In this document: positions 1 to 64,000 of the stretch, in pieces
Layout of the letters: every line of letters starts with the position of its first letter
Numbering within the stretch: position 1 is the stretch's first letter
NCBI GenBank assembly: GCA_965219445.1
Contig: CBDCNQ010000003.1
Span: 160,001-224,000, forward strand
Direction of reading: 5' to 3'
Source: Longimicrobiales bacterium
Lineage (GTDB): Bacteria > Gemmatimonadota > Gemmatimonadetes > Longimicrobiales > Gaopeijiaceae
Length of the DNA stretch: 64,000 nt
The notes under the pieces: model-generated
Databases searched by the model: none
What the model saw: only the letters and a program-made list of their open reading frames with translations
Told to the model about the DNA's origin: nothing
Made by a program: the position numbers and the translations under genes

Positions 1-831
1 GGCCGCTCGCGAAGAACCCCACCCACTCGGCATCCGGCGAGAAGAACGGTTGTCGCGCATCGTCCGTGCCATCCAACTCTCGCGGGGACAAGTCATCGAG
101 CTCGCGTAAGAACAGGCTCCTGACTCCGGCCCGCTCTCCTACGTACACCAGCCGCGTACCGTCGCCGGAAATGGCCAGTGGGTGGCCAAGCCGTCCCCCG
201 AACACTCGTTGGTCCTCCGGGAGTGAAATCTGCGTTCGAGTCACCGGCTGCCGGGGCTGCGGTCGCATCCAGCCCCACAGGACGAGCCCGATAGCGACCA
301 CGGCCACCGCGGGCCACGCGACCATGCCCAGCCCCTGGGCACGGAACGTGGACATGGCGGCAGGTGCCGGCTCGGAGGTCATGAAGGAGGGATCTCCCAG
401 GGCCTGCGAAAAAAGAACGGCGCTCGAAAATCGATCGGCTGGCAGCTTCTCCAGCGCCTTAGCAATCGCCGCATCTACGTTGGCCGGGACGGTCTCCCGC
501 TGAGCGGCCGCCGACACGCGCTCACCGGCGATGATTTTGCCCAGGATCGCCTGCGGAGTGCTCCCGGTGAACGGCGGCTCTCCGACCAGCGTCTCATACA
601 AGACGCAGCCGAGGGCGTATATGTCTGCCGCAGGACCCAGATGTTGACCGCCAGCTGCCTGTTCCGGGCTCATGTAGTGGGGCGTCCCGAGGCTCAGCCC
701 GGTCTCGGTCAGACGACCCCCTCCCGCTCCGCCGACAGCGAGCGCGATCCCGAAGTCCGTGATCACCGGCTGACCATCGTGGATCAGAACTGGAGTTGGC
801 CCCGCACGGTGGACGGTTTTGGACTAGAGAT

Positions 832-1680
832 TCACGCGGCGGGGGCGTGTTCCTTTTCGTAGTTAAGAGGAGACAATTGGCCGAGGGCAGAGTGCCGTCG
901 GTGGGGATTGTACCAGGCTTCGATGAAGTCGAACACGGCCATCCTGGCCTCGGCCTGATTGCGGAAGCTCTTTCGTTCGATGAGTTCGGTCTCGAGCGTG
1001 GCGAAGAAGCTCTCGCACATCGCGTTATCGTACGCGTCGCCGACCGAGCCCATCGAGGGTCGGACGCTGGCCTCTTTGCAGCGTAGGCCGAAGGCGATCG
1101 AGGTGTACTGGGTACCCTGATCGCTATGATGGATGACACCGTTCGGTCGTCGTTGCTGCAGCGCCATGTTCAGCGCGTCGAGCACGAGATCGGTCTTGAG
1201 ATGCGTCTTCATCGACCATCCGACCACATGGCGGCTCCACGCATCGACGACGACTGACAGGTACAAGAAGCCGCTCCAGGTCGGCACGTAGGTGATGTCG
1301 GCAACCCAGAGCTGGTCCGGGCCGTGCACACTGAAGTCGCGCGCGACGAGATCGGGGGCAGGTCGAGCATCTCTGTTTCGCTTCGTCGTGCGCCACTTCC
1401 TTCGCCGCGTAGCGCCTTGTAGTCCTGCCAGCCTCATCAGACGACGCACCCGCTTGTGGTTGACCTGCCAGCCGTCGTCCCTGAGCTCGGCGTACATCCG
1501 TGGCTGGCCATACGTCTCACGGCTGAACGTGTGGATCTCACGCATCCGACCTAGCAGTCGCTCGTTCTCGACCGCGCGATGCGATGGAGGACGCTTTCTC
1601 CATGCGTAGTACCCGCTGGGCGAGACGCTCAGGACTTCGCACATCATCTGCACGCTGAACTCGGCCTGGTTGGCCCTCAC
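832..1680 (-). CDS. IS3 transposase OrfB (rve DDE domain), probably expressed as an OrfAB fusion
   Basis: WVADITY, HHSDQGTQY and DNAMCESFF motifs. The -1 frame stays open from the A7G slippery site at 1736-1743 into OrfB. Confidence 0.95.
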   Translation of the reverse strand: MRANQAEFSVQMMCEVLSVSPSGYYAWRKRPPSHRAVENERLLGRMREIHTFSRETYGQPRMYAELRDDGWQVNHKRVRRLMRLAGLQGATRRRKWRTTKRNRDARPAPDLVARDFSVHGPDQLWVADITYVPTWSGFLYLSVVVDAWSRHVVGWSMKTHLKTDLVLDALNMALQQRRPNGVIHHSDQGTQYTSIAFGLRCKEASVRPSMGSVGDAYDNAMCESFFATLETELIERKSFRNQAEARMAVFDFIEAWYNPHRRHSALGQLSPLNYEKEHAPAA

Positions 1681-1991
1681 GAACTCGAACGCTTCGGGGG
1701 CACCGAGTCGGACTCCTGAGCGAACCAGGCCGCGGCTTTTTTTAGGATCTCCCGCTCGACACGAAGCCGCTTGTTCTCACGCCGAAGCTCGCGGAGCTCC
1801 TCGCGCTCTGACGACGTCAGGCCGTCGCTTCTGACTCCCGTGTCGAGGTCCGTCTGCTTCACCCAATTGTGGATCGTCTGCGCTGTGGGCTCAAACTCCC
1901 GACTCAGCTCCTCAGGCGTGCGACCTGCTTTGACCAGCTCCACCATCTGCTGGCGGAACTCCAACGAATACGGCGGTCTCGTTCTTGGCAT
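1677..1991 (-). CDS. IS3 transposase OrfA (HTH)
   Basis: YSLEFRQQMVELV..TIHNWVKQ..ELRELRRENKRLRVEREILKKAAAWFA; contains A AAA AAG -1 frameshift motif. Confidence 0.95.
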   Translation of the reverse strand: MPRTRPPYSLEFRQQMVELVKAGRTPEELSREFEPTAQTIHNWVKQTDLDTGVRSDGLTSSEREELRELRRENKRLRVEREILKKAAAWFAQESDSVPPKRSSS

Positions 1992-2324
1992 CGTGGACTC
2001 CTCTCTCTAAAGAGAATAGGTGTCCACCGTCAGGGGCTAACTCCAAACGTTACCGGGCTTGATGTCGCGATGAATTACGCCTTGGCGGTGTGAATAGTCG
2101 AGGGCCTCCGCCATGTTCGTGGCGATCCGCACTGCTACGTCCACTGGGAGTTGATGAGAGCTAGGATCAAAGGCATCATAGGGGCATGGCGACCGCTACC
2201 GGTACCGATCAGCAGCGAAGCAGCCCGAAGACGAAGAGGCGTTCTCCTCCGGGAGCGGGTGCGCGTTCATCATTATTCGCGCAAGCAAGCAACCCAACCC
2301 GTCCTACCCAAGAGGAGGATGCCG

Positions 2325-3614
2325 ATGGAGAGGTATATCGGACTCGACGCACACGCGTCGAGCTGCACGCTGGGGATTGTAGGCCCCAGCGGCAAGCGCT
2401 TGGGCTCGCAGGTGGTGGAGACGAACGCGCGGGCGCTGATCGAGGTGCTGCGAGGGATTCCGAGGAACCGGCACTTATGCCTGGAAGAAGGGACGCTGTC
2501 GGGGTGGCTGTACGAGGTGCTGAAGCCGCACGTGGAGGAGCTGACGGTGGCGGGGGTCGGCAAGAGCCGGGGCCCGAAGACCGACAAGCTGGACGCGTTT
2601 GCCCTGGCGGAGAAGCTGCGGATCGGATCACTGGAGACGACGGTCTACAAGAACCGGGGCCAGTTCAGGCGGCTGGGGGAACGGGCGAAGAGCTACGACT
2701 TCTTGGTCGGCGACACGGTGCGGGTGAAGAACCGGCTCAAGAGCGTGCTGCGCTCGAGAGGAGTGGCCTACGGCGCGGGGCGCTCGGTCTACTTAAAGCG
2801 CGACCGGGAGGAGTGGTTGGCCAAGCTGCCGGAAGCGAGCAGGACGACGGCCGGGTTGCTGTACGAGGAGCACGACGCACTCGTGGCATTGAGGGCGAAG
2901 GCCGAGAAGGCGTTGCTGGCGGAAGCACGCAAGCATCGAGAGTGGCATGTGCTGAAGACGTGCCCGGGTCTGGGTCCGATCCGGACGGCGGAGCTCCTGC
3001 CGGTGGTGGTGACGCCGTACCGGTTCCAGAGCCGGAGCAGGTTCTGGGCGTACTGCGGACTGGGCGTCGTGATGCGGAGCTCGTCGGACTGGGTGCGGGG
3101 TCCGGGTGGGCGGTGGGTAAGGGAACCGGTACAGCAGACGCGGGGGCTGAATCGGAACTTCAACCACACGCTGAAGCGTGTGTTCAAGGGCGCAGCGACG
3201 ACGGTGATCGGTCGGGCCGAGGACGAGCCCTTGTACCGCCACTACGAGCGACTCCTGGAGGGGGGCACGAAGCCGAATCTGGCGAAGCTGACGATCGCGC
3301 GTCAGCTCGCCTCGATCGTGCTAGCGGTGTGGCGCACGGGCGAAGCGTACGACCCAAGAGACTGGAAGCGACGGAGTAAACCGGCCTGGGATCGGCGAGC
3401 GTGGGGTCGAAAGCGGTCACAACATGGGGTCCGACGAAACGGAAGCGAACCGGTTACAGGGGACAGCATCCATACACACCGTGGGCCGGGGCAGAGAGCC
3501 CAAGCCCCCACTCAAAGGCTATGCACCCCTGGAGAGCCGAACGAAGCGATGGGCCACAGAGTCCCAGATAGAAGGATGGTTCCCGCTCCAGAGCGGAGAA
3601 CGCGACGGCTGTGA
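2325..3614 (+). CDS. IS110-family DEDD recombinase/transposase; natural end probably 3379 (apparent 1-bp deletion near 3355)
   Basis: MERYIGLDAH, EEG, KTDKLDA, CPGLGPI, FWAYCGL, serine loop RSSS, IARQLA..VW. RBS GAGGAGG before ATG 2325. Confidence 0.92.
   Translation: MERYIGLDAHASSCTLGIVGPSGKRLGSQVVETNARALIEVLRGIPRNRHLCLEEGTLSGWLYEVLKPHVEELTVAGVGKSRGPKTDKLDAFALAEKLRIGSLETTVYKNRGQFRRLGERAKSYDFLVGDTVRVKNRLKSVLRSRGVAYGAGRSVYLKRDREEWLAKLPEASRTTAGLLYEEHDALVALRAKAEKALLAEARKHREWHVLKTCPGLGPIRTAELLPVVVTPYRFQSRSRFWAYCGLGVVMRSSSDWVRGPGGRWVREPVQQTRGLNRNFNHTLKRVFKGAATTVIGRAEDEPLYRHYERLLEGGTKPNLAKLTIARQLASIVLAVWRTGEAYDPRDWKRRSKPAWDRRAWGRKRSQHGVRRNGSEPVTGDSIHTHRGPGQRAQAPTQRLCTPGEPNEAMGHRVPDRRMVPAPERRTRRL
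3457..3591 (+). ncRNA. Putative bridge/seek RNA with target-binding and donor-binding internal loops
   Basis: Loop 1: closed by CAGGGG..GCAT/ATGC.CCCCTG and GTGGG/CCCAC; holds TACACACC (3473-3480, reverse complement of target GGTGTGTA) and TCAAAGG (3512-3518, identical to target left side plus core). Loop 2: holds GATG (3548-3551) and ATAGAAGG (3568-3575), matching the donor circle junction. Ends approximate. Confidence 0.85.
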
Positions 3615-3864
3615 ACGTCTTCCGGACTGCGATGCGGACCCTGCGAGCGCACCCCTCCCCACCCTGAGTCGTCGACCGGGCAATCCAAACCATGCGGACG
3701 CCGACGGTCAAAAAATGAGCCGACGGCGCGTGGGGAAGGTGCGTCTTGACCGCCAGCCCCATAGAAGGGTGTGTAAAAAAAGAGGCGACGTACCTTTCCG
3801 CTAGGTAGTAAGAAGTTAACCAGCGAATCCCGGGTGAGCGCCCGGGGGAAAGGAACGATGCCTC

Positions 3865-5109
3865 GTGAGGAAGAATATGGTGGGACCCGAGAGTGAGTCC
3901 AGCACGCCGACGTGGGAGTGCTTGGAAGCGCTGGTTCGTGAGAAGGCCCAGGAGATGGTCCAGCGGATTCTGGAGGAGGAAGTGACGGAGTTGCTCGGCC
4001 GGGAGAAGTCGGAGCGGAAGACGGTCGTAGACCCGGCGCCAGGCTACCGCAACGGCTACGGCAAGGCTCGGCGGCTGGCGATGAGCTCGGGCACGATCAT
4101 GCTCCGACGGCCCCGGGTTCGAGGCATTGAGGAGCGGTTCGAGAGTCGGGTGTTGCCGTTGTTCGCACGACGGACGAAGGAGGTGGGTGCTCTGCTTCCG
4201 GAGCTGTATCTGCACGGGCTGGCGGAGGGAGACTTCGAGCTGGCGATGCGGGGCCTGCTGGGCGAGGGGGCCCCGTTGTCGAAGTCTTCGATTTGGCGGC
4301 TGCGGGCGGGATGGACAAGGAAATTCGAGGAATGGTCGAAGCGCTCGCTGGCCGACCGTGAGGTCGTCTACGTCTGGGCGGACGGGATCTACGTGAAGGC
4401 GGGGCTCGAGCGGGACAAGGCAGCGCTGCTGGTGGTTCTCGGTGCGATGCGAGATGGTACGAAGGAGGTGTTGGCCCTGAGATCGGGCTACCGAGAGTCG
4501 GTCGAGTCCTGGTCCGAGGTGTTGCGGGATCTGAAGGCACGCGGCATCGAGGCGCCCCGGCTTTTGATGGCGGACGGCAACGCGGCGATCTGGGGCGCAG
4601 TACGGCAGGTATGGCCTGAGGCGGGCGAGCAACGGTGCTGGAACCACAAGATGAGGAACGTGCTGGACCGGCTGCCTCAGCGGGAGCAGAGCGAGGCGAA
4701 GGACCTTCTCAGGACCGTGGTCTACGCACCGAGGCGGTCCGAGGCGCTGAAGGCCCGTGAGGCGTTCGCCAGGCGCTACAGACCGTGGTATCCGAAGGCG
4801 GTGGATGTACTCGAGGACGACTGGGAGCGGATGGTGGCGTTCTACGACTTCCCCGAGGACCACTGGAAGCATCTACGCACGACGAACGTGGTCGAGAGCC
4901 CCTTTGCCGCAGTACGGCTCAGGACAACGGCGGCGAAGCGCTTCAAGCGGGTCGAGAGCGCTACGGCGCTGATCTGGAAGCTGCTCTTGGTGGCGGAGAA
5001 GCGCTTCAGAAGGCTCGACGCTCCTCACCTCCTCAAGGACGTATTTGAAGGAAGAAAGTTCGAAGACGGAAAGCCCGTCTCAACCCAACAGCGGAAAAAC
5101 GCCGCCTGA
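3865..5109 (+). CDS. IS256-family (mutator-type DDE) transposase
   Basis: YRNGY, YVWADGIY, LMADG, QRCWNHKMRN and LRTTNVVESPF motifs; 414 aa, intact. Confidence 0.95.
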   Translation: MRKNMVGPESESSTPTWECLEALVREKAQEMVQRILEEEVTELLGREKSERKTVVDPAPGYRNGYGKARRLAMSSGTIMLRRPRVRGIEERFESRVLPLFARRTKEVGALLPELYLHGLAEGDFELAMRGLLGEGAPLSKSSIWRLRAGWTRKFEEWSKRSLADREVVYVWADGIYVKAGLERDKAALLVVLGAMRDGTKEVLALRSGYRESVESWSEVLRDLKARGIEAPRLLMADGNAAIWGAVRQVWPEAGEQRCWNHKMRNVLDRLPQREQSEAKDLLRTVVYAPRRSEALKAREAFARRYRPWYPKAVDVLEDDWERMVAFYDFPEDHWKHLRTTNVVESPFAAVRLRTTAAKRFKRVESATALIWKLLLVAEKRFRRLDAPHLLKDVFEGRKFEDGKPVSTQQRKNAA

Positions 5110-5138
5110 AACATTTACACACCTATTGACCCAACCTC

Positions 5139-6256
5139 GCCGTGCCCTGTCGAGGTTCCTGGGGTACGGACCGTTCTTCTATACCGACTAGCGGCTCACC
5201 GTTGGTGCGATCGAGGATGTACACCCAGCCTGTTTTGCCCGCCTGGGCCAATCCTTTACGTGGCACGCCGTCGTATTCCAGATCAAACAAGACCACAGGG
5301 TTAGGCGCATCATAATCCCAGATATCATGATGCACCTGCTGAAAGTGCCAGCGGTACTCACCGGTGTAGGCATCCAGTGCCACGATGGACGCTGTGAACA
5401 GGTTGTCCCCGGCACGCACCGCTCCGTTGTAGTCGGGCCCGGGGTTGCCGGTCGAAAAGTAGATCATGCCCAATTCAGGATCCACTGCAGGCGTGTGCCA
5501 CACAGTGCCCCCGCCGGTTCGCCAGGCATCGTTGTCAGCAGGCCAGGTATGATGACCGAATTCGCCCGGGCCTGGCACGGTATGGAAAGTCCACAGCAAA
5601 CTGCCGTCGGCCGCACTGTAGGCCTTCACCCGCCCTCTTGCTGCAAATTCTGCACCCGCGAAGCCGGTAATCACCATGCCGTTGAAATACAAGGGAGCGC
5701 TGGTGATGGTATACCCTTCTTCCCAGGCTTCGGCCTGGATGGACCAGACCTCTTCACCGGTCTCCATATCCAGCGCCTTAAGCACGCCATCCAGCTGTCC
5801 GACAAAGATTTTGTCTTCGCCAAATCCCACACCGCGACTGGTCCATCCACAACAGACCGTCGAAATTTCATCATCAAGATTTGCCCGGTAGCTCCACAAA
5901 ATTTCACCGGTTTCAATGCCCAGGGCGAAGACATCGTCTGCACCGGTTACGACATACATGACCCCTTCGTGGATGATGGGCTGCGCCTCACCTGAATACT
6001 TCGCGCCGACCCCAGACTCGTCGAGATGAGTACGCCAGACCGGACCAAGTTGATTGACATTGTCCGTGTTGATCTCCGTCAATGCTGAGAAGTTTCGGTT
6101 GAAGAGGTCCCCGCCGTTGGTCAGCCAGTCGGCCGTAGGCAGTTCCGACAGCGTCTCTTCATCCGGTCTGACCTGTGAAGATTCAGCGGCATTTGCTGTC
6201 AGCGAGGAACACAGGACAAGTAGTCCTGCCAAAAGGTTAGACGTATGTCTATGCAT
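5139..6256 (-). pseudogene. PQQ-dependent alcohol dehydrogenase-type quinoprotein, C-terminally truncated by IS256
   Basis: Signal peptide, vicinal CC (VCCGWTSRG), GAEFAARG, TGNPGP, HHDIWDYDA, AGKTGWVYILDR. Reading frame ends inside the IS256 right IR after ~370 aa. Confidence 0.9.
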
Positions 6257-6307
6257 GTCTAAGGCTCTATGCTCCTACTGTATTAGGAGGGTATGGGAAA
6301 GCTCCAA

Positions 6308-6982
6308 TCAGCCGGCGGCGAAGCAGTAAAACAAACCGGCGCCTCCGGTGCTGATGAGGTTCTCCCGTGTACAGCCCGGCGTGCCGTGGGAGGAGTTCCA
6401 GGACGAGCCCGGCGTGGAGAAGGAGTAGCGGTCGGCATGCCCTACCCTGACGCTCCCCTCGCTGTTGCTTGTCCAGTTGCTGCATGTCTGGTCCTGGCCC
6501 GCGGCAAGCGCGGTGCCATCCATTTGTGAACCGGTGAGTACATCGTGCTCGGTAAAATCCGGATCCCCGTCGATGCGTGAGGCGAACTGATTGCCGTTCT
6601 CGTCGAGCGTGTACTGCCAGTTGAAATTCGAATTGTCGTAGTGGAGGCTTTCCACGCTGGTGGCCATGACGAGGCCGTTGGCATTCGCCCAGGGTCCGGA
6701 ACCGATCCGGTCACGGGCATTGACGGCCGTGGCGTCGGCCGTCGCCTGCGTGCTCAGGTAGGCCCGCCAGGTACGGTTACCGGCCCCGACCGTCTCGGCA
6801 AGGCTCTGGCAGTGCGCGTCGGCGCCCTCGAGGCCTCCGAGGTTACCGCCGTTGCCGAGCCCCACGCTCGTGATGAAGAAGCCCATGGGCTCGGGCTGCT
6901 GCTCCTGTCCCGCAGCGTGGACCGGCAGCGCCAACAGGCCCAAAGCGGTCAGCGAGAGCGCGACGTTGCGAGTGTAGCCCAT
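6308..6982 (-). CDS. Secreted Cys-containing uncharacterised protein (lectin/endostatin-like family), paralog of 37517..38188
   Basis: Signal peptide; FFITSVG..GGLEGADAHCQSLA..WRAYLS..NARDRIGSGPW..HDVLTGS..TCSNWTS..GLFYCFA. Confidence 0.8.
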   Translation of the reverse strand: MGYTRNVALSLTALGLLALPVHAAGQEQQPEPMGFFITSVGLGNGGNLGGLEGADAHCQSLAETVGAGNRTWRAYLSTQATADATAVNARDRIGSGPWANANGLVMATSVESLHYDNSNFNWQYTLDENGNQFASRIDGDPDFTEHDVLTGSQMDGTALAAGQDQTCSNWTSNSEGSVRVGHADRYSFSTPGSSWNSSHGTPGCTRENLISTGGAGLFYCFAAG

Positions 6983-7190
6983 CGTTCTACCTCCCTCCTC
7001 AAGACGAGGCGTTCGGCCAAATCCTGCTTGGCATCTTTTCTACAAGGCGTCCGTCCGTTCGCTGACGGGAGCGTCCGCAACGATTACGACTCCGTAGGTC
7101 GCGGCGTCACTCGGGGCGCGCTGTTCTCGGGGAACGTAAAGGTGGTCCCTTTTGGGTGCCAGGGGACACGAGCCAAAATACTTGTACCAG

Positions 7191-7212
7191 TGGGCCTGGG
7201 TAGACTTGAACT
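7191..7212 (-). other. tRNA-Ile 3' fragment (T-loop to acceptor end)
   Basis: AGTTCAAGTCTACCCAGGCCCA, 21/22 identical to 13127-13148. Confidence 0.8.
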
Positions 7213-8410
7213 GTTCGGCTTGAGCGTTCACGGATTCGAGAACGTTGGTCGTCTTCAGCGAACGGCCAACCAGCGGGAACACGCCGAGTCGATGCAGGGT
7301 CAACGTCTCCTCGAACCCTTCGTCCAGGCTTGCAACCGCCGACTGGTTGAGCTCGTCCAGCTCAGCCCGCATCGCTTTCAGGTCCCGCTTCGCCTCCTCG
7401 TAGGTGGGCCGCTCGTAGGCTCGCTGCAGACGTCCACACCAGGCCTTCTGCTCGGTGCGTGGCAGGTACGAGACCACATTCTCTCGCTTGTGCCATTGGC
7501 AGCGCTGGATAAGCACCTGGCCCCGGAACACCGTCGTCACTGCCGACTTCAGCCCCTTGGCGCCGTCGATCACGACCAGCGCTCCGGCCGACAGATCGAG
7601 TCCCCGATCCTTCAGGGAGCGCAGAAAGCTCGTGATCACCCGGGCGTTCTCCGTTTCCGTCTGCACGAATCCCGCAAACACCTTGTCTCCCCCCATCGTC
7701 ACGGCTAACGCGACGACGATTTCGTCATTGGCAAACGTCTTGCCATCCAGGAAGAGCGCCACGACGTCGAGCTCCGTAAGCTCACGTTCCTGAAACGCCT
7801 TCAGCTGCCTGGCGGTCGCCTTCTTGAACTCCCGCGACACCGTCGACTTAGACAGCCCGATCGCCCCCGGCACTGCCTCCACCGCGGCCTCATAGTCACG
7901 ACACGAGATCCCAAGCAGGACCTTGCGGAACAACCCCTCGTCCACCTCGCCCGCCGCCCAGTGCAAGCGCTCGTACGACTCCAGACGCGCCTCTCCCTCC
8001 AGACCTCGCACCCGAGGGACCCGGACCGGATGACGCTGCCCGCCCAGGCGTACCGAGCCCGGGTTGCTCCCATGCCGGTAGATCACTTCTCCTTCTCCCT
8101 TGCGGGCGTGCCTCGGACCCGCCAACCGCTCGACCTCTTCGTCCAGCACCCGCCCCACCTCCGCCAGCCCAAGCGGTATCAATTCCTGGATCAATTCCAC
8201 CCGCATCTCGGTCCTCAGCGCCTCGATCGCTTCCCAGTCCAGCTCACTCGGCGCACCCATCCTTCGGTCCTTCTTGCCTCGACGTACAAGCTGTGGCTCT
8301 CTCTCCATTGGTGGCCTCCTTCCTCTCATGGTTCGGTGTTGTGTTCCTCACACCCACCTTACCCGAGGTCGGAGGTCACTTCAAATTCCAACTAAACTTA
8401 GGACACCCTC
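7213..8410 (-). mobile_element. Truncated IS256-family element (left end at 8410; transposase from ~8329 broken at ~7213)
   Basis: LFLDGK, VVIDGAKGL, QRCQWHKRENV, LKTTNVLES, after which similarity stops at the tRNA fragment. Left end GAGGGTGTCCTAAGTTTAGTTGG; no right IR found. Confidence 0.88.
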
Positions 8411-8473
8411 GTCTCTCCTTTCCCAGGTTGCGGCCAATTGTGGGCTCGAAAGAGCCCGAGTCCGAATCAGGGC

Positions 8474-8836
8474 TTAGCCTTGAGGACTTTCCTTTCGGGT
8501 GAACATGTACATCCATATGATCCTGGAATACCTGAAATGGATAAAAGTCGTTGGGACAACCACGACGACAATGATGGACACGATAAGGGATGGACTGGTC
8601 GTGAAATTTTGAACTAGGATGTAAATCGCAAAACTTTCGGCAAGAGTTGTTGCATAGCTGACATACATCGCTCCTACGAAGAAGCTGGGCTCAATTTCAA
8701 AGTGATGATGACAATAAGGGCATTCCTCATGCATGACGGGCGCCCTCAGCCTGAAAATATTTCCTTTGCTTTTGAAGACGTCTCCCTTTTCGCATTTAGG
8801 ACATTTTCCTTTTACGAGGCTTAGAATACGATTCAT
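8474..8836 (-). CDS. DUF983-like membrane protein with Cys pairs
   Basis: KCPKCEKG..MHEECPYC..EPSFFVGAMYVSY plus two TM segments; lower GC than neighbours. Confidence 0.75.
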   Translation of the reverse strand: MNRILSLVKGKCPKCEKGDVFKSKGNIFRLRAPVMHEECPYCHHHFEIEPSFFVGAMYVSYATTLAESFAIYILVQNFTTSPSLIVSIIVVVVVPTTFIHFRYSRIIWMYMFTRKESPQG

Positions 8837-9865
8837 CGCAGCCGCCCCGGTGTGTCTTGGGGCGGAAGTCACGAGAGTCCTGGACTCCGCTGACATCGTC
8901 GAGCTCCTTTGTGCGGTGTGATATACGTGTCTTCCTTCAGAAAACCTCATCTTCGTCCAGCGCGGGCTATCCCCACGCTATGTCCTCAGGCCGGCGATTA
9001 GGCCGCCTCCTCTAGGAACTGGGTCACCACCTGCACCAGCTCCTGCGGTTTGTCCATGTGCACGTAGTGGCCGGACTTGTCGATTACCTCCAGCTTGGCG
9101 TTGGGCAGGTTTTCTACGATCTCCTGCCCCAGCTTGCTGCTGATGAAACGATCGTATTTGCCCCACACCACCAGCACGGGTGTTTGAAGCTCTTGTGCGC
9201 GCGGCTCAAAGTATTCCTGACCCATGCGGAAGTTTTGGAAGTACGAAAGAAACGCCTCTTGGGTGCTCTTACTCACACCATCGGCCAAGAATTCTCGTCG
9301 CACCTCAGCCGGGATGGAGTGCCCCCTGTAAAATCCTTTGAAGTACGAAATTTCGGCTGTGATGCGCGGAAACCAGCGCACCAGGGCCTTGCCGATGATC
9401 GAGCCTTTTTTGGCAAAGCTCTTGAGCTCCCAGGAGGAGTATTGTGGCCGCGGAAACGGAATGCCGTCCATCACCGCCAGCTTGGAGACACGGCTCGGGT
9501 GCTCGAGGCCGACCAGTAGCGAAGGGAGAAGGGCAATGTCTGTGGCCACCAGGTTCGCCTGACGGATCTGAAGCGAGTCCATGAAGTCTACAATCACCTC
9601 CGCAAAGCGGCGTGACGTGTAGTCCTCGGGCGACGTCAACGGATCGCTCCCGCCAAAACCAGGCCAATCGATCGCCAGCACGTGGTACTTTTCGGCCAGG
9701 AGTGGCGCCACAGCGTACCAAGCCTGCAGATTCTCGGGCACGCCATGCAGCAACAACACCGTCGGGTTCGCAGGGTCGCCCAACTCGGCAAACCGGATGT
9801 TGAGATCTTCCTTTTCCAACCGCACGGTCTTGGTAGCCAGCAGACGGTTCGGTTTTTCCATTGTT

Positions 9866-11765
9866 GTGGGCCCGGCATGGGCGATGACTTGGAGGTGAAA
9901 GTCCTCCCGGAACCTGGTCGCAGGGACCGAAGGGAAGCGCAAGGCGTTCGTCGTGAGGCGTACGCTGAACGAAGCGTGAAACGAACCCGTGAGTCGACGA
10001 ACAGGAACCGGATACGAGGCGCTGCGGACCGGGGCGAGCGGACCACTGACCGCGAAGCTCCTGCGACCAAGGGGAAGCGGCGTAGATCCGGCGATTGTGC
10101 GGGGAAGGTCATCGTTCTTACCCGGGGAGGTCTCGCCTGACGCCTGAAAGGGTGACGCCGGCACTGCGCTATCGTGCGTGCCGGCGGAGCGAGAAGTCAG
10201 CAGAGGCCATAGTAGGCCGACGAAGTGCATGATGCGCTTGGACCCAGCTTTGTCGGACGAAGGGCCGAACGGAGAGGAGAGCGTGACGACCGTGGACCTC
10301 GGCAAGGCCATGCGCCAGGAGTCCAGGCAACTGGGGCTCCCACTGGAGGATAGGGGTGAAGCCCCGAAGGTAGAGGGGAGTGGCGAAGCCGGAACGGTGG
10401 CCCATGGAGACGAGCGCTCAGGAAGCGAGCATCTCCTGATGCAGGAGGTGGTCGGGCGTGCCAACCTCGTAGGAGCGTTGAAACGCGTGCGGCAGAATAA
10501 GGGCAGTCCGGGCATCGACGGGATGAACGTGGAGGAGCTGCCAGAGTACTTGCGCAGGCACTGGGGGGAGATCCGACAGCGGTTGCTGGCGGGGACCTAC
10601 CAACCGAAGCCGGTACGAAGGCAGGAGATACCGAAGAGTGGGGGAGGGGTCCGGGAGTTGGGGATTCCGACCGTGCTGGACCGGTTCATCCAACAAGCCA
10701 TCCTGCAGGTGATGCAACCGAGGTTCGACCCGACGTTCAGTCGGCACAGCCACGGCTTCCGGCCTGGGCGCCGAGCACACGATGCGGTGCGCGAAGCGCA
10801 GCACTACATCCAGGAGGGGAGACGATGGGTGGTGGATGTGGACCTGGAGAAGTTTTTCGACCGGGTGAACCACGACGTGCTGATGGGGCGGCTGGCAAAG
10901 CGGATCGAGGATAAGGCGATGCTGCGGATCCTCCGTCGCTACCTACAGGCCGGAGTCATGGCGAACGGGGTGGTGATGGAGCGGCACATGGGGACGCCTC
11001 AGGGCGGACCGTTGTCGCCGTTGCTGGCGAACGTGCTCCTGGACGAAGTGGACCAGGAGTTGGAGCTACGCGGACACGCGTTTGTCCGGTACGCCGATGA
11101 CTGCAATGTATACGTGCGGTCGAGGCGGGCAGGACAACGTGTGATGCAGGCGCTGAGGCACCTGTACGGGAAACTTCGGCTTCAGGTCAACGAGGAAAAG
11201 AGCGCGGTGGCGCGAGTGTGGGATCGACAGTTCCTGGGCTACAGCTTCTGGGTAGCGGCAGGGAAGGTCGTGAAGCGCCGGGTCAGCAAGAAGGCCCTGA
11301 CGAAGTTCAAAGAGCGAGTCCGGCAGATTACAAGCCGGAGCGGCGGGCGGAGCCTGCAACAGGTGGCGGAAGAGCTACGGAGCTACGTGCTGGGGTGGAA
11401 GGCATACTTCGGCTTAGCGGACACACCGGGGGGTTTCCGAGACCTGGACCAATGGATCCACCGCCGGCTGCGTACATTGCAATTACGCCAGTGGAAACGA
11501 GGAAGGACAGCGTACCGGGAGTTGAGGGCTCGCGGTGTGAGCGAGAACCTCGCCTGGCGAGCTGCTCGGTTCGCGCGAAGCTGGTGGCACGTGGCTGCGC
11601 ACCACGCCCTGCACACGGCCTTGCCGGGGGCGTACTTCGACGAGCTGGGTGTGCCCCGGCTCACGCCGTACTGACCTCAACTCACCGAACCGCCAGGTGC
11701 GGACCCGCATGCCTGGTGGTGTGGGAGGGGAAGGACCGGGAACGCCGGTCCTCCCCTATCCCGAT
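9866..11765 (+). mobile_element. Group II intron, class C (IIC)
   Basis: 5' end GTGGGCCCGGCATGGG. Domain V AACCGCCAGGTGCGGACCCGCATGCCTGGTGGT with CGC triad at ~11688-11720. Domain VI ends CCCCTATCCCGAT. Removing it restores the host ORF. Confidence 0.93.
10283..11674 (+). CDS. ltrA: Group II intron reverse transcriptase/maturase without HNH endonuclease domain
   Basis: NKGSPGIDG, RELGIPTVLDR, DLEKFFD, GTPQGGPLSPLLAN, RYADD, maturase X domain; GTG start after GGAGAGGAGA. Confidence 0.95.
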   Translation: MTTVDLGKAMRQESRQLGLPLEDRGEAPKVEGSGEAGTVAHGDERSGSEHLLMQEVVGRANLVGALKRVRQNKGSPGIDGMNVEELPEYLRRHWGEIRQRLLAGTYQPKPVRRQEIPKSGGGVRELGIPTVLDRFIQQAILQVMQPRFDPTFSRHSHGFRPGRRAHDAVREAQHYIQEGRRWVVDVDLEKFFDRVNHDVLMGRLAKRIEDKAMLRILRRYLQAGVMANGVVMERHMGTPQGGPLSPLLANVLLDEVDQELELRGHAFVRYADDCNVYVRSRRAGQRVMQALRHLYGKLRLQVNEEKSAVARVWDRQFLGYSFWVAAGKVVKRRVSKKALTKFKERVRQITSRSGGRSLQQVAEELRSYVLGWKAYFGLADTPGGFRDLDQWIHRRLRTLQLRQWKRGRTAYRELRARGVSENLAWRAARFARSWWHVAAHHALHTALPGAYFDELGVPRLTPY

Positions 11766-11876
11766 CCGCGGCGATCGGTGTTCAATGGTGTTTTTTCCGA
11801 TCGAGCTAAGAGTCCGGCGTCACTCGTGTTCATGTTTCCTCTCCTTGGTTTGGGATACTGATAACTCGAGTTTCAT

Positions 11877-12407
11877 CTAGGCCGCGAAGATTCTTACCGC
11901 ACGCCGATAAGAGACAGCTTGCGAGAGAAATCCAAACAGTACAGGCAAGGCGTAAACCTGAGCTAGCAGCGCCGTGGGTGCCGCACCGATGCCACCGGTA
12001 CTCAATGACGCCTCAGCCAGGATAATGGCCGAATTGATGGTTCCGATAATCAATCCAATTGTCACAGCCCTTGCGGGAATCCCATGTAGAAAAGCGGTTG
12101 CGACAAGATTCTCCGTCGTCTCGGGTATATGCTCTTTTTTGGCATCCCCCCAGGCCCGCCGGATAGCCGTGAGTTGCGAGATCGCAATGACTACGAAAGG
12201 GGTCACATATGCCAAAAGCAGAGGCACAATCTGAATCGTGTCGGATCCAAAGAGCGCATCGAATTGATTGATCCACGTCAGTGCGCTGCCAATGATCAGA
12301 GCGAGTATCGCTGAGCGGCGTAGCACGCCGCCCGTCAATTGGGCTGACTCAGGGAGACCCCAGCGTTGCCGGTTTTCCGAATGCCCTGTGCTGGTTCCTG
12401 TTTTCAT
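11877..12407 (-). CDS. Membrane protein with two NrtS-like repeats
   Basis: RRSAILALIIGSALTWINQ..YVTPF and RAVTIGLIIGTINSAI..YALP internal duplication. Confidence 0.65.
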   Translation of the reverse strand: MKTGTSTGHSENRQRWGLPESAQLTGGVLRRSAILALIIGSALTWINQFDALFGSDTIQIVPLLLAYVTPFVVIAISQLTAIRRAWGDAKKEHIPETTENLVATAFLHGIPARAVTIGLIIGTINSAIILAEASLSTGGIGAAPTALLAQVYALPVLFGFLSQAVSYRRAVRIFAA

Positions 12408-12428
12408 CTTTCGATATGCTCCAGTAAG

Positions 12429-12440
12429 GTGTATATACAC
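12429..12440. promoter_or_regulatory. Palindrome GTGTATATACAC, candidate MarR operator
   Basis: Perfect 12-bp palindrome upstream of the membrane gene; identical copy at 12926-12937. Confidence 0.7.
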
Positions 12441-12459
12441 TTAATCGTTCAAAAAAACT

Positions 12460-12921
12460 TCACCCGTTTTGCACCACGCCAATCGTTGTCTCTAGATCAT
12501 CCAGAAAGGCTGACCAACGCTTCTGACCAAGACCGTCGACTAGCCGGGACTGCGCCTCTCGCCAATAGGGAAGGGCATCTTCAAGCACTGTCTTCCCCTC
12601 GTCCGTTAGGCTGACGATGCGCACCCGTTGATCCTCGTCCTGTTCAATGCGGACCAGTCGCTTCTCAACGAGTGGCCTGAGATTTCGCGTTAACGTCGTA
12701 CGGTCCATAACAAGGGCGTCTGCCAACTGCGTCAGTGGTGTATCTCCCAGTCTCGCCAGTGCCGAGATCACGGTGAATTGGGTTACCTGCAGGCCAACCG
12801 GCCGCAAGCCGGCGTTATAGACTTGCGTCACCGATCGCGTTGCTTTGCGCAAGTTTGCGATTGTGCAATTCGCTCGATCCAGGGCATTGCGACTCTGATT
12901 TGCAGGTTTCTTGGTGGTCAT
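12460..12921 (-). CDS. MarR-family transcriptional regulator
   Basis: CTIANLRKATRSVTQVY..LADALVMDRTTLTRNL..DQRVRIVSLTDEG winged HTH. Confidence 0.93.
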   Translation of the reverse strand: MTTKKPANQSRNALDRANCTIANLRKATRSVTQVYNAGLRPVGLQVTQFTVISALARLGDTPLTQLADALVMDRTTLTRNLRPLVEKRLVRIEQDEDQRVRIVSLTDEGKTVLEDALPYWREAQSRLVDGLGQKRWSAFLDDLETTIGVVQNG

Positions 12922-12925
12922 TTAC

Positions 12926-12937
12926 GTGTATATACAC
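12926..12937. promoter_or_regulatory. Palindrome GTGTATATACAC, candidate MarR autoregulatory operator
   Basis: Perfect palindrome 4 bp upstream of the marR ATG. Confidence 0.7.
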
Positions 12938-12991
12938 TATTTGGCCTTGCCTGTCAAGACAAGGGTTTTGATCGGGTCGGTGCAGAGAAAC

Positions 12992-13106
12992 CTGTAACAC
13001 AACCTGTATCATCGCCCACCAGCGCTGGCTGGCGCCCACCAGCGCAGAATCCGGGAAAACCCCTAATTCCAGCGCCCACGAGCGCTCACGAGCGCTCGAC
13101 TCATAT
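12992..13106 (+). repeat. 115-bp direct repeat, copy 1 (att-arm-like)
   Basis: 112/115 identical to 15678-15792. Contains CTGTAACA/CTGTATCA and four CGC(C/T)CAC(C/G)AGCG sub-repeats. Abuts a tRNA anticodon loop. Confidence 0.95.
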
Positions 13107-13148
13107 CTGATAAGCGTGAGGTCGGTAGTTCGAGTCTACCCAGGCCCA
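13107..13148 (+). other. tRNA-Ile(GAU) 3' half starting exactly at the anticodon loop (attR-like scar)
   Basis: CTGATAAGCGTGAGGTCGGTAGTTCGAGTCTACCCAGGCCCA: anticodon loop CTGATAA, T-arm GGTAG-TTCGAGT-CTACC, acceptor 3' strand; 5' half absent. Confidence 0.9.
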
Positions 13149-13374
13149 TTGATGGAAATTGAAGCCCCCCAACGCCTTCGGGTCTTGCGGACAGAAACGC
13201 CGCACCTTTCGTTCGGGATGCGAGGCGCTTGTCGTCGACGCGTGGTCCACCGGAGGCCTCGCGGTTGCCCCCTTGTCGTTCCCGATCTACGATTCGCGAA
13301 TTCATCGCGTTGTGACGCCCATGAGGGTTACAGCGCCGTTCTATGACCTCGGGGAATCAGGAGCAACGAGCATC

Positions 13375-15546
13375 ATGAAAGTCGACCCTCGACCCTTCCG
13401 CATGCGGACTCTCCTGCTTTGCGTCGGCCTCGCCTCGGCGGCCTCGATGGCGACGGCGGCTCCGGCGTCCGCTCAGGTCCAGACGGGGACCGAGAACGGC
13501 GAGTGGCGCTATGTCGGCGGCAACGCCGGGCACACCCGCTACTCACCTCTTGAGCAGATCAACGCCGCCAACTTCGCGGATCTCGAGGTGGCGTGGATTT
13601 GGCGGGGGGACAACTTCGGCCCCAACGTCGACTACTTTTTCCGGTCCACGCCGCTCTACGTCGATGGAGTGGTCTACACGATTGCCACGCCGCGCCGGCA
13701 GGTGGTCGCGATGGACCCCGCCACGGGCGAGACGCTCTGGGTGTTCCGCGAGCCCGAGACGGTCAGGCACCTGCGGTCCCCCAGGCAGGCCTACGGCAAG
13801 GGCGTCGCTTATGCCGAGGTGGACGGTCGCGGCGTGATCTTCGTCATTACCCCCGCGTTCTTCCTCTGGGCTCTCGACGCCAAAACAGGACTGCCCCTGG
13901 AGGATTGGGGCACCCCCATACCGCTGGACGATTTCCCGCAGACCGGGGGCGTCGATCTGATCCCTGGTCTCGTCGGGGACTGGGGCCGCTGGCAGGACTA
14001 TCTCGCCCAGGGCAACATCTACGACCCGGACCACGGGATTCCGAGAGAACTCGGCATGGTCAGCAGCTCGGCGCCGCCGATCGTGGTCAACGGTGTGGTA
14101 GTCGTAGGCACCGGCCACGAGGCCAGCTATAACCAGACCCGGATCGAGAATGTCCCGGGTGATATCCAGGGCTACGATGCCAGAACAGGAGAGTTTCTCT
14201 GGAAGTTCCACATCATCCCCCGGCCCGGCGAGTTCGGGCACGAGACGTGGGAGAACGACGCCTGGCAGTGGTCCGGGGACATGTCGCAATGGGCTCTCGC
14301 GTCCGCCGACCCGGAGCTGGGACTCGTCTACATGGTGACGAACGCCTCGACCGTGCAGACGTACACGGGCCAGCGCCCCGGAGACAACCTCTTCGGGGGC
14401 AGCGTCATCGCGTTGGACGTGAGGACCGGCGAGCGGCGATGGCACTTCCAGATTCACCACAGCGACCAGTGGAACTACGACCTGCCGACCCCGCCCATGC
14501 TGATGGACCTGACGGTGGACGGGGAGGTAATCCCGGCGTTGGTACAGAACACCAAGCAAGGCCTCGTCTTCGCGTTCAACCGGGAGACCGGTGAGCCCAT
14601 TTGGCCGATTGAGGAGCGCCCGGTCATCCAGACCGAGGTCCCCGGCAATTACACCGCGGTCACGCAGCCCTATCCGACCCTGCCGGAACCGTTGGACGAC
14701 ATCGTGTTGAACGGACTCACTGAGGAGTTCGTCATCGACTACACGCCGGATCTGGAGGCTCAGGCGCAGATCATACTGAGTCAGTTCCGGATCGGGGGCC
14801 TCTACGTGCCGCCGCTTCCCTACAATCATGACAACGGCTTCCGCAACAATGTCGGCTGCCAAGGGGCCGGAAACGTCATCCCGCACCCCCCGGTCGCGGA
14901 TCCCACTACGGGCACGATATACGCAAACCACCACCGGAACTGCAGCGCCCCCGCGTTCATGCAGCCCACGGATGGGGAGGCCGCGGATATCCCGGAGTAT
15001 GCTTCGCCTGGTGCTGGCTACTCCACCCCCACCTTTACTCCGACGACGGGCACGACCGTGGCGGCGTGGTTGCCAGGCGGCGGGCCCGTGCAGCGCCGCG
15101 AGCCGCTTCCGAGGATCGAGGGCCTGCGGCTCTGGAAGCCGATGGACAACCAGCTCACCGCCATGGATATGAACAGAGGCCGGCGGACCTGGTCGGTGCC
15201 GGTCGGCGAGACCCCCGAGGAGATCCGGGACCACCCTCTTCTAGCGGGAGTGGACGTTCCCAATACGGGAGGCACCGGCTTTTCGATCCAGATGGTGACG
15301 GGGAGCGTCTTGGTCCAGACCAGGGCGTACAGCTCGGGGCCTGGGCAGTCGGTTCCCGACGAGCCGTTCGAGCTCCACGCGCGCGACAAGGGGACCGGCG
15401 AGATCCTGGCGAGCGTCGAGCTCCCGGCCCCCGGCCAGTACGGGATGATGACCTACATGCACGAGGGCAAACAGTACATCGTGGTGCAGATCGGTAACGT
15501 CCACGTAGACTTTCCGGGCTCGCTGGTGGCGCTGACTCTGCCCTGA
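13375..15546 (+). CDS. PQQ-binding beta-propeller dehydrogenase (quinoprotein glucose dehydrogenase-like), secreted
   Basis: Signal peptide, [50 protein letters not shown]. Confidence 0.9.
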   Translation: MKVDPRPFRMRTLLLCVGLASAASMATAAPASAQVQTGTENGEWRYVGGNAGHTRYSPLEQINAANFADLEVAWIWRGDNFGPNVDYFFRSTPLYVDGVVYTIATPRRQVVAMDPATGETLWVFREPETVRHLRSPRQAYGKGVAYAEVDGRGVIFVITPAFFLWALDAKTGLPLEDWGTPIPLDDFPQTGGVDLIPGLVGDWGRWQDYLAQGNIYDPDHGIPRELGMVSSSAPPIVVNGVVVVGTGHEASYNQTRIENVPGDIQGYDARTGEFLWKFHIIPRPGEFGHETWENDAWQWSGDMSQWALASADPELGLVYMVTNASTVQTYTGQRPGDNLFGGSVIALDVRTGERRWHFQIHHSDQWNYDLPTPPMLMDLTVDGEVIPALVQNTKQGLVFAFNRETGEPIWPIEERPVIQTEVPGNYTAVTQPYPTLPEPLDDIVLNGLTEEFVIDYTPDLEAQAQIILSQFRIGGLYVPPLPYNHDNGFRNNVGCQGAGNVIPHPPVADPTTGTIYANHHRNCSAPAFMQPTDGEAADIPEYASPGAGYSTPTFTPTTGTTVAAWLPGGGPVQRREPLPRIEGLRLWKPMDNQLTAMDMNRGRRTWSVPVGETPEEIRDHPLLAGVDVPNTGGTGFSIQMVTGSVLVQTRAYSSGPGQSVPDEPFELHARDKGTGEILASVELPAPGQYGMMTYMHEGKQYIVVQIGNVHVDFPGSLVALTLP

Positions 15547-15677
15547 TTCGTGCCCAGCATCCCCCGGGCTCCGTCCAGTTCCACGAGGCGACCCATCTCA
15601 CGGCCGCCGACCGCGACCTGATGCAGCAGATGCGTCTAAGGCGGGTGCGAGGGCAACCGCTCCGTGCTGGGCCGAAG

Positions 15678-15792
15678 CTGTAACACAACCTGTATCATCG
15701 CCCACCAGCGCTGGCCAGCGCCCACCAGCGCAGAATCCGGGAAAACCCCTAATTCCAGCGCCCACGAGCGCCCACGAGCGCTCGACTCATAT
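15678..15792 (+). repeat. 115-bp direct repeat, copy 2
   Basis: 112/115 identical to 12992-13106. Its last bases supply the stop codon of the convergent TolB-like gene. Confidence 0.95.
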
Positions 15793-17010
15793 GGGCAGGA
15801 GCGCGTCGGGGACAAGCGCCCAACTGGATCTGAAGTCGAACGCCGCGTTATTCGTGAGGTTCGTCTGGTTCAAGCCGTCGGCGTCCATCACGTAGATCTC
15901 ATAGTTCCCGTCGCGGTTGCTCGAGAAAGCGATCTTCGAGCTGTCCGGCGACCAGGCGGGAAATGCGTCCAACGCTGCGTTGTTAGTGAGGTTCACTGGG
16001 TTCGAGCCGTCGGCATCCATCACGTAGATCTCGTTGTTCCCGTCGCGGAAGCTAACGAAAACGATCTTCGAGCCGTCCGGCGACCATGAAGGCGCGGAGT
16101 CGAGCGACGCGTTGTTCGTGAGGTTCATCTGGTTCGAGCCGTCGGCGTTCATTACGTAGATCTCGTCGTTCCCGTCACGGTCGCTCGAGAAAGCGATCTT
16201 CGAGCCGTCCGGCGACCATGAAGGCAAAACCTCGAAACCCGTGGGATCCGTGTTGTTCGTGAGCCTCACCGGGTTCGAGCCGTCGGCGTCCATCACGTAG
16301 ATTGCATAGTTCACGCCGCGGTTGCTGTCAAAAGCGATCTTCGAGCCGTCCGGCGACCACACGGGATTATTGTCATCGACCCCAAGATTGTTCGTGAGCC
16401 TCATCAGGTTCGAGCCGTTGGCGTTCATTACGTAGATCTCGCCGTTCCCGTCGCGGTCGCTCGAGAAAGCGATCTCCGAGCCGTCCGGCGACCATGAAGG
16501 CCCGGAGTCGAACGCCTCGTTGTTAGTGAGCCTCGCCGGGTTCAAGCCGTCGGCGTCCATCACGTAGATCTCATCGTTCCCGTCGCGGTCGCTCGAGAAA
16601 GCGATCTCGGAAACAAGGACAAGCGGGCTCACAGTGATCGACAGCGCCTTCGTCGCGCTCTGACCGTCCCCGCTCACAACCCCCACGGTGAAGTTCTGGG
16701 TTTCGAGCACCGTCGGGGTTCCGCTGACCTGACCGCTCGCCGCGTTCAAGCTCAGACCCGTCGGTAGCGACCCGACCGTGACAGACCACGTGTAACTACC
16801 GTCCCCGCCGGTGGCAGCGAGCGTCTGACTGTAGGCAACAGTCTGTGCTGCGTTCGATAGCACCGTCGTTGTGACAGCCAGCGTCGCGAAACTTGGACCC
16901 ATAGTGTCATCGTTGCCTCCACAGCCCAGCGGGAGAAGAAGCAAGCTCGCGACGAAAAGAACTCTGCGGCCCGAGAGGGCGGCATTTAGGCGGATGATGG
17001 GATCGGACAT
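15787..17010 (-). CDS. Lipoprotein with putative Ig domain and six TolB/PD40 repeats
   Basis: LLLLPLGC lipobox; [22 protein letters not shown] Ig-like domain; six ~44-aa [30 protein letters not shown] repeats. Confidence 0.9.
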
Positions 17011-17152
17011 GGGCGCACTCCAGGATCAGACCGCCGTCAACATCCGAGAGTGGGCCGGTGGGCGCAAGCGGAAGCACGTCACACGGCCAGAATCGCCGCT
17101 ACAGCAACACCAACGGCAGCCCCAGCACGAAGAGCGCCGGACGTAATATCGG

Positions 17153-18322
17153 CTAGCTCACGCCCCGCCGCGTGATCTTCAGAATCCGGTCGTCGTCCGA
17201 CGCCGGCTGACCGCGCCCGTCCTCGTTGCTCGTAGCGATGTACACTTCGCCATCGGGACCCACCAGAACGTCTCGCAGGCGACCGTAGTCGCCGCGGTAG
17301 ATCGCGTCGGTGCTCACGACCGAGCGGCCGTCTTCCGACAACTCGAGCCGCCAGAGTGCCGCGCCCCGCAGTGAGGTGACGAGGAGGCTTCCATTCCACG
17401 CGGGGATCCGGTCCGAGCCGTAGTAGTCGAGGCCGGAGATCCCCACGGTCGGCGTCCACGCCTCGAGCGGCTCTACCACGTCGTTGTCGTCGCAGTACTC
17501 ATCCTCGTCATCCACGTCGCCATCACAGAAGCCGTGGACGGACGGCCACCCGTGGTCGCCGCCCATCTCGACCCGCATCACCTCGTCGTTCGTTCTGGGT
17601 CCGTGCTCGGCGACGTACAGGTCACCCGTCTCGGGGTGGAACACGATGCCCTGCGGGTTCCGGTGGCCATATGAGTAGACACGCGTCCCGAACGGATTTC
17701 CGGGAGCCGGCCCTCCGTCCAGCGTGAGCCGCAGGACCTTGCCGGACAGAGAGCCGAGGTCCTGGGCCATGGGACGGTTTCCGGCGTCCCCCATGGTCAT
17801 GTACAAGAATCCGTCCAGGCCGACGACGAGCCTCGACCCGTCGTGGTTGCGACGCCCGGGAATCCCATCGACGAGAGTCTCCCGAGCGGTGAGGCGTCCC
17901 CCCTCGTAGCGCATGCGGATCAGGCGATTCTCGATACCGTTCCCGGCGGCATACGAGTGCGCTAGGTAGACGTACGGCTCCTGTTCGAAATCCGGGTGGA
18001 AGGCCATGCCCATCAGGCCGCTCTCACCCCGCTCGTGTACGGCAATCTCGGCCACGAGCGTGATCGCCCCTGTCTCCGGATCTACCCGAGATACACGACC
18101 TGCTCGCTCCGTAAACCAGATCGCGGCGTCGGGACCCCAGGCAAGATCCCAAGGGGTGTCGAGACCCGAAGCGAGCGTCTCGACGCGCAAGTCGGCGGCG
18201 GGGGTAGGGGTGCTCGGGGCGGCTTGCTGTGGAGCCGCACGGACGACGGCCGGGGGCGCCAGCGCCCCGCAAGCTGTCATAACGAGGATGGCTACCGGAG
18301 TCGGCGTGCGGCGCGTTCTCAT
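17153..18322 (-). CDS. PQQ-dependent sugar dehydrogenase (glucose/sorbosone dehydrogenase family)
   Basis: GLDTPWDLAW, GESGLMGMAFHPDF, HDGSRL, YSYGHRNPQG, EHGP, GRLRDV. Confidence 0.9.
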   Translation of the reverse strand: MRTRRTPTPVAILVMTACGALAPPAVVRAAPQQAAPSTPTPAADLRVETLASGLDTPWDLAWGPDAAIWFTERAGRVSRVDPETGAITLVAEIAVHERGESGLMGMAFHPDFEQEPYVYLAHSYAAGNGIENRLIRMRYEGGRLTARETLVDGIPGRRNHDGSRLVVGLDGFLYMTMGDAGNRPMAQDLGSLSGKVLRLTLDGGPAPGNPFGTRVYSYGHRNPQGIVFHPETGDLYVAEHGPRTNDEVMRVEMGGDHGWPSVHGFCDGDVDDEDEYCDDNDVVEPLEAWTPTVGISGLDYYGSDRIPAWNGSLLVTSLRGAALWRLELSEDGRSVVSTDAIYRGDYGRLRDVLVGPDGEVYIATSNEDGRGQPASDDDRILKITRRGVS

Positions 18323-18437
18323 GATCGTTTCCTCCTTGTCGTACAGACCCGCCTAACAGGTCGGTGTCTAGATCCTTACCAAACCTGAATGCCTACCACG
18401 AAGGATCTAGCCCGAACAGCTTCCCCACCCGCCGTTG

Positions 18438-18545
18438 TCACTGCACAGCAAACGTGATGGGGAGCTGGATCCAAGCCTGGACCCGCTCGTCTCCGTTCAT
18501 AGCCGAGGTGAACTGGAAAACGGTCGCGACCCTGAGGGCCGCCGA
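18438..18545 (-). pseudogene. TonB C-terminal domain remnant
   Basis: Manual translation SAALRVATVFQFTSAMNGDERVQAWIQLPITFAVQ* resembles the end of TonB_C; no start, lies directly after the NHL gene stop. Confidence 0.6.
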
Positions 18546-18546
18546 T

Positions 18547-19680
18547 TCAGCGCTGCGGCATGGACTTGATGAACGCGCCCCCTCCGGAGACGACCGCCCC
18601 GTAAACGTTCCCGGCCGCGTCCACGGCCACTCCCTCGGGGTTCGAGTCGTCTGGATAGGCTTGGACCCTGCCGGCGATCCGGTAGCGAACGATGCCGTCC
18701 CTCAGGCTCCCGACGCGGACTCCGTTGGCCCACCCAGGGTTGTTCCCGCCCTCGAAGTCCGACTCTGAGTCCGCCACGTAGAGCATGTCGTTGTCGTCCA
18801 CGTAGATGCCGCTCGGGCGACCGAACTGGCGAAGCTCCCCGATGTACGTCCCGTCCCGCTGGAGGATCTGGATTCGGTTGTTCCCGCGGTCCCCGACGAT
18901 CAGGCGTCCCTGCGAGTCGATGTCGATGGCGTGGGGCGTACGGAACTCACCGGGTGCGGCACCCAGCCGACCGATGGTGCGGAGGAACCGACCGTTCCGG
19001 TCGAAGACCGCGATCCGGGCAACGGTCGACGCCGGCGTCCCGAAGTTCTGACCTTCGTGCCCGTCGGCGACATAGATGGTCCCGTCCTCATCCGTCACCA
19101 CGTCGTTCGGCGTGTTCAGCCGCCCGTCCGTTCCGTCTCCGCCGACGCCGGGGGTGCCGACCGTGAGCAGCAGCTGTCCCTGGGGGCTGAACTTATAGAC
19201 CGCGTGCCCCTTCCGGGCCGTAGTGGGGTCGTCCGGGTCCGGTCCCCGGGCGTCGGTTACCCAGACGTTCCCGTCGTCATCGGCGTAGAGCCCGTGCGGG
19301 AAGAGGGTCATCCCCCCTCCGAGGCTCGCGACCACGTTCCCCTGAGGATCGATCTTGAGGATCGGGTCTACATCCGTTTCCGCGCAGGAGTTGGCGCCGC
19401 AACGGTCGATCGCCCAGATGTGGATCCCGTCGGGGTCCACGTGCGCTCCCGCCGTGGATCCCCAGGTGCGACGGTCGGGCAGCCGAACCCAGTTGTCCAC
19501 GGCCGTATAGGGGTTGGGCAGGTCGTTCATGGGCATGATGTTCGGGAGCCGCTCCATGAACTGGCCGGCTTGCGCCGGGTGGACAGCGTCCGCCGCCTGG
19601 GCCGTCGCCGCCGCGGGCACGGCCGCGAGCGCGACCAGCGCCGCCGCGAGAGTCGTGATCCTTCGTGTCAGTGGAGCCAT
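18547..19680 (-). CDS. Secreted NHL-repeat beta-propeller (peptidyl-alpha-hydroxyglycine amidating lyase-like)
   Basis: FPHGLYADDDGNVWVTD, LNTPNDV, FRTPHAIDIDSQGRLIVGDRGNNRIQI. Confidence 0.85.
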   Translation of the reverse strand: MAPLTRRITTLAAALVALAAVPAAATAQAADAVHPAQAGQFMERLPNIMPMNDLPNPYTAVDNWVRLPDRRTWGSTAGAHVDPDGIHIWAIDRCGANSCAETDVDPILKIDPQGNVVASLGGGMTLFPHGLYADDDGNVWVTDARGPDPDDPTTARKGHAVYKFSPQGQLLLTVGTPGVGGDGTDGRLNTPNDVVTDEDGTIYVADGHEGQNFGTPASTVARIAVFDRNGRFLRTIGRLGAAPGEFRTPHAIDIDSQGRLIVGDRGNNRIQILQRDGTYIGELRQFGRPSGIYVDDNDMLYVADSESDFEGGNNPGWANGVRVGSLRDGIVRYRIAGRVQAYPDDSNPEGVAVDAAGNVYGAVVSGGGAFIKSMPQR

Positions 19681-19805
19681 AGCACACCTCCGTTTCGTCA
19701 CTTTCGATAACGCGACCCAAACATGGACATCATAGTACCCGCAGGCCTCCCTGGCCATTGGCGTCGGGGACGTTTCCCGGGGCGACGGCCCGTGGGGGAG
19801 CCTTA

Positions 19806-19972
19806 CGTGAGTTCTTCGCCTGGCGTCAGATCCAGAGCCGTCGCCAACTCGCCGGCCTCGCCGGATTCACGCCCACTCCCTACCGAAGCGGCGATGACTC
19901 CTTCGACCAGGGCATCTCCAAGGCCGGCAGCTCCAGCGTCCGTGCCATGGCCATCCAGATCGCTTGGGGTTG
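19806..19972 (+). pseudogene. IS110-family transposase internal fragment
   Basis: REFFAWRQIQSRRQLAGLAGFTPTPYRSG..QGISKAGSSSVRAMAIQIAWGW (Transposase_20-like). Confidence 0.8.
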
Positions 19973-19994
19973 GACGGGGGTGGCCGTCTCTCAA

Positions 19995-20108
19995 TCAGAA
20001 ACCTGTCGGCGGTTGTCGCTTCGCCGAAAAAAGGAGGAGGACCACAAGGAAGATCAGGATCATCTCCCACATGCCGAGTCCACCGAGTGCCCTGATAAAG
20101 TCGTCCAT
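19995..20108 (-). pseudogene. TatA/E-like N-terminal remnant
   Basis: MDDFIRALGGLGMWEMILIFLVVLLLFSAKRQPPTGF*: TatA-like TM helix and hinge (FGAKR becomes FSAKR); amphipathic helix missing. Confidence 0.55.
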
Positions 20109-20245
20109 GCGGCACGATGCCGATGGGCTGCTAGCGATGCAACCTCAGAGTCGAGCGGGCTCGTGCGACCTGAATGAGTTGTACTCAAGAAGGGGGCCTG
20201 GTACCTTACCGACAATGGTTTCGACCTTTCTGGCCACGAGGAATC

Positions 20246-20656
20246 ATGAGAGCACTCGGCTTAGGCGTTGCGCTCGCCGCGTTGCTGGTGTCGGCGCCCA
20301 CGGACGGAGCGGCACAGGCGGACCTCGCGGGAGACTGGGTCTTCGAGATAATGAGCGAGTCCGGCGAGCCCCAGGTTCGCTTGCGAGTCGAAATCGCCAT
20401 CATGCAGGATGGTCAATTGCTGGGGGCGACAGGCCCTGCAGGCCCCAACGAACCCTCCGAGATGACTGGCTCGGTCCAGGGGTCAACTGTCCAGCTTTTC
20501 TGGGCCGCCAACTTTGAGGGGACGCCGGTCGACTTCCGCTTCACCGGCACCGCCACAGAGGATGGGATGTCCGGTTCAGTTGTGGTCGATTTTGGAGAGC
20601 TAGGCGTCGTCTCCCAAAGCAAGTGGACCGCAACAAGAGCTGGACCCTTGGCGTAG
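20246..20656 (+). CDS. Small secreted beta-rich hypothetical protein
   Basis: Signal peptide, DLAGDWVF..FTGTATEDGMSG..WTATR; RBS GAGG. Confidence 0.75.
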   Translation: MRALGLGVALAALLVSAPTDGAAQADLAGDWVFEIMSESGEPQVRLRVEIAIMQDGQLLGATGPAGPNEPSEMTGSVQGSTVQLFWAANFEGTPVDFRFTGTATEDGMSGSVVVDFGELGVVSQSKWTATRAGPLA

Positions 20657-20769
20657 GGGGGTGCGTCTCGCGCCTCCCTGAACGAGAAGACGGCCACCTC
20701 CGAACGATGGGGGGTGGCCGGCTCTCAGATCCGTGTTAGAACCCTCCGAAGCGAATGGAGGGCCCAGCC

Positions 20770-21064
20770 GTCTCCCCATCAGGGGATCTCGTTGTCCGGA
20801 AAGGCAGAAAATGGTGACGTCCCCGCCGATGATCTCGTCGGGTGTGTCGACGCCGTACATCCTCGCCTGGGCGGGGTTCGCGTAAAGGATCGTGCCAAAG
20901 CCGTCGGCGATGATAACGCCGAGCTGCATCGTTTCCGCCGCCGCCAGCAACTGGTGCAGGACGACTCCGGACGAGTGTGTCGCGAGTTCGGCGCCCTCCG
21001 TGGGCGCGAGTCGTCGCTGCGATTCCACGCGCTCGGTTCCCCGCCCTTCGTGTTGGTCCGTCAT
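20770..21064 (-). pseudogene. PAS-domain sensor N-terminal remnant
   Basis: AAETMQLGVIIADGFGTILYANPAQARMYG..DEIIG; no output domain follows. Confidence 0.6.
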
Positions 21065-21220
21065 GTAATTCGCCCCACGCAAGAACTGTGCGAGAGAGAA
21101 CAGGCGGGAGCGTGACTAGGTTACCCGACTTGCGGCTAAAAAGTGATGCAGCGCACCGAGTTAGTGTGGGACTCAGGCCACAGTATACGGTTTCTTGTCG
21201 GAATCCAACCTCTTATCTCA

Positions 21221-21242
21221 ACGCCTGATAAGCGTGAGGTCG
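21221..21242 (+). other. tRNA-Ile(GAU) anticodon-arm fragment
   Basis: ACGCCTGATAAGCGTGAGGTCG; 21225-21242 identical to 13107-13124. Confidence 0.75.
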
Positions 21243-21252
21243 CCCTCTCTGC

Positions 21253-21680
21253 CAACGCGTGACGTTCACTCGCCCCGAGTCGCTGACGTACATGCACCAC
21301 GCACCTCCGTCGGCGCTCGGGGCTCAGAAGTTTCCCTTGGTCGCTTCCTCCAGGATCAGCTTGTCCACCGTCAGGTTCGCCACCGCTCGCTTCAGCCGTG
21401 CGTTCTCCTTCTCCAGCTCCTTGAAGCGTCGAGCTTGATCCACCTTCATCCCCCCGAACTCCTGGCGCCACCGGTAGTACGTCTGCTCGCTGATCCCCAG
21501 CTCCCGGCTCACCATCCCCACCGTTTTGCCGTTCGCCAGACCCACCTCCGCCTCTCTCAATGCCGTGATGATCTGCTCCGGCGTGTGTCGTCTCCTACTC
21601 ATTCTGACCTCCTCCCTGATGGTTGCGACCAAAGCCGCATCCTAACATCAACTTCGGTCTCGGTTCAGGGGGTCACGTCA
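21253..21680 (-). mobile_element. Truncated IS3-family (IS407-group-like) element: left end, orfA 21324..21602, first codons of orfB
   Basis: Starts TGACGTGACCCC at 21680. MSRRRHTPEQIITALREAE..EQTYYRWRQEFGG..ELEKENARLK; GGGAAAC frameshift signal; orfB LLSPERRRRCV breaks at ~21253. Confidence 0.85.
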
Positions 21681-21974
21681 GTCGGCGACCTCGGTCTCCT
21701 CGATGCCAGCGGCACCCGCCTCCTCCTGGTCCTCCACGTCGATGGGGGCTGCAGGCTCCGCTTCGGATTCATCGCCTGGCGCAGCCGTGAGATCCACCTC
21801 GGCGTTGGCGTCCAACTCAGACTCGAGGCCAAGCGCAACAGAGACGTCGACGTGGTGCTCTTCTGCTCCCGCCGACGGCACGGTTGCCGTAGTCTCAGGT
21901 TCCCCCTCTCCACCGAAGAGCGCCGAGATCGAGCGGGCGATCTCGCTGAGTTCTTTGCCGTCTTTTCGAGTCAC
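21681..21974 (-). pseudogene. Acidic hypothetical protein truncated by the IS3 remnant
   Basis: ORF stop codon is the TGA of the IS left end. Confidence 0.55.
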
Positions 21975-22260
21975 TCGAGTCCCTTTGGGAGGGCATCAGG
22001 TTAGCCATCTGCAAATGTAGGCCGCGTAGGCCCCATAGGCGAGGGAAACGCAGTGGAGGAAAAGACGAACGCTTGGGAGTCCCTGTTGAGGTGGCGGACC
22101 CTCGGGGAACGGCGGAGCGACGTGGATCGAATGGAATAGCAGGGCGTTGTCGAAAGTCCTGCCACTCCGCTAGAATCTTTCGTACGGGTCGCCACCGACG
22201 GGCGGTGGCACACGGCTGGTCGCGTCTCCTGGCCCCGACCCTTTCCCGAAGAGGAATCAC

Positions 22261-25200
22261 ATGCGGCGTCGCTCGAACGGTCTCTGCCGTTCCCGGCTCA
22301 CGGGGACGCTCAGGGTGCTCGGTGTCTTCGCCATTCTCTCCAACTGGATCGCATCACCCGCTAAATCACAAGTTCCGGCGTCGGATGTCCTCTCAGGCCT
22401 CCCCTACAGGCACATCGGGCCCGTCGGCAACCGGGTGAGCGCCGTAACCGGCGTTCCCGGAGATCTTAACACTTACTACTTCGGTGCCGCGTCGGGGGGA
22501 GTCTTCCGTTCAACGGATGGGGGCCACCACTGGACACCGATTTTCGATGAACAGGACGCCGCCTCGATCGGAGCGATCGCTATCGCGCCTTCCGCCGACA
22601 GCGTCATCTGGGTCGGCACCGGAGAGGCGTTCATCCGTAGTAACGTCTCCATCGGGAACGGCATCTACAGATCGACCGATGGCGGTGATACCTGGGAGCA
22701 CAAGGGCCTTCTGGCGACGGGCAGGATCGGGCGGGTGGTCGTACACCCCACCGATCCCGACATCGTCTACGTGGCGGCCCTCGGCCACCTGTATGGCCCA
22801 CAGGAGGAGAGAGGGATTTTTCGCACGACCGACGGGGGCGACTCGTGGCAACAGGTCCTCTTCGTCGATGAGAACACCGGAGGCGTCGACGTGGTCATGG
22901 ACCCCAACAACCCACGAGTGCTCTTCGCGGCTACCTGGCAGATGTTAATCCGGACCTGGGGCCGTTGGAGCGGGGGTCCCGGAAGTGGGATCTACATGTC
23001 CCGTAATGCCGGTGACAGCTGGGAGCGGCTGGAGGGGCGCGGACTTCCAAGTGGTACGATGGGCAAGATCGGGCTCGCCATGACCCCCTCGGACTCGGAC
23101 CGCATATACGCCCTCATCGAAACGAACTCGAATCGTGACTACGAACCTCTCGAGGAACACGAAGGGGTCCTGTGGCGATCGGACGACGGTGGCTTCAGCT
23201 GGAGCATGGTCAACGCCAACCACACGCTCGCCCAACGTCCTCTCTACTACAGCCGTGTCGTCGCGGCTCCCGACGACGCCGACGAAGTCCACTTTCTCTC
23301 GACACGCTACAGCCGTTCTCTGAACGGCGGCGAGGATTTCACGCTCGGAAACCCCGGCGGTGACAGTCACGACATGTGGATCGATCCGTTCCTCCCCGAT
23401 CGTATGATCGTCGGCCACGACGGAGGTTTGAGCATCTCCACCGATCGGGGTTCGAGCTGGTGGCGACCCAGACTGCCCATCGCACAGATGTACCACGTGA
23501 ATACCGACACACGAATCCCTTATCACGTATACGGAAATCGCCAGGATGGGGCGACCCAGATGGGCCCTAGCAATTCGCTCAGCGGAACGGGGATTTCCAT
23601 CGGCGAGTGGCACCCCGTAGGGGGTTGTGAGACCGGGTTCTCCGTGCCCGACCCTGTGGATCCTAACATCGTGTGGGCCGGCTGTTACGACGGGATCCTC
23701 TCGCGATACGATCACCGGTTGGGGCTGGCCCGCAGAGTGAGCGTGTGGCCGGCCAACGCCGAGGGATGGGCAGCGGGTGAGCTCCGCTACCGCTTCCAAT
23801 GGACCTTTCCGATCCATGTTTCACCGCACGATAACGAGCGCGTCTATGTGGGCAGCCAGCACGTTCACGTGACGACCAACGGTGGCCAGAGCTGGGAGGT
23901 TTTGAGTCCGGATCTCACGACGAACGACAAATCCAAGCAACAACGGACAGGGGGGCTGACGCCGGACGACGCGGGGCCCACCTATGCTGCCGTCCTTTTC
24001 GCCATAGCCGAGTCACCGCAGCAGGAGGGCGTGATCTGGACCGGATCCAACGACGGGCTCGTGCACGTCTCGCTCGACAGGGGAGAGACGTGGACAGACG
24101 TCACGGAGAATATCCCGGACCTCCCGCCGTTCGGCACTGTGTCTAATATCGAGCCGTCTTCGCACGACCCCGGCACAGCCTACCTGACGGTGGACCTCCA
24201 TCAGCTGGGCGACACCGAGCCCTATGTCTACAAAACAACGGATTATGGGGATTCATGGGCGTCGCTGAGCCAGACCATCCCACGCAGCGTGTTCAGCTAT
24301 GCGCACGTCATCCGGGAGGACCCCGTACGGCCGGGCCTCCTCTATCTCGGCACCGAGAACGCGCTCTATGTGTCATGGAATGACGGGGAGAACTGGATCC
24401 GCCTCCGGAACAACCTGCCACCGGCTCCCGTCCATGATCTGACGATCCAGACCCACTTCAACGATCTAGTGGTGGCAACGTATGGCCGGGGCTTTTGGAT
24501 CATGGACGATATCACGCCCCTGCAAGAGCTGAATGAGGAAGTGATGGCCTCGGAGGTACACCTGTTCGCTCCTAGAACGGCTTACCGCTTTCTCATGCGA
24601 CAGGCCTCGCAGAGCCAACCCGAAGATCCCGGCTCCGGAGCAAACCCTGTGTACGGCGCATCAATTTCGTTCTACATCGAGAGTGTCCCGGAGGACGGGG
24701 TACGGCTCGAAATCCAGGACGAAGCCGGTCAGCTCGTACAGCTCCTGGACCCCGGCCCGCTCCGTCCCGGCATCAATCGGGTGCACTGGGATCTTCGGGA
24801 GACGTCCTCCAGCACGCCGAAGCTCAGGACCAGGCCGTTGGAGCACTCCCATGTGGAGTTGCCGGGTGAAGAATGGAGAGCGTTGGACGAGGGTAGCCAA
24901 GTGAAGCCGTTGGCCCCTCCCGGTACGTACACGGTGAGGCTTCGTGCGGCGGGGTTCGATTTGGTGCAGCCTTTAGTGCTCTTGAAGGACCCCAACTCAG
25001 GGGGTAGCGAGCAAGAAATCCAGGAACAAGTGGCCCTGGCGCGGGAGATTCGCGAGGCCGTCGACTCCGTCGTCGCCTTGATCGACGAAATCGAGTGGAT
25101 CCGGGCGCAGACCCAACTCGTGCGGGAACGCAACGTCGACCACGCCGCCGCCGAGGAGATTCGCGAAGCCGGTGAGACTCTGGAAGAGGAACTGATCGAG

Positions 25201-25476
25201 CTGGAGATGCGTCTCTTCGACGTTCGCCTTACCGGCGGTAGCGCGCGCCAAGATACACTCCGCTGGGCGAGGCGTCTTTACGCCCGCCTCACGAGCCTTG
25301 CCGGCTACGTCAGCGGAACGGACGATCGGCCGACAGATCAGGCTCGGGAGGTTTTCGAAATGCTCGGAAGTGAGCTTGGGGACTACCAGCGGCAGATGGT
25401 GGTCATCCGAGAAGACGTCGCCACGTTCAATCGGCTCTTGGATGACCGCGGGATCGATCCGATCGCGGTGAACTAG
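22261..25476 (+). CDS. VPS10/BNR-repeat (sialidase-like) glycosyl hydrolase, secreted
   Basis: Repeated S.DGG.TW Asp-boxes, YRHIGP.GNRV, RFQWTFPI, ATYGRGFWI; 1071 aa. Confidence 0.9.
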   Translation: MRRRSNGLCRSRLTGTLRVLGVFAILSNWIASPAKSQVPASDVLSGLPYRHIGPVGNRVSAVTGVPGDLNTYYFGAASGGVFRSTDGGHHWTPIFDEQDAASIGAIAIAPSADSVIWVGTGEAFIRSNVSIGNGIYRSTDGGDTWEHKGLLATGRIGRVVVHPTDPDIVYVAALGHLYGPQEERGIFRTTDGGDSWQQVLFVDENTGGVDVVMDPNNPRVLFAATWQMLIRTWGRWSGGPGSGIYMSRNAGDSWERLEGRGLPSGTMGKIGLAMTPSDSDRIYALIETNSNRDYEPLEEHEGVLWRSDDGGFSWSMVNANHTLAQRPLYYSRVVAAPDDADEVHFLSTRYSRSLNGGEDFTLGNPGGDSHDMWIDPFLPDRMIVGHDGGLSISTDRGSSWWRPRLPIAQMYHVNTDTRIPYHVYGNRQDGATQMGPSNSLSGTGISIGEWHPVGGCETGFSVPDPVDPNIVWAGCYDGILSRYDHRLGLARRVSVWPANAEGWAAGELRYRFQWTFPIHVSPHDNERVYVGSQHVHVTTNGGQSWEVLSPDLTTNDKSKQQRTGGLTPDDAGPTYAAVLFAIAESPQQEGVIWTGSNDGLVHVSLDRGETWTDVTENIPDLPPFGTVSNIEPSSHDPGTAYLTVDLHQLGDTEPYVYKTTDYGDSWASLSQTIPRSVFSYAHVIREDPVRPGLLYLGTENALYVSWNDGENWIRLRNNLPPAPVHDLTIQTHFNDLVVATYGRGFWIMDDITPLQELNEEVMASEVHLFAPRTAYRFLMRQASQSQPEDPGSGANPVYGASISFYIESVPEDGVRLEIQDEAGQLVQLLDPGPLRPGINRVHWDLRETSSSTPKLRTRPLEHSHVELPGEEWRALDEGSQVKPLAPPGTYTVRLRAAGFDLVQPLVLLKDPNSGGSEQEIQEQVALAREIREAVDSVVALIDEIEWIRAQTQLVRERNVDHAAAEEIREAGETLEEELIELEMRLFDVRLTGGSARQDTLRWARRLYARLTSLAGYVSGTDDRPTDQAREVFEMLGSELGDYQRQMVVIREDVATFNRLLDDRGIDPIAVN

Positions 25477-25508
25477 CGTAGCGGGGGTAGCGACTCCTTT
25501 TCTTGCGT

Positions 25509-25875
25509 GTGGAAGGGAGAGGGATCGACGGTCCTCCTCCGGCCAGCGCTTTGCTCGGCTTCGCCGTAAGACCTCCTCTACGGAGGACCACCGCCTCCCC
25601 CTTCACGACGGCTCGGTAGAACCGGACACGGTCGCCGCCACGCTCGGGGGGGGGGATGGTGGGAATGACCTCTCCGCCCAAGCCCAAGCCGAGAGGACTG
25701 TCGGAGGATGATGGGAATACTCGTCCCGCCTCGGCCCTGTAGCCCGGAGAGCGGTCCGTTGCCCCCCAGCCATGCCAACGTGAAGAGGGGTTCATGGTCC
25801 CGCGGAGGACAGTCTGCCGCCGAAGGCGGTAGAGCGAAGCGCTGGCCGGAGCGGGACCGTGAACCCCTCTTCCAC
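25509..25875. repeat. Nested inverted-repeat element between convergent genes
   Basis: 25509-25556 is an imperfect reverse complement of 25832-25875; 25782-25803 matches the reverse complement of 25851-25872 at 21/22. Confidence 0.75.
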
Positions 25876-25915
25876 CCTCTTGCAAAACGCGAGGGCGGGG
25901 GCGCATAGGGGCTCC

Positions 25916-26149
25916 CTAACGCCGCCTGATCAAGAACGAAAGTACTATGCCGGCTGCTATTGCTAAGCCGAGGACGGTCTTCGCGGTTTCACTCAGCCGG
26001 CCCTCGAGTTCTTCGATGGCCTCGCGGCCGGACGGGGCCTCGGGATCCTGCGTGATGTGGATCGCGCAGTAGTCGGAGCCCTCCAGCGCCTTCAGTCGAC
26101 ATGAAGTCCCTTTCTTGGTCGTACCGCTGCACCTTCCCACGTACCTCAC
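25916..26149 (-). CDS. Small protein with CCCH-type motif (DUF5763-like) and C-terminal TM
   Basis: RCSGTTKKGTSC..YCAIH; hydrophobic C-terminus ending RRR. Confidence 0.65.
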   Translation of the reverse strand: MRYVGRCSGTTKKGTSCRLKALEGSDYCAIHITQDPEAPSGREAIEELEGRLSETAKTVLGLAIAAGIVLSFLIRRR

Positions 26150-26224
26150 CTCCTCAATGTCAGACTACACCTCTTCTTATACGTGTGAGCGCCCAACAGG
26201 ATTCATCCGACACGGCCGGCAATC

Positions 26225-27793
26225 CTATGAGCCGAACTCGATCCCCTGGGCCAACGGCAGTTCCGTGCTCCAATTGACGGTATTGGTCTGTCGCCGCATG
26301 TAGGCTTTCCAGGCGTCTGAGCCGGACTCCCTCCCCCCACCCGTCTCCTTTTCGCCACCGAACGCGCCACCGATTTCGGCGCCGCTGGTCCCGATGTTCA
26401 CGTTGGCGATACCGCAGTCGCTCCCTCGATGTGATAGGAAATATTCCGCTTCTCTTACGTGTTCCGTGAAAATCCCCGATGAAAGGCCCTGGGGGACATC
26501 GTTGTGGAGCTGCATCGCCTCGGTGAGCTCGTCTACCGATTGCTTCCGGGTTGACGACATTTCACCGTACCCGATGATGTAGAGGATCGGAGCGAACGTC
26601 TCTTCCTGGACGATCGCGAAGCTGTTCTTCGCCGACGCGATGCACGGCCTTACATAATGCCCGCCCGGGAACTTCGGACCCTCCAGCGGCTCGCCCCCAT
26701 ACAGGATCTCCCCGCCCTCGTTCCGAACCCGTTCAATCGCACTCCGCAGGTCTTCGACAGCCCCAGAGTTCACGAGGGGACCCATCAGCGTTTCTGCCTC
26801 CAGAGGATTTCCAACGGGGACACCCTCATAGGCGCGCGTGAGCCGCTCCACCAGCTCTTCCCGGACGGATTCATGAACGATGACTCGGCGTGTGCTCGTG
26901 CATCGTTGTCCCGCCGTTCCCACTGAACCGAACAGAATCGCGGGGAACGCCAGATCGAGATCGGCGTGTGCCGTGACGATGACGGCGTTGTTTCCACCGA
27001 GCTCTAGAATCGTGCGCCCGAGCCGCCTGCCCACGACCTCCCCAACCCGGTATCCCACTCGGCAACTTCCGGTCGCCGACACCAGGGGAATCCTTCGATC
27101 GTGGAGGAGCCGGTCCCCGACCGTCGATCCCCTCCCTACTGCCAGCGAAAAAATGGCCGGGTCGACCCCATTATCTTCGCAAACCCCCTGGGCGATCTTG
27201 GTAACCGCGATGGCCGTCAGAGGCGTTTGGCTGGCCGGCTTCCATAGCACGGAGTCTCCGCATACGCACGCCAATGCCGCATTCCAGCTCCAAACAGACA
27301 CCGGAAAGTTGAAGGAGCTGATCACCGCCACGACCCCCAGCGGGTGCCACTGCTCCATCATGCGGTGGTCCTGCCGTTCGGAGGCGATTGTGAGCCCGTA
27401 CAGCTGACGGGATAGACCCGTGGCGAAGTCACAAATGTCGATCATCTCCTGGACCTCGCCCTCGCCCTCGGCTCTGATCTTCCCCATCTCGAGGGTAACG
27501 AGCGCGCCCAACTCGACCTTGACCTCGCGCAGCCGTTCTCCAATCTGGCGGACCAGGTCTCCACGGCGGGGAGCCGGCACCCCGCGCCAATGCAAGAACG
27601 CCTCGTGAGCGCGGGAGACGGTGGCGTCGTATTCCTCTTCGGTGACCTGCTGCACCGTGGCGAGCTGCGATCCGTCGATCGGGGTCGTGACTGCCAGCTC
27701 GGGGCCGGAGCCCACCCATTCCCCGCAGAATCCCCCGAGGTTGCACTCCTCGATACCCAGGGCGGTCAATATCTCATTCATCGATCTTCCCAT
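26225..27793 (-). CDS. Aldehyde dehydrogenase, ALDH7/aminoadipate-semialdehyde type
   Basis: GEGEVQEMIDICD, LELGGNNA, GTAGQRCT, EETFAPIL, GAEIGGAFGGEKETGGGRESGSD. Confidence 0.93.
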   Translation of the reverse strand: MGRSMNEILTALGIEECNLGGFCGEWVGSGPELAVTTPIDGSQLATVQQVTEEEYDATVSRAHEAFLHWRGVPAPRRGDLVRQIGERLREVKVELGALVTLEMGKIRAEGEGEVQEMIDICDFATGLSRQLYGLTIASERQDHRMMEQWHPLGVVAVISSFNFPVSVWSWNAALACVCGDSVLWKPASQTPLTAIAVTKIAQGVCEDNGVDPAIFSLAVGRGSTVGDRLLHDRRIPLVSATGSCRVGYRVGEVVGRRLGRTILELGGNNAVIVTAHADLDLAFPAILFGSVGTAGQRCTSTRRVIVHESVREELVERLTRAYEGVPVGNPLEAETLMGPLVNSGAVEDLRSAIERVRNEGGEILYGGEPLEGPKFPGGHYVRPCIASAKNSFAIVQEETFAPILYIIGYGEMSSTRKQSVDELTEAMQLHNDVPQGLSSGIFTEHVREAEYFLSHRGSDCGIANVNIGTSGAEIGGAFGGEKETGGGRESGSDAWKAYMRRQTNTVNWSTELPLAQGIEFGS

Positions 27794-27796
27794 GGT

Positions 27797-29182
27797 TCAT
27801 GACGGCTTCACGGCGGGAACTGCAGGCCGGGTCGGCGTTTTCGAGTGTTGTCGTCGCAACAGCGTGGCGTGTCCCCTCACGTCGTGTACGCGCAGAATTT
27901 CGACGCCCTGAGCGGCAAGTGCCTTGCTGATGACGAGCGTTTCGGCATCGCGCTCGGCGCTGGGCTTGTCCGTGACCGCTTCGAGAAAGGACTTCCGGCT
28001 GTGACCGACGAGCAGCGGTATCCCAAGGTCATGGAAACGCTCCACGTGCTCCAGGATATGCCAATTCTGCCCGACGGTTTTTCCAAAACCGATTCCGGGA
28101 TCGAAGATAAGGCGGTGCCGGGCGATTCCTCTGCGTTCGAACTCCCCTAAACGTTCCTGTGCCCAAGCGATCAGGAACTCAACGGCGTCCTGATCTTGTG
28201 GAATGGATTCTCCCTTCACGACCGGGATCGACAGGCTGTGCATGAATACGAGTGGGATATCCGTATCCTTGGCGAGCTCCAGCATCTCGGGATGGCGGAA
28301 CCCGGTAACGTCGTTCAGGATATCCACCCCGATCTCCAGAGCCGATCTCACGGTCGAAGGATTCCGGGAGTCGATACTGATCTGGAAAGGACCTCGAGGT
28401 CCCAACGATCGTAACTCATCCTGAAGCTCCAGCAGGCCCCTCAGCACCGGACCGACCCGTGCCCACTCTGATGTCGGATCGACGGCGCCGCCGTCAGGGC
28501 GTGTGGATTCGGCACCGAGGTCGATGATTCCGGCGCCCTCATCCACGAGTCGCCTTGCGTGCCCCAGGGCGACCTCGGGCTCCATGAAGCGCGCGCCGTC
28601 ACTGAAGCTGTCGGGTGTGACGTTGAGGATTCCCATGAGTGTGGGACAAGTCACCTCGAAGTCGGATTCCGGCGAGTGGACGGCCGGGAGCAGCGCCTTC
28701 CCCACGGACGCCCGGGCCGCGACGCGGCTGGCGTGGGCCTCTATGGTCTCGCCATCGAGAATCGTGCGGGGAATCAGGTCACGCAGAGGCTCCAGGACGA
28801 ACGGACGTTTCAGGATCTCCGGATGTGGAATGGTCAGACCGGCGGATCGTACTTCGTTTCCCGCCCACCAGAGGATGTCTATGTCGATCACTCTCGGGGC
28901 CCATCGCTCATGGCCACGACGTCCCAAAGAGATCTCGATTTCTTGGACGTGTCGCAGCAGGTCGCCGGGCTCGAGAGTCGTCTCTCCGGAGAGAACGCAG
29001 TTCAGATAAGGGAGGTCCCACGCGGCCGGGGCTCCGGAGGGCGTCAGCGCGGGCGACTCATAGATCCGGCTCAATTCCACGTCCTGAAGAGCGGCTCCAC
29101 GCCCCCGAGACAGACGCGAAATAGCCCTCTTCAGATGGATTGCGCGGTTTCCCAGATTGCTGCCGAGGCCGAGGATCACCAT
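27797..29182 (-). CDS. folKP: Fused HPPK-dihydropteroate synthase
   Basis: LGLGSNLG..WAPRVIDIDIL..IPHP (FolK), then MGILNVTPDSFSDG..GAESTRP..DPGIGFGK..GHSRKSF..RVHDV (FolP) in one ORF. Confidence 0.95.
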   Translation of the reverse strand: MVILGLGSNLGNRAIHLKRAISRLSRGRGAALQDVELSRIYESPALTPSGAPAAWDLPYLNCVLSGETTLEPGDLLRHVQEIEISLGRRGHERWAPRVIDIDILWWAGNEVRSAGLTIPHPEILKRPFVLEPLRDLIPRTILDGETIEAHASRVAARASVGKALLPAVHSPESDFEVTCPTLMGILNVTPDSFSDGARFMEPEVALGHARRLVDEGAGIIDLGAESTRPDGGAVDPTSEWARVGPVLRGLLELQDELRSLGPRGPFQISIDSRNPSTVRSALEIGVDILNDVTGFRHPEMLELAKDTDIPLVFMHSLSIPVVKGESIPQDQDAVEFLIAWAQERLGEFERRGIARHRLIFDPGIGFGKTVGQNWHILEHVERFHDLGIPLLVGHSRKSFLEAVTDKPSAERDAETLVISKALAAQGVEILRVHDVRGHATLLRRQHSKTPTRPAVPAVKPS

Positions 29183-29185
29183 TGC

Positions 29186-29548
29186 TCAGTTGCCGATCGT
29201 GAATTCCGCACCTTTGGTGATTTCCGGGATGGGAGGCGAGACCTTGCGAACGGTTACCCGAAGCTCGTGCTCGGACTCCACAATTCCCCTCAGGGAGGTG
29301 AGAATCTCGTTCGCCAGGTGCTCGATCAACGAGAACTCGCGATCCCAAGCCACCTCCTTGATTGCGCCAACCAGCACGTCGTAACCCACAGTGTCCTCGA
29401 GACGATCGGTCACCATCCCTCGAGGAGGAGTCCGAAATCGGATCGTGATGTCGATCTCCACCGGCTGCGGGTCGAGCCGCTCATCCGCCGAGCAACCGAG
29501 CCGAATGGGCAGCGAGATACCCCTGATAATGAGTTCCGGGTGGGACAT
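29186..29548 (-). CDS. folB: Dihydroneopterin aldolase
   Basis: LGCSADERLDPQPV..DRLEDTVGY..FSLIEHLA..VRKVSPPI; adjacent to folKP. Confidence 0.9.
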   Translation of the reverse strand: MSHPELIIRGISLPIRLGCSADERLDPQPVEIDITIRFRTPPRGMVTDRLEDTVGYDVLVGAIKEVAWDREFSLIEHLANEILTSLRGIVESEHELRVTVRKVSPPIPEITKGAEFTIGN

Positions 29549-29629
29549 GTTTCCGCCGCTGGCGCTCCTACCGTCTCGAACGCGCCGCCGACAATGGCTG
29601 CCGGCTATCCAAGGTTTGGGTGAGGTCGG

Positions 29630-29658
29630 ATGGTACCGCGCTCGGGGGAGGGTTACAA
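29630..29658 (-). promoter_or_regulatory. Candidate sigma70 promoter for folB
   Basis: TTGTAA-17 nt-TACCAT on the minus strand ~80 bp upstream of folB. Confidence 0.5.
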
Positions 29659-29748
29659 GGCGGCTACCCCCGCCTCCGGGCACGGCGGCACAGGAACACA
29701 CACAATCGACAGTTGGTACCCCACTCTGTCTGGTCTCGAACCTGTGAG

Positions 29749-29872
29749 CTAGTGTAGTGTCCCAGTGGTCGAGCCGAGCGACCTTCATGTTCGTCGTGAG
29801 CGCCCAGTTGACCGCGAGACGATCGAGAGCAGTGAGATCAATAGTCGAAACACTTCCTCGACACCACACTAG
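29749..29872. repeat. 124-bp MITE-like element with CTAG ends
   Basis: CTAGTGTAGTGTC...GACACCACACTAG (12/13 inverted match). Confidence 0.75.
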
Positions 29873-29923
29873 GTGCTTCGCAGATCCGCCCGAGGCAGGG
29901 GCCCATACAGTGGAGATGTTCAC

Positions 29924-31936
29924 ATGAGGAAGAGCCATTCTTCGCGTCCTCTTTTCGTCGGAGTCTGGATCGCCATGGCCCTTTGCACTCTCCTCGTCGG
30001 GCGGTCAGCAGCTCAGGAGTGGACCGGCGCCGGCCGTCAGCCTGAGTGGACCTTCATCCGCGGCAACGTGGGGAGCCAGCAGTATTCCCCCGTCGACCAG
30101 ATCACCGCTGCAAACTTCGAAGACCTCGAGGTCGCGTGGGAATGGGACGGAGCCAGTTTCGGAAACGTGCTGGCGCGCCCGACCCCGATCTATGTGGATG
30201 GCATGCTGATTACCGTGGCAGGAGAGCGCCGTTACGTGATCGCCATGGACGCCGGCACCGGGGAGACGCTCTGGAGCTTCCGTGAGCCCAGCACCTTCCG
30301 GTGGGAGTACTCCATGCGGAAGAACCACGGTAAGGGCGTTGCCCACGCCAACGTCGACGGCAGGGACATCATATACGTGGTGTCGCCCGGGTTCTTCCTC
30401 CACGCGCTCGACGCGCATACGGGCCAGCCCATCGAGGGCTTCGGCGACCAGATACCGATCGACGGATTCCCCGAGACTGGATCGGTCGACATGCTGGAGG
30501 ACCTGGGCCATCCCTTCGATCCATACGAGGGCATCCCGTTGGAGCTCGGCTACATCACGAGCTCTTCGCCGCCGATCGTGGTAAACGGCGTGATCATCGT
30601 GGGCAACTCCGCGGAGCAGGGTTACAACCAAAGCCGACCAGAAAACGTCCCCGGCGATATCCTGGCGTACGATGCCGGCACGGGTGAGCACCTCTGGAAA
30701 TTCAACGTCCTTCCCGGCCCCGGCGAGTTTGGCCATGACACGTGGGAGAATGATGCGTGGCAATGGACGGGCGATATTTCCTCTTGGGCGCCGCTCTCGG
30801 CCGACCCGGAACGCAACCTCGTATACATCCCGACCAATGGCGCCACACAGGACTTCTGGGGTGGCTTCCGCCCCGGTGATAACCTCTTCAGCACGAGTCT
30901 CATCGCGCTAGATGTCCAAACCGGCGAGCGAAAATGGCATTTTCAGCTGGTTCACCACGACATCTGGAACTACGACACGTCGACGGCACCGGTGCTGTTG
31001 GACGTCACCGTGGACGGTCGGGACATTCCAGCCGTCGTTCAGATTACCAAGCAAGCGTTCGCGTACGCTTTCAACCGGGAGACAGGCGAGCCGGTTTGGC
31101 CCATCGTGGAGCGTCCGGTGCCGGCGTCCCGGATTCCCGGGGAGCAACTGGCGGAGACACAGCCGTTCCCGACCCGGCCGGCTCCGTACGACCTGCAGGG
31201 CCTGGCGGAGGACGAGCTGATCGACTTCACACCTGGGCTCCGGCAGGAGGCGTTGGCGCTCCTCGAGGACTTCGACTACGGCCCCTTCTTCCAGCCTCCG
31301 TTGCACCGAGACAACGATCGCGGAAAGCTGGGAGCGATTTGGTGCCCGGGCGATGTGGGTGGTACGAACATCGATGGGACGCCCGCGGCGGACCCGGAGA
31401 CGGGCATCATCTACGTGACCTCGCAGAAGGGTTGCTCCTCCCGGGAGATCGTTCCCGGCCATGAGCGCGACGCCCGGGTCCCGCAGCCGACCGGCACGAC
31501 GATCAGCGACTACGCCGTCGGACAGGGTTTTAGGACCAACGTTCAAGGCCTCCCGATTTTCAAGCCGCCGTACAGCAGGATCACGGCGATCGACATGAAC
31601 ACGGGTGAGCACCTGTGGTGGATTCCTGTAGGGGATACCCCGAACCGTATTCTCGGGCATCCTGCCCTGCAGGGAGTGGAGATCGGGAACACCGGCAGTG
31701 GCCGGCAAGCCGCCCAACTCGTAACCCCGACCCTGCTGTTCTATACGGGCAACGGCAGCGACGGCACGCCGTACCTCTACGCGGTCAACAAGGCGAGTGG
31801 TGAGCGGCTCGGCCGGGTCGAACTAACGGCCAGCGGCCGTTACGGCATGATGACCTACATGCACGAGGGACGACAGCATATCGTGGTGCAGATCCAGGGT
31901 GGATTGGTGGCGCTAGCCCTTCCTCGACGGCCCTAG
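29924..31936 (+). CDS. PQQ-binding dehydrogenase (quinoprotein glucose dehydrogenase-like), paralog of 13375..15546
   Basis: [55 protein letters not shown]. Confidence 0.9.
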
Positions 31937-31964
31937 TGGGGTGTCCCAGAAAACACCACACTAA
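31933..31964. repeat. Internally deleted copy of the CTAG-ended element
   Basis: CTAGTGGGGTGTCCCAGAAAACACCACACTAA; its TAG is the stop codon of the PQQ gene. Confidence 0.65.
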
Positions 31965-32072
31965 CCCGACCTGAGGTTCTCCGCGTAAACCCACCACAGA
32001 TCTTTGTTGCCGTACCCGCCATCCCTCTCGGAATCGAAGTAGAAGATCTGGAAATCGGGGGAGAATGCCGGC

Positions 32073-32273
32073 TACAACGGCCTCCGCGTGGATTTCGAGG
32101 ATCGGATATCCGCGGATGTCCTCTCGGACCTGAGCGGGCGGGGCCACGACCTTTCAGTGGTCCACGGTTGGACGGCGACCTTCGGCGGGGCGCACATGAT
32201 CCGGATCGAGCCGTCTGGGACGATCACCGCCGCGGCGGATCCGCGGCGCGAGGCGTACGCGATAGCCTACTGA
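32073..32273 (+). pseudogene. Gamma-glutamyltransferase C-terminal remnant
   Basis: RGHDL..FGGAHMIRI..AAADPRREAYAIAY* is a typical GGT C-terminus; rest of gene absent. Confidence 0.75.
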
Positions 32274-32882
32274 TCATGCGTGCGCCGGGCACTCCATGAC
32301 GAGGTGTGTATAAGGGATACGCAGGAGATCCGTCCTCACGTGCGGTTTGACGGCCGGGAAAAAGGGTTCCACGAGCTCCAGCCACGCATCCAGCGTTCTC
32401 ACGTGAGAGCCCCGATCCATATCAAGGAGCCTTTTTGTGATGCGTGACTGATCCTCTGTGTAACAGCCGTCCAACGTGACCAGGCGGCCGGAGGGTTTTA
32501 GGTTCCGCGCAGCCAGGCTCAGGAATTCCGATACCTGGGCGTCATCCAGGTGGTGGAGCAGACCGTTCGCCAGAATGAGGTCATAGTGCGCCTCCTCATT
32601 CATCGTCTCGGCATTGACCGGCCCGAGCCGAAACGTACCCCGCTCACCGAAGCGCGCCCGGGCCGAGGCGATGTAGCTCTCGTCCATGTCGATTCCCACA
32701 TATTCGACACCGGGAAGATAGGCGACGAGGTCACCGGGCCCGCATCCGCAATCGAGGACGCGGTCGGCGGGCTTCGGCCGAACGTACTCCGCGATGCATT
32801 CGACTCTGAGGCGATGGACTCCGACGAGATTTTGGAAGAGGCGGTAGGCTGCCGGAAGAGAAAGAATCGAGCGCAAATTCAT
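32274..32882 (-). CDS. Class I SAM-dependent methyltransferase
   Basis: VLDCGCGPG, GLLHHLDD, LKPSGRLVTLD; ATGA overlap with upstream gene. Confidence 0.88.
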   Translation of the reverse strand: MNLRSILSLPAAYRLFQNLVGVHRLRVECIAEYVRPKPADRVLDCGCGPGDLVAYLPGVEYVGIDMDESYIASARARFGERGTFRLGPVNAETMNEEAHYDLILANGLLHHLDDAQVSEFLSLAARNLKPSGRLVTLDGCYTEDQSRITKRLLDMDRGSHVRTLDAWLELVEPFFPAVKPHVRTDLLRIPYTHLVMECPAHA

Positions 32883-34495
32883 GATGGACAATTGGCAGCT
32901 CCGCTGCGGATGAGCACCAGAACGATCACATAGCGACCGTCCCGGAATTCCCGAACGATCTCCGAGGAGAGATTCGGGCTTTCGGCGGCGAATCGGATCA
33001 GTCCCCGAATCTTCTCCCCCCCAGACCACGGGTAGTTGAACAGCGTGTACACGCAGGGCGGGAACGACTCACCACGGATCAACTCGGCCAGCGACTCGAC
33101 AGAAAAATTATGACCGTTCGAGAGCGGGGCACTCGTGTATCCGAGTTCTGGATAGCTGAACAAATAGTGTTCGTAGTGGCCGTAGTAGACCGGTGTGCCT
33201 TCCGGAAGCGTCTCGAGAAACCGGACGGCTTCCATCTGGATGGCCTGGAGCCGGCGGTACGCGTTCGAGCGCTCCGTCAGCGGGGGGTCGTTGCCGGGCC
33301 CCTCGGTGTCGATGTCCATCGGGTACAGGACCCCGTTCCCGTTGAGTGCAAAAAAGCCACACAGCGCTGCGAAGCACACCGCGGCTGGAGAACGCAGTCG
33401 TGAGGCGCCGAGATGCTGGGCGACGTACCCGGTCCACATGAGGAGAAAGGGTAGGATCACGACGTAGTAGCGCGGCAGGATAATTGTGAAGCCGAATCCG
33501 ATCGGTAGTACAACGAAAAACACGAGCAGGAAGAACAGTATCATGATCCCGCTGTAGCCGAGGACCCGTCGAGCTTGCCGATCCTCGCTGTCCCTCTCTA
33601 GCGGCTCCTCCACGAGTACTCGGACCAGGTCCGTACCAAAGAAGGCCGCAGCGGCGAGGAACACGAGAATGAGAGTCAGCAGGTCCGGTACGTTGAAGAG
33701 GAAGCGGTCGAGGTAATGCCAGAACCCACCGAATGTGTTCGAGAAGGTGGAGGCGAGTGTCGGTCCGGTCGATCCACCCCCAGACCATTGCGCTAGCGAC
33801 CAGATGGTCACGGTCCACAGAAGAGGGAACACCGAGAGGAGCCCCACCCGTTTCAAGCGGACGGATAGAGGTCGGTTCTCGATCACGGTGGCCGCTGCCA
33901 GCGTCGCGGGGACGATGATGCCCGCTTCCTTCGTCGCATAAGCCAACGCAGACCAGAGGACTGCACCCCTGAAACGCTTGTTCGTGAAGGCGTGGAGGGC
34001 GGCGACGGCACACAGGAAGAGCGGGACCTCCATATAGAGGAAGCCGACCTGCGCAGAAAAGACCGGATAAAGGAGCACGCTCAGGCAGAGGAAAAAGGTG
34101 CCCAGGCCCCCGAAGAGGGGCCGGGCCAGCCGGAACAGGAGGACCAGCGCCAGCGCAGCCATGGCAAAGTGAAGGAGGTGCAATATGACGAAGGCTCTCT
34201 CACCACCCCCCGACACCTTGAGAACGACTGCCGTCGCGAACGTGACCGGAGAGGTACCGTGGGTGTTGGGGCCGCCCTCGAAGTAATCCGGCATCCCGAG
34301 CAACTCGACCACGTCGAAGCCATTGTCGGCCAGGGTGATCGCCGCGGGAAACAACCCCATCGCCGTATCCCACACAGGGGGTCGGGCCACCGTGTCCCAC
34401 TTCAGAGCCAGAATGAGCGAGAGCGCCACGAGAAACTGTGCGCCGGACCTCTTCTCCAGGAGGCGCTGGGCCGAGGTCAGCCGCTTCATACCCAT
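32879..34495 (-). CDS. Polytopic membrane protein, GT-C/ArnT-like glycosyltransferase
   Basis: Many TM helices, PPVWD N-terminal loop, YMEVP, ATKEAG, PRYYVVILPF. Confidence 0.65.
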   Translation of the reverse strand: MGMKRLTSAQRLLEKRSGAQFLVALSLILALKWDTVARPPVWDTAMGLFPAAITLADNGFDVVELLGMPDYFEGGPNTHGTSPVTFATAVVLKVSGGGERAFVILHLLHFAMAALALVLLFRLARPLFGGLGTFFLCLSVLLYPVFSAQVGFLYMEVPLFLCAVAALHAFTNKRFRGAVLWSALAYATKEAGIIVPATLAAATVIENRPLSVRLKRVGLLSVFPLLWTVTIWSLAQWSGGGSTGPTLASTFSNTFGGFWHYLDRFLFNVPDLLTLILVFLAAAAFFGTDLVRVLVEEPLERDSEDRQARRVLGYSGIMILFFLLVFFVVLPIGFGFTIILPRYYVVILPFLLMWTGYVAQHLGASRLRSPAAVCFAALCGFFALNGNGVLYPMDIDTEGPGNDPPLTERSNAYRRLQAIQMEAVRFLETLPEGTPVYYGHYEHYLFSYPELGYTSAPLSNGHNFSVESLAELIRGESFPPCVYTLFNYPWSGGEKIRGLIRFAAESPNLSSEIVREFRDGRYVIVLVLIRSGAANCPS

Positions 34496-34539
34496 CTCGG
34501 AGCCGAGGCCGCTATGCAGAAGTCCGCTCCGAAAAACCC

Positions 34540-35937
34540 CTACTCCTCGGCAGCTGCCCTGGCTTCACCGACGGCACCCCGCGCGGCAGGGTTCCAAAGC
34601 ATACCAAACGCGAGCCATCCCAGACCTCCCACGATCAAGGCCACGATCAACCACCCGAGCAGAGCAAGAAAGAAGCTCGCGCTCAGCGCTGGCCACTGGA
34701 TCTGGTACTGGCTGAAGACCACCGCGCGCTCCGCCATCCAATGCCAACCGGTGTGGGCCACGAGCACCGAGAGGATGATCGTCCCCATGCGCTCCGCGAG
34801 CACGTAGCGAAAAAGGAACTCGAGCACGGGGATACACAGCACGAGGACCAGCAGCTGTCCGAGTTCGACCCCGACGTTGAACGCCAACAGGGACGTCAGT
34901 AAGTGGCCTCCCGCGAACTGAAGCGATTCGCGGAGCGCGAACGAGAACCCGAAGCCATGAACGAGCCCGAACGCGAATGTGATGATCCAGCGTCGCCGTA
35001 CGTTGGCTCCCACCACGTTTTCGAGCGCCATATACAGGATCGAAGCCGCGATCACCGTCTCCACGAGCGGCGGGAACCAGAGCCCACCCGGAGCGAAGCC
35101 GTACGCGGATGCGATCAGGGTAAAGGAGTGCGCCACCGTGAAGGCCGTCACGATCGGAACCAGCGCGTTGAACCGCCGGAACGGGATTACCAGACAGAGA
35201 AGGAAGAGCAGGTGGTCGATTCCATCCAGGATGTGGAGGAAACCGGACACTACGAACCGAAGGGCCGCCTGATGCCATCGCGGATCGAGGGTGACGAGTC
35301 CCGGATCACCAACAAATTGGAACGCGCGCACGACCCCGTTGGGCGGCATGAATCGGAGAACCGTTTGCACCCGGGAGGCGAGCCGCTCGAGTCCTGGACG
35401 GATGGAAAACTCCGACGTCTCAGACTGAATTGGATATTCGAAGAGTACGTCGAGCATCGCCTGTTGCCATATCAGTTCGATGTCGTTGGGGAGCTTGGGG
35501 GCGAAGACGTGCTCCAGAGCCGTGTCATACTCCCGGAACGACGGATCGGACGGAATCGACACCCTGATGGCGGCGATCTCCGGAAAAGGCAGTTGGGTCC
35601 CGTCCTCGAACAACTGCAACGGCTGTGCGATCCACAGCACGGCGCCTTCTTCGAGTTCCGGATCCGCCTCGTCGATTTCCAGGTATCCTGGGCCGCGCGT
35701 CGGGAAGTTGATGTCCTGCATCGCGGTCAGTGGCACCCGAAGGAGTAACCGAAGCGTTTGTCCCTCGGGCTTGAGGAACGCCTGAACCGTCACATCGGCC
35801 GGCGTCTCGTGGGCCGGAGCGCCCAGAGGGAGTGCCACGATCAGCGTCGCTACTATCGTGATCGCGGCGGTTAAGTAGACGACTCTACGCTTACTTCCGA
35901 GCTTACTTCCGAACACTGGCATCTTCTCCCGAACCAT
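34540..35937 (-). CDS. HupE/UreJ-family membrane protein with periplasmic N-terminal domain
   Basis: AHE after signal; GFLHILDGIDHLLFL, TAFTVAHSFTL, FGLVHGFGF, FNVGVELGQ. Start uncertain. Confidence 0.88.
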   Translation of the reverse strand: MVREKMPVFGSKLGSKRRVVYLTAAITIVATLIVALPLGAPAHETPADVTVQAFLKPEGQTLRLLLRVPLTAMQDINFPTRGPGYLEIDEADPELEEGAVLWIAQPLQLFEDGTQLPFPEIAAIRVSIPSDPSFREYDTALEHVFAPKLPNDIELIWQQAMLDVLFEYPIQSETSEFSIRPGLERLASRVQTVLRFMPPNGVVRAFQFVGDPGLVTLDPRWHQAALRFVVSGFLHILDGIDHLLFLLCLVIPFRRFNALVPIVTAFTVAHSFTLIASAYGFAPGGLWFPPLVETVIAASILYMALENVVGANVRRRWIITFAFGLVHGFGFSFALRESLQFAGGHLLTSLLAFNVGVELGQLLVLVLCIPVLEFLFRYVLAERMGTIILSVLVAHTGWHWMAERAVVFSQYQIQWPALSASFFLALLGWLIVALIVGGLGWLAFGMLWNPAARGAVGEARAAAEE

Positions 35938-36138
35938 AACAGTGGCAGCTTTTTTCCCCGATGCACTTGCGGAACCAACATACAGCAACTTAGATGGGGT
36001 AGCGACCGAGACCCGAATCACTCGGTCACGTCGGGATGGTCTAGTAGGCCGACTTTTCTCAGGTCGGTCTCGGGATCGGTCTGCGGGTGATCCACCGCGA
36101 CCCCGACGGGGCACCTGTATAAAGACGGAGGACAGTCG

Positions 36139-37374
36139 ATGAAACGCACGCTCAATCTTCTCGTTGGCGTGGCCGTGGTCGCATTCATGGGCGCGTGCTC
36201 AACCGGTGAGGGGGCTATGGGAGCGAACGGTGAGGCTCCCATGTTCGCCGTGGATCCACTCTGGCCCCAGCCGCTCCCAAATCACTGGCTCCTGGGACCG
36301 ACGATCGGGGTGACCGTGGACTCGCGGGATCACATCTGGATTGTCCATCGGAACACGGAGAACCAGTTTGTCATGAACACGGAGATTGGCCTCGTGGCCG
36401 GGGTCAGTGAGTGCTGCCAGCCGGGTCCGCCGGTCATGGAGTTCGATCAGGAGGGTAATCTGATTTCCTCCTTCGGAGGGCCCAGCACCATGGGCGAGTA
36501 CGACTGGCCGTTGTCGAACCACGGGATCGAAATCGATAACATGGACAACATCTGGATCGGCGGGAACGGTGGAACCGACTCGCACGTCCTCAAGTTCTCT
36601 CGTGACGGCACGTTCTTGGCGCAATTCGGCCGGGCCGGTGCGCGTGTCACCGGTACAGACGAGGAAGGCGACCAGGTTCTGGAGCGCAACAGCAATGACC
36701 CCGTGAGCTTCGGCCGTGTGGCGAAGCTTTCCCTCGATGCCGAGGCCAACGAGTTGTTTTTGGCGGACGGGTACTTCAACAAGCGGGTCGTCGTCCTCGA
36801 TCCGGAGACCGGGGCTTTCAAGCGCTACTGGGGTGCCTACGGGAACAGGCCGAACGACGCGGAAGCCGCGACCACGCGCTACACGCCCGGCGAAACGCCC
36901 GCCCGGCAGTTCCGCGGTCCGGTGCACTGCGCCGAGCCCGCCAACGATGACCGGGTGTACGTCTGCGACCGTGCGGCAGACCGGATCCAGGTCTTCCAGA
37001 AGGACGGCACGTTCGTGCAAGAGGTGTTGATCTCTCCCGCCACGCTTTCCCAGGGCTCCACCTGGGACATCGCCTTCTCGCCGGACGAAGCACAAACCTA
37101 CCTCTACCTGGCCGACGGCCAGAACATGAAGGTCTACATCATCCTGCGTGAGAGCATGGAGATCCTGACGAGCTTCGGGGACGGCGGGCGCCAGCCAGGA
37201 CTGTTCTTCGCGGTGCACAGTATCGCCACCGACTCGGACGGAAACATCTACACCACCGAGACGTACGAAGGATCGCGCGTTCAGAAGTTCGTTTATCAGG
37301 GCATGGGCCCGATTCCGAGTGCGAACCAGGGTGCCCTTTGGCTGGGCGAGACACACACCTACGGTGGCATGTAA
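36139..37374 (+). CDS. NHL-like beta-propeller lipoprotein
   Basis: FMGAC lipobox; VDPLWPQPLPNHW, HGIEID, ADGYFNKRV, YVCDRAADRIQVF, HSIATDSDGNIYT. Confidence 0.82.
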   Translation: MKRTLNLLVGVAVVAFMGACSTGEGAMGANGEAPMFAVDPLWPQPLPNHWLLGPTIGVTVDSRDHIWIVHRNTENQFVMNTEIGLVAGVSECCQPGPPVMEFDQEGNLISSFGGPSTMGEYDWPLSNHGIEIDNMDNIWIGGNGGTDSHVLKFSRDGTFLAQFGRAGARVTGTDEEGDQVLERNSNDPVSFGRVAKLSLDAEANELFLADGYFNKRVVVLDPETGAFKRYWGAYGNRPNDAEAATTRYTPGETPARQFRGPVHCAEPANDDRVYVCDRAADRIQVFQKDGTFVQEVLISPATLSQGSTWDIAFSPDEAQTYLYLADGQNMKVYIILRESMEILTSFGDGGRQPGLFFAVHSIATDSDGNIYTTETYEGSRVQKFVYQGMGPIPSANQGALWLGETHTYGGM

Positions 37375-37516
37375 GCGCTGAAGTAGTCGGTGCTTTCGGG
37401 ACTCTCGAAGTAGGGTCCGACGTGAAGCCTCAATCAGACGGCCCTGTGTGCGCTCGCATGCAGGGCCGGTCTTCGGACATGAGTTACCTGTAACTCGAAG
37501 ATCTGAGAGGAGCGCC

Positions 37517-38188
37517 ATGACGAAGAAAAGAGTCTCTTACGTATTTGCGATTGCCACAGTGGTCGGCTCTTGCGCACCGTCGGCTGAGGACGCTCCGGCA
37601 GACGGGCTCATGGAACCCATAATGACCTTCTTCCTCACCAGCGCCGGTCCTGGTGATGGTGCCGCCCTGGGGGGCCTGGAGGGTGCCGACGCGTACTGCC
37701 AGTCCCTGGCCGCAGCCGTCGGCTTGGGCGGTGCGACGTGGCACGCCTACCTGAGCGCGACGGCCACGACCGATGCCGCGGCGGTCAACGCGCGGGACCG
37801 GATCGGGACCGGTCCATGGTACAACCACGCCCTCGTGCAAGTCGCGAGCGACGTCCCCAACCTCCACAGCGAGAGCAACAACCTCACGAAGGAGACCGTC
37901 CTCAATGAGCGGGGTGGCAGGACCAATGGCCGTGGCGACGATCCGAACCGGCACGACATCCTGACGGGGTCGCAGTTGGATGGCACGGTGGTCCCGGGCG
38001 ATGACGACACGACGTGCAACAATTGGACGAGCAATGGGGAGGGTAGTGCGATGGTCGGTCACTTCGACCGTACCGGTGGCGGCGCGAATCCAACCTCCTG
38101 GAACTCCGCCCACCCCAGCAGCGGCTGCAGCCAGGAGGATCTGCAGGGGACGGGAGGTGACGGACTGTTCTACTGCTTCGTGATATAG
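37517..38188 (+). CDS. Uncharacterised lipoprotein, paralog of 6308..6982
   Basis: FFLTSAGPGDGAALGGLEGADAYCQSLA..NARDRIGTGPW..HDILTGS..GLFYCF. Confidence 0.8.
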   Translation: MTKKRVSYVFAIATVVGSCAPSAEDAPADGLMEPIMTFFLTSAGPGDGAALGGLEGADAYCQSLAAAVGLGGATWHAYLSATATTDAAAVNARDRIGTGPWYNHALVQVASDVPNLHSESNNLTKETVLNERGGRTNGRGDDPNRHDILTGSQLDGTVVPGDDDTTCNNWTSNGEGSAMVGHFDRTGGGANPTSWNSAHPSSGCSQEDLQGTGGDGLFYCFVI

Positions 38189-38284
38189 GGGTCTGCAAAG
38201 CGATCGTTGTCCACGCGGTTCATGCGGCGCTCGACCGGAAACTTTGAAGGAGTGTGGCCGATCCGGCGAGCCAGTAATGTGCGT

Positions 38285-40405
38285 TCAGGCCGGCTGAGAC
38301 TCCTCCGCCGGTCTGCGACTCGAGGCTTCCACACCGAGCGGGAGCGTTACCAGTGCCATGGTGGCGGCCGTAATCGTGCCCAAGATCACGGCGAATCCGA
38401 AACGGCGGGTGGGTGGAAACGTCGACAACCCGAAGATCCCGAATCCGACGCATATGAGGAGCGTAGCGGCGAGTACTGGCCCCTTGACCTGGGCCTGGGC
38501 CCGGGACCAACTCTCCAGGGCAGCCAGGCCATCATCGCGAAGGTGCCGGACCCGCACCACCAGATGAATCATCGAGTCGACGCCCATGGCCAGAGCGACG
38601 TTCGCCGCCGGCGACGTGATGATGTCCACCGCCACGCCCACATGGCCGAAAGTCCCCAGGACCACGAGCGGGACGCCACCGAGGCACATTACCATGATCA
38701 CGGCCACTCTCGCGGAACGAGAAACAACCAGGGAAACACCCACGAAGAGGAGCAGTAGCCCCCCGAGACCGATCCTTAGACTCGACGCGATCAACCGACC
38801 GAGTTGCGCCTGGAGGTTGTATAGTCCCCCCATCTGTACCGGCTCGAGGCCCGACTCGTTGGCGTATCCTTCGAGTCGATCCATGACTTCGTACCGAGAG
38901 CGCTCCTGCACCGATTCCTTCATACGGAGGAAAAAGAGGCCCTCGTCCCGTTCCAGGGTCACGAAGCTCAAGGCGATCCGATCCAGCCTCGGCGACTCGG
39001 CAATACTCAGGAGCGCGCCAAGGCTCAAGAAATTCGCTAACGGAAGTGTCCTCGCATGCCCCAGCAGCACGGCCGGCGATAGGACTGTGCCTACTGCCGA
39101 ATCCGCCTCCAGGGCCTCCTGGAAGCTCCACATACGTTCATAGACCTCGTCTTCATCGAGACCTGCGCCGGCGGCGTCCCGGATCGCGATGTTGAGCGTA
39201 CTGCTCCCTCCGTCCCGATCGATGCGCTCGAGCCCACCACGGAGCTCGGAGCCCTCCGCGAAGTACGTGAGGAGACCCGGGTCGGTATCGAGCTTTGGAA
39301 GACCGCCCCCCAGAAGGAGGACGACGAGTACGATGGCGGCCAATACACGTGACGGCCGGACAGAGATCGGCGACGCCGCGGTGGACGGCCCCTCCACGGC
39401 TACGGTTCGCTCCGCTCCACGGCCCAAGAAGGTGGGGTAAATGGTATACGCGACGGTGAGAGCGGTCGCCGCGCCGATCGCACCGGCGATTCCCAACTCC
39501 CTCAAGGGCCGAGCCGTAGCGACCAACAGGCTCAGGAATCCCATGAGCGTCGTAGCCATGGACCAGAATGAGGCTTCGAGCGTCAGCGACACGGCCCGAG
39601 CCACTCGCTGATCCGGCGCCACTGCAAGGGTCCCTGCCCGCCTCCAGTTCGCTGTCAGAAAGACGATATGTGACAGTGTCAGCACGAAGACGATCGTGAT
39701 GAGGTTGGCGGTGAGCAGGCCGATCTCGACTCCCATCGCGCGGGTGAGGAGCAGCGTGACCGCGCATGCGGTTACGCAGGTCGTCAGTGCACCCGCGACG
39801 ATCCCTGCGTTTCTATAGATCAGCGCCGCGAGTAGACCGTACAGGAGAAACGAAACCGCACTGAAGACCACGAGATCACGGAAGAGGTTTCGTCGGATCT
39901 GCTCGACGATGACCGGCACTCCGGACAGGACCACATCCAAGCTGGGCGCGCGGAGTCGCTCGACCACGTCCTCTAAGCGAGGGAGCAGAAGTGCCGGGTC
40001 TGTCGCGTCCACACTCAGGACGAGGTTGGTGGCCGCGTCGTCCGGCGTCAGTAGGATTCGGCTGAAGAGGGGACTCCGCGCAGGGTCATCGGTCGCGAGC
40101 GAGCGCACTCCCGTCACACCCTCCACCTCCAGGAACGCCTCCGTGAGCTCCCCGATCCGCTCACGGTATGCTACGGGATCCCCCGCCCTGTCCTCCGCCC
40201 GCACGACCACCTGGGCCCGTCCCGGATACCGTTGGTCCAACTCCAGAGACGCCTGGATTTGGGGGTCGTCCCTTGAGAAGAAAAAGTCACTTTCCACCCT
40301 CGGAGACAGATCCACCCAAACCCCCGCGGCCCCGAGTCCCACGGCCGCAACGGCCATTGAGAGCCAGTGAGCCCTTGGATGAGTCCACGCCGGACGGAAC
40401 ATCAA
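38285..40405 (-). CDS. MMPL/RND-family transporter
   Basis: Two repeats of periplasmic loop plus TM bundle; ALAMGVDSMIH, FPPTRRFG. Confidence 0.88.
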   Translation of the reverse strand: MMFRPAWTHPRAHWLSMAVAAVGLGAAGVWVDLSPRVESDFFFSRDDPQIQASLELDQRYPGRAQVVVRAEDRAGDPVAYRERIGELTEAFLEVEGVTGVRSLATDDPARSPLFSRILLTPDDAATNLVLSVDATDPALLLPRLEDVVERLRAPSLDVVLSGVPVIVEQIRRNLFRDLVVFSAVSFLLYGLLAALIYRNAGIVAGALTTCVTACAVTLLLTRAMGVEIGLLTANLITIVFVLTLSHIVFLTANWRRAGTLAVAPDQRVARAVSLTLEASFWSMATTLMGFLSLLVATARPLRELGIAGAIGAATALTVAYTIYPTFLGRGAERTVAVEGPSTAASPISVRPSRVLAAIVLVVLLLGGGLPKLDTDPGLLTYFAEGSELRGGLERIDRDGGSSTLNIAIRDAAGAGLDEDEVYERMWSFQEALEADSAVGTVLSPAVLLGHARTLPLANFLSLGALLSIAESPRLDRIALSFVTLERDEGLFFLRMKESVQERSRYEVMDRLEGYANESGLEPVQMGGLYNLQAQLGRLIASSLRIGLGGLLLLFVGVSLVVSRSARVAVIMVMCLGGVPLVVLGTFGHVGVAVDIITSPAANVALAMGVDSMIHLVVRVRHLRDDGLAALESWSRAQAQVKGPVLAATLLICVGFGIFGLSTFPPTRRFGFAVILGTITAATMALVTLPLGVEASSRRPAEESQPA

Positions 40406-40515
40406 AGCCCCCCTGCGGTCGAAGAAGCTGTCGAAGAAGCCAAGGAAGACCCCAAGGGAAGTTCGAAGGAAGATCCCAACAGGGAAGACCGCAAGATGGA
40501 AAAGGGAGCGATCAA

Positions 40516-40959
40516 GTGAGATCCAGGTGCGTCATATTCGTCTTCTGTTTGATGTTTTCACTGGCTACCGACTCCGCTCGTGCCCAGGAGACGGGTGTAC
40601 GGGCCGCCGTTTCGGAGACTCTGGCGGCGTTGGTCACGAACGAATTCACGACCTTCGTCAACTTCTTCCACGACGACGCACGTGGGTTCTTCGTCGACGG
40701 CTCCACCATGATCGAGGGGTTCAGCGCAATGGCCTTTCGCGCTGCGTACCTCGCGGGTCTTCGAACGAACGTCGTGATGAGTAACCTGAAAGTGAGCGTT
40801 TACGGTAACACTGCCGTGTCCGGCGCACTTCTGGGAGGATCGGTCACGCTGCCCGGAGGAGCAGTGAGGGAGGGAACCTGGCGATACTCGGACACACGGG
40901 TCCTGGAGGGGGGGACGTGGAAGATCGTCCAGTATCACATTTCCCAGCTTGCAGAGTGA
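40516..40959 (+). CDS. NTF2-like (SnoaL/DUF4440) secreted protein
   Basis: KVSVYGNTAV..GTWKIVQYHIS. Confidence 0.75.
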   Translation: MRSRCVIFVFCLMFSLATDSARAQETGVRAAVSETLAALVTNEFTTFVNFFHDDARGFFVDGSTMIEGFSAMAFRAAYLAGLRTNVVMSNLKVSVYGNTAVSGALLGGSVTLPGGAVREGTWRYSDTRVLEGGTWKIVQYHISQLAE

Positions 40960-41053
40960 GCAGTAACTGGACCACGTCTCGGTTCCGTGAAGTCGATCCA
41001 ACGGCGTATGATGACGGGCTCTTCTTGCTCTGGGGTGGCGAAAAGAGAATTAA

Positions 41054-41614
41054 CTAATCGTCAGAGTCGAGCCCCGTCAAAACCGCCGCTTCGATGTCTT
41101 GGTCGGCTCCAGACCCCGTGTAGACGACCGTGCCTTCCGCGTCCAGCACAACGATGTAGGACGTCCCAGGAGCTAGGAAGGCACGCACGGCTCTGCCTCC
41201 ATCATCCCAAAGCACAGGGAACCCCATCGGCTCCCCCTCGAGGTGCCTCAGGACCGATCGCTGGGATTGGGCGACCGCGACCGCAACCGCAACGAACTCG
41301 ACCCTATCTTCGTAACGAGAGTGCACGTCCTCGATCTGTGGGTACAGAGCCGCGCAGAGCTCGCACCAGCGTGCCCAGAATTCGATGAGAACCGGACGTT
41401 CTCCCACAAACTGTGTGAGGCTGACCTTGTTGCCTTGCAGATCCTCGATTTCCACCAGCTCGGGTCTCTCACCCAAAGCGATCCCCAGTTCGCCGCGCTC
41501 CTGCGCGGACACGGCAACGGGTGCGAGCGTACCCGAAAAAAGTATGGCTGCGCTCACGAGATACGGGACGCCCCCAGGGCGACGCCAATCACGGAATCGG
41601 TCGTCAGTCTTCAC
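41054..41614 (-). CDS. TlpA/ResA-family thiol-disulfide oxidoreductase
   Basis: EFWARWCELC CxxC motif; GTGA overlap with the ccdA-like gene. Confidence 0.85.
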   Translation of the reverse strand: MKTDDRFRDWRRPGGVPYLVSAAILFSGTLAPVAVSAQERGELGIALGERPELVEIEDLQGNKVSLTQFVGERPVLIEFWARWCELCAALYPQIEDVHSRYEDRVEFVAVAVAVAQSQRSVLRHLEGEPMGFPVLWDDGGRAVRAFLAPGTSYIVVLDAEGTVVYTGSGADQDIEAAVLTGLDSDD

Positions 41615-42330
41615 AATACCATCCCCACCTGAACGAAGTAATATTGAGCCATCAATAGCATAATCACCGCAGCACCCTTTTTGATCCACACCATCCATCG
41701 GCCCGCAGCGGGCAACGCCGCCCCTAAGCCGGAAAAGAGGCCCACAGCAACGAGTAAAGCGGTCATCCCGAAGGAGAAGACGAACAAATAAAGAAACCCC
41801 ATCGCGCCAGCTTGGGTCGCGGCTACCCATGTCAGTACCACAGCAAACGCCGGGGCGCCGCAGGGGGCCGCAACTACGCCCGACGCGGCTCCGAGGACGA
41901 ACACGGACGGGTACGACCCACCCTTCGCGGTCCCGGCCCACTGCATGAGCCGTTGCGGTACGGGCACCGGAATGACGTCGAACATGGCCAATCCGAATAC
42001 CAGGAGCAGATTGCCGATCGCGAATCGGGTCCATGGGCTCGCGCTCACCGTGCCGAACAGGCTCCCCGTGAGGCCCGCCACCAGCCCGAGCGTTGCATAG
42101 AGCAACGCCAGTCCGAGAGCATACGTAAACGTCAGCCCGACCACCCTGGACCGGGGGGCCCCGTGATCCGCAGATCCCGCAAGCACCGAGGCCGTAATCG
42201 GGATCATCGGATAGACGCAGGGTGTCAGGCTCGTCACCAATCCCGCTCCGAACAGCGTTGCGAGAGCGAGTAGCGGGTTTTGGGCCAACACTTCGGAAAG
42301 GCCAGTGCCCTCGAGCATCTGAGTGAGCAT
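41611..42330 (-). CDS. CcdA/DsbD transmembrane electron transporter
   Basis: SLTPCVYPMIP and AAPCGAP motifs. Confidence 0.9.
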   Translation of the reverse strand: MLTQMLEGTGLSEVLAQNPLLALATLFGAGLVTSLTPCVYPMIPITASVLAGSADHGAPRSRVVGLTFTYALGLALLYATLGLVAGLTGSLFGTVSASPWTRFAIGNLLLVFGLAMFDVIPVPVPQRLMQWAGTAKGGSYPSVFVLGAASGVVAAPCGAPAFAVVLTWVAATQAGAMGFLYLFVFSFGMTALLVAVGLFSGLGAALPAAGRWMVWIKKGAAVIMLLMAQYYFVQVGMVL

Positions 42331-42577
42331 AGCAGCATCTTAGCCGACGAATGTGGAACTTCAAGGCACGTGGAAACGCCTCCGACCGCCCCCGGTTCTC
42401 ACCAAGGTTACGTCGGGGAAGCGGTCCCTTTCTTACGCGGAATACGCGGTGGAAGGGCCCGGTGCCCCAGGGGTCTCTTGGTTTTGATTGAACCGACGTG
42501 GCGAGGTGCATTATTCTAGACATCAGGCTCACGCCTCGTTGTACCCTCTTGAAAATAAGATCCTAAGGACTCCTCCA

Positions 42578-43825
42578 GTGCGGCGTTACCTTCCCTCGAA
42601 GCACATTCTCCTAGGCCTTGCTCTGTCTTCACTCCTGCCGAGTTGTGGTGACGGAGGTACGGACCCGTCCAAACAAATCGACGTAACCATCATATCCGGG
42701 GATGGGCAATCCGCCGCTGTCGGAGGCACCCTACCACAGGACCTCGTGGTGCGGTCCTCCGACGTCGATGGAAACGCGGTGGGGAACGTGGACTTACTCT
42801 TCAGCGTGGTGCAGGGGGGAGGCTCCTTGGGTACGACAGCCGTGACGACGAACGCCCAGGGAACGGCATCATCCACATGGACCCTGGGGTTGCAGGAGGG
42901 GACGCAGCAAGTCGAGGTCTCCGCCGTGGTGAACTCCGGGGCCAACGCTACCTTTTCGGCGGTGGCGACAGATTTTAGGATCGAACTCGTGTTCATCAAC
43001 CACGGCACGCCAAGCCAAGACTCCGCGTTCATTGTTGCCGCAGACCGATGGATGAGTATCCTGGAGGGTGAACTCAGCGACATCGATTTCTCGGCCAATC
43101 CCGTGACCGCCGGTGGGTGCACTCCGGGTCAACCAGCGATTTCCGACACGGTCGATGACATCCGAATCTTCGTCGACATCAAGCTAATAGATGGGGTTGG
43201 GGGAACGCTCGGCCAGGCCGGACCTTGCCGGATTCGAAGCATCACTGGGTTACCGGCGATCGGATTCATGGTTTTCGATTTTGTCGACGTGGCTGGGTTG
43301 GAGGCGACTGGTGATCTCGTGGATGTGACCCTCCACGAGATGGCGCACGTCTTGGGATTCGGAACCCTATGGAGCAGCTTCGATACGCTTCTCGTCAACC
43401 CCTCCCTACCCTCCAACCTCGGCGCTGACACACACTTCTTAGGGGCTGCCGCGATAGCCGCCTTCGACGCTGCAGGAGGCACGGCGTACACAGGAGGCGC
43501 GAAGGTCCCGGTCGAGAATCAGCTCCCTGTAGGCTCCTCCGACTCCCATTGGCGAGAGTTGGTTCTAGGGCTCGAGCTGATGACCCCGGTGCTCGCCCCA
43601 GGCGTCACCAATCCCCTGAGCGCGATCACCATCGAGTCCCTGGTCGACCTCGGATACAGTGTGGACAATTCACAAGCGGACCCCTTCACCGAAACGTTTT
43701 CGGCCCCGGCCCGCCTGACCGCCCCCGGCAGAGGAGTCATCCATCTCGAGAACGATATATACCGGGGCCCCCTCCAGGTGGTGGATCGATCCGGTAACGT
43801 GATCAAAACGATTCTCCGGCGATGA
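42578..43825 (+). CDS. Lipoprotein with Ig-like domain and leishmanolysin-like (M8) Zn peptidase
   Basis: LLPSC lipobox, ISGDGQSA Ig-like domain, LHEMAHVLGFG, SHWRE, ELMTP. Confidence 0.85.
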   Translation: MRRYLPSKHILLGLALSSLLPSCGDGGTDPSKQIDVTIISGDGQSAAVGGTLPQDLVVRSSDVDGNAVGNVDLLFSVVQGGGSLGTTAVTTNAQGTASSTWTLGLQEGTQQVEVSAVVNSGANATFSAVATDFRIELVFINHGTPSQDSAFIVAADRWMSILEGELSDIDFSANPVTAGGCTPGQPAISDTVDDIRIFVDIKLIDGVGGTLGQAGPCRIRSITGLPAIGFMVFDFVDVAGLEATGDLVDVTLHEMAHVLGFGTLWSSFDTLLVNPSLPSNLGADTHFLGAAAIAAFDAAGGTAYTGGAKVPVENQLPVGSSDSHWRELVLGLELMTPVLAPGVTNPLSAITIESLVDLGYSVDNSQADPFTETFSAPARLTAPGRGVIHLENDIYRGPLQVVDRSGNVIKTILRR

Positions 43826-43832
43826 AGATGCC

Positions 43833-44681
43833 ATGGGTTTGAGACCGAAGGCGGCCGCGTTGAGACCGAGTGGGCCTGTGGCGAGACCCGGAACGGCTAC
43901 CTGGCCCCCGCAGCGGGCAGCGAGATGGGTTATGGCCCTCCTCATGTTCGCCGGATGCTCACCCGCCGATGGCGACAGGCCGCCGCCAGCAGCAGAAGCC
44001 GCAGCGGAAGGGTCGACGGACAGGGCTGACGCGAACCAAGGGCCTCCTGTAGGGGACGCGCCGTCAGGCGTCGGAACGGCAGGCGCGGGAGGGGGCCAGG
44101 CTCAAGGTAGAGCGGCTACCGCCACCGTGACGGTGGGCGGGGAGGGGGCTCAAGCACCTGCATGTGTCCCGCCCGGAGGGCCCGTGGCGGGCGATGCTTC
44201 GCTGGAGGGCCGGGCGGGTGAGTACCGCCTGACGATGGTCGAGGAAGTCGACGGCAGCCCTTCCCGGACGGTGGAAGGTCCCCTCACACTCCTCCCCCAA
44301 GTGGAGTCCCTCCGTCAATTCACCAGGAGCGCGGGGGGCTCCATTCCGGGCGTGAGCTCTCCCCTGTACGGAAGCACGGATGTGAACGTGGAGGACGTAG
44401 GAGCCGTGCGGGTAGGCAGCCTTTCCAGCGAAGACCCAGAGTCTCCGGGGGTCTTGGTCATCGAGAGCGAAACTGGCGCGAGTCCGAGCATCCTACTCCG
44501 GTTGGGATCGGACGCCAACCGCCGGGACCTCATCCGCTTCGATGGGGGTTACGCCGTCCTGACCGTCGTCGAAATCACCGCAGAGTCGTTCAGTGGAACC
44601 TGGTCGAGCGGAGTGCGGGGTCCTGCCTCGGAAGGGCTTCTTCTGCGCGACGCCGAGCCGTTGATGTTCGGTGGCCCCTAG
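43833..44681 (+). CDS. Hypothetical lipoprotein (start uncertain, possible frameshift near the end)
   Basis: LMFAGC lipobox; coding-like composition. Confidence 0.6.
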   Translation: MGLRPKAAALRPSGPVARPGTATWPPQRAARWVMALLMFAGCSPADGDRPPPAAEAAAEGSTDRADANQGPPVGDAPSGVGTAGAGGGQAQGRAATATVTVGGEGAQAPACVPPGGPVAGDASLEGRAGEYRLTMVEEVDGSPSRTVEGPLTLLPQVESLRQFTRSAGGSIPGVSSPLYGSTDVNVEDVGAVRVGSLSSEDPESPGVLVIESETGASPSILLRLGSDANRRDLIRFDGGYAVLTVVEITAESFSGTWSSGVRGPASEGLLLRDAEPLMFGGP

Positions 44682-44823
44682 AAACCCTTTGCGTAATCCC
44701 ACCGTATAGGATGGAGCATGAACACGACAACTCGCCCGGGAGTAGTTGACCTCTATGATGACGATTATCCGAAGGATTGTTCGCGTGGTCCTGAGCTGGA
44801 TTCTCAAGAAGATCTAGTCCCAC

Positions 44824-45246
44824 TCAATCCCCGACGAGATTGACGACCACGCGGCGCTTTCGGGGCTGGGTGTCGAGATCGACGAGGACCACTTGCTGCC
44901 AGGTTCCGAGCGGGAGGGCCCCGTCCACGATGGGGAGAGCGAGCGAGGGGCCGATCAGGCTCGCGCGAACATGGCTGTGCCCATTGTCGTCGTGCCACAT
45001 CTTCTCATGCTCATACGTACCGGACCGGGGAGCGATGCGCTCGAGGGCAGCCGCGATATCGTGACCCACGAGGCCCGGTTCGAACTCCACGGTGGTGAGC
45101 GCCGCCGTCGATCCTACGACCATGGCCGTGAGTTGTCCGACGCCGATGCCACTCTCGTACACGAGGGTCTGCAAGTCGGCCGTTAGATCCAGAATGTGGT
45201 CGTCCCCTTCCGTACGGCGTTCCAGCGTATGCGTGAGGACCGTCAT
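44824..45246 (-). CDS. yjbQ: YjbQ/UPF0047 family protein
   Basis: GSTAALTTVEFEPGL, NGHSHVRASL, LGTWQQ. Confidence 0.9.
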   Translation of the reverse strand: MTVLTHTLERRTEGDDHILDLTADLQTLVYESGIGVGQLTAMVVGSTAALTTVEFEPGLVGHDIAAALERIAPRSGTYEHEKMWHDDNGHSHVRASLIGPSLALPIVDGALPLGTWQQVVLVDLDTQPRKRRVVVNLVGD

Positions 45247-45267
45247 ACCGCCGTCAGTTTGCGGACA

Positions 45268-45474
45268 TCAGTGGACCTCCGCTCGATACCCGGCCGCCTC
45301 GACGGCCGCGATCAGATCCGAGTCGACGACTGGGTCCGACAGCGTCAGCTCTGCCTGGTGGTTCTCTAGCGAGACGTCCGCCCGAGACACGCCCTCAACA
45401 TCCTCTAAGGCAGACTTCACGTGGCTCACGCAGTGATCGCAGGACATTCCGGATATTTCCAACTTCTTGGTCAT
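45268..45474 (-). CDS. Heavy-metal-associated (CopZ-like) chaperone
   Basis: GMSCDHC motif, AVEAAGY. Confidence 0.9.
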   Translation of the reverse strand: MTKKLEISGMSCDHCVSHVKSALEDVEGVSRADVSLENHQAELTLSDPVVDSDLIAAVEAAGYRAEVH

Positions 45475-45560
45475 GGCTCCTCGCTCCCCGTCGTTTTCGC
45501 TTCCGACGATGACGGCTAAAGTAGTACCCACGGAGGTGGATACCCAACCCTCGCGCCCGG

Positions 45561-46358
45561 GTGGCTCTCAGCCCTGCACAAAAGTCCCTGCTCATGAATT
45601 CTCCCCTTGCTCTTTGCCTGGCAGCTGGTGGCGGCCTCAGCCTCCTCGTGGGCGGATGGTATTTGACGCTAGCCAGCAGAGAGATGGGGGCCTCCCGGCG
45701 TTCAGCCCTTCGCGTCTTCGGAGCTGCGTGCCTCGTCACTGCCGGCCAGGAATACGCTGCGCTCGGTGTCTATAGGGCCGTCGATCTCGACACCTACGTT
45801 GGAGCGGTTCGTCTGCATACGGTCTTCGCGCTCACGGCACCCGTCGCGATCGTATGGTTTGTCGCGCTATACACGGGGATGAAGGCACGTTGGCTCTTGT
45901 GGATCTACACCGGCGCCGCGGCCACCGTGATCTTGGTGAATCTGGCTTCTCCCACCACGATGCATTTCAGCGACGTGCTCGACGTAGTTGGAGTCGCACT
46001 TCCATGGGGAGAGCGGCTCGCCCAGGCGACCGCGATTCCTTCTCGGTGGCCGCCATTTGCGGACTATCTGATCGGGCTGTTTTGCGCCCTGTGCGTCTTC
46101 GCTCTTTGGTCAGCTTCCGGCCGCAGCACACTGGGCTGGAGCAAGCCGCTCGAGGCCGGACTCGCCGTTCTCGTCGCCACGATCGCCATAGAGCTGCTCG
46201 ATCCGCGGCGGGTGTCGGCCCTACCCGTGGACGAGTTTGGATTTCTGGCATTCGTGATTGTGGTGGGATTCGGGCTGCGCCGCAGCCCGGCCTCGGGGAT
46301 GGCCCCTGCCGGCGACGAGACCGGTCATTCTCCTAAGAAGGCCAAAGCCACCAGCTGA
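45561..46358 (+). CDS. Multi-TM membrane protein resembling a stand-alone sensor input domain
   Basis: About seven hydrophobic segments, LPWGE motif; no cytoplasmic output domain. Confidence 0.55.
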   Translation: MALSPAQKSLLMNSPLALCLAAGGGLSLLVGGWYLTLASREMGASRRSALRVFGAACLVTAGQEYAALGVYRAVDLDTYVGAVRLHTVFALTAPVAIVWFVALYTGMKARWLLWIYTGAAATVILVNLASPTTMHFSDVLDVVGVALPWGERLAQATAIPSRWPPFADYLIGLFCALCVFALWSASGRSTLGWSKPLEAGLAVLVATIAIELLDPRRVSALPVDEFGFLAFVIVVGFGLRRSPASGMAPAGDETGHSPKKAKATS

Positions 46359-47634
46359 CCAGCCCGGCCAGCACGAGGCTGAGAATCAACCCCAAACCCT
46401 GCATGATGCGAAGCTTGGTCCGGGCGGCCCCCGAGACCTCCGACTCCGTTCGATGGATCCCTTTCGAGCTGATATCGAACATCCACGAAAGAACGAGAAT
46501 CACCGGAAAGCTCGCCAGCGTGAGGGCCACCAGGATTGGCATCTGGGTTTCGACGTCCCCGGGGATCGGCAGATATTCGATTATGTCGGCTGCATATGCC
46601 AGAAGAGGGATGGCGACCACCGCGTACAGAATCGCCACGTTGAACACACGCCGGCGCCGTAGCTCCCGAATGAAGCCCTCGAACGCAGAAACGTGTTGTA
46701 CCGGGTCCGAAAGCGTTTGGCCGATGTGGGAGTCCGAGTGAATCGGCGCTCCGGTGGCGTGGGCCTCCCCCGTGAATTGCTCCAGCGCCTTGCCGACCTC
46801 GGACGCCCGAGGCCGATGCCTGGGATTCTTGGAAAGGCACCGCTCCATCAGTTCCGCAAGATGGGGATCTACGTCGGGCCGGAGCCGGGCCAGTGGAATC
46901 GGCTCTTTCTTCAGGTGTGCCGTAACCAACTGGACGCTCGTCGTGCCTTCGTACGGAGTCTTCAGCGTAAGAAGCTCGTAGCCCATGATGCCCAGGCTGT
47001 ACACATCCGATTCATCCGTTACGGCCTCACCCAGCAACTGTTCTGGACTCATGTACCGTGGGTCGCCAAGCAACTCTCCTTGTTGCGTGAGACGGGTGAT
47101 CGTCTCGGTGCCCGTCTCCAGGATCGCGGCGATTCCGAAGTCCGTGAGGACCACCCGGTCTGAATCCTTCTCCCGCACGACGTTTTCCGGCTTTACATCC
47201 CGGTGGACGATTCCGCTCTCGTGGGCGGCCGCGAGCGCAGAGGCCACCTGGCTCAGAGTATGACAGGCCTGCTCGACGGTCATGACCCCCTCTGCTTGGA
47301 GCGCGTCCGCGAGGTTCCGCCCCTCGATGTACTCCATGATGATGAATGGTGTCCCGTCCTCGAGGGTGCCGACCCGATGCACGGCGGCGACGTTGTGATG
47401 GTGGATCTTCGCAGCGGATCGAGCCTCTCGTTCGAATCGCTTGCGAGCGGTTTCATCCTCGGCCAACTCCGCCTTCATGAACTTGATGGCGACAAGACGC
47501 TGGAGCGCCCGCTCCCGAGCCAGGTATACCTGTGCCACGGAGCTCTCGCCCAGCAAGCGGACGATCTGGAACTCTGGGTCTAACTCTGTCTGGAGCTGGA
47601 TCTGAAGATCCGGTGCAGCCATGGGGTCACCCAT
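46333..47634 (-). CDS. Ser/Thr protein kinase with three C-terminal TM segments
   Basis: VAIK, HRDVKPEN, DFG, YMSPEQ, SDVYSLG; degenerate Gly-loop LGESSVA. Confidence 0.9.
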   Translation of the reverse strand: MGDPMAAPDLQIQLQTELDPEFQIVRLLGESSVAQVYLARERALQRLVAIKFMKAELAEDETARKRFEREARSAAKIHHHNVAAVHRVGTLEDGTPFIIMEYIEGRNLADALQAEGVMTVEQACHTLSQVASALAAAHESGIVHRDVKPENVVREKDSDRVVLTDFGIAAILETGTETITRLTQQGELLGDPRYMSPEQLLGEAVTDESDVYSLGIMGYELLTLKTPYEGTTSVQLVTAHLKKEPIPLARLRPDVDPHLAELMERCLSKNPRHRPRASEVGKALEQFTGEAHATGAPIHSDSHIGQTLSDPVQHVSAFEGFIRELRRRRVFNVAILYAVVAIPLLAYAADIIEYLPIPGDVETQMPILVALTLASFPVILVLSWMFDISSKGIHRTESEVSGAARTKLRIMQGLGLILSLVLAGLVSWWLWPS

Positions 47635-47842
47635 CGAAGCTGGAGGCGACGCTGTTGTCGAGCCGAATCTGTGGCCCTAGACGGGGTCATGGCAAATCAC
47701 GAAAGATCCCACCCCAAGAATTTGGCCGAAATGCTGTTATCCCAACCGCTTCTTTCCAGCTTTTCCATGCCGCACCGGGGCGGGCCCGAGCAGCGATACG
47801 CTCCGATCCGATGACCGCGAACCCGTACGGGTGGATGGGGCC

Positions 47843-48775
47843 CTAGCGGGGGGCCATCCAATTCGTCCCGACGATGGTGATGGCCGCCCCCACCAGCCCG
47901 TAAAAGACACCCAGTAGCACGTCGATCAAGTAATGGTGGTTCAGGTAGACCGCAGCGAAGGCCACCAGGCCAGAGAACACGATCGTGAACACGCGGAACC
48001 TCTTGAGCTTCATCGCAAAGATGACGGACATGACGGGGTAGGAAATGTGGAGCGAGGGGATGGCACCGAACGGGTTGGACCCTGCACCGTACATCTCAGT
48101 GAAGAAGCTGGTCCCGAACAACGCGTCGAAGCGGAGCGTCCGAGCGGGATTCATGGGTACGTCGAGAAGGATGGTGTTGAGCCCGTAGGTGTCCACGTAC
48201 CAGGGAGGAGCAGCCGGGTAGAGAAACCACGTCGCAAACCCCAGAACGTTGACGACGAGAAAAGACCACGCGGGGGCGTACGCCGACCACGATCTTCGGG
48301 AAGGCGTCGACGCAGAGTCGAGGTGGAAGTGAATCCGACGCGTGAAATATGCCGCCAACAGGATGAAGACGCCGATGAACGTCAGATAGGCCCCCCCCGC
48401 GATGAAATCCAGGACAGGGTGGAGATGGAGACCGAACCACTCGTTTATCGTAAGGGTGCCATTCGGTGAAGGGATGCCGAACAACCGCTTTTCGAGCATA
48501 TAGGGCTCGGCGACGTGCGGAACGCCGCGCACGGCCCCGCCCCAATACCGTTGGCTGTCGTAGAGAACCCCCGTAAGGACAAACGGCAGAACGAAGTCCA
48601 GAGGCCGTACTCCCAGAGGCCGGAACGGATGACGGATCTGACTGAGAAGCAGCACCCCGCCACCATACAGCAGCTGGTTGGTCGTAATCTCACCGGCCAA
48701 TGTGGCGAGAAGGCCCCAATAGACTCCCACTGCCAGCACGGGGATGACCCAGGAGGTTCGTCTTCCGAGCTCCAA
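47843..48775 (-). CDS. PAP2-superfamily membrane protein (AUR1/IPC-synthase-like)
   Basis: YPAAPPWY, AIPSLH, HHYLIDV. Confidence 0.85.
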   Translation of the reverse strand: MELGRRTSWVIPVLAVGVYWGLLATLAGEITTNQLLYGGGVLLLSQIRHPFRPLGVRPLDFVLPFVLTGVLYDSQRYWGGAVRGVPHVAEPYMLEKRLFGIPSPNGTLTINEWFGLHLHPVLDFIAGGAYLTFIGVFILLAAYFTRRIHFHLDSASTPSRRSWSAYAPAWSFLVVNVLGFATWFLYPAAPPWYVDTYGLNTILLDVPMNPARTLRFDALFGTSFFTEMYGAGSNPFGAIPSLHISYPVMSVIFAMKLKRFRVFTIVFSGLVAFAAVYLNHHYLIDVLLGVFYGLVGAAITIVGTNWMAPR

Positions 48776-48965
48776 GTGATGCGAGTCCTATGGGCGAGAG
48801 TTTTAGAGGCCTGTTGAAGGGGGGAGCGGGCCTGAAACTGCCCTCTGAGGTGTCTGGCAACAAGAGACCGATGCCAACCAACCTTGCGGTTGACGGCACC
48901 TTCGCCATTGAGCACCGTTGCTCAACCTCTCGCACACGCACCCGTACAGTCGGGCGGCCTGATCC

Positions 48966-49502
48966 GTGGAAACACAGGTCACCACATATTATCTCGAGCT
49001 TCGCAGCGTAGACGAGCTCATGCCGTCTGGATCAGACGTGCCGGATCTCGAAATCCGGGAAGCCAGAATCGCTAGTCCGGAGCTGGGGCGATTCCTATAC
49101 ACTGTGGTGGGACGCGCTTGGGGCTGGACGGACCGACTGAGCTGGTCATACTCGAAGTGGCTGGCTCACCTCGAACGGCCGGAGGTCGAGGTGTGGATCG
49201 CCCATCTGGACGGAGTGATCGCGGGCTACGTCGAGCTCGAGCGGCAGCCTGAAGCATCCGTTGAGATCGTCTACTTCGGCTTGCTCCATCAATTCATGGG
49301 AAGGGGGATCGGCGGGTTTCTCTTATCTGATACGGTCGAGCGGGCGTTTCGCGCCGGGGCACAACGGGTTTGGCTACACACGTGCTCGCTCGACAGCCCC
49401 CGGGCGATCGAAAACTATCGGGCTCGAGGCTTCAAGCTCTTCAAGGAGGAAACCAGCTTCAAGAACGTCCCGCCCACACCGCCGGCCGGGGCTGGCTGGT
49501 AA
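48966..49502 (+). CDS. GNAT acetyltransferase
   Basis: YFGL..GRGIG..VWLHTCSLDSPRAIENYRARGF. Confidence 0.88.
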   Translation: METQVTTYYLELRSVDELMPSGSDVPDLEIREARIASPELGRFLYTVVGRAWGWTDRLSWSYSKWLAHLERPEVEVWIAHLDGVIAGYVELERQPEASVEIVYFGLLHQFMGRGIGGFLLSDTVERAFRAGAQRVWLHTCSLDSPRAIENYRARGFKLFKEETSFKNVPPTPPAGAGW

Positions 49503-49650
49503 GACCGGGGCGGCGCTCTTCAACCCTTTTCAGGAATCACTATCAAGAGGGCTCGCCTTCTCGCACGTCGTCGCTTATTATGTGTCGCTGGGCGGATAGG
49601 GCCGCCCGTCACGTCTTCCCCGGATCGATATTCCAAGGAGGTAGGGCTCC

Positions 49651-50286
49651 ATGAGCGACGTCGAGATCATCGGCACTCCGGAGCGTACGGTTTCCCGAAG
49701 AAAGTTCATCATGGGGGTCATCGCAGCGGGTGCCACGACCTCTTCGGTGGGCTATCTCTTCAAAGGACCACAGCCCCTACTCGGGGCTCTTGCGGTCCAG
49801 GGATCGGTCGAGCGACTCATCACGCTGAACGTCAACGGCCAACAGCGGCGCGTGGACGTGCTGAACCAAGAGACGCTCGCCTTCACGCTACGCTATAAGC
49901 TGGGGCTTACCGGCACGAAGCTCGGCTGCGACCGTGCCGAGTGTGGTGCGTGCACCGTACTCATCGACGGGGTGAACAGCTATTCCTGCTCGGTACTCAC
50001 GCACAGCGTTCGTACAAAGCAGATCACGACCATCGAGGGCCTCGAGGAGCCGGACGGCACGCTGCATCCGGTACAGCAGGCGGTCCTCGACGAGGGCGGC
50101 TTCCAGTGCGCCTTCTGTGCCCCGGGATTCATCATGAGCATGGTGGCGATGGTCGAAAGCAACCCGAACCCGACTCGTGAAGAAGCCGCTCATGCGCTTT
50201 CCGGCAACCTGTGCCGGTGCGCCGACTACGACAAGATCCTGACTTCCGCCATGCGTGCCGCCGAGTACTCGCGGCAGCAAGCATAA
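49651..50286 (+). CDS. Mo-hydroxylase 2x[2Fe-2S] subunit with Tat-like signal
   Basis: SRRKFI twin-arginine; GCDRAECGACT; QCAFCAPG; GNLCRC. Confidence 0.93.
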   Translation: MSDVEIIGTPERTVSRRKFIMGVIAAGATTSSVGYLFKGPQPLLGALAVQGSVERLITLNVNGQQRRVDVLNQETLAFTLRYKLGLTGTKLGCDRAECGACTVLIDGVNSYSCSVLTHSVRTKQITTIEGLEEPDGTLHPVQQAVLDEGGFQCAFCAPGFIMSMVAMVESNPNPTREEAAHALSGNLCRCADYDKILTSAMRAAEYSRQQA

Positions 50287-50295
50287 GGGGCGATC

Positions 50296-52719
50296 ATGGC
50301 ACTGATTGGGCAAGATATCTCCCCCGACGATCTCCGCGCGAAGATCACAGGACGAGCGAGATACGCGGAGGACTTCAGGGCCGACGGCATGGTGTTCGCG
50401 AAGTTGCTGTCGAGTCCAATGCCGCATTGCCGTGTCACGCGCATCGACGCAAGCGCGGCCCTCGCCATGGACGGTGTGGTGGGCATTCTCACGGCCGATG
50501 AGGTGCCTCAGTCCGAAATGGGCGAGCAGTGCCTCACTAACGAGCCCCTCTACGAGGGTGAGGCCGTTCTCGCCATAGCGGCCGTCGACGAGACCACGGC
50601 CGCGGATGCGATCGAGCGGGTGAGTGTCGACTTCGAGCCGTTGCCCTTCGTGCTCAATCCATTGGACAGCATGCGGCCCGGCAGCCCCAACGCGCGACTC
50701 GAAGGAAACGTGACGGTTGGGCGAGAAATTACGACGCTCAAGTGGACGGAAGAAGACTTCGCCGCCGCCCCGGAGGGCAGCATGCCGATGCCCGACAACG
50801 TGGTGGGTGCAGACGGCGAGATCACTGAGCGGAAGTCGACCACAGAGTGGATGGTCGGGGACATCGATGCGGGCTTCGCCGAAGCGGACCTGATTCTCGA
50901 CGAGACCATCGTCCACCAGTCAGTCACGCATCACCCGATGGAGCCACGCTCCGCGATGGCGTACTGGCAGAATGGTCGACTCTTCCTCCACACATCCACA
51001 CAGAGCCTGGTACGAACCCGGCAAGCGATCGCCGGTCAGCTCGACCTGGACATCGAAGATGTGGTCATGATCGGTGAGTACTGCGGTGGGGGATTCGGGA
51101 GCAAGATCACCGGCAGCATCATCCAGCAGGTGCCGGCGCTGCTCTCCCGTAAGCTCAACCGTCCGGTCCTGCTCCGGATCACACGCGCCGAGGAGAACTC
51201 CCTCGGACGCGCTCGGCCCGGCATGCAGGCGCGGTTCCGCATCGGCTTCCGGTCCGACGGCCGGATCACCGCACTCGACATGTACGCACTGGGAGACGGT
51301 GGTCCGTTCCGTGGCGGCGACCAGAACTCGGCGGCCAGCACCGCTTCGCTCACGTATACGCCGCTCAACATGCGATACCGCGGCGTGGGGGTCTTCACGA
51401 ACACACCGCCCAAAGCAGCCCAGCGAGGCCCGGGCGGGGCCCAGATCATCGGGATGCTCGAGCCGATTATGGACAAGGCAGCCAGAGAGCTCGGTGTCGA
51501 TCGTCTCGCGCTTCGCCGACTCAACGCCCCGGATCCCGACGTGGAATTCGGACCTAATCGGACCACGCTCAGCAGCGTGTTCGTCAAAGAAGCGATCGAT
51601 CGGGGACGCGAGCTGTTCGGATGGGAGGAGAGAATCGCCCGCAGCGGACAGCTGAACGGCACGAAGAGGACAGGGATCGGCGTCGGGGTGAGCCCGTATA
51701 CGGCGGGAAGCAGCGGGTTCGACGGCCTCTTGGTGATCCGGCCCGACGGCATTGTCCAGATTCACCAGGGCCTCGGAAACCTGGGTACGAACTCGAATTT
51801 CGACACCGCTCGCGCTGCCGCGGACGTTCTGGGCGTCGAGTGGAGTCAAGTCGAGGTCGTCTGGGGCGACACGAGCCGCCACTTGCCCTGGAGTTCCGTC
51901 CAGGCGGGTAGCCAATCGGTCCACGCCCACACGAGGGCGAACCACGCGGTCGGGTTGGACGCCAAGCAGAAGCTGCAGGAGATCGCCGCGAGGGATCTCG
52001 GCGGACGGCCCGAGGACTATGAGACGTCCGGTGGACGTGTCTATCGTAACTCCAATCCGTCGCAGGGAATGACTTTCGCTCGGGCTGCGACCCGGGCGAT
52101 CGAGCTTGGCGGACGCTACAGCGGTGAGGAGCTAAACGAGGATCTCAATGCCATGACCGTCGCGTCCGCTACCGCGTTGGCCGGCCAAGGCCTGGTGGCT
52201 GCGGCGCAGGACCAGTTTGGCGGAGAGGGTAGACAACAATCGTGGGTGGTCGGCTTCGCCGAGGTAGAGTTGGACGTCGAGATCGGCAAGGTCGATGTCG
52301 TCCATTTCACGGCAGTCACGGACTGTGGTGTGGTGGTCCATCCGAGGGGTCTCGCGGGCCAGATTTTCGGCGGCGCCTTTCAGGGAATGGGGATGGCGAT
52401 GAGCCAGAAATGGGTCTTCGACCCAGTGTGGGGTGTGTCGTTCGCAAAACGCCTCTACACTGCTCGACCACCGGGGATGCTCGATGTCCCCACGGACGTG
52501 CAGTGGGCGGCCGTGGAACTCCCCGATCCATGGACCCCGGTCGGGGCGAAAGGGATCGGAGAACCTTGTGTGGGGGCCGGTTCAGCGGCTCTTACGTCGG
52601 CGATCGCCGATGCCCTGGAAGGGGTATGCCTATGCCGGACGCCACTTACACCGGACGTCCTACTTGCAGAAATTGAGGGCCGCGAACCTGCGTACGGCCC
52701 CCTCGACCTTCACGTCTAA
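50296..52719 (+). CDS. Xanthine dehydrogenase-family molybdopterin-binding subunit
   Basis: KITGRARY, HHPMEPR, GGGFGSK, QRGPG, GAKGIGEP. Confidence 0.93.
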   Translation: MALIGQDISPDDLRAKITGRARYAEDFRADGMVFAKLLSSPMPHCRVTRIDASAALAMDGVVGILTADEVPQSEMGEQCLTNEPLYEGEAVLAIAAVDETTAADAIERVSVDFEPLPFVLNPLDSMRPGSPNARLEGNVTVGREITTLKWTEEDFAAAPEGSMPMPDNVVGADGEITERKSTTEWMVGDIDAGFAEADLILDETIVHQSVTHHPMEPRSAMAYWQNGRLFLHTSTQSLVRTRQAIAGQLDLDIEDVVMIGEYCGGGFGSKITGSIIQQVPALLSRKLNRPVLLRITRAEENSLGRARPGMQARFRIGFRSDGRITALDMYALGDGGPFRGGDQNSAASTASLTYTPLNMRYRGVGVFTNTPPKAAQRGPGGAQIIGMLEPIMDKAARELGVDRLALRRLNAPDPDVEFGPNRTTLSSVFVKEAIDRGRELFGWEERIARSGQLNGTKRTGIGVGVSPYTAGSSGFDGLLVIRPDGIVQIHQGLGNLGTNSNFDTARAAADVLGVEWSQVEVVWGDTSRHLPWSSVQAGSQSVHAHTRANHAVGLDAKQKLQEIAARDLGGRPEDYETSGGRVYRNSNPSQGMTFARAATRAIELGGRYSGEELNEDLNAMTVASATALAGQGLVAAAQDQFGGEGRQQSWVVGFAEVELDVEIGKVDVVHFTAVTDCGVVVHPRGLAGQIFGGAFQGMGMAMSQKWVFDPVWGVSFAKRLYTARPPGMLDVPTDVQWAAVELPDPWTPVGAKGIGEPCVGAGSAALTSAIADALEGVCLCRTPLTPDVLLAEIEGREPAYGPLDLHV

Positions 52720-52734
52720 AGGGAGATAGCGAAG

Positions 52735-53736
52735 ATGGCGGTCATCAGAGATATGATCCCGGCGTTCGAGCTCTTCCAGCCGACGAGCGCCGACGATGCG
52801 ATCGAACTGTTGATTCGATACGGTGAGGATGGTTGGGTGCTGGGCGGCGGGCTGGACAGCTTCGATTGGTGGAAGGAGCGGATCAAGCGGCCTACGGCCG
52901 TGGTCGATCTCGCCAACGTCGATGAGCTCAGGGGCGTGCGTAGCACGGCCGATGGAGTGGAAATCGGTGCCATGACTACGCTCACGGAAGTGGCCACGCA
53001 CCCCGAGTTGCTGACGAACTACAGTGTTCTCACGGACGCTGCCTCCCAGATCGCGACGCCCCAGATTCGGAACCGGGGTACGCTCGCGGGCAACCTGGTC
53101 CAGGACACGCGTTGCTGGTACTACCGCGGTGGATGGCCCTGCTACCGGGCCGGCGGTAACACGTGCTATGCCTCGGCGCCCACGGCGATGAATCGAGAGC
53201 ATTGCATCATCGGCGCGAGCCGTTGTGTGGCAGTCAGCCCCTCCGATTCGGCGCCGGCGCTCATCGCGCTCGACGCGCAGTTCGTGATCCAGGGAACGAG
53301 GGGTGAGCGCGTCGTCGATGCCGAGGACTTCTTCATGCCGCCCAGCGTAGATATCGAGCGCATGACCATTCTGAAGCCCGGTGAGCTACTGACGGCGATC
53401 CGTCTCCCATCCACGTGGGCGGGGGCCACGTTCTATTACGAGAAGGTCGAGGACCGGAAGTCGTGGGACTTCGCCCTCATGACGGTGGCATCGGCGATGC
53501 GCATCAGCCGTGGCGTTATCGAAGAGGTGCGTCTCGCGGTCAACGGCGCCGCTCCCTACCCGCTTCGCCTTGAAGACTCCGAAAGGGTCGTCCGTGGCCA
53601 GACTCGTTCCGACCAATTGGGAATGCAGGCCGGCGAGATCGCAGTTCGTGGAGCGCAGCCGCTGCGGCACAACGACTATAAGATCCCCCTGATGCGGAAC
53701 TTGGTCCGTCGGGCCGTCCGCGGTACGGGGGTTTAG
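52735..53736 (+). CDS. XDH-family FAD-binding subunit with Cys-rich insert (PaoB/HcrB-like)
   Basis: LGGGLD, PQIRNRGTLAGN, RCWYYR..PCY..TCY..RCVAVSPSD, HNDYKI. Confidence 0.92.
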   Translation: MAVIRDMIPAFELFQPTSADDAIELLIRYGEDGWVLGGGLDSFDWWKERIKRPTAVVDLANVDELRGVRSTADGVEIGAMTTLTEVATHPELLTNYSVLTDAASQIATPQIRNRGTLAGNLVQDTRCWYYRGGWPCYRAGGNTCYASAPTAMNREHCIIGASRCVAVSPSDSAPALIALDAQFVIQGTRGERVVDAEDFFMPPSVDIERMTILKPGELLTAIRLPSTWAGATFYYEKVEDRKSWDFALMTVASAMRISRGVIEEVRLAVNGAAPYPLRLEDSERVVRGQTRSDQLGMQAGEIAVRGAQPLRHNDYKIPLMRNLVRRAVRGTGV

Positions 53737-53737
53737 C

Positions 53738-54745
53738 GTGGAACTCTGGAGGCGCGCGGCCAACCCGTGGGGCCAGGAGGTTCTCATTGGAGTCTCCTGG
53801 GACCTCATGTGGGCTGCGGTAATCGTGGGCTTGGGTTTCATCACGGCCCATGCCGTGTGGGCGAAGTGGATTGCGCCCGCTGAGTCGACGGGTACGGGTG
53901 GAGGGTCCAGCACGGCTGGCCTCCCTGCGCAAATTCTTCGGCATGCCATGTCGGAACGCGTGTTCCACTGGGCCATGTCGGTGGCGATGCTCGTGCTCTT
54001 GGTCACCGCGTTCGCCCCGGTCATGGGGATCCAGTTCGCGTGGGTCACGATCCATTGGGTCGCCGGTGTGATCCTCACGGTGATGATCATCTACCACATC
54101 GTCCATGCCGTCTTCTGGCAAGATTTCTGGGCGATGTGGGTGTCCAAAGCCGACATTGAGGCCGGGGTCACCGAGTTGAAACATATCGTCGGTCGGAACG
54201 GGACCGAGGTGCCCAAGGCCCCGAAGTATCCGATCGATCATAAGCTCTTCCACCACGGTGCCGCTGTGTCAGGTCTGGCGGCCATCGTCACCGGCGTCTT
54301 GATGATGCTCCGCCTCGAGACTCCGTTCTGGACCGCGAACCCGTATATGTTCGCAGACAGTTCCTGGGGCGTGATATACGTGGTTCACGGGGTCGGGGGT
54401 GTGGTGCTCATCGGTATGGTCATATCGCACATTTACTTCGCGATACGACCGGACAAGTGGTGGATCACGAAGTCGATGATCTTTGGGTTCATCGGGCCAG
54501 ACAAATACGTGGAGAACTTCGATCCGAGCCGTTGGCCTGTCGCCGGAGCTGAGCCTCAGGAAGAGCTCGTACCAGCCGGCGTGGGCGCTTCGGTCGGTGG
54601 GGACGATGCTGCTGCTGGCGATGTTACGCTGGGTGGTGGTGACGTTGCGATCGGTGGGGGTGATGCTAGCGGTGGTGGTGTCGCTGGGGAGTCCCCCGGT
54701 GACTCGAGCGAGGAGCGGACGTCAGAGTTCGGAGGACAGGGCTGA
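53738..54745 (+). CDS. Di-heme cytochrome b (FdnI-like) membrane subunit
   Basis: RHAMSERVFHW, IHWVAG, KY..KLFH, VHGVGG..HIYFA, SMIFG; acidic Gly-rich tail. Confidence 0.85.
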   Translation: MELWRRAANPWGQEVLIGVSWDLMWAAVIVGLGFITAHAVWAKWIAPAESTGTGGGSSTAGLPAQILRHAMSERVFHWAMSVAMLVLLVTAFAPVMGIQFAWVTIHWVAGVILTVMIIYHIVHAVFWQDFWAMWVSKADIEAGVTELKHIVGRNGTEVPKAPKYPIDHKLFHHGAAVSGLAAIVTGVLMMLRLETPFWTANPYMFADSSWGVIYVVHGVGGVVLIGMVISHIYFAIRPDKWWITKSMIFGFIGPDKYVENFDPSRWPVAGAEPQEELVPAGVGASVGGDDAAAGDVTLGGGDVAIGGGDASGGGVAGESPGDSSEERTSEFGGQG

Positions 54746-54746
54746 G

Positions 54747-55145
54747 GTGACGTCCGACGAGTTGAAGGAACATATCGACACGATCGAGGAGACGTACGAG
54801 TTCTTCCTCGCATATGCGGCTCAGGGAGTGTCTGGATCCGGTACCGAGATCAGTGGTGAGTTGACCCGATATCTGGGCCGGGCCGACCAGGCACTCGCCG
54901 CCTTCGAAGGTGGGATCGGCGAGGCGGCTGAGGGCACCGACGTGGACGCCGTGGCTGCAATGGATCAGGTTCTCCAGCGAGATGCCGGTGACACGCGGGC
55001 CGCCCTCAGACTCGTCATGGCGCAGCCGTCGATCAGTTCGCAGTTGATCGACAACTTGAATGCGTCGATCCACTTCCGGGCGCTTCTGACGGATCTGTTC
55101 CTGGTCGACGAGGCGTTGAAGGCCTCGCTCTCCAGCTCCGGGTGA
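54747..55145 (+). CDS. Conserved helical hypothetical protein in the oxidoreductase operon
   Basis: IEETYEFFLAYAAQG..SSQLIDNLNASIHFRALLTDLFLVDE; begins 1 bp after the cytochrome b stop. Confidence 0.75.
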   Translation: MTSDELKEHIDTIEETYEFFLAYAAQGVSGSGTEISGELTRYLGRADQALAAFEGGIGEAAEGTDVDAVAAMDQVLQRDAGDTRAALRLVMAQPSISSQLIDNLNASIHFRALLTDLFLVDEALKASLSSSG

Positions 55146-55174
55146 TTCGACTTTCTGCAAGATCCCTGTAGTCG

Positions 55175-55360
55175 CTAACGCTTCTTCCCGAGCTTCTTGA
55201 TCACCTTCTTGAAGTCGGGACCCGGCACCGACCCTACAGGCTGGGACGGCCGCGGTGGCGGGGGTGTCGTAGGCGGCTTTGGCGTGCAGGGCCACTCCGG
55301 AAGCTTGAGCGATGGTTTCTTGTCTCGCGGTGCGCGTCCTCGGCTTTTCTTGGCCATCAA
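55175..55360 (-). CDS. Small basic/proline-rich hypothetical protein
   Basis: GGAG upstream; short ORF with no recognised motif. Confidence 0.3.
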   Translation of the reverse strand: MMAKKSRGRAPRDKKPSLKLPEWPCTPKPPTTPPPPRPSQPVGSVPGPDFKKVIKKLGKKR

Positions 55361-55675
55361 GGCTCTCCTCTTGGGATGGCATCACATATCCGCATAAGTT
55401 TCTTTAAGTACTACGTTCTTTCGGCCGCCTGAGTGTCATCGGGGTGGCACGCGCCCATCTTCCGAAGGTCTCCGTTGGGCGTCCATCCAATCCATCCAAA
55501 ATCCGCAGGCCCTCCTGCACACCGAGATCTGGGCTTGCGTCGGTAACATCGGGTGAACATGGCCTCTTTCGCGTTTGGCTGCCAACCCATATCATATACC
55601 GAATAAAACCCGAAAATACACCTTGAGTGAGGAAGAGGGGTGCCGGACGGTGGAAACGAAGAGGCACGAGGCCGA

Positions 55676-56734
55676 ATGACACGACTTCCGACGCTGCGCG
55701 GGCGCGGAGTGACGCCCAACCCATCCAATCGCTTCGAGCGCGTCACGCTCGAGCTCGACCCATTGGCCTTGGTGGAGGACCCTGCCCCGCGAACCCAGTT
55801 CTTCAAAGATTCCTCGAGATCGATCGTGGCTCGCAACGCGAGTCCCGACGTCGGATTCGACGTGAGCATCAACCCGTACAGGGGCTGCGAGCACGGCTGC
55901 GCTTACTGCTACGCCCGTCCCACCCACGAATATCTCGGTCTGTCCGCCGGTCTCGATTTCGAGTCGAAGATCTTCATCAAGCAAGACGCGCCGGAACTCC
56001 TGCGAAACGAACTTTCCTCCCCTCGTTGGCAGCCCAAGCTATTGGCTCTCTCTGGGGTCACGGACCCTTACCAGCCCGTCGAGCGCACGGCCGGAGTCAC
56101 GCGGGGCTGTCTGGAAGTGCTTGCGGAGTTCAGGAATCCGGTGATGGTGATCACGAAGAATTTTCTCGTAACGCGAGATCTCGACCTCCTCTCTGAACTC
56201 GCTTCCCACGAGGCGGTGAAGGTTGCGATCTCAGTGACCACGTTGGTCCCCGCCCTCCAGAGGGCGATGGAGCCACGCACATCGAGTCCAGAGCGCAGGC
56301 TAGAGGCGATCGAGCGGTTGAGCCGAGCCGGGGTGCCGGTCGTGGTCTTCGTAGCACCTCTCATCCCCGGACTCAACGACCACGAGATTCCGTCGATCCT
56401 CGAGGCCGCCGTCGAAAGAGGAGCCAGAGAAGCGAGCTGCGTTCCGCTGCGGCTCCCCTACGGCGTGAAGGATCTGTTCCTGGATTGGCTCGATCGGCAC
56501 GTTCCTGACCGTAAGGCAAAGATCGTGAACCGGATCTTGGCGATGCGAGGTGGCCGGCTGAACGATCCGAGACTCGGGTCACGCATGAAGGGCCAGGGAA
56601 CCATGGCCAAGCAGGTCATGCAGCTCTTCCACGTGGCGCGGAGGCAGGTGGGTCTGGACGGCCCACCTGCGTCGCTGTCCACCGCGGCGTTCCGACGGCC
56701 CGGGGAGGTGATCCAGATGACCTTGGGGATTTGA
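55676..56734 (+). CDS. Radical SAM protein, PA0069/Rv2578c (SplB-like) family
   Basis: SINPYRGCEHGCAYCYARPTHEYL, TDPYQP, MEPR. Confidence 0.92.
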   Translation: MTRLPTLRGRGVTPNPSNRFERVTLELDPLALVEDPAPRTQFFKDSSRSIVARNASPDVGFDVSINPYRGCEHGCAYCYARPTHEYLGLSAGLDFESKIFIKQDAPELLRNELSSPRWQPKLLALSGVTDPYQPVERTAGVTRGCLEVLAEFRNPVMVITKNFLVTRDLDLLSELASHEAVKVAISVTTLVPALQRAMEPRTSSPERRLEAIERLSRAGVPVVVFVAPLIPGLNDHEIPSILEAAVERGAREASCVPLRLPYGVKDLFLDWLDRHVPDRKAKIVNRILAMRGGRLNDPRLGSRMKGQGTMAKQVMQLFHVARRQVGLDGPPASLSTAAFRRPGEVIQMTLGI

Positions 56735-56745
56735 CGCCACCCTCC

Positions 56746-59394
56746 TCAGTTCGCTTCGGCTTCCAACCCCGCCTCGAGTGTCTTGTCGATGCGCGCCAGC
56801 GCCTCGAAGAGGTGCGCCTGGGTATATCCGTCCGAAGCCCCTGGCTGAGCTGAATCGATCCCGTCACGGAGTTGGTACAATTCCCAACGTGCGACAGCAC
56901 GAGCATCGGCCGGCGTTCCGTTCTCTGGATTCACAACCAGACTGGCCATGGCGTCCAAGTAGGCCCGCTGAAGGTCCCGACGATCGGCGCTGATCGTCCC
57001 CCGTCCCAATTCGCTCCAAATGGCGGTGGTCAAGGACGCCATTACTTCTGGAATCGTGGCGACCTGCCCCGCGCCGAACTTCGTCTCGGCGTCTCGAATA
57101 CGTGCGAGCCGAGAAGCGTTGAGGACCTGGTCCAAGACCGACGACTGAAGTTCGAGGGTCCGAGCATGGAACGGATAGTCGTAACGGCCGTCGGTCCTGC
57201 GTTCGCTACCCCAGTGCGAGAATCCGTTGACGCCAAAGCTCTGGAGCACCGCAGGATCTATCGCCAGCGCGTCCTCCGCGAAGATACGATCGATGAGTAA
57301 CTCGAGCGCTTCCAACTGCCTGGCCTTGGGTACATTGACGAACGGATCACGCCCATCTCCCACGTGATCGCGGTTCATGTACTGACCACCGATATACTTC
57401 ACCGCCGGGGCAATCGCCCTAGAATACTCATTCATGAGTTGATTGTACGCGTTGGTCACTTCGACGAAGGGGGAGTTTTCCGTGAGCGCGTACTCCGGAA
57501 TCTTCGGCAGGAGGTCTCGGATCAGCGCGGAACGCTCGGCGCCCCACTGCAGAGGGTCGGCGCCCAGATCGTAGGTGTTGATCGTGGGATCCAAGGCGCC
57601 GCTGCCGCCTGCCTCATTGCCGTACATATGTCCGAGCTCGGAGACCGCGCGCGCAATGTCGTTCGCGTCGTCCTGGCGTTGCGTGTACGCATACGAGATC
57701 GCCCAGCGGTCGTACGACCCGGCATTGTACGTGTAGTAGTCGCCCATGCGCTCCCCGGGTGCAGCAAGGTTGACGGTCGGATACTCCATCACGGAGCTGT
57801 ATACACCATTTCTGCCCGTGAACGAGGTGTTGTGGAGTTGGTCTATAGGAGTGCTAGCCGAGGATCGGAAGTTGTGCTGCAGGCCAAGCGTGTGTCCGAC
57901 TTCGTGCATCACGACCCACGTCGTGTACTGCCTGAGAAGTTCATTCGGCAGCGGATCCCCGGGGTCCATCTCGTTCCTCACCGCAAGCACCAAACCCGCT
58001 AGGGTGCCCTGGGCCTCGAGCGCCGACGCGAATCCGGGAAGCTCCAGCCCCGGAACATTCGGGTCGGGGGGCTCGAATTCGCCCACCCCGAGCGCCATCT
58101 CGAAGGCCTCAGCAGCCGTTACTGGATTCACGATATTTCGCCACGTGTTACGGAAGCCCCGAAACATGTTTGCTTCGAACAGAATATCCGCGTCGAGGAT
58201 CTCACCCGTGCGCGGATCGACCTTGGACGGGCCAATCGCCCCATAGCCCGGATCGTCGGAGGTGTTCCAACGGAGGACAGCGTACCGGATATCGTTCGGG
58301 TCCGCGTCCTCTGGCAGATCGAGCGCACGAACCGCGCCCACCCAACCTGCGGCCTCGAACGCGTTGTTCCAGTTCTCCACACCTTCCTTGAACCAGCCCC
58401 TGTACTCATCGGGTACGTTATGATCGATGTAGTACGTAATGGGCTCGACAGGCCGCCGCCGGTTTCCGACGCGTTCGCCGGGCTCCAGTCGCCACCGGTT
58501 CACGTACCGCCGAAAGAAAGTGGAGTCCTCCGCGCTGAAGTCTTTGTGAACCGTCATGAAGTTACCGACGCGGTCGTCGGCGATCCGCCGCTCCATCGGC
58601 CGCTCGGGAAGTTGGGCGAGCGTATAGTGGATGGTGACCGGGATGTATCGCCCATCCGGCACAGATGGGACGGATCTGGGCTGCCCTGAACGAAAAGTCA
58701 GTGCCGCCCTGATATTCGTGTTTTCGGGGAAGCTGGAGACCCCGTCGATGTAACTCCGGCTTCGATCGAAGTTCGTGCTGCCGGACTGACCGTTGGTCCC
58801 ACGAGTGGCTCTCCGGGTCCGCCGGCCTACCCCCGATAGATCGGAGAGGAACCAGCCCGTCACCTCCAATACAAGAGCGGAGTCTGGACGTATAGCCTCG
58901 ACATCGGCGCTCTCGACGACGGAGGATCCGAAGCTGATGGCCACGGCAGCCGCAGCCCGATCGTCCGATGCAGCCCCAAAGCGGTGAGGCCGTTGGACGA
59001 GGAAGACGTTCTCTCCGTGCTTTTCAAACGCCATCAGGTCCATCTCGAACGTGCTCGGCGTCGTACCACCGAACAGCCCAGCCGCACCAATGCCCTGTGC
59101 CACCCGCACGTCCATGAGGAAATCCTGGCCCAATCGATCGGTGGGGACGGCGAGATAGAGACGGCCTTCCTTCATGTAAAGGTCGAAGAAGCCGGGCGAG
59201 ACCTCCGCGCCGTCCACGAGGCGCTCGAAGTCCTCGAAGGGGTTCTCCTCTTGAATCTCCTCCTCCTCGACCACGTCCTGCGCCAGTGCGCTGACTGGCG
59301 AAGCGATCACGAAGGCCGTCAATGCCATCACGAGGGCCAAAACATGGCTCTTCCCTCTTCTGGTCATCATCCCCGTCACCTCCTGATTGTTCAT
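56746..59394 (-). CDS. Secreted zinc-dependent metalloprotease (DUF5117/DUF4953-type)
   Basis: DPRTGEILDADI, HEVGHTLGLQHNF, SSVMEY Met-turn. Confidence 0.9.
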   Translation of the reverse strand: MNNQEVTGMMTRRGKSHVLALVMALTAFVIASPVSALAQDVVEEEEIQEENPFEDFERLVDGAEVSPGFFDLYMKEGRLYLAVPTDRLGQDFLMDVRVAQGIGAAGLFGGTTPSTFEMDLMAFEKHGENVFLVQRPHRFGAASDDRAAAAVAISFGSSVVESADVEAIRPDSALVLEVTGWFLSDLSGVGRRTRRATRGTNGQSGSTNFDRSRSYIDGVSSFPENTNIRAALTFRSGQPRSVPSVPDGRYIPVTIHYTLAQLPERPMERRIADDRVGNFMTVHKDFSAEDSTFFRRYVNRWRLEPGERVGNRRRPVEPITYYIDHNVPDEYRGWFKEGVENWNNAFEAAGWVGAVRALDLPEDADPNDIRYAVLRWNTSDDPGYGAIGPSKVDPRTGEILDADILFEANMFRGFRNTWRNIVNPVTAAEAFEMALGVGEFEPPDPNVPGLELPGFASALEAQGTLAGLVLAVRNEMDPGDPLPNELLRQYTTWVVMHEVGHTLGLQHNFRSSASTPIDQLHNTSFTGRNGVYSSVMEYPTVNLAAPGERMGDYYTYNAGSYDRWAISYAYTQRQDDANDIARAVSELGHMYGNEAGGSGALDPTINTYDLGADPLQWGAERSALIRDLLPKIPEYALTENSPFVEVTNAYNQLMNEYSRAIAPAVKYIGGQYMNRDHVGDGRDPFVNVPKARQLEALELLIDRIFAEDALAIDPAVLQSFGVNGFSHWGSERRTDGRYDYPFHARTLELQSSVLDQVLNASRLARIRDAETKFGAGQVATIPEVMASLTTAIWSELGRGTISADRRDLQRAYLDAMASLVVNPENGTPADARAVARWELYQLRDGIDSAQPGASDGYTQAHLFEALARIDKTLEAGLEAEAN

Positions 59395-59608
59395 GCTGGG
59401 CGATCAGACAAGCTAACCTTGCGCTGGGGCGGCGAAACCGGCAAGCGTGAGTTGCACTACTCGATGCTCTCGTATTCCGAATCCACCCGGTGCCGGTAGA
59501 AAATCCATGCGAACGGAATGAGCAGTGGGATCCGGTACCACCAGACCTTCCCGAGGTCGTCGTCCGACTGGGACCTTGTGTACCGAACGACAAATCTCGG
59601 TGGCTGAC

Positions 59609-59666
59609 GCGGAGACCGGGCCATACGTCAAAGAAAAGCGGAGACTGGGCCATACGTCAAAGAAAA
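59609..59666 (+). repeat. 29-bp tandem duplication
   Basis: GCGGAGAC(C/T)GGGCCATACGTCAAAGAAAA x2, 28/29 identical. Confidence 0.9.
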
Positions 59667-59790
59667 TACGTGCGGGTCGGAGAACGCCAGTCCGATTGTC
59701 GGCACACCAGACCCAACCGGGACATTGTTGCAGCAGAGAAGCTCGGCTTCTATATCCGAACCTGCATCCTCATTCCCAGGTAGAGAGGCC

Positions 59791-60702
59791 GTGCCGGAAC
59801 TCCCCGAGGTCACCGCGTACATTCGCGCACTCGAGCCGCGCATTCTTGGGCAGGTCCTCGAGGCCCTACGCATCCGTACTCCTTCACTGCTGAAGACCTT
59901 CGATCCGAGGGTCTCGGAGCTGGAGGGTCGCCGCCTGGCCGCCATCAGCCGCATCGGCAAACGGATCGTCTTCGAGTTGGATGGGGACCTTTTCGCCGTC
60001 ATCCACCTCATGATCGCCGGGCGCCTCCGGTGGTGTGAGAAGAGCGCGTCCGTTCCGAAGAAGCGGGGTCACGCGGCGTTCGATTTTCCCAACGGAACCC
60101 TGCTGCTTACCGAGGCGAGCACCCACAAGAGGGCATCTCTCCACGTTGTTCGTGGTGCGGAAACCCTGGCGGACCTCGATCCGGGCGGGGTCGAGCCACT
60201 GGAGGTCGATTTCCAAACGTTCCGGGAGGCGTTGTCGAGGGAGAATCGCACTCTGAAGCGGGCACTCACCGACCCGAGAATCGTCAGTGGCATCGGAAAC
60301 GCGCACTCGGACGAGATTCTGCTCGAGGCGCGGCTCTCGCCTGTAAGGCGGACTCGGCAACTCGGCGAGGACGAGCTCCTGCGCCTCTTCGAGTCCACCC
60401 ACCGCTCGCTATCAAAGTGGGTGGAGCGACTTCGTACGGAGTTCGGAGACGAATTTCCCAAAAAGATCACCGCGTTCCACGAAGCCATGATGGCGCACGG
60501 AAAGTTCGGGCAACCTTGCCCCCAGTGCGGCGCGCACATCCAGCGTATCGTACACGGGGAGCGCGAAACGAACTACTGCCCCACCTGTCAGACCGGAGGA
60601 AAACTCCTCAAGGACCGAGCGCTCTCGAAGCTTCTCCGTGACGACTGGCCGGCAACGCTGGAGGAACTGGAAGAGGGTATGGAGGCTCGACGGAGAGGTT
60701 GA
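59791..60702 (+). CDS. Fpg/Nei-family DNA glycosylase
   Basis: (M)PELPEV N-terminus, HLMIAG, SGIGNAHSDEIL H2TH, CPQC..CPTCQ zinc finger. Confidence 0.92.
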   Translation: MPELPEVTAYIRALEPRILGQVLEALRIRTPSLLKTFDPRVSELEGRRLAAISRIGKRIVFELDGDLFAVIHLMIAGRLRWCEKSASVPKKRGHAAFDFPNGTLLLTEASTHKRASLHVVRGAETLADLDPGGVEPLEVDFQTFREALSRENRTLKRALTDPRIVSGIGNAHSDEILLEARLSPVRRTRQLGEDELLRLFESTHRSLSKWVERLRTEFGDEFPKKITAFHEAMMAHGKFGQPCPQCGAHIQRIVHGERETNYCPTCQTGGKLLKDRALSKLLRDDWPATLEELEEGMEARRRG

Positions 60703-60714
60703 CCGGGCCCCGAC

Positions 60715-61398
60715 CTACTCGTCCTCGGCCCGCCCGGCGTCTTCGCTCCCTTCCTCCTCGTCGCTCCCCTCCGCCTTGGCCCCACGCCTTGCTTTGCTTT
60801 CGCCAGGGCTTGCGCTCCGTTTGCCTCGCCGGCTCCGGCGGCGCCCCCGGGCTCCCTTTCGGGTCGCTCTCATTTCCTCGACCGCCTTATCGAGTATCTC
60901 ATTCATCCGGGCGAGATCCTCCGGCTCCGCGCCCCACTGGAAGGCCTGATCGAAGGTGAGCTGAGCGAGCTTTGAAAACGAGCGCGAAAGTGCGCGCATA
61001 TCGCCCCCGAAGAAACGGTCCGTGAAGTGCTCGACCCGATCGAAGACGTCGTCCACGACATCTTCGTTATCGCCGAGATACGCCACGCCTTCCTCGGTAA
61101 TGGAGTAGATCTTCTTGCCGCCCTGCTCCTCGACGGTCACGTAGCCCTCGTCTTCCAGCATCTGTAGCGTGGGATATACGGATCCCGGGCTCGGCCTATA
61201 GTACCCTCTGGACTCCTCCTCGAGAGCCTTCATCACCTCGTAGCCATGCATGGGGCACTTCGAGATGAGTCGAAGAATCACGAACTTGAGATCCCCACGC
61301 TCGAAGATCTTCCATTTCATGTTTCGCCGGCGGCCCCGGCGACGAGGTCCAAAAAGGAACGCCTCGAAGTCGAACCCGTGGTCGGTCGCGCAAGACAT
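60715..61398 (-). CDS. PadR-family transcriptional regulator
   Basis: GDLKFVIL..HGYEVM..PSPGSVYPTLQMLEDEGYV..KKIYSITEEG. Confidence 0.92.
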   Translation of the reverse strand: MSCATDHGFDFEAFLFGPRRRGRRRNMKWKIFERGDLKFVILRLISKCPMHGYEVMKALEEESRGYYRPSPGSVYPTLQMLEDEGYVTVEEQGGKKIYSITEEGVAYLGDNEDVVDDVFDRVEHFTDRFFGGDMRALSRSFSKLAQLTFDQAFQWGAEPEDLARMNEILDKAVEEMRATRKGARGRRRSRRGKRSASPGESKARRGAKAEGSDEEEGSEDAGRAEDE

Positions 61399-61465
61399 CT
61401 TGTTCTCCTTCTCTCTCCCCCCGTTCCGAGAGTCAGCGGTTTTTTAGGCTCGGTCAGGAGATCAG

Positions 61466-61513
61466 TCGATATATCACTTTTGCCTATCACGATATACTAT
61501 TCGATATATCGAA
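61466..61513. promoter_or_regulatory. CGATATATCG-type palindromes, candidate PadR operators
   Basis: TCGATATATCA (61466-61476), CGATATA half-site (61490-61496), perfect TTCGATATATCGAA (61500-61513) upstream of padR. Confidence 0.65.
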
Positions 61514-61595
61514 ACAACACCCAGAGGAATACTCGGCGGCTAGAGCTTGTGCCGTCCGGGAAGGGTAAAGAGAGTGCGCGGGGCCCAGAAGCCTT

Positions 61596-62978
61596 CTAAT
61601 TACCCCGACCCGCCCTGGGTTGTGCTCGCCGGCCAGTAGATTGAGGTGAAGAACTAGAAGACCCTCGTGCGGGCGCGGCGGATCGCCCTGCGCCCCCCGA
61701 GGAACCTGAGGAGCTGGGCCGGGCCGATCTGGCGGCGGGCGCTGCGTTACGCGACGATCCGGAGGAGCCCGGCCGGGCGGTTCTGCCCGCGCTCCCGTCG
61801 CTGCCTCTGGTGGTCGAATACCCCCCTCCCCTCACCACCCGTCCCGCCGTTGGGCCAGAGCCACTCCCGCGTCGTCCGACGACAATGATCGGACTATATC
61901 CGTATCCGTACCCTCCGTATCCGTATCCGATGCCAAAGCCTCCGAATCCGTATCCGAATCCCAGGCCGCGCCCGTATCCATATCGGCCTCCGTACCCGCC
62001 GAATCCGTACCTGCCGAAGTAGCCGGGACCATACCCGAAACGAGATCCGTAGAGAGAACCGTAGCCATAGCGTGCATATGGATCGTAAAACGGGTCTTGA
62101 AACGGGTTGAGACGCCGATCGTAACCGTGGGCTGAGCGTCCATCCCCTCCTCGGGCCACCGGGCCGCGCTCTGACGAACCACCCTCGTTGAGCACGAACT
62201 TCTCGGGGTACGAAACGCCGACTACGACGTCGATCACGCTTGGGGGAACGCCCGAATCCGCCATTTCGATCAACGCGGCGGCGTCCAGAGAGAACGCCTC
62301 CCCCCGCTCAACAACCCAAAGTTGGACGGTCTCTGGGGAGACCTTCCCGATCGCCTCGATAACGTCGCCGGGAGCGATGGGAACGGAGGCGGCCGTCCGG
62401 GCCATCCGTGTTTCTGAACGCTGAGCTCCAACCAGATCCCCCTGCCCCGCCGCCTGGAAGTCAGCCTGGGATGCAAGCCGGTATCGACCCACCCAGGGCG
62501 CACCCCGACCGTCCGCGTCGACGGTCCGGACATCCAACCACTCGAACGGAGAGACCATCGAAATCACGCCCGTCGAACTTCTGTGGACGCTGGCACCACA
62601 AGTAAGCTCCGAGCGAATGTAGATTCGGCGAGAATCGTCGGAGAATTCAGCTCGCTCCCAGCCCTCGCACTCGTCTCTGCTCACATCGTGTTCTTGCCCG
62701 TCGGTAAAGATCGACTCCCGTGACACGACCTGACCGTCCAACACGGTGAGCATCTCGATGGCCGCTTCACCGGCGAGAGGCACGACGCAAAGGACGGGGG
62801 CCTCGGCCGGCTCGTCTACGGCCCGCCAGCAACCGATCCAGGGCGCCCATCGGCTGTCTACTTCCTGTGCCGCCGCTATGGGGGCCACCATGATCATCCA
62901 GGCGCCCACGAGAATGCCGAGGGTGACCCTACGCTGCCGGTCGTCCAATGTGCTTGTCATCATGCCCCTTCCGGTCAA
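61596..62978 (-). CDS. Secreted hypothetical protein with Gly/Tyr-rich and Ser/Arg-rich C-terminus
   Basis: Signal peptide, WAPWIGCW, YGYG/FGYG repeats; start could be ATG 62963. Confidence 0.75.
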   Translation of the reverse strand: MTGRGMMTSTLDDRQRRVTLGILVGAWMIMVAPIAAAQEVDSRWAPWIGCWRAVDEPAEAPVLCVVPLAGEAAIEMLTVLDGQVVSRESIFTDGQEHDVSRDECEGWERAEFSDDSRRIYIRSELTCGASVHRSSTGVISMVSPFEWLDVRTVDADGRGAPWVGRYRLASQADFQAAGQGDLVGAQRSETRMARTAASVPIAPGDVIEAIGKVSPETVQLWVVERGEAFSLDAAALIEMADSGVPPSVIDVVVGVSYPEKFVLNEGGSSERGPVARGGDGRSAHGYDRRLNPFQDPFYDPYARYGYGSLYGSRFGYGPGYFGRYGFGGYGGRYGYGRGLGFGYGFGGFGIGYGYGGYGYGYSPIIVVGRRGSGSGPTAGRVVRGGGYSTTRGSDGSAGRTARPGSSGSSRNAAPAARSARPSSSGSSGGAGRSAAPARGSSSSSPQSTGRRAQPRAGRGN

Positions 62979-63730
62979 AACCTGACTGCTATGCCGATCG
63001 TAGCTTGAAAGCCGCTCAAATCTAAGTCGTCGAAATTAAAGGCGGGACCCGCTTCGGCGCCACCAAAAGCGTACCTTCCCTCCACGGTCCACAGGAACCG
63101 CGGGCTGATCGAAACGTCGACTCCCGCAAATACGTGCGCTGTGGGCGCTGAACCGCTCGATTCTAGAATGAGGTTGAGGATGTCGAGGCTCGGTTCCTCG
63201 ACGAAGTCTCCCTCCTGCTTGAATCGGTACCAACGAAGACCACCTCCCACGCCGACGAACGGAGCCCACTTCTCGGGAATCCATGCGAACTGGCTGACCG
63301 CACGGCCTCGATCGCGAAGATAGAATTTCGTGCTGACAGTCACCGGTATCCTTTGGAGGGTCGTCGTCTGTTGGATCGGGAGGTTATCCAAATCCACATA
63401 CGGCCTCGACTCAGATCCGGCTTCGCTCCTCGAGAACCGGACATCCAGAGCGATGTCCAGACGCTCATTCCCTCGGAAGGCCAACTCGAGTCCCCAGGTA
63501 GAGGCATCGAAGTCGCGCTTACTCAGGGTAAAGTCATCGAGGGCTCGCGTCAGCACGGCGCCGCCAGCGTGGGCGCGCGCGTATCCTGCGTGGAACCCCA
63601 CCTGAACCCCCGGCTGTTTGAAGAGGAAGCCCGGACCACCCCCCTGAGCGGCGGTGGGAGCGGGGAGAAGCGGGAAAGCGGCAGCGAGCAAGAAAACCGT
63701 CGCTCGCACTCGACTCAAGTGACGCATCAT
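62975..63730 (-). CDS. Outer-membrane beta-barrel protein
   Basis: Signal peptide, PFVGVGGG, VEGRY, C-terminal ..GIAVRF. Confidence 0.8.
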   Translation of the reverse strand: MMRHLSRVRATVFLLAAAFPLLPAPTAAQGGGPGFLFKQPGVQVGFHAGYARAHAGGAVLTRALDDFTLSKRDFDASTWGLELAFRGNERLDIALDVRFSRSEAGSESRPYVDLDNLPIQQTTTLQRIPVTVSTKFYLRDRGRAVSQFAWIPEKWAPFVGVGGGLRWYRFKQEGDFVEEPSLDILNLILESSGSAPTAHVFAGVDVSISPRFLWTVEGRYAFGGAEAGPAFNFDDLDLSGFQATIGIAVRF

Positions 63731-63932
63731 GAAGCCCCTCCCCCGATTCATGTCAGGTTCGACACTAGCCACGGCTGCAGTTAGCGCAAGACGCATGCCG
63801 GATTCAGAAGGATGTTTTCGGCCAAATTCCCCATCACTCAACCAGATTTCGGCTCCGTACGTGGACAGCCTATGTCACCCGCTGGGGACATCGGTTCGAA
63901 GGAATAATTCGTTCCGCTGCATGCCATCGGTG

Positions 63933-63971
63933 CTAGTGTGGTGTCCCACACTTCGGGGAAACGACACTTAG
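63933..63971. repeat. Degenerate copy of the CTAG-ended element
   Basis: CTAGTGTGGTGTCCCA...AAACGACACTTAG. Confidence 0.5.
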
Positions 63972-64000
63972 GAGGCGGGTGAGGCCTCGGGGTCCGATGC

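Follow-up and report, generated by a model that had tools for sequence, protein, structure and literature searches.

The window, a stretch of 64,000 nucleotides from a contig of a Longimicrobiales bacterium (CBDCNQ010000003.1, positions 160,001 to 224,000), holds near its left end an IS110-family element that lies after bp 15 of the left inverted repeat (IR) of an IS256-family insertion sequence. The features on which the argument below depends are all on the forward strand and are as follows.

2158..2172, + strand: bp 1-15 of the left IR of the IS256 host, with the left target half at 2167-2172 and the core AG at 2171-2172
2173..3767 (equivalent to 2174-3768), + strand: IS110-family element, with the right-hand core AG at 3766-3767
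2178..2185, + strand: short left subterminal repeat, covarying in homologs, whose partner at 3756-3762 is one base shorter
2319..3379, + strand: recombinase gene, with D10, E56, D89, D92 and the invariant S255; stop at 3379 in 19 of 24 copies
3458..3530, + strand: predicted target-binding stem-loop of the bridge RNA, from the alignment consensus
3473..3481, + strand: 5' target guide; complements the top strand on the right side of the core
3512..3518, + strand: 3' target guide, of the same sequence as the left target half, the core and the first base of the element
3536..3580, + strand: predicted donor-binding stem-loop, with a donor guide (3568-3575) identical to the element's right end
3746..3751, + strand: -35-like hexamer, brought to 17 bp from a -10-like hexamer (2174-2179) in the circle junction only
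3768..5138, + strand: rest of the IS256 host, with the right target half (3768-3775), the subterminal motif, the transposase (3865-5109) and the right IR (5114-5138)

The host is a member of the IS256 family, as its Mutator-type transposase (NF033543, 295 bits against a cut-off of 150), the motif TGTAAA at bp 20-25 of its end and the 8-9 bp duplications at 8 of the 27 IS256 copies listed all indicate, the window's own copy being without a duplication. Beside the IS256 insertion an IS3-family element (791-2045) interrupts a gene that is kinase-like by motif (1-790 and 2046-2157), and a second IS256-family transposase lies at 7040-8329. The left flank of the window's IS256 (2150-2157) matches the right flank of the copy at C4:1220295, and its right flank (5139-5146) matches the left flank of the copy at C3:152179; at least 8 IS256 copies have flanks swapped in this way, which suggests recombination between IS256 copies or misassembly.

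Removal of 2174-3768 rebuilds, as the original prediction from this sequence had held, an IS256 left end that agrees with the right IR ending at 5138 in 20 of 25 positions (other registers give 3-10 of 25), and every string quoted in that prediction is present where it was placed. The boundaries 2173-3767 leave the same rebuilt sequence and are preferred. The G of the left junction is kept in relatives with A, T or C after the target AG, which makes AG the core and G2173 the first base of the element; AAGG, formerly proposed as a shared core, has been dropped on this account. The reconstruction is confirmed by a relative genome (G063) with 1 occupied and 43 free left ends, 42 of the latter exactly equal to the rebuilt end, and uninterrupted IS256 copies with this same left end do therefore exist. 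In the rebuilt circle junction the -35-like and -10-like hexamers, 17 bp apart, match 9 of 12 consensus bases, and no promoter-like site was found in the linear form of the element. The subterminal repeats, which covary, come to lie 10 bp apart in this junction and are short, with a longest ungapped match of 5 bp that becomes about 7-8 bp when one bulge is allowed.

Both IS110 domains are recognised in the inner open reading frame (PF01548, 39.7 bits, cut-off 29; PF02371, 32.3 bits, cut-off 21.3). Among 78 homologs D10 and E56 are invariant and D89 and D92 are conserved in at least 90%; S255, likewise invariant, aligns with the serine of the ESG of IS621, the next residue being S and not G, and residues 253-255 have a pLDDT below 50 in the predicted structure. 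A Foldseek search with that structure returned IS621 and ISCro4 as top matches (E 1e-13). The score against NCBIfam NF033542 (112 bits) is below the cut-off of 140 and identity to the 30 plasmid IS110 matches listed is 22-27%, and the low score is taken as a mark of divergence, not of exclusion from the family. Longimicrobiales genome bins contain the closest named relatives, with protein identities of 94-99%, and no relatives were found in viral contigs and phage records. By its DEDD RuvC and Tnp domains, putative catalytic serine and predicted two-loop RNA the element is assigned to the IS110 family of bridge recombinases. In the window's copy the recombinase frame is shifted at a run of three C (3353-3355) and continues to 3614; three C occur in 5 of the 24 genome copies and four C in the other 19, as also in contigs of three runs, and the three-C state is a minor allele or an assembly error. 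The claim of a complete set of recombinase, guide, target and donor is doubtful for the reading frame of this particular copy, which is frameshifted as assembled.

The label IS1111-type, also given originally, is apt only for the layout of the element, guide order included, and fails for its repeats and catalytic motif. About 145 bp of non-coding sequence lie upstream of the gene as against about 390 bp downstream, the match to the top strand is 5' of that to the bottom strand, and the 10 bp between the subterminal repeats (sTIR) of the rebuilt junction equal the sum of the 7 bp and 3 bp extensions typical of the group. ISEc11 and the IS1111 seekRNA elements, as described in PMC11187229, likewise have a 3' non-coding RNA, the top-strand match before the bottom-strand match, 10 bp between the subterminal repeats of the circle, a junction promoter and natural reprogramming. 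Unlike the elements of that description, the present one is without an sTIR of 11-13 bp, perfect or nearly so, and carries GLGVVMRSSSD, with its SS, in place of GL-P----S(T)G; its donor loop, unlike theirs, is a simple internal loop parallel to the target loop. With IS621 and ISCro4 (PMC11208160; PDB 8wt6, 9t56) it shares the fold, two internal loops and a dinucleotide core, the AG here being the CT core of IS621 read on the other strand. It differs from the elements of that account in its downstream RNA, mirrored guide order and identity of about 19%, and in a spacing between core and right target that varies by 0-2 bases among its relatives. In a tree its clade stands apart from all 6 reference proteins, two of them named, with long branches flagged as unsure.

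The two internal loops proposed for the 3' non-coding region are borne out by an alignment of the window with 79 distinct homologs, drawn from 158 loci. Its consensus consists of two parallel stem-loops, each with an internal loop, in which 12 of 25 pairs show two-sided changes and 96.6% of cells are paired, against far lower values when partners are slid. The guide segments are unpaired, and those of the target loop are hypervariable within a conserved scaffold. Folding of single sequences is not significant (z -1.3 and -1.2), so the structure rests on the alignment; the minimum-free-energy pairing 3' of the donor guide, which differs from the consensus, was set aside. The non-coding region has no match in Rfam, and contigs of the one RNA run cover only 2408-2693, outside the region of the predicted bridge RNA.

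The target guides at 3473 and 3512 are in place as originally read, and across homologs they covary with the flanks; mononucleotide shuffling of the non-coding region yields both strings at once in 3 of 20,000 trials. The 5' guide matches the right flank at 5.64 of 7 positions against 3.11 when shuffled (right flank available for 60 of 79 homologs, which have 44 distinct guides), and the 3' guide matches the left flank at 4.54 of 5 against 2.43 (55 of 79 homologs, 24 guides); neither value is reached in 10,000 shuffles, counts that overstate significance because the homologs are related. The 5' test takes the best of three registers, in data and null alike, and was chosen after the data had been seen; in a fixed register, with misparsed guides included, the signal is weak (3.61 of 7 against 2.15). 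Guides scoring 6 or 7 divide 13/12/3 among the registers, so the spacing from core to target varies. The donor guide, as had been proposed, follows the element's own right end, to which it is identical in 60 of 64 homologs, 10 of them with shared changes. A second donor guide was formerly seen in a GATG pairing with CATC of the left end. The non-coding region contains this tetranucleotide at three places (3548, 3575 and 3631), and 67% of shuffles contain it too; it is a full match to the left end in just 31 of 58 homologs. As a donor guide it is unsupported, and no clear second donor guide was found in the region.

It is clear from the genome as a whole that the copies share a target site. In 23 of 24 cases the left end of the element comes after bp 15 of an IS256 left IR, a count that leaves out one further diverged left-end remnant, and the remaining copy (C2:336726) is outside IS256, at a site where the left half is perfect and the right half partial. 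Among the 24 complete right ends, 21 run straight into the IR and 1 does so across a 1.9-kb intron-like insert, while of the other two one abuts an AG site inside a tandem partial copy and one belongs to the off-target copy. The insert (G000 C4:1169766-1171667, - strand) is a group II intron-like element in an occupied left IR, 4 bp from the IS110 junction, with 13 copies in the genome, mostly after hairpins and GTG. Partial tandem copies, with the right end fused to AG sites within the element's own recombinase gene, occur at G000 C5:1612737 and at L035, and fit off-target recombination at AG cores. Three extra bases are duplicated at the right junction in four relatives (L032, L047, L060 and L066), a further sign of imprecise joints.

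The exact 14-bp target does not occur in the 4.56 Mb genome. IS256 left ends number 21 occupied against 5 free, all 5 of the latter mismatched in the target, and none of 29 right IRs, all of which mismatch the 3' guide, is occupied. This saturation of intact sites holds for the present assembly only, since contigs of related runs hold free intact left ends; no circle or empty-site joint was found in those contigs, which cannot show absence. Relatives vary in the same respect. One (G062) has 5 element left ends at the IS256 left IR and 10 free ends, all mismatched and 8 with the core changed; a second (G065) has 6 element left ends at the IR and 3 free ends, 1 of them intact; a third (G064) has 2 at the IR and 1 free, mismatched end; and a fourth (G061) has one element with changed guides and 3 free left ends, intact. 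This free IS256 end is present in 6 of 401 sampled genomes of the phylum, all in the window's family, two of them being G062 and G064.

Over 1370 bp three of the free copies in the window's genome do not differ from the occupied type, and each has a different single change in the 6-bp left half of the target. In two of these variants the first bases of the target seem to run on into the final bases of the right end of the element, and both may be leftovers of imprecise excision. IS621 excises, less efficiently than it inserts, according to PMC13626964, and a copy-out mode is reported for CazIS110 (10.1101/2025.10.25.684509). The genome shows no hybrid left end in which IS256 borrows the last bases of the element: in 21 of 21 occupied ends the subterminal motif comes after the element's right end. 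An alternative with somewhat less than even odds accepts the targeting and takes the mismatched free copies as pre-existing IR variants or assembly errors, with neither escape nor scarring. It draws on a further genome (G385) in which 37 of 40 free ends have a variant target and none of 5 element matches carries the window's guide (its three full-length elements all carry other guides), and on the one of the five variants that is a homopolymer deletion bridged by no contig (C5:267938), other homopolymer differences being present in the assembly. It is less easily reconciled with three different left-half changes in copies otherwise of the occupied type, and an assembly error is harder to sustain for the one such variant that an independent contig (run X2) also shows next to the same flank.

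How the element came to occupy so many hosts can be read from the haplotypes. Eleven occupied hosts identical over 1371 bp carry 10 element haplotypes (29 variable sites), a pattern that favours separate insertions over co-movement, and one element haplotype is present in two host subtypes. Hitch-hiking on the host, which had been offered as one outcome of the arrangement, would mean that the IS256::IS110 composite spreads as a unit under the IS256 transposase and that the shared site reflects few insertions. This is improbable given those haplotypes, the insertions in host subtypes that differ at about 150 and 280 alignment positions, and the one off-target copy outside IS256. It gains something from the 7 of 23 occupied copies with their own 8-9 bp duplication, which are equally expected if the host moved first, from one pair of identical hosts with a common element haplotype, and from the minimal left end (bp 1-14) that is functional in the ISCth4 junctions described in PMC7780238. 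Mosaic element haplotypes show recombination, and gene conversion could hide co-movement. That the site is instead chosen by protein contacts with IS256 DNA or transposase, the RNA match being incidental, is scarcely credible, as recombinases 80% identical land elsewhere, at sites spelled by their own loops, while one 69% identical with the same loops lands at the IS256 left IR.

The best full explanation of the element's position, the pattern of its copies, the covarying loops and the covariation of guides with flanks is that an IS110-family element sits in the IS256 left IR because its predicted two-loop bridge RNA guides the recombinase there, a reading to which we assign a probability of about 0.85. 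By analogy with IS621 and ISEc11, the element would circularise and so create a promoter at the junction, the donor loop would pair with the element's right end and the target loop with both strands of the IS256 end, and strands would be exchanged at the AG core. IS256 copies that had already spread were probably entered one by one until no intact site remained. Each insertion puts 1.6 kb between the terminal and subterminal binding sites of the transposase and is likely to lower the mobility of the host. In the IS256-family member ISCth4, as reported in PMC7780238, binding covers bp 1-12 and 14-25 of the end, the two regions that the insertion parts here, and integration still takes place with junctions that retain either bp 1-14 or bp 15-26 of the left end alone; blocking may therefore be partial, and movement of the composite possible.

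Guides have changed repeatedly within the clade. One relative (L118, recombinase 69% identical) has the same guides and site, yet nests among elements with other guides, and a single clade of IS256-left-IR guides is rejected (p-AU 0.0002; 33 of 119 rows) for a group defined by guide after a first tree had been seen; targeting of this IR arose twice. A sister 94% identical (L040) has probably been retargeted to the right IR, which its changed guides match at 12 of 14 positions and in which its left junction lies, although this is one rearranged copy and 9 of 10 right IRs in its genome are free. Among 60 relatives of which the right flanks alone were scanned, the longest open reading frame right of the element is an IS91-type Y2 transposase pointing at it in 10, and 9 of these end 177-342 bp away. 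The right flanks of ten relatives (L047, L052, L078, L088, L090, L100, L112, L146, L159 and L169) look like the oriIS end of IS91/ISCR, a reading prompted by the oriIS consensus, and the commonest guide pair of the clade spells that oriIS-like site. Rebuilt sites of the IS91-adjacent relatives resemble published ISCR oriIS, which in ISCR27 is placed 236 bp past the stop codon (PMC8894482, PMC13023784), and it looks as if many relatives target the IS91 oriIS. Elsewhere, a 77% identical relative (L247-L249, in G385) lands close upstream of the genes of a repeated family and has guides resembling the clade's own left-end sequence, and a 40% identical one (L006; 15 matches in G005), whose donor loop starts in the same way, has multiplied and lies in clusters in a genome of the same genus.

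A more far-reaching and rather unlikely proposal is that this divergent bridge-recombinase clade lives on IS ends (many on IS91 oriIS, the IS256 left IR twice independently and the right IR once), that intact sites have been filled here, and that the free hosts are immune through donor-derived bases left by the recombinase's own imprecise excision, an arms race with immunity scars. Blocking and an arms race are what we infer from the arrangement, and the counts in G385 tell against the latter.

Parasitism of IS ends is seen here and is already known as a kind. IS4321 and IS5075, of the IS1111 group, reportedly insert into the terminal IRs of the Tn21 family, and share with the present element a fixed site in another element's terminal repeat and a downstream non-coding region; they differ in that the host here is IS256, the recombinase is distant in the tree, the sTIR is short and bulged, and GL...SS replaces GLVP...TG. 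IS1383 is said to insert into the IRs of IS1384, likewise those of another IS though of a different host, and by comparison the guides, saturation and target variants can be read in the IS256 case. ISEc21, as described in PMC11187229, has a guide aimed at another IS family and differs in targeting IS3 transposase codons rather than an end and in having its RNA upstream. Searches of the full-text literature returned no description of IS256-end or oriIS targeting by IS110-family elements, and subscription papers, ISfinder, TnPedia or bioRxiv supplements may hold one; the term IS256 has 0 matches in the main text and 7 supplements of PMC11208160. The RNA-guided mechanism and the targeting of IS ends are both already known.

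What sets this case above routine targeting of IS ends is the pattern of saturation, scars and convergence, likely a readable record of parasite against host for a known RNA-guided mechanism. Recombinase, guide, donor, occupied target and resistant target variants form a natural set for testing, and the clade shows natural reprogramming of bridge guides, both convergent and between the two ends of one host. Its mirrored guide order, SS motif and variable spacing from core to target broaden the known bridge scaffolds, and its members suggest that IS110 elements may cap the spread of other IS families.
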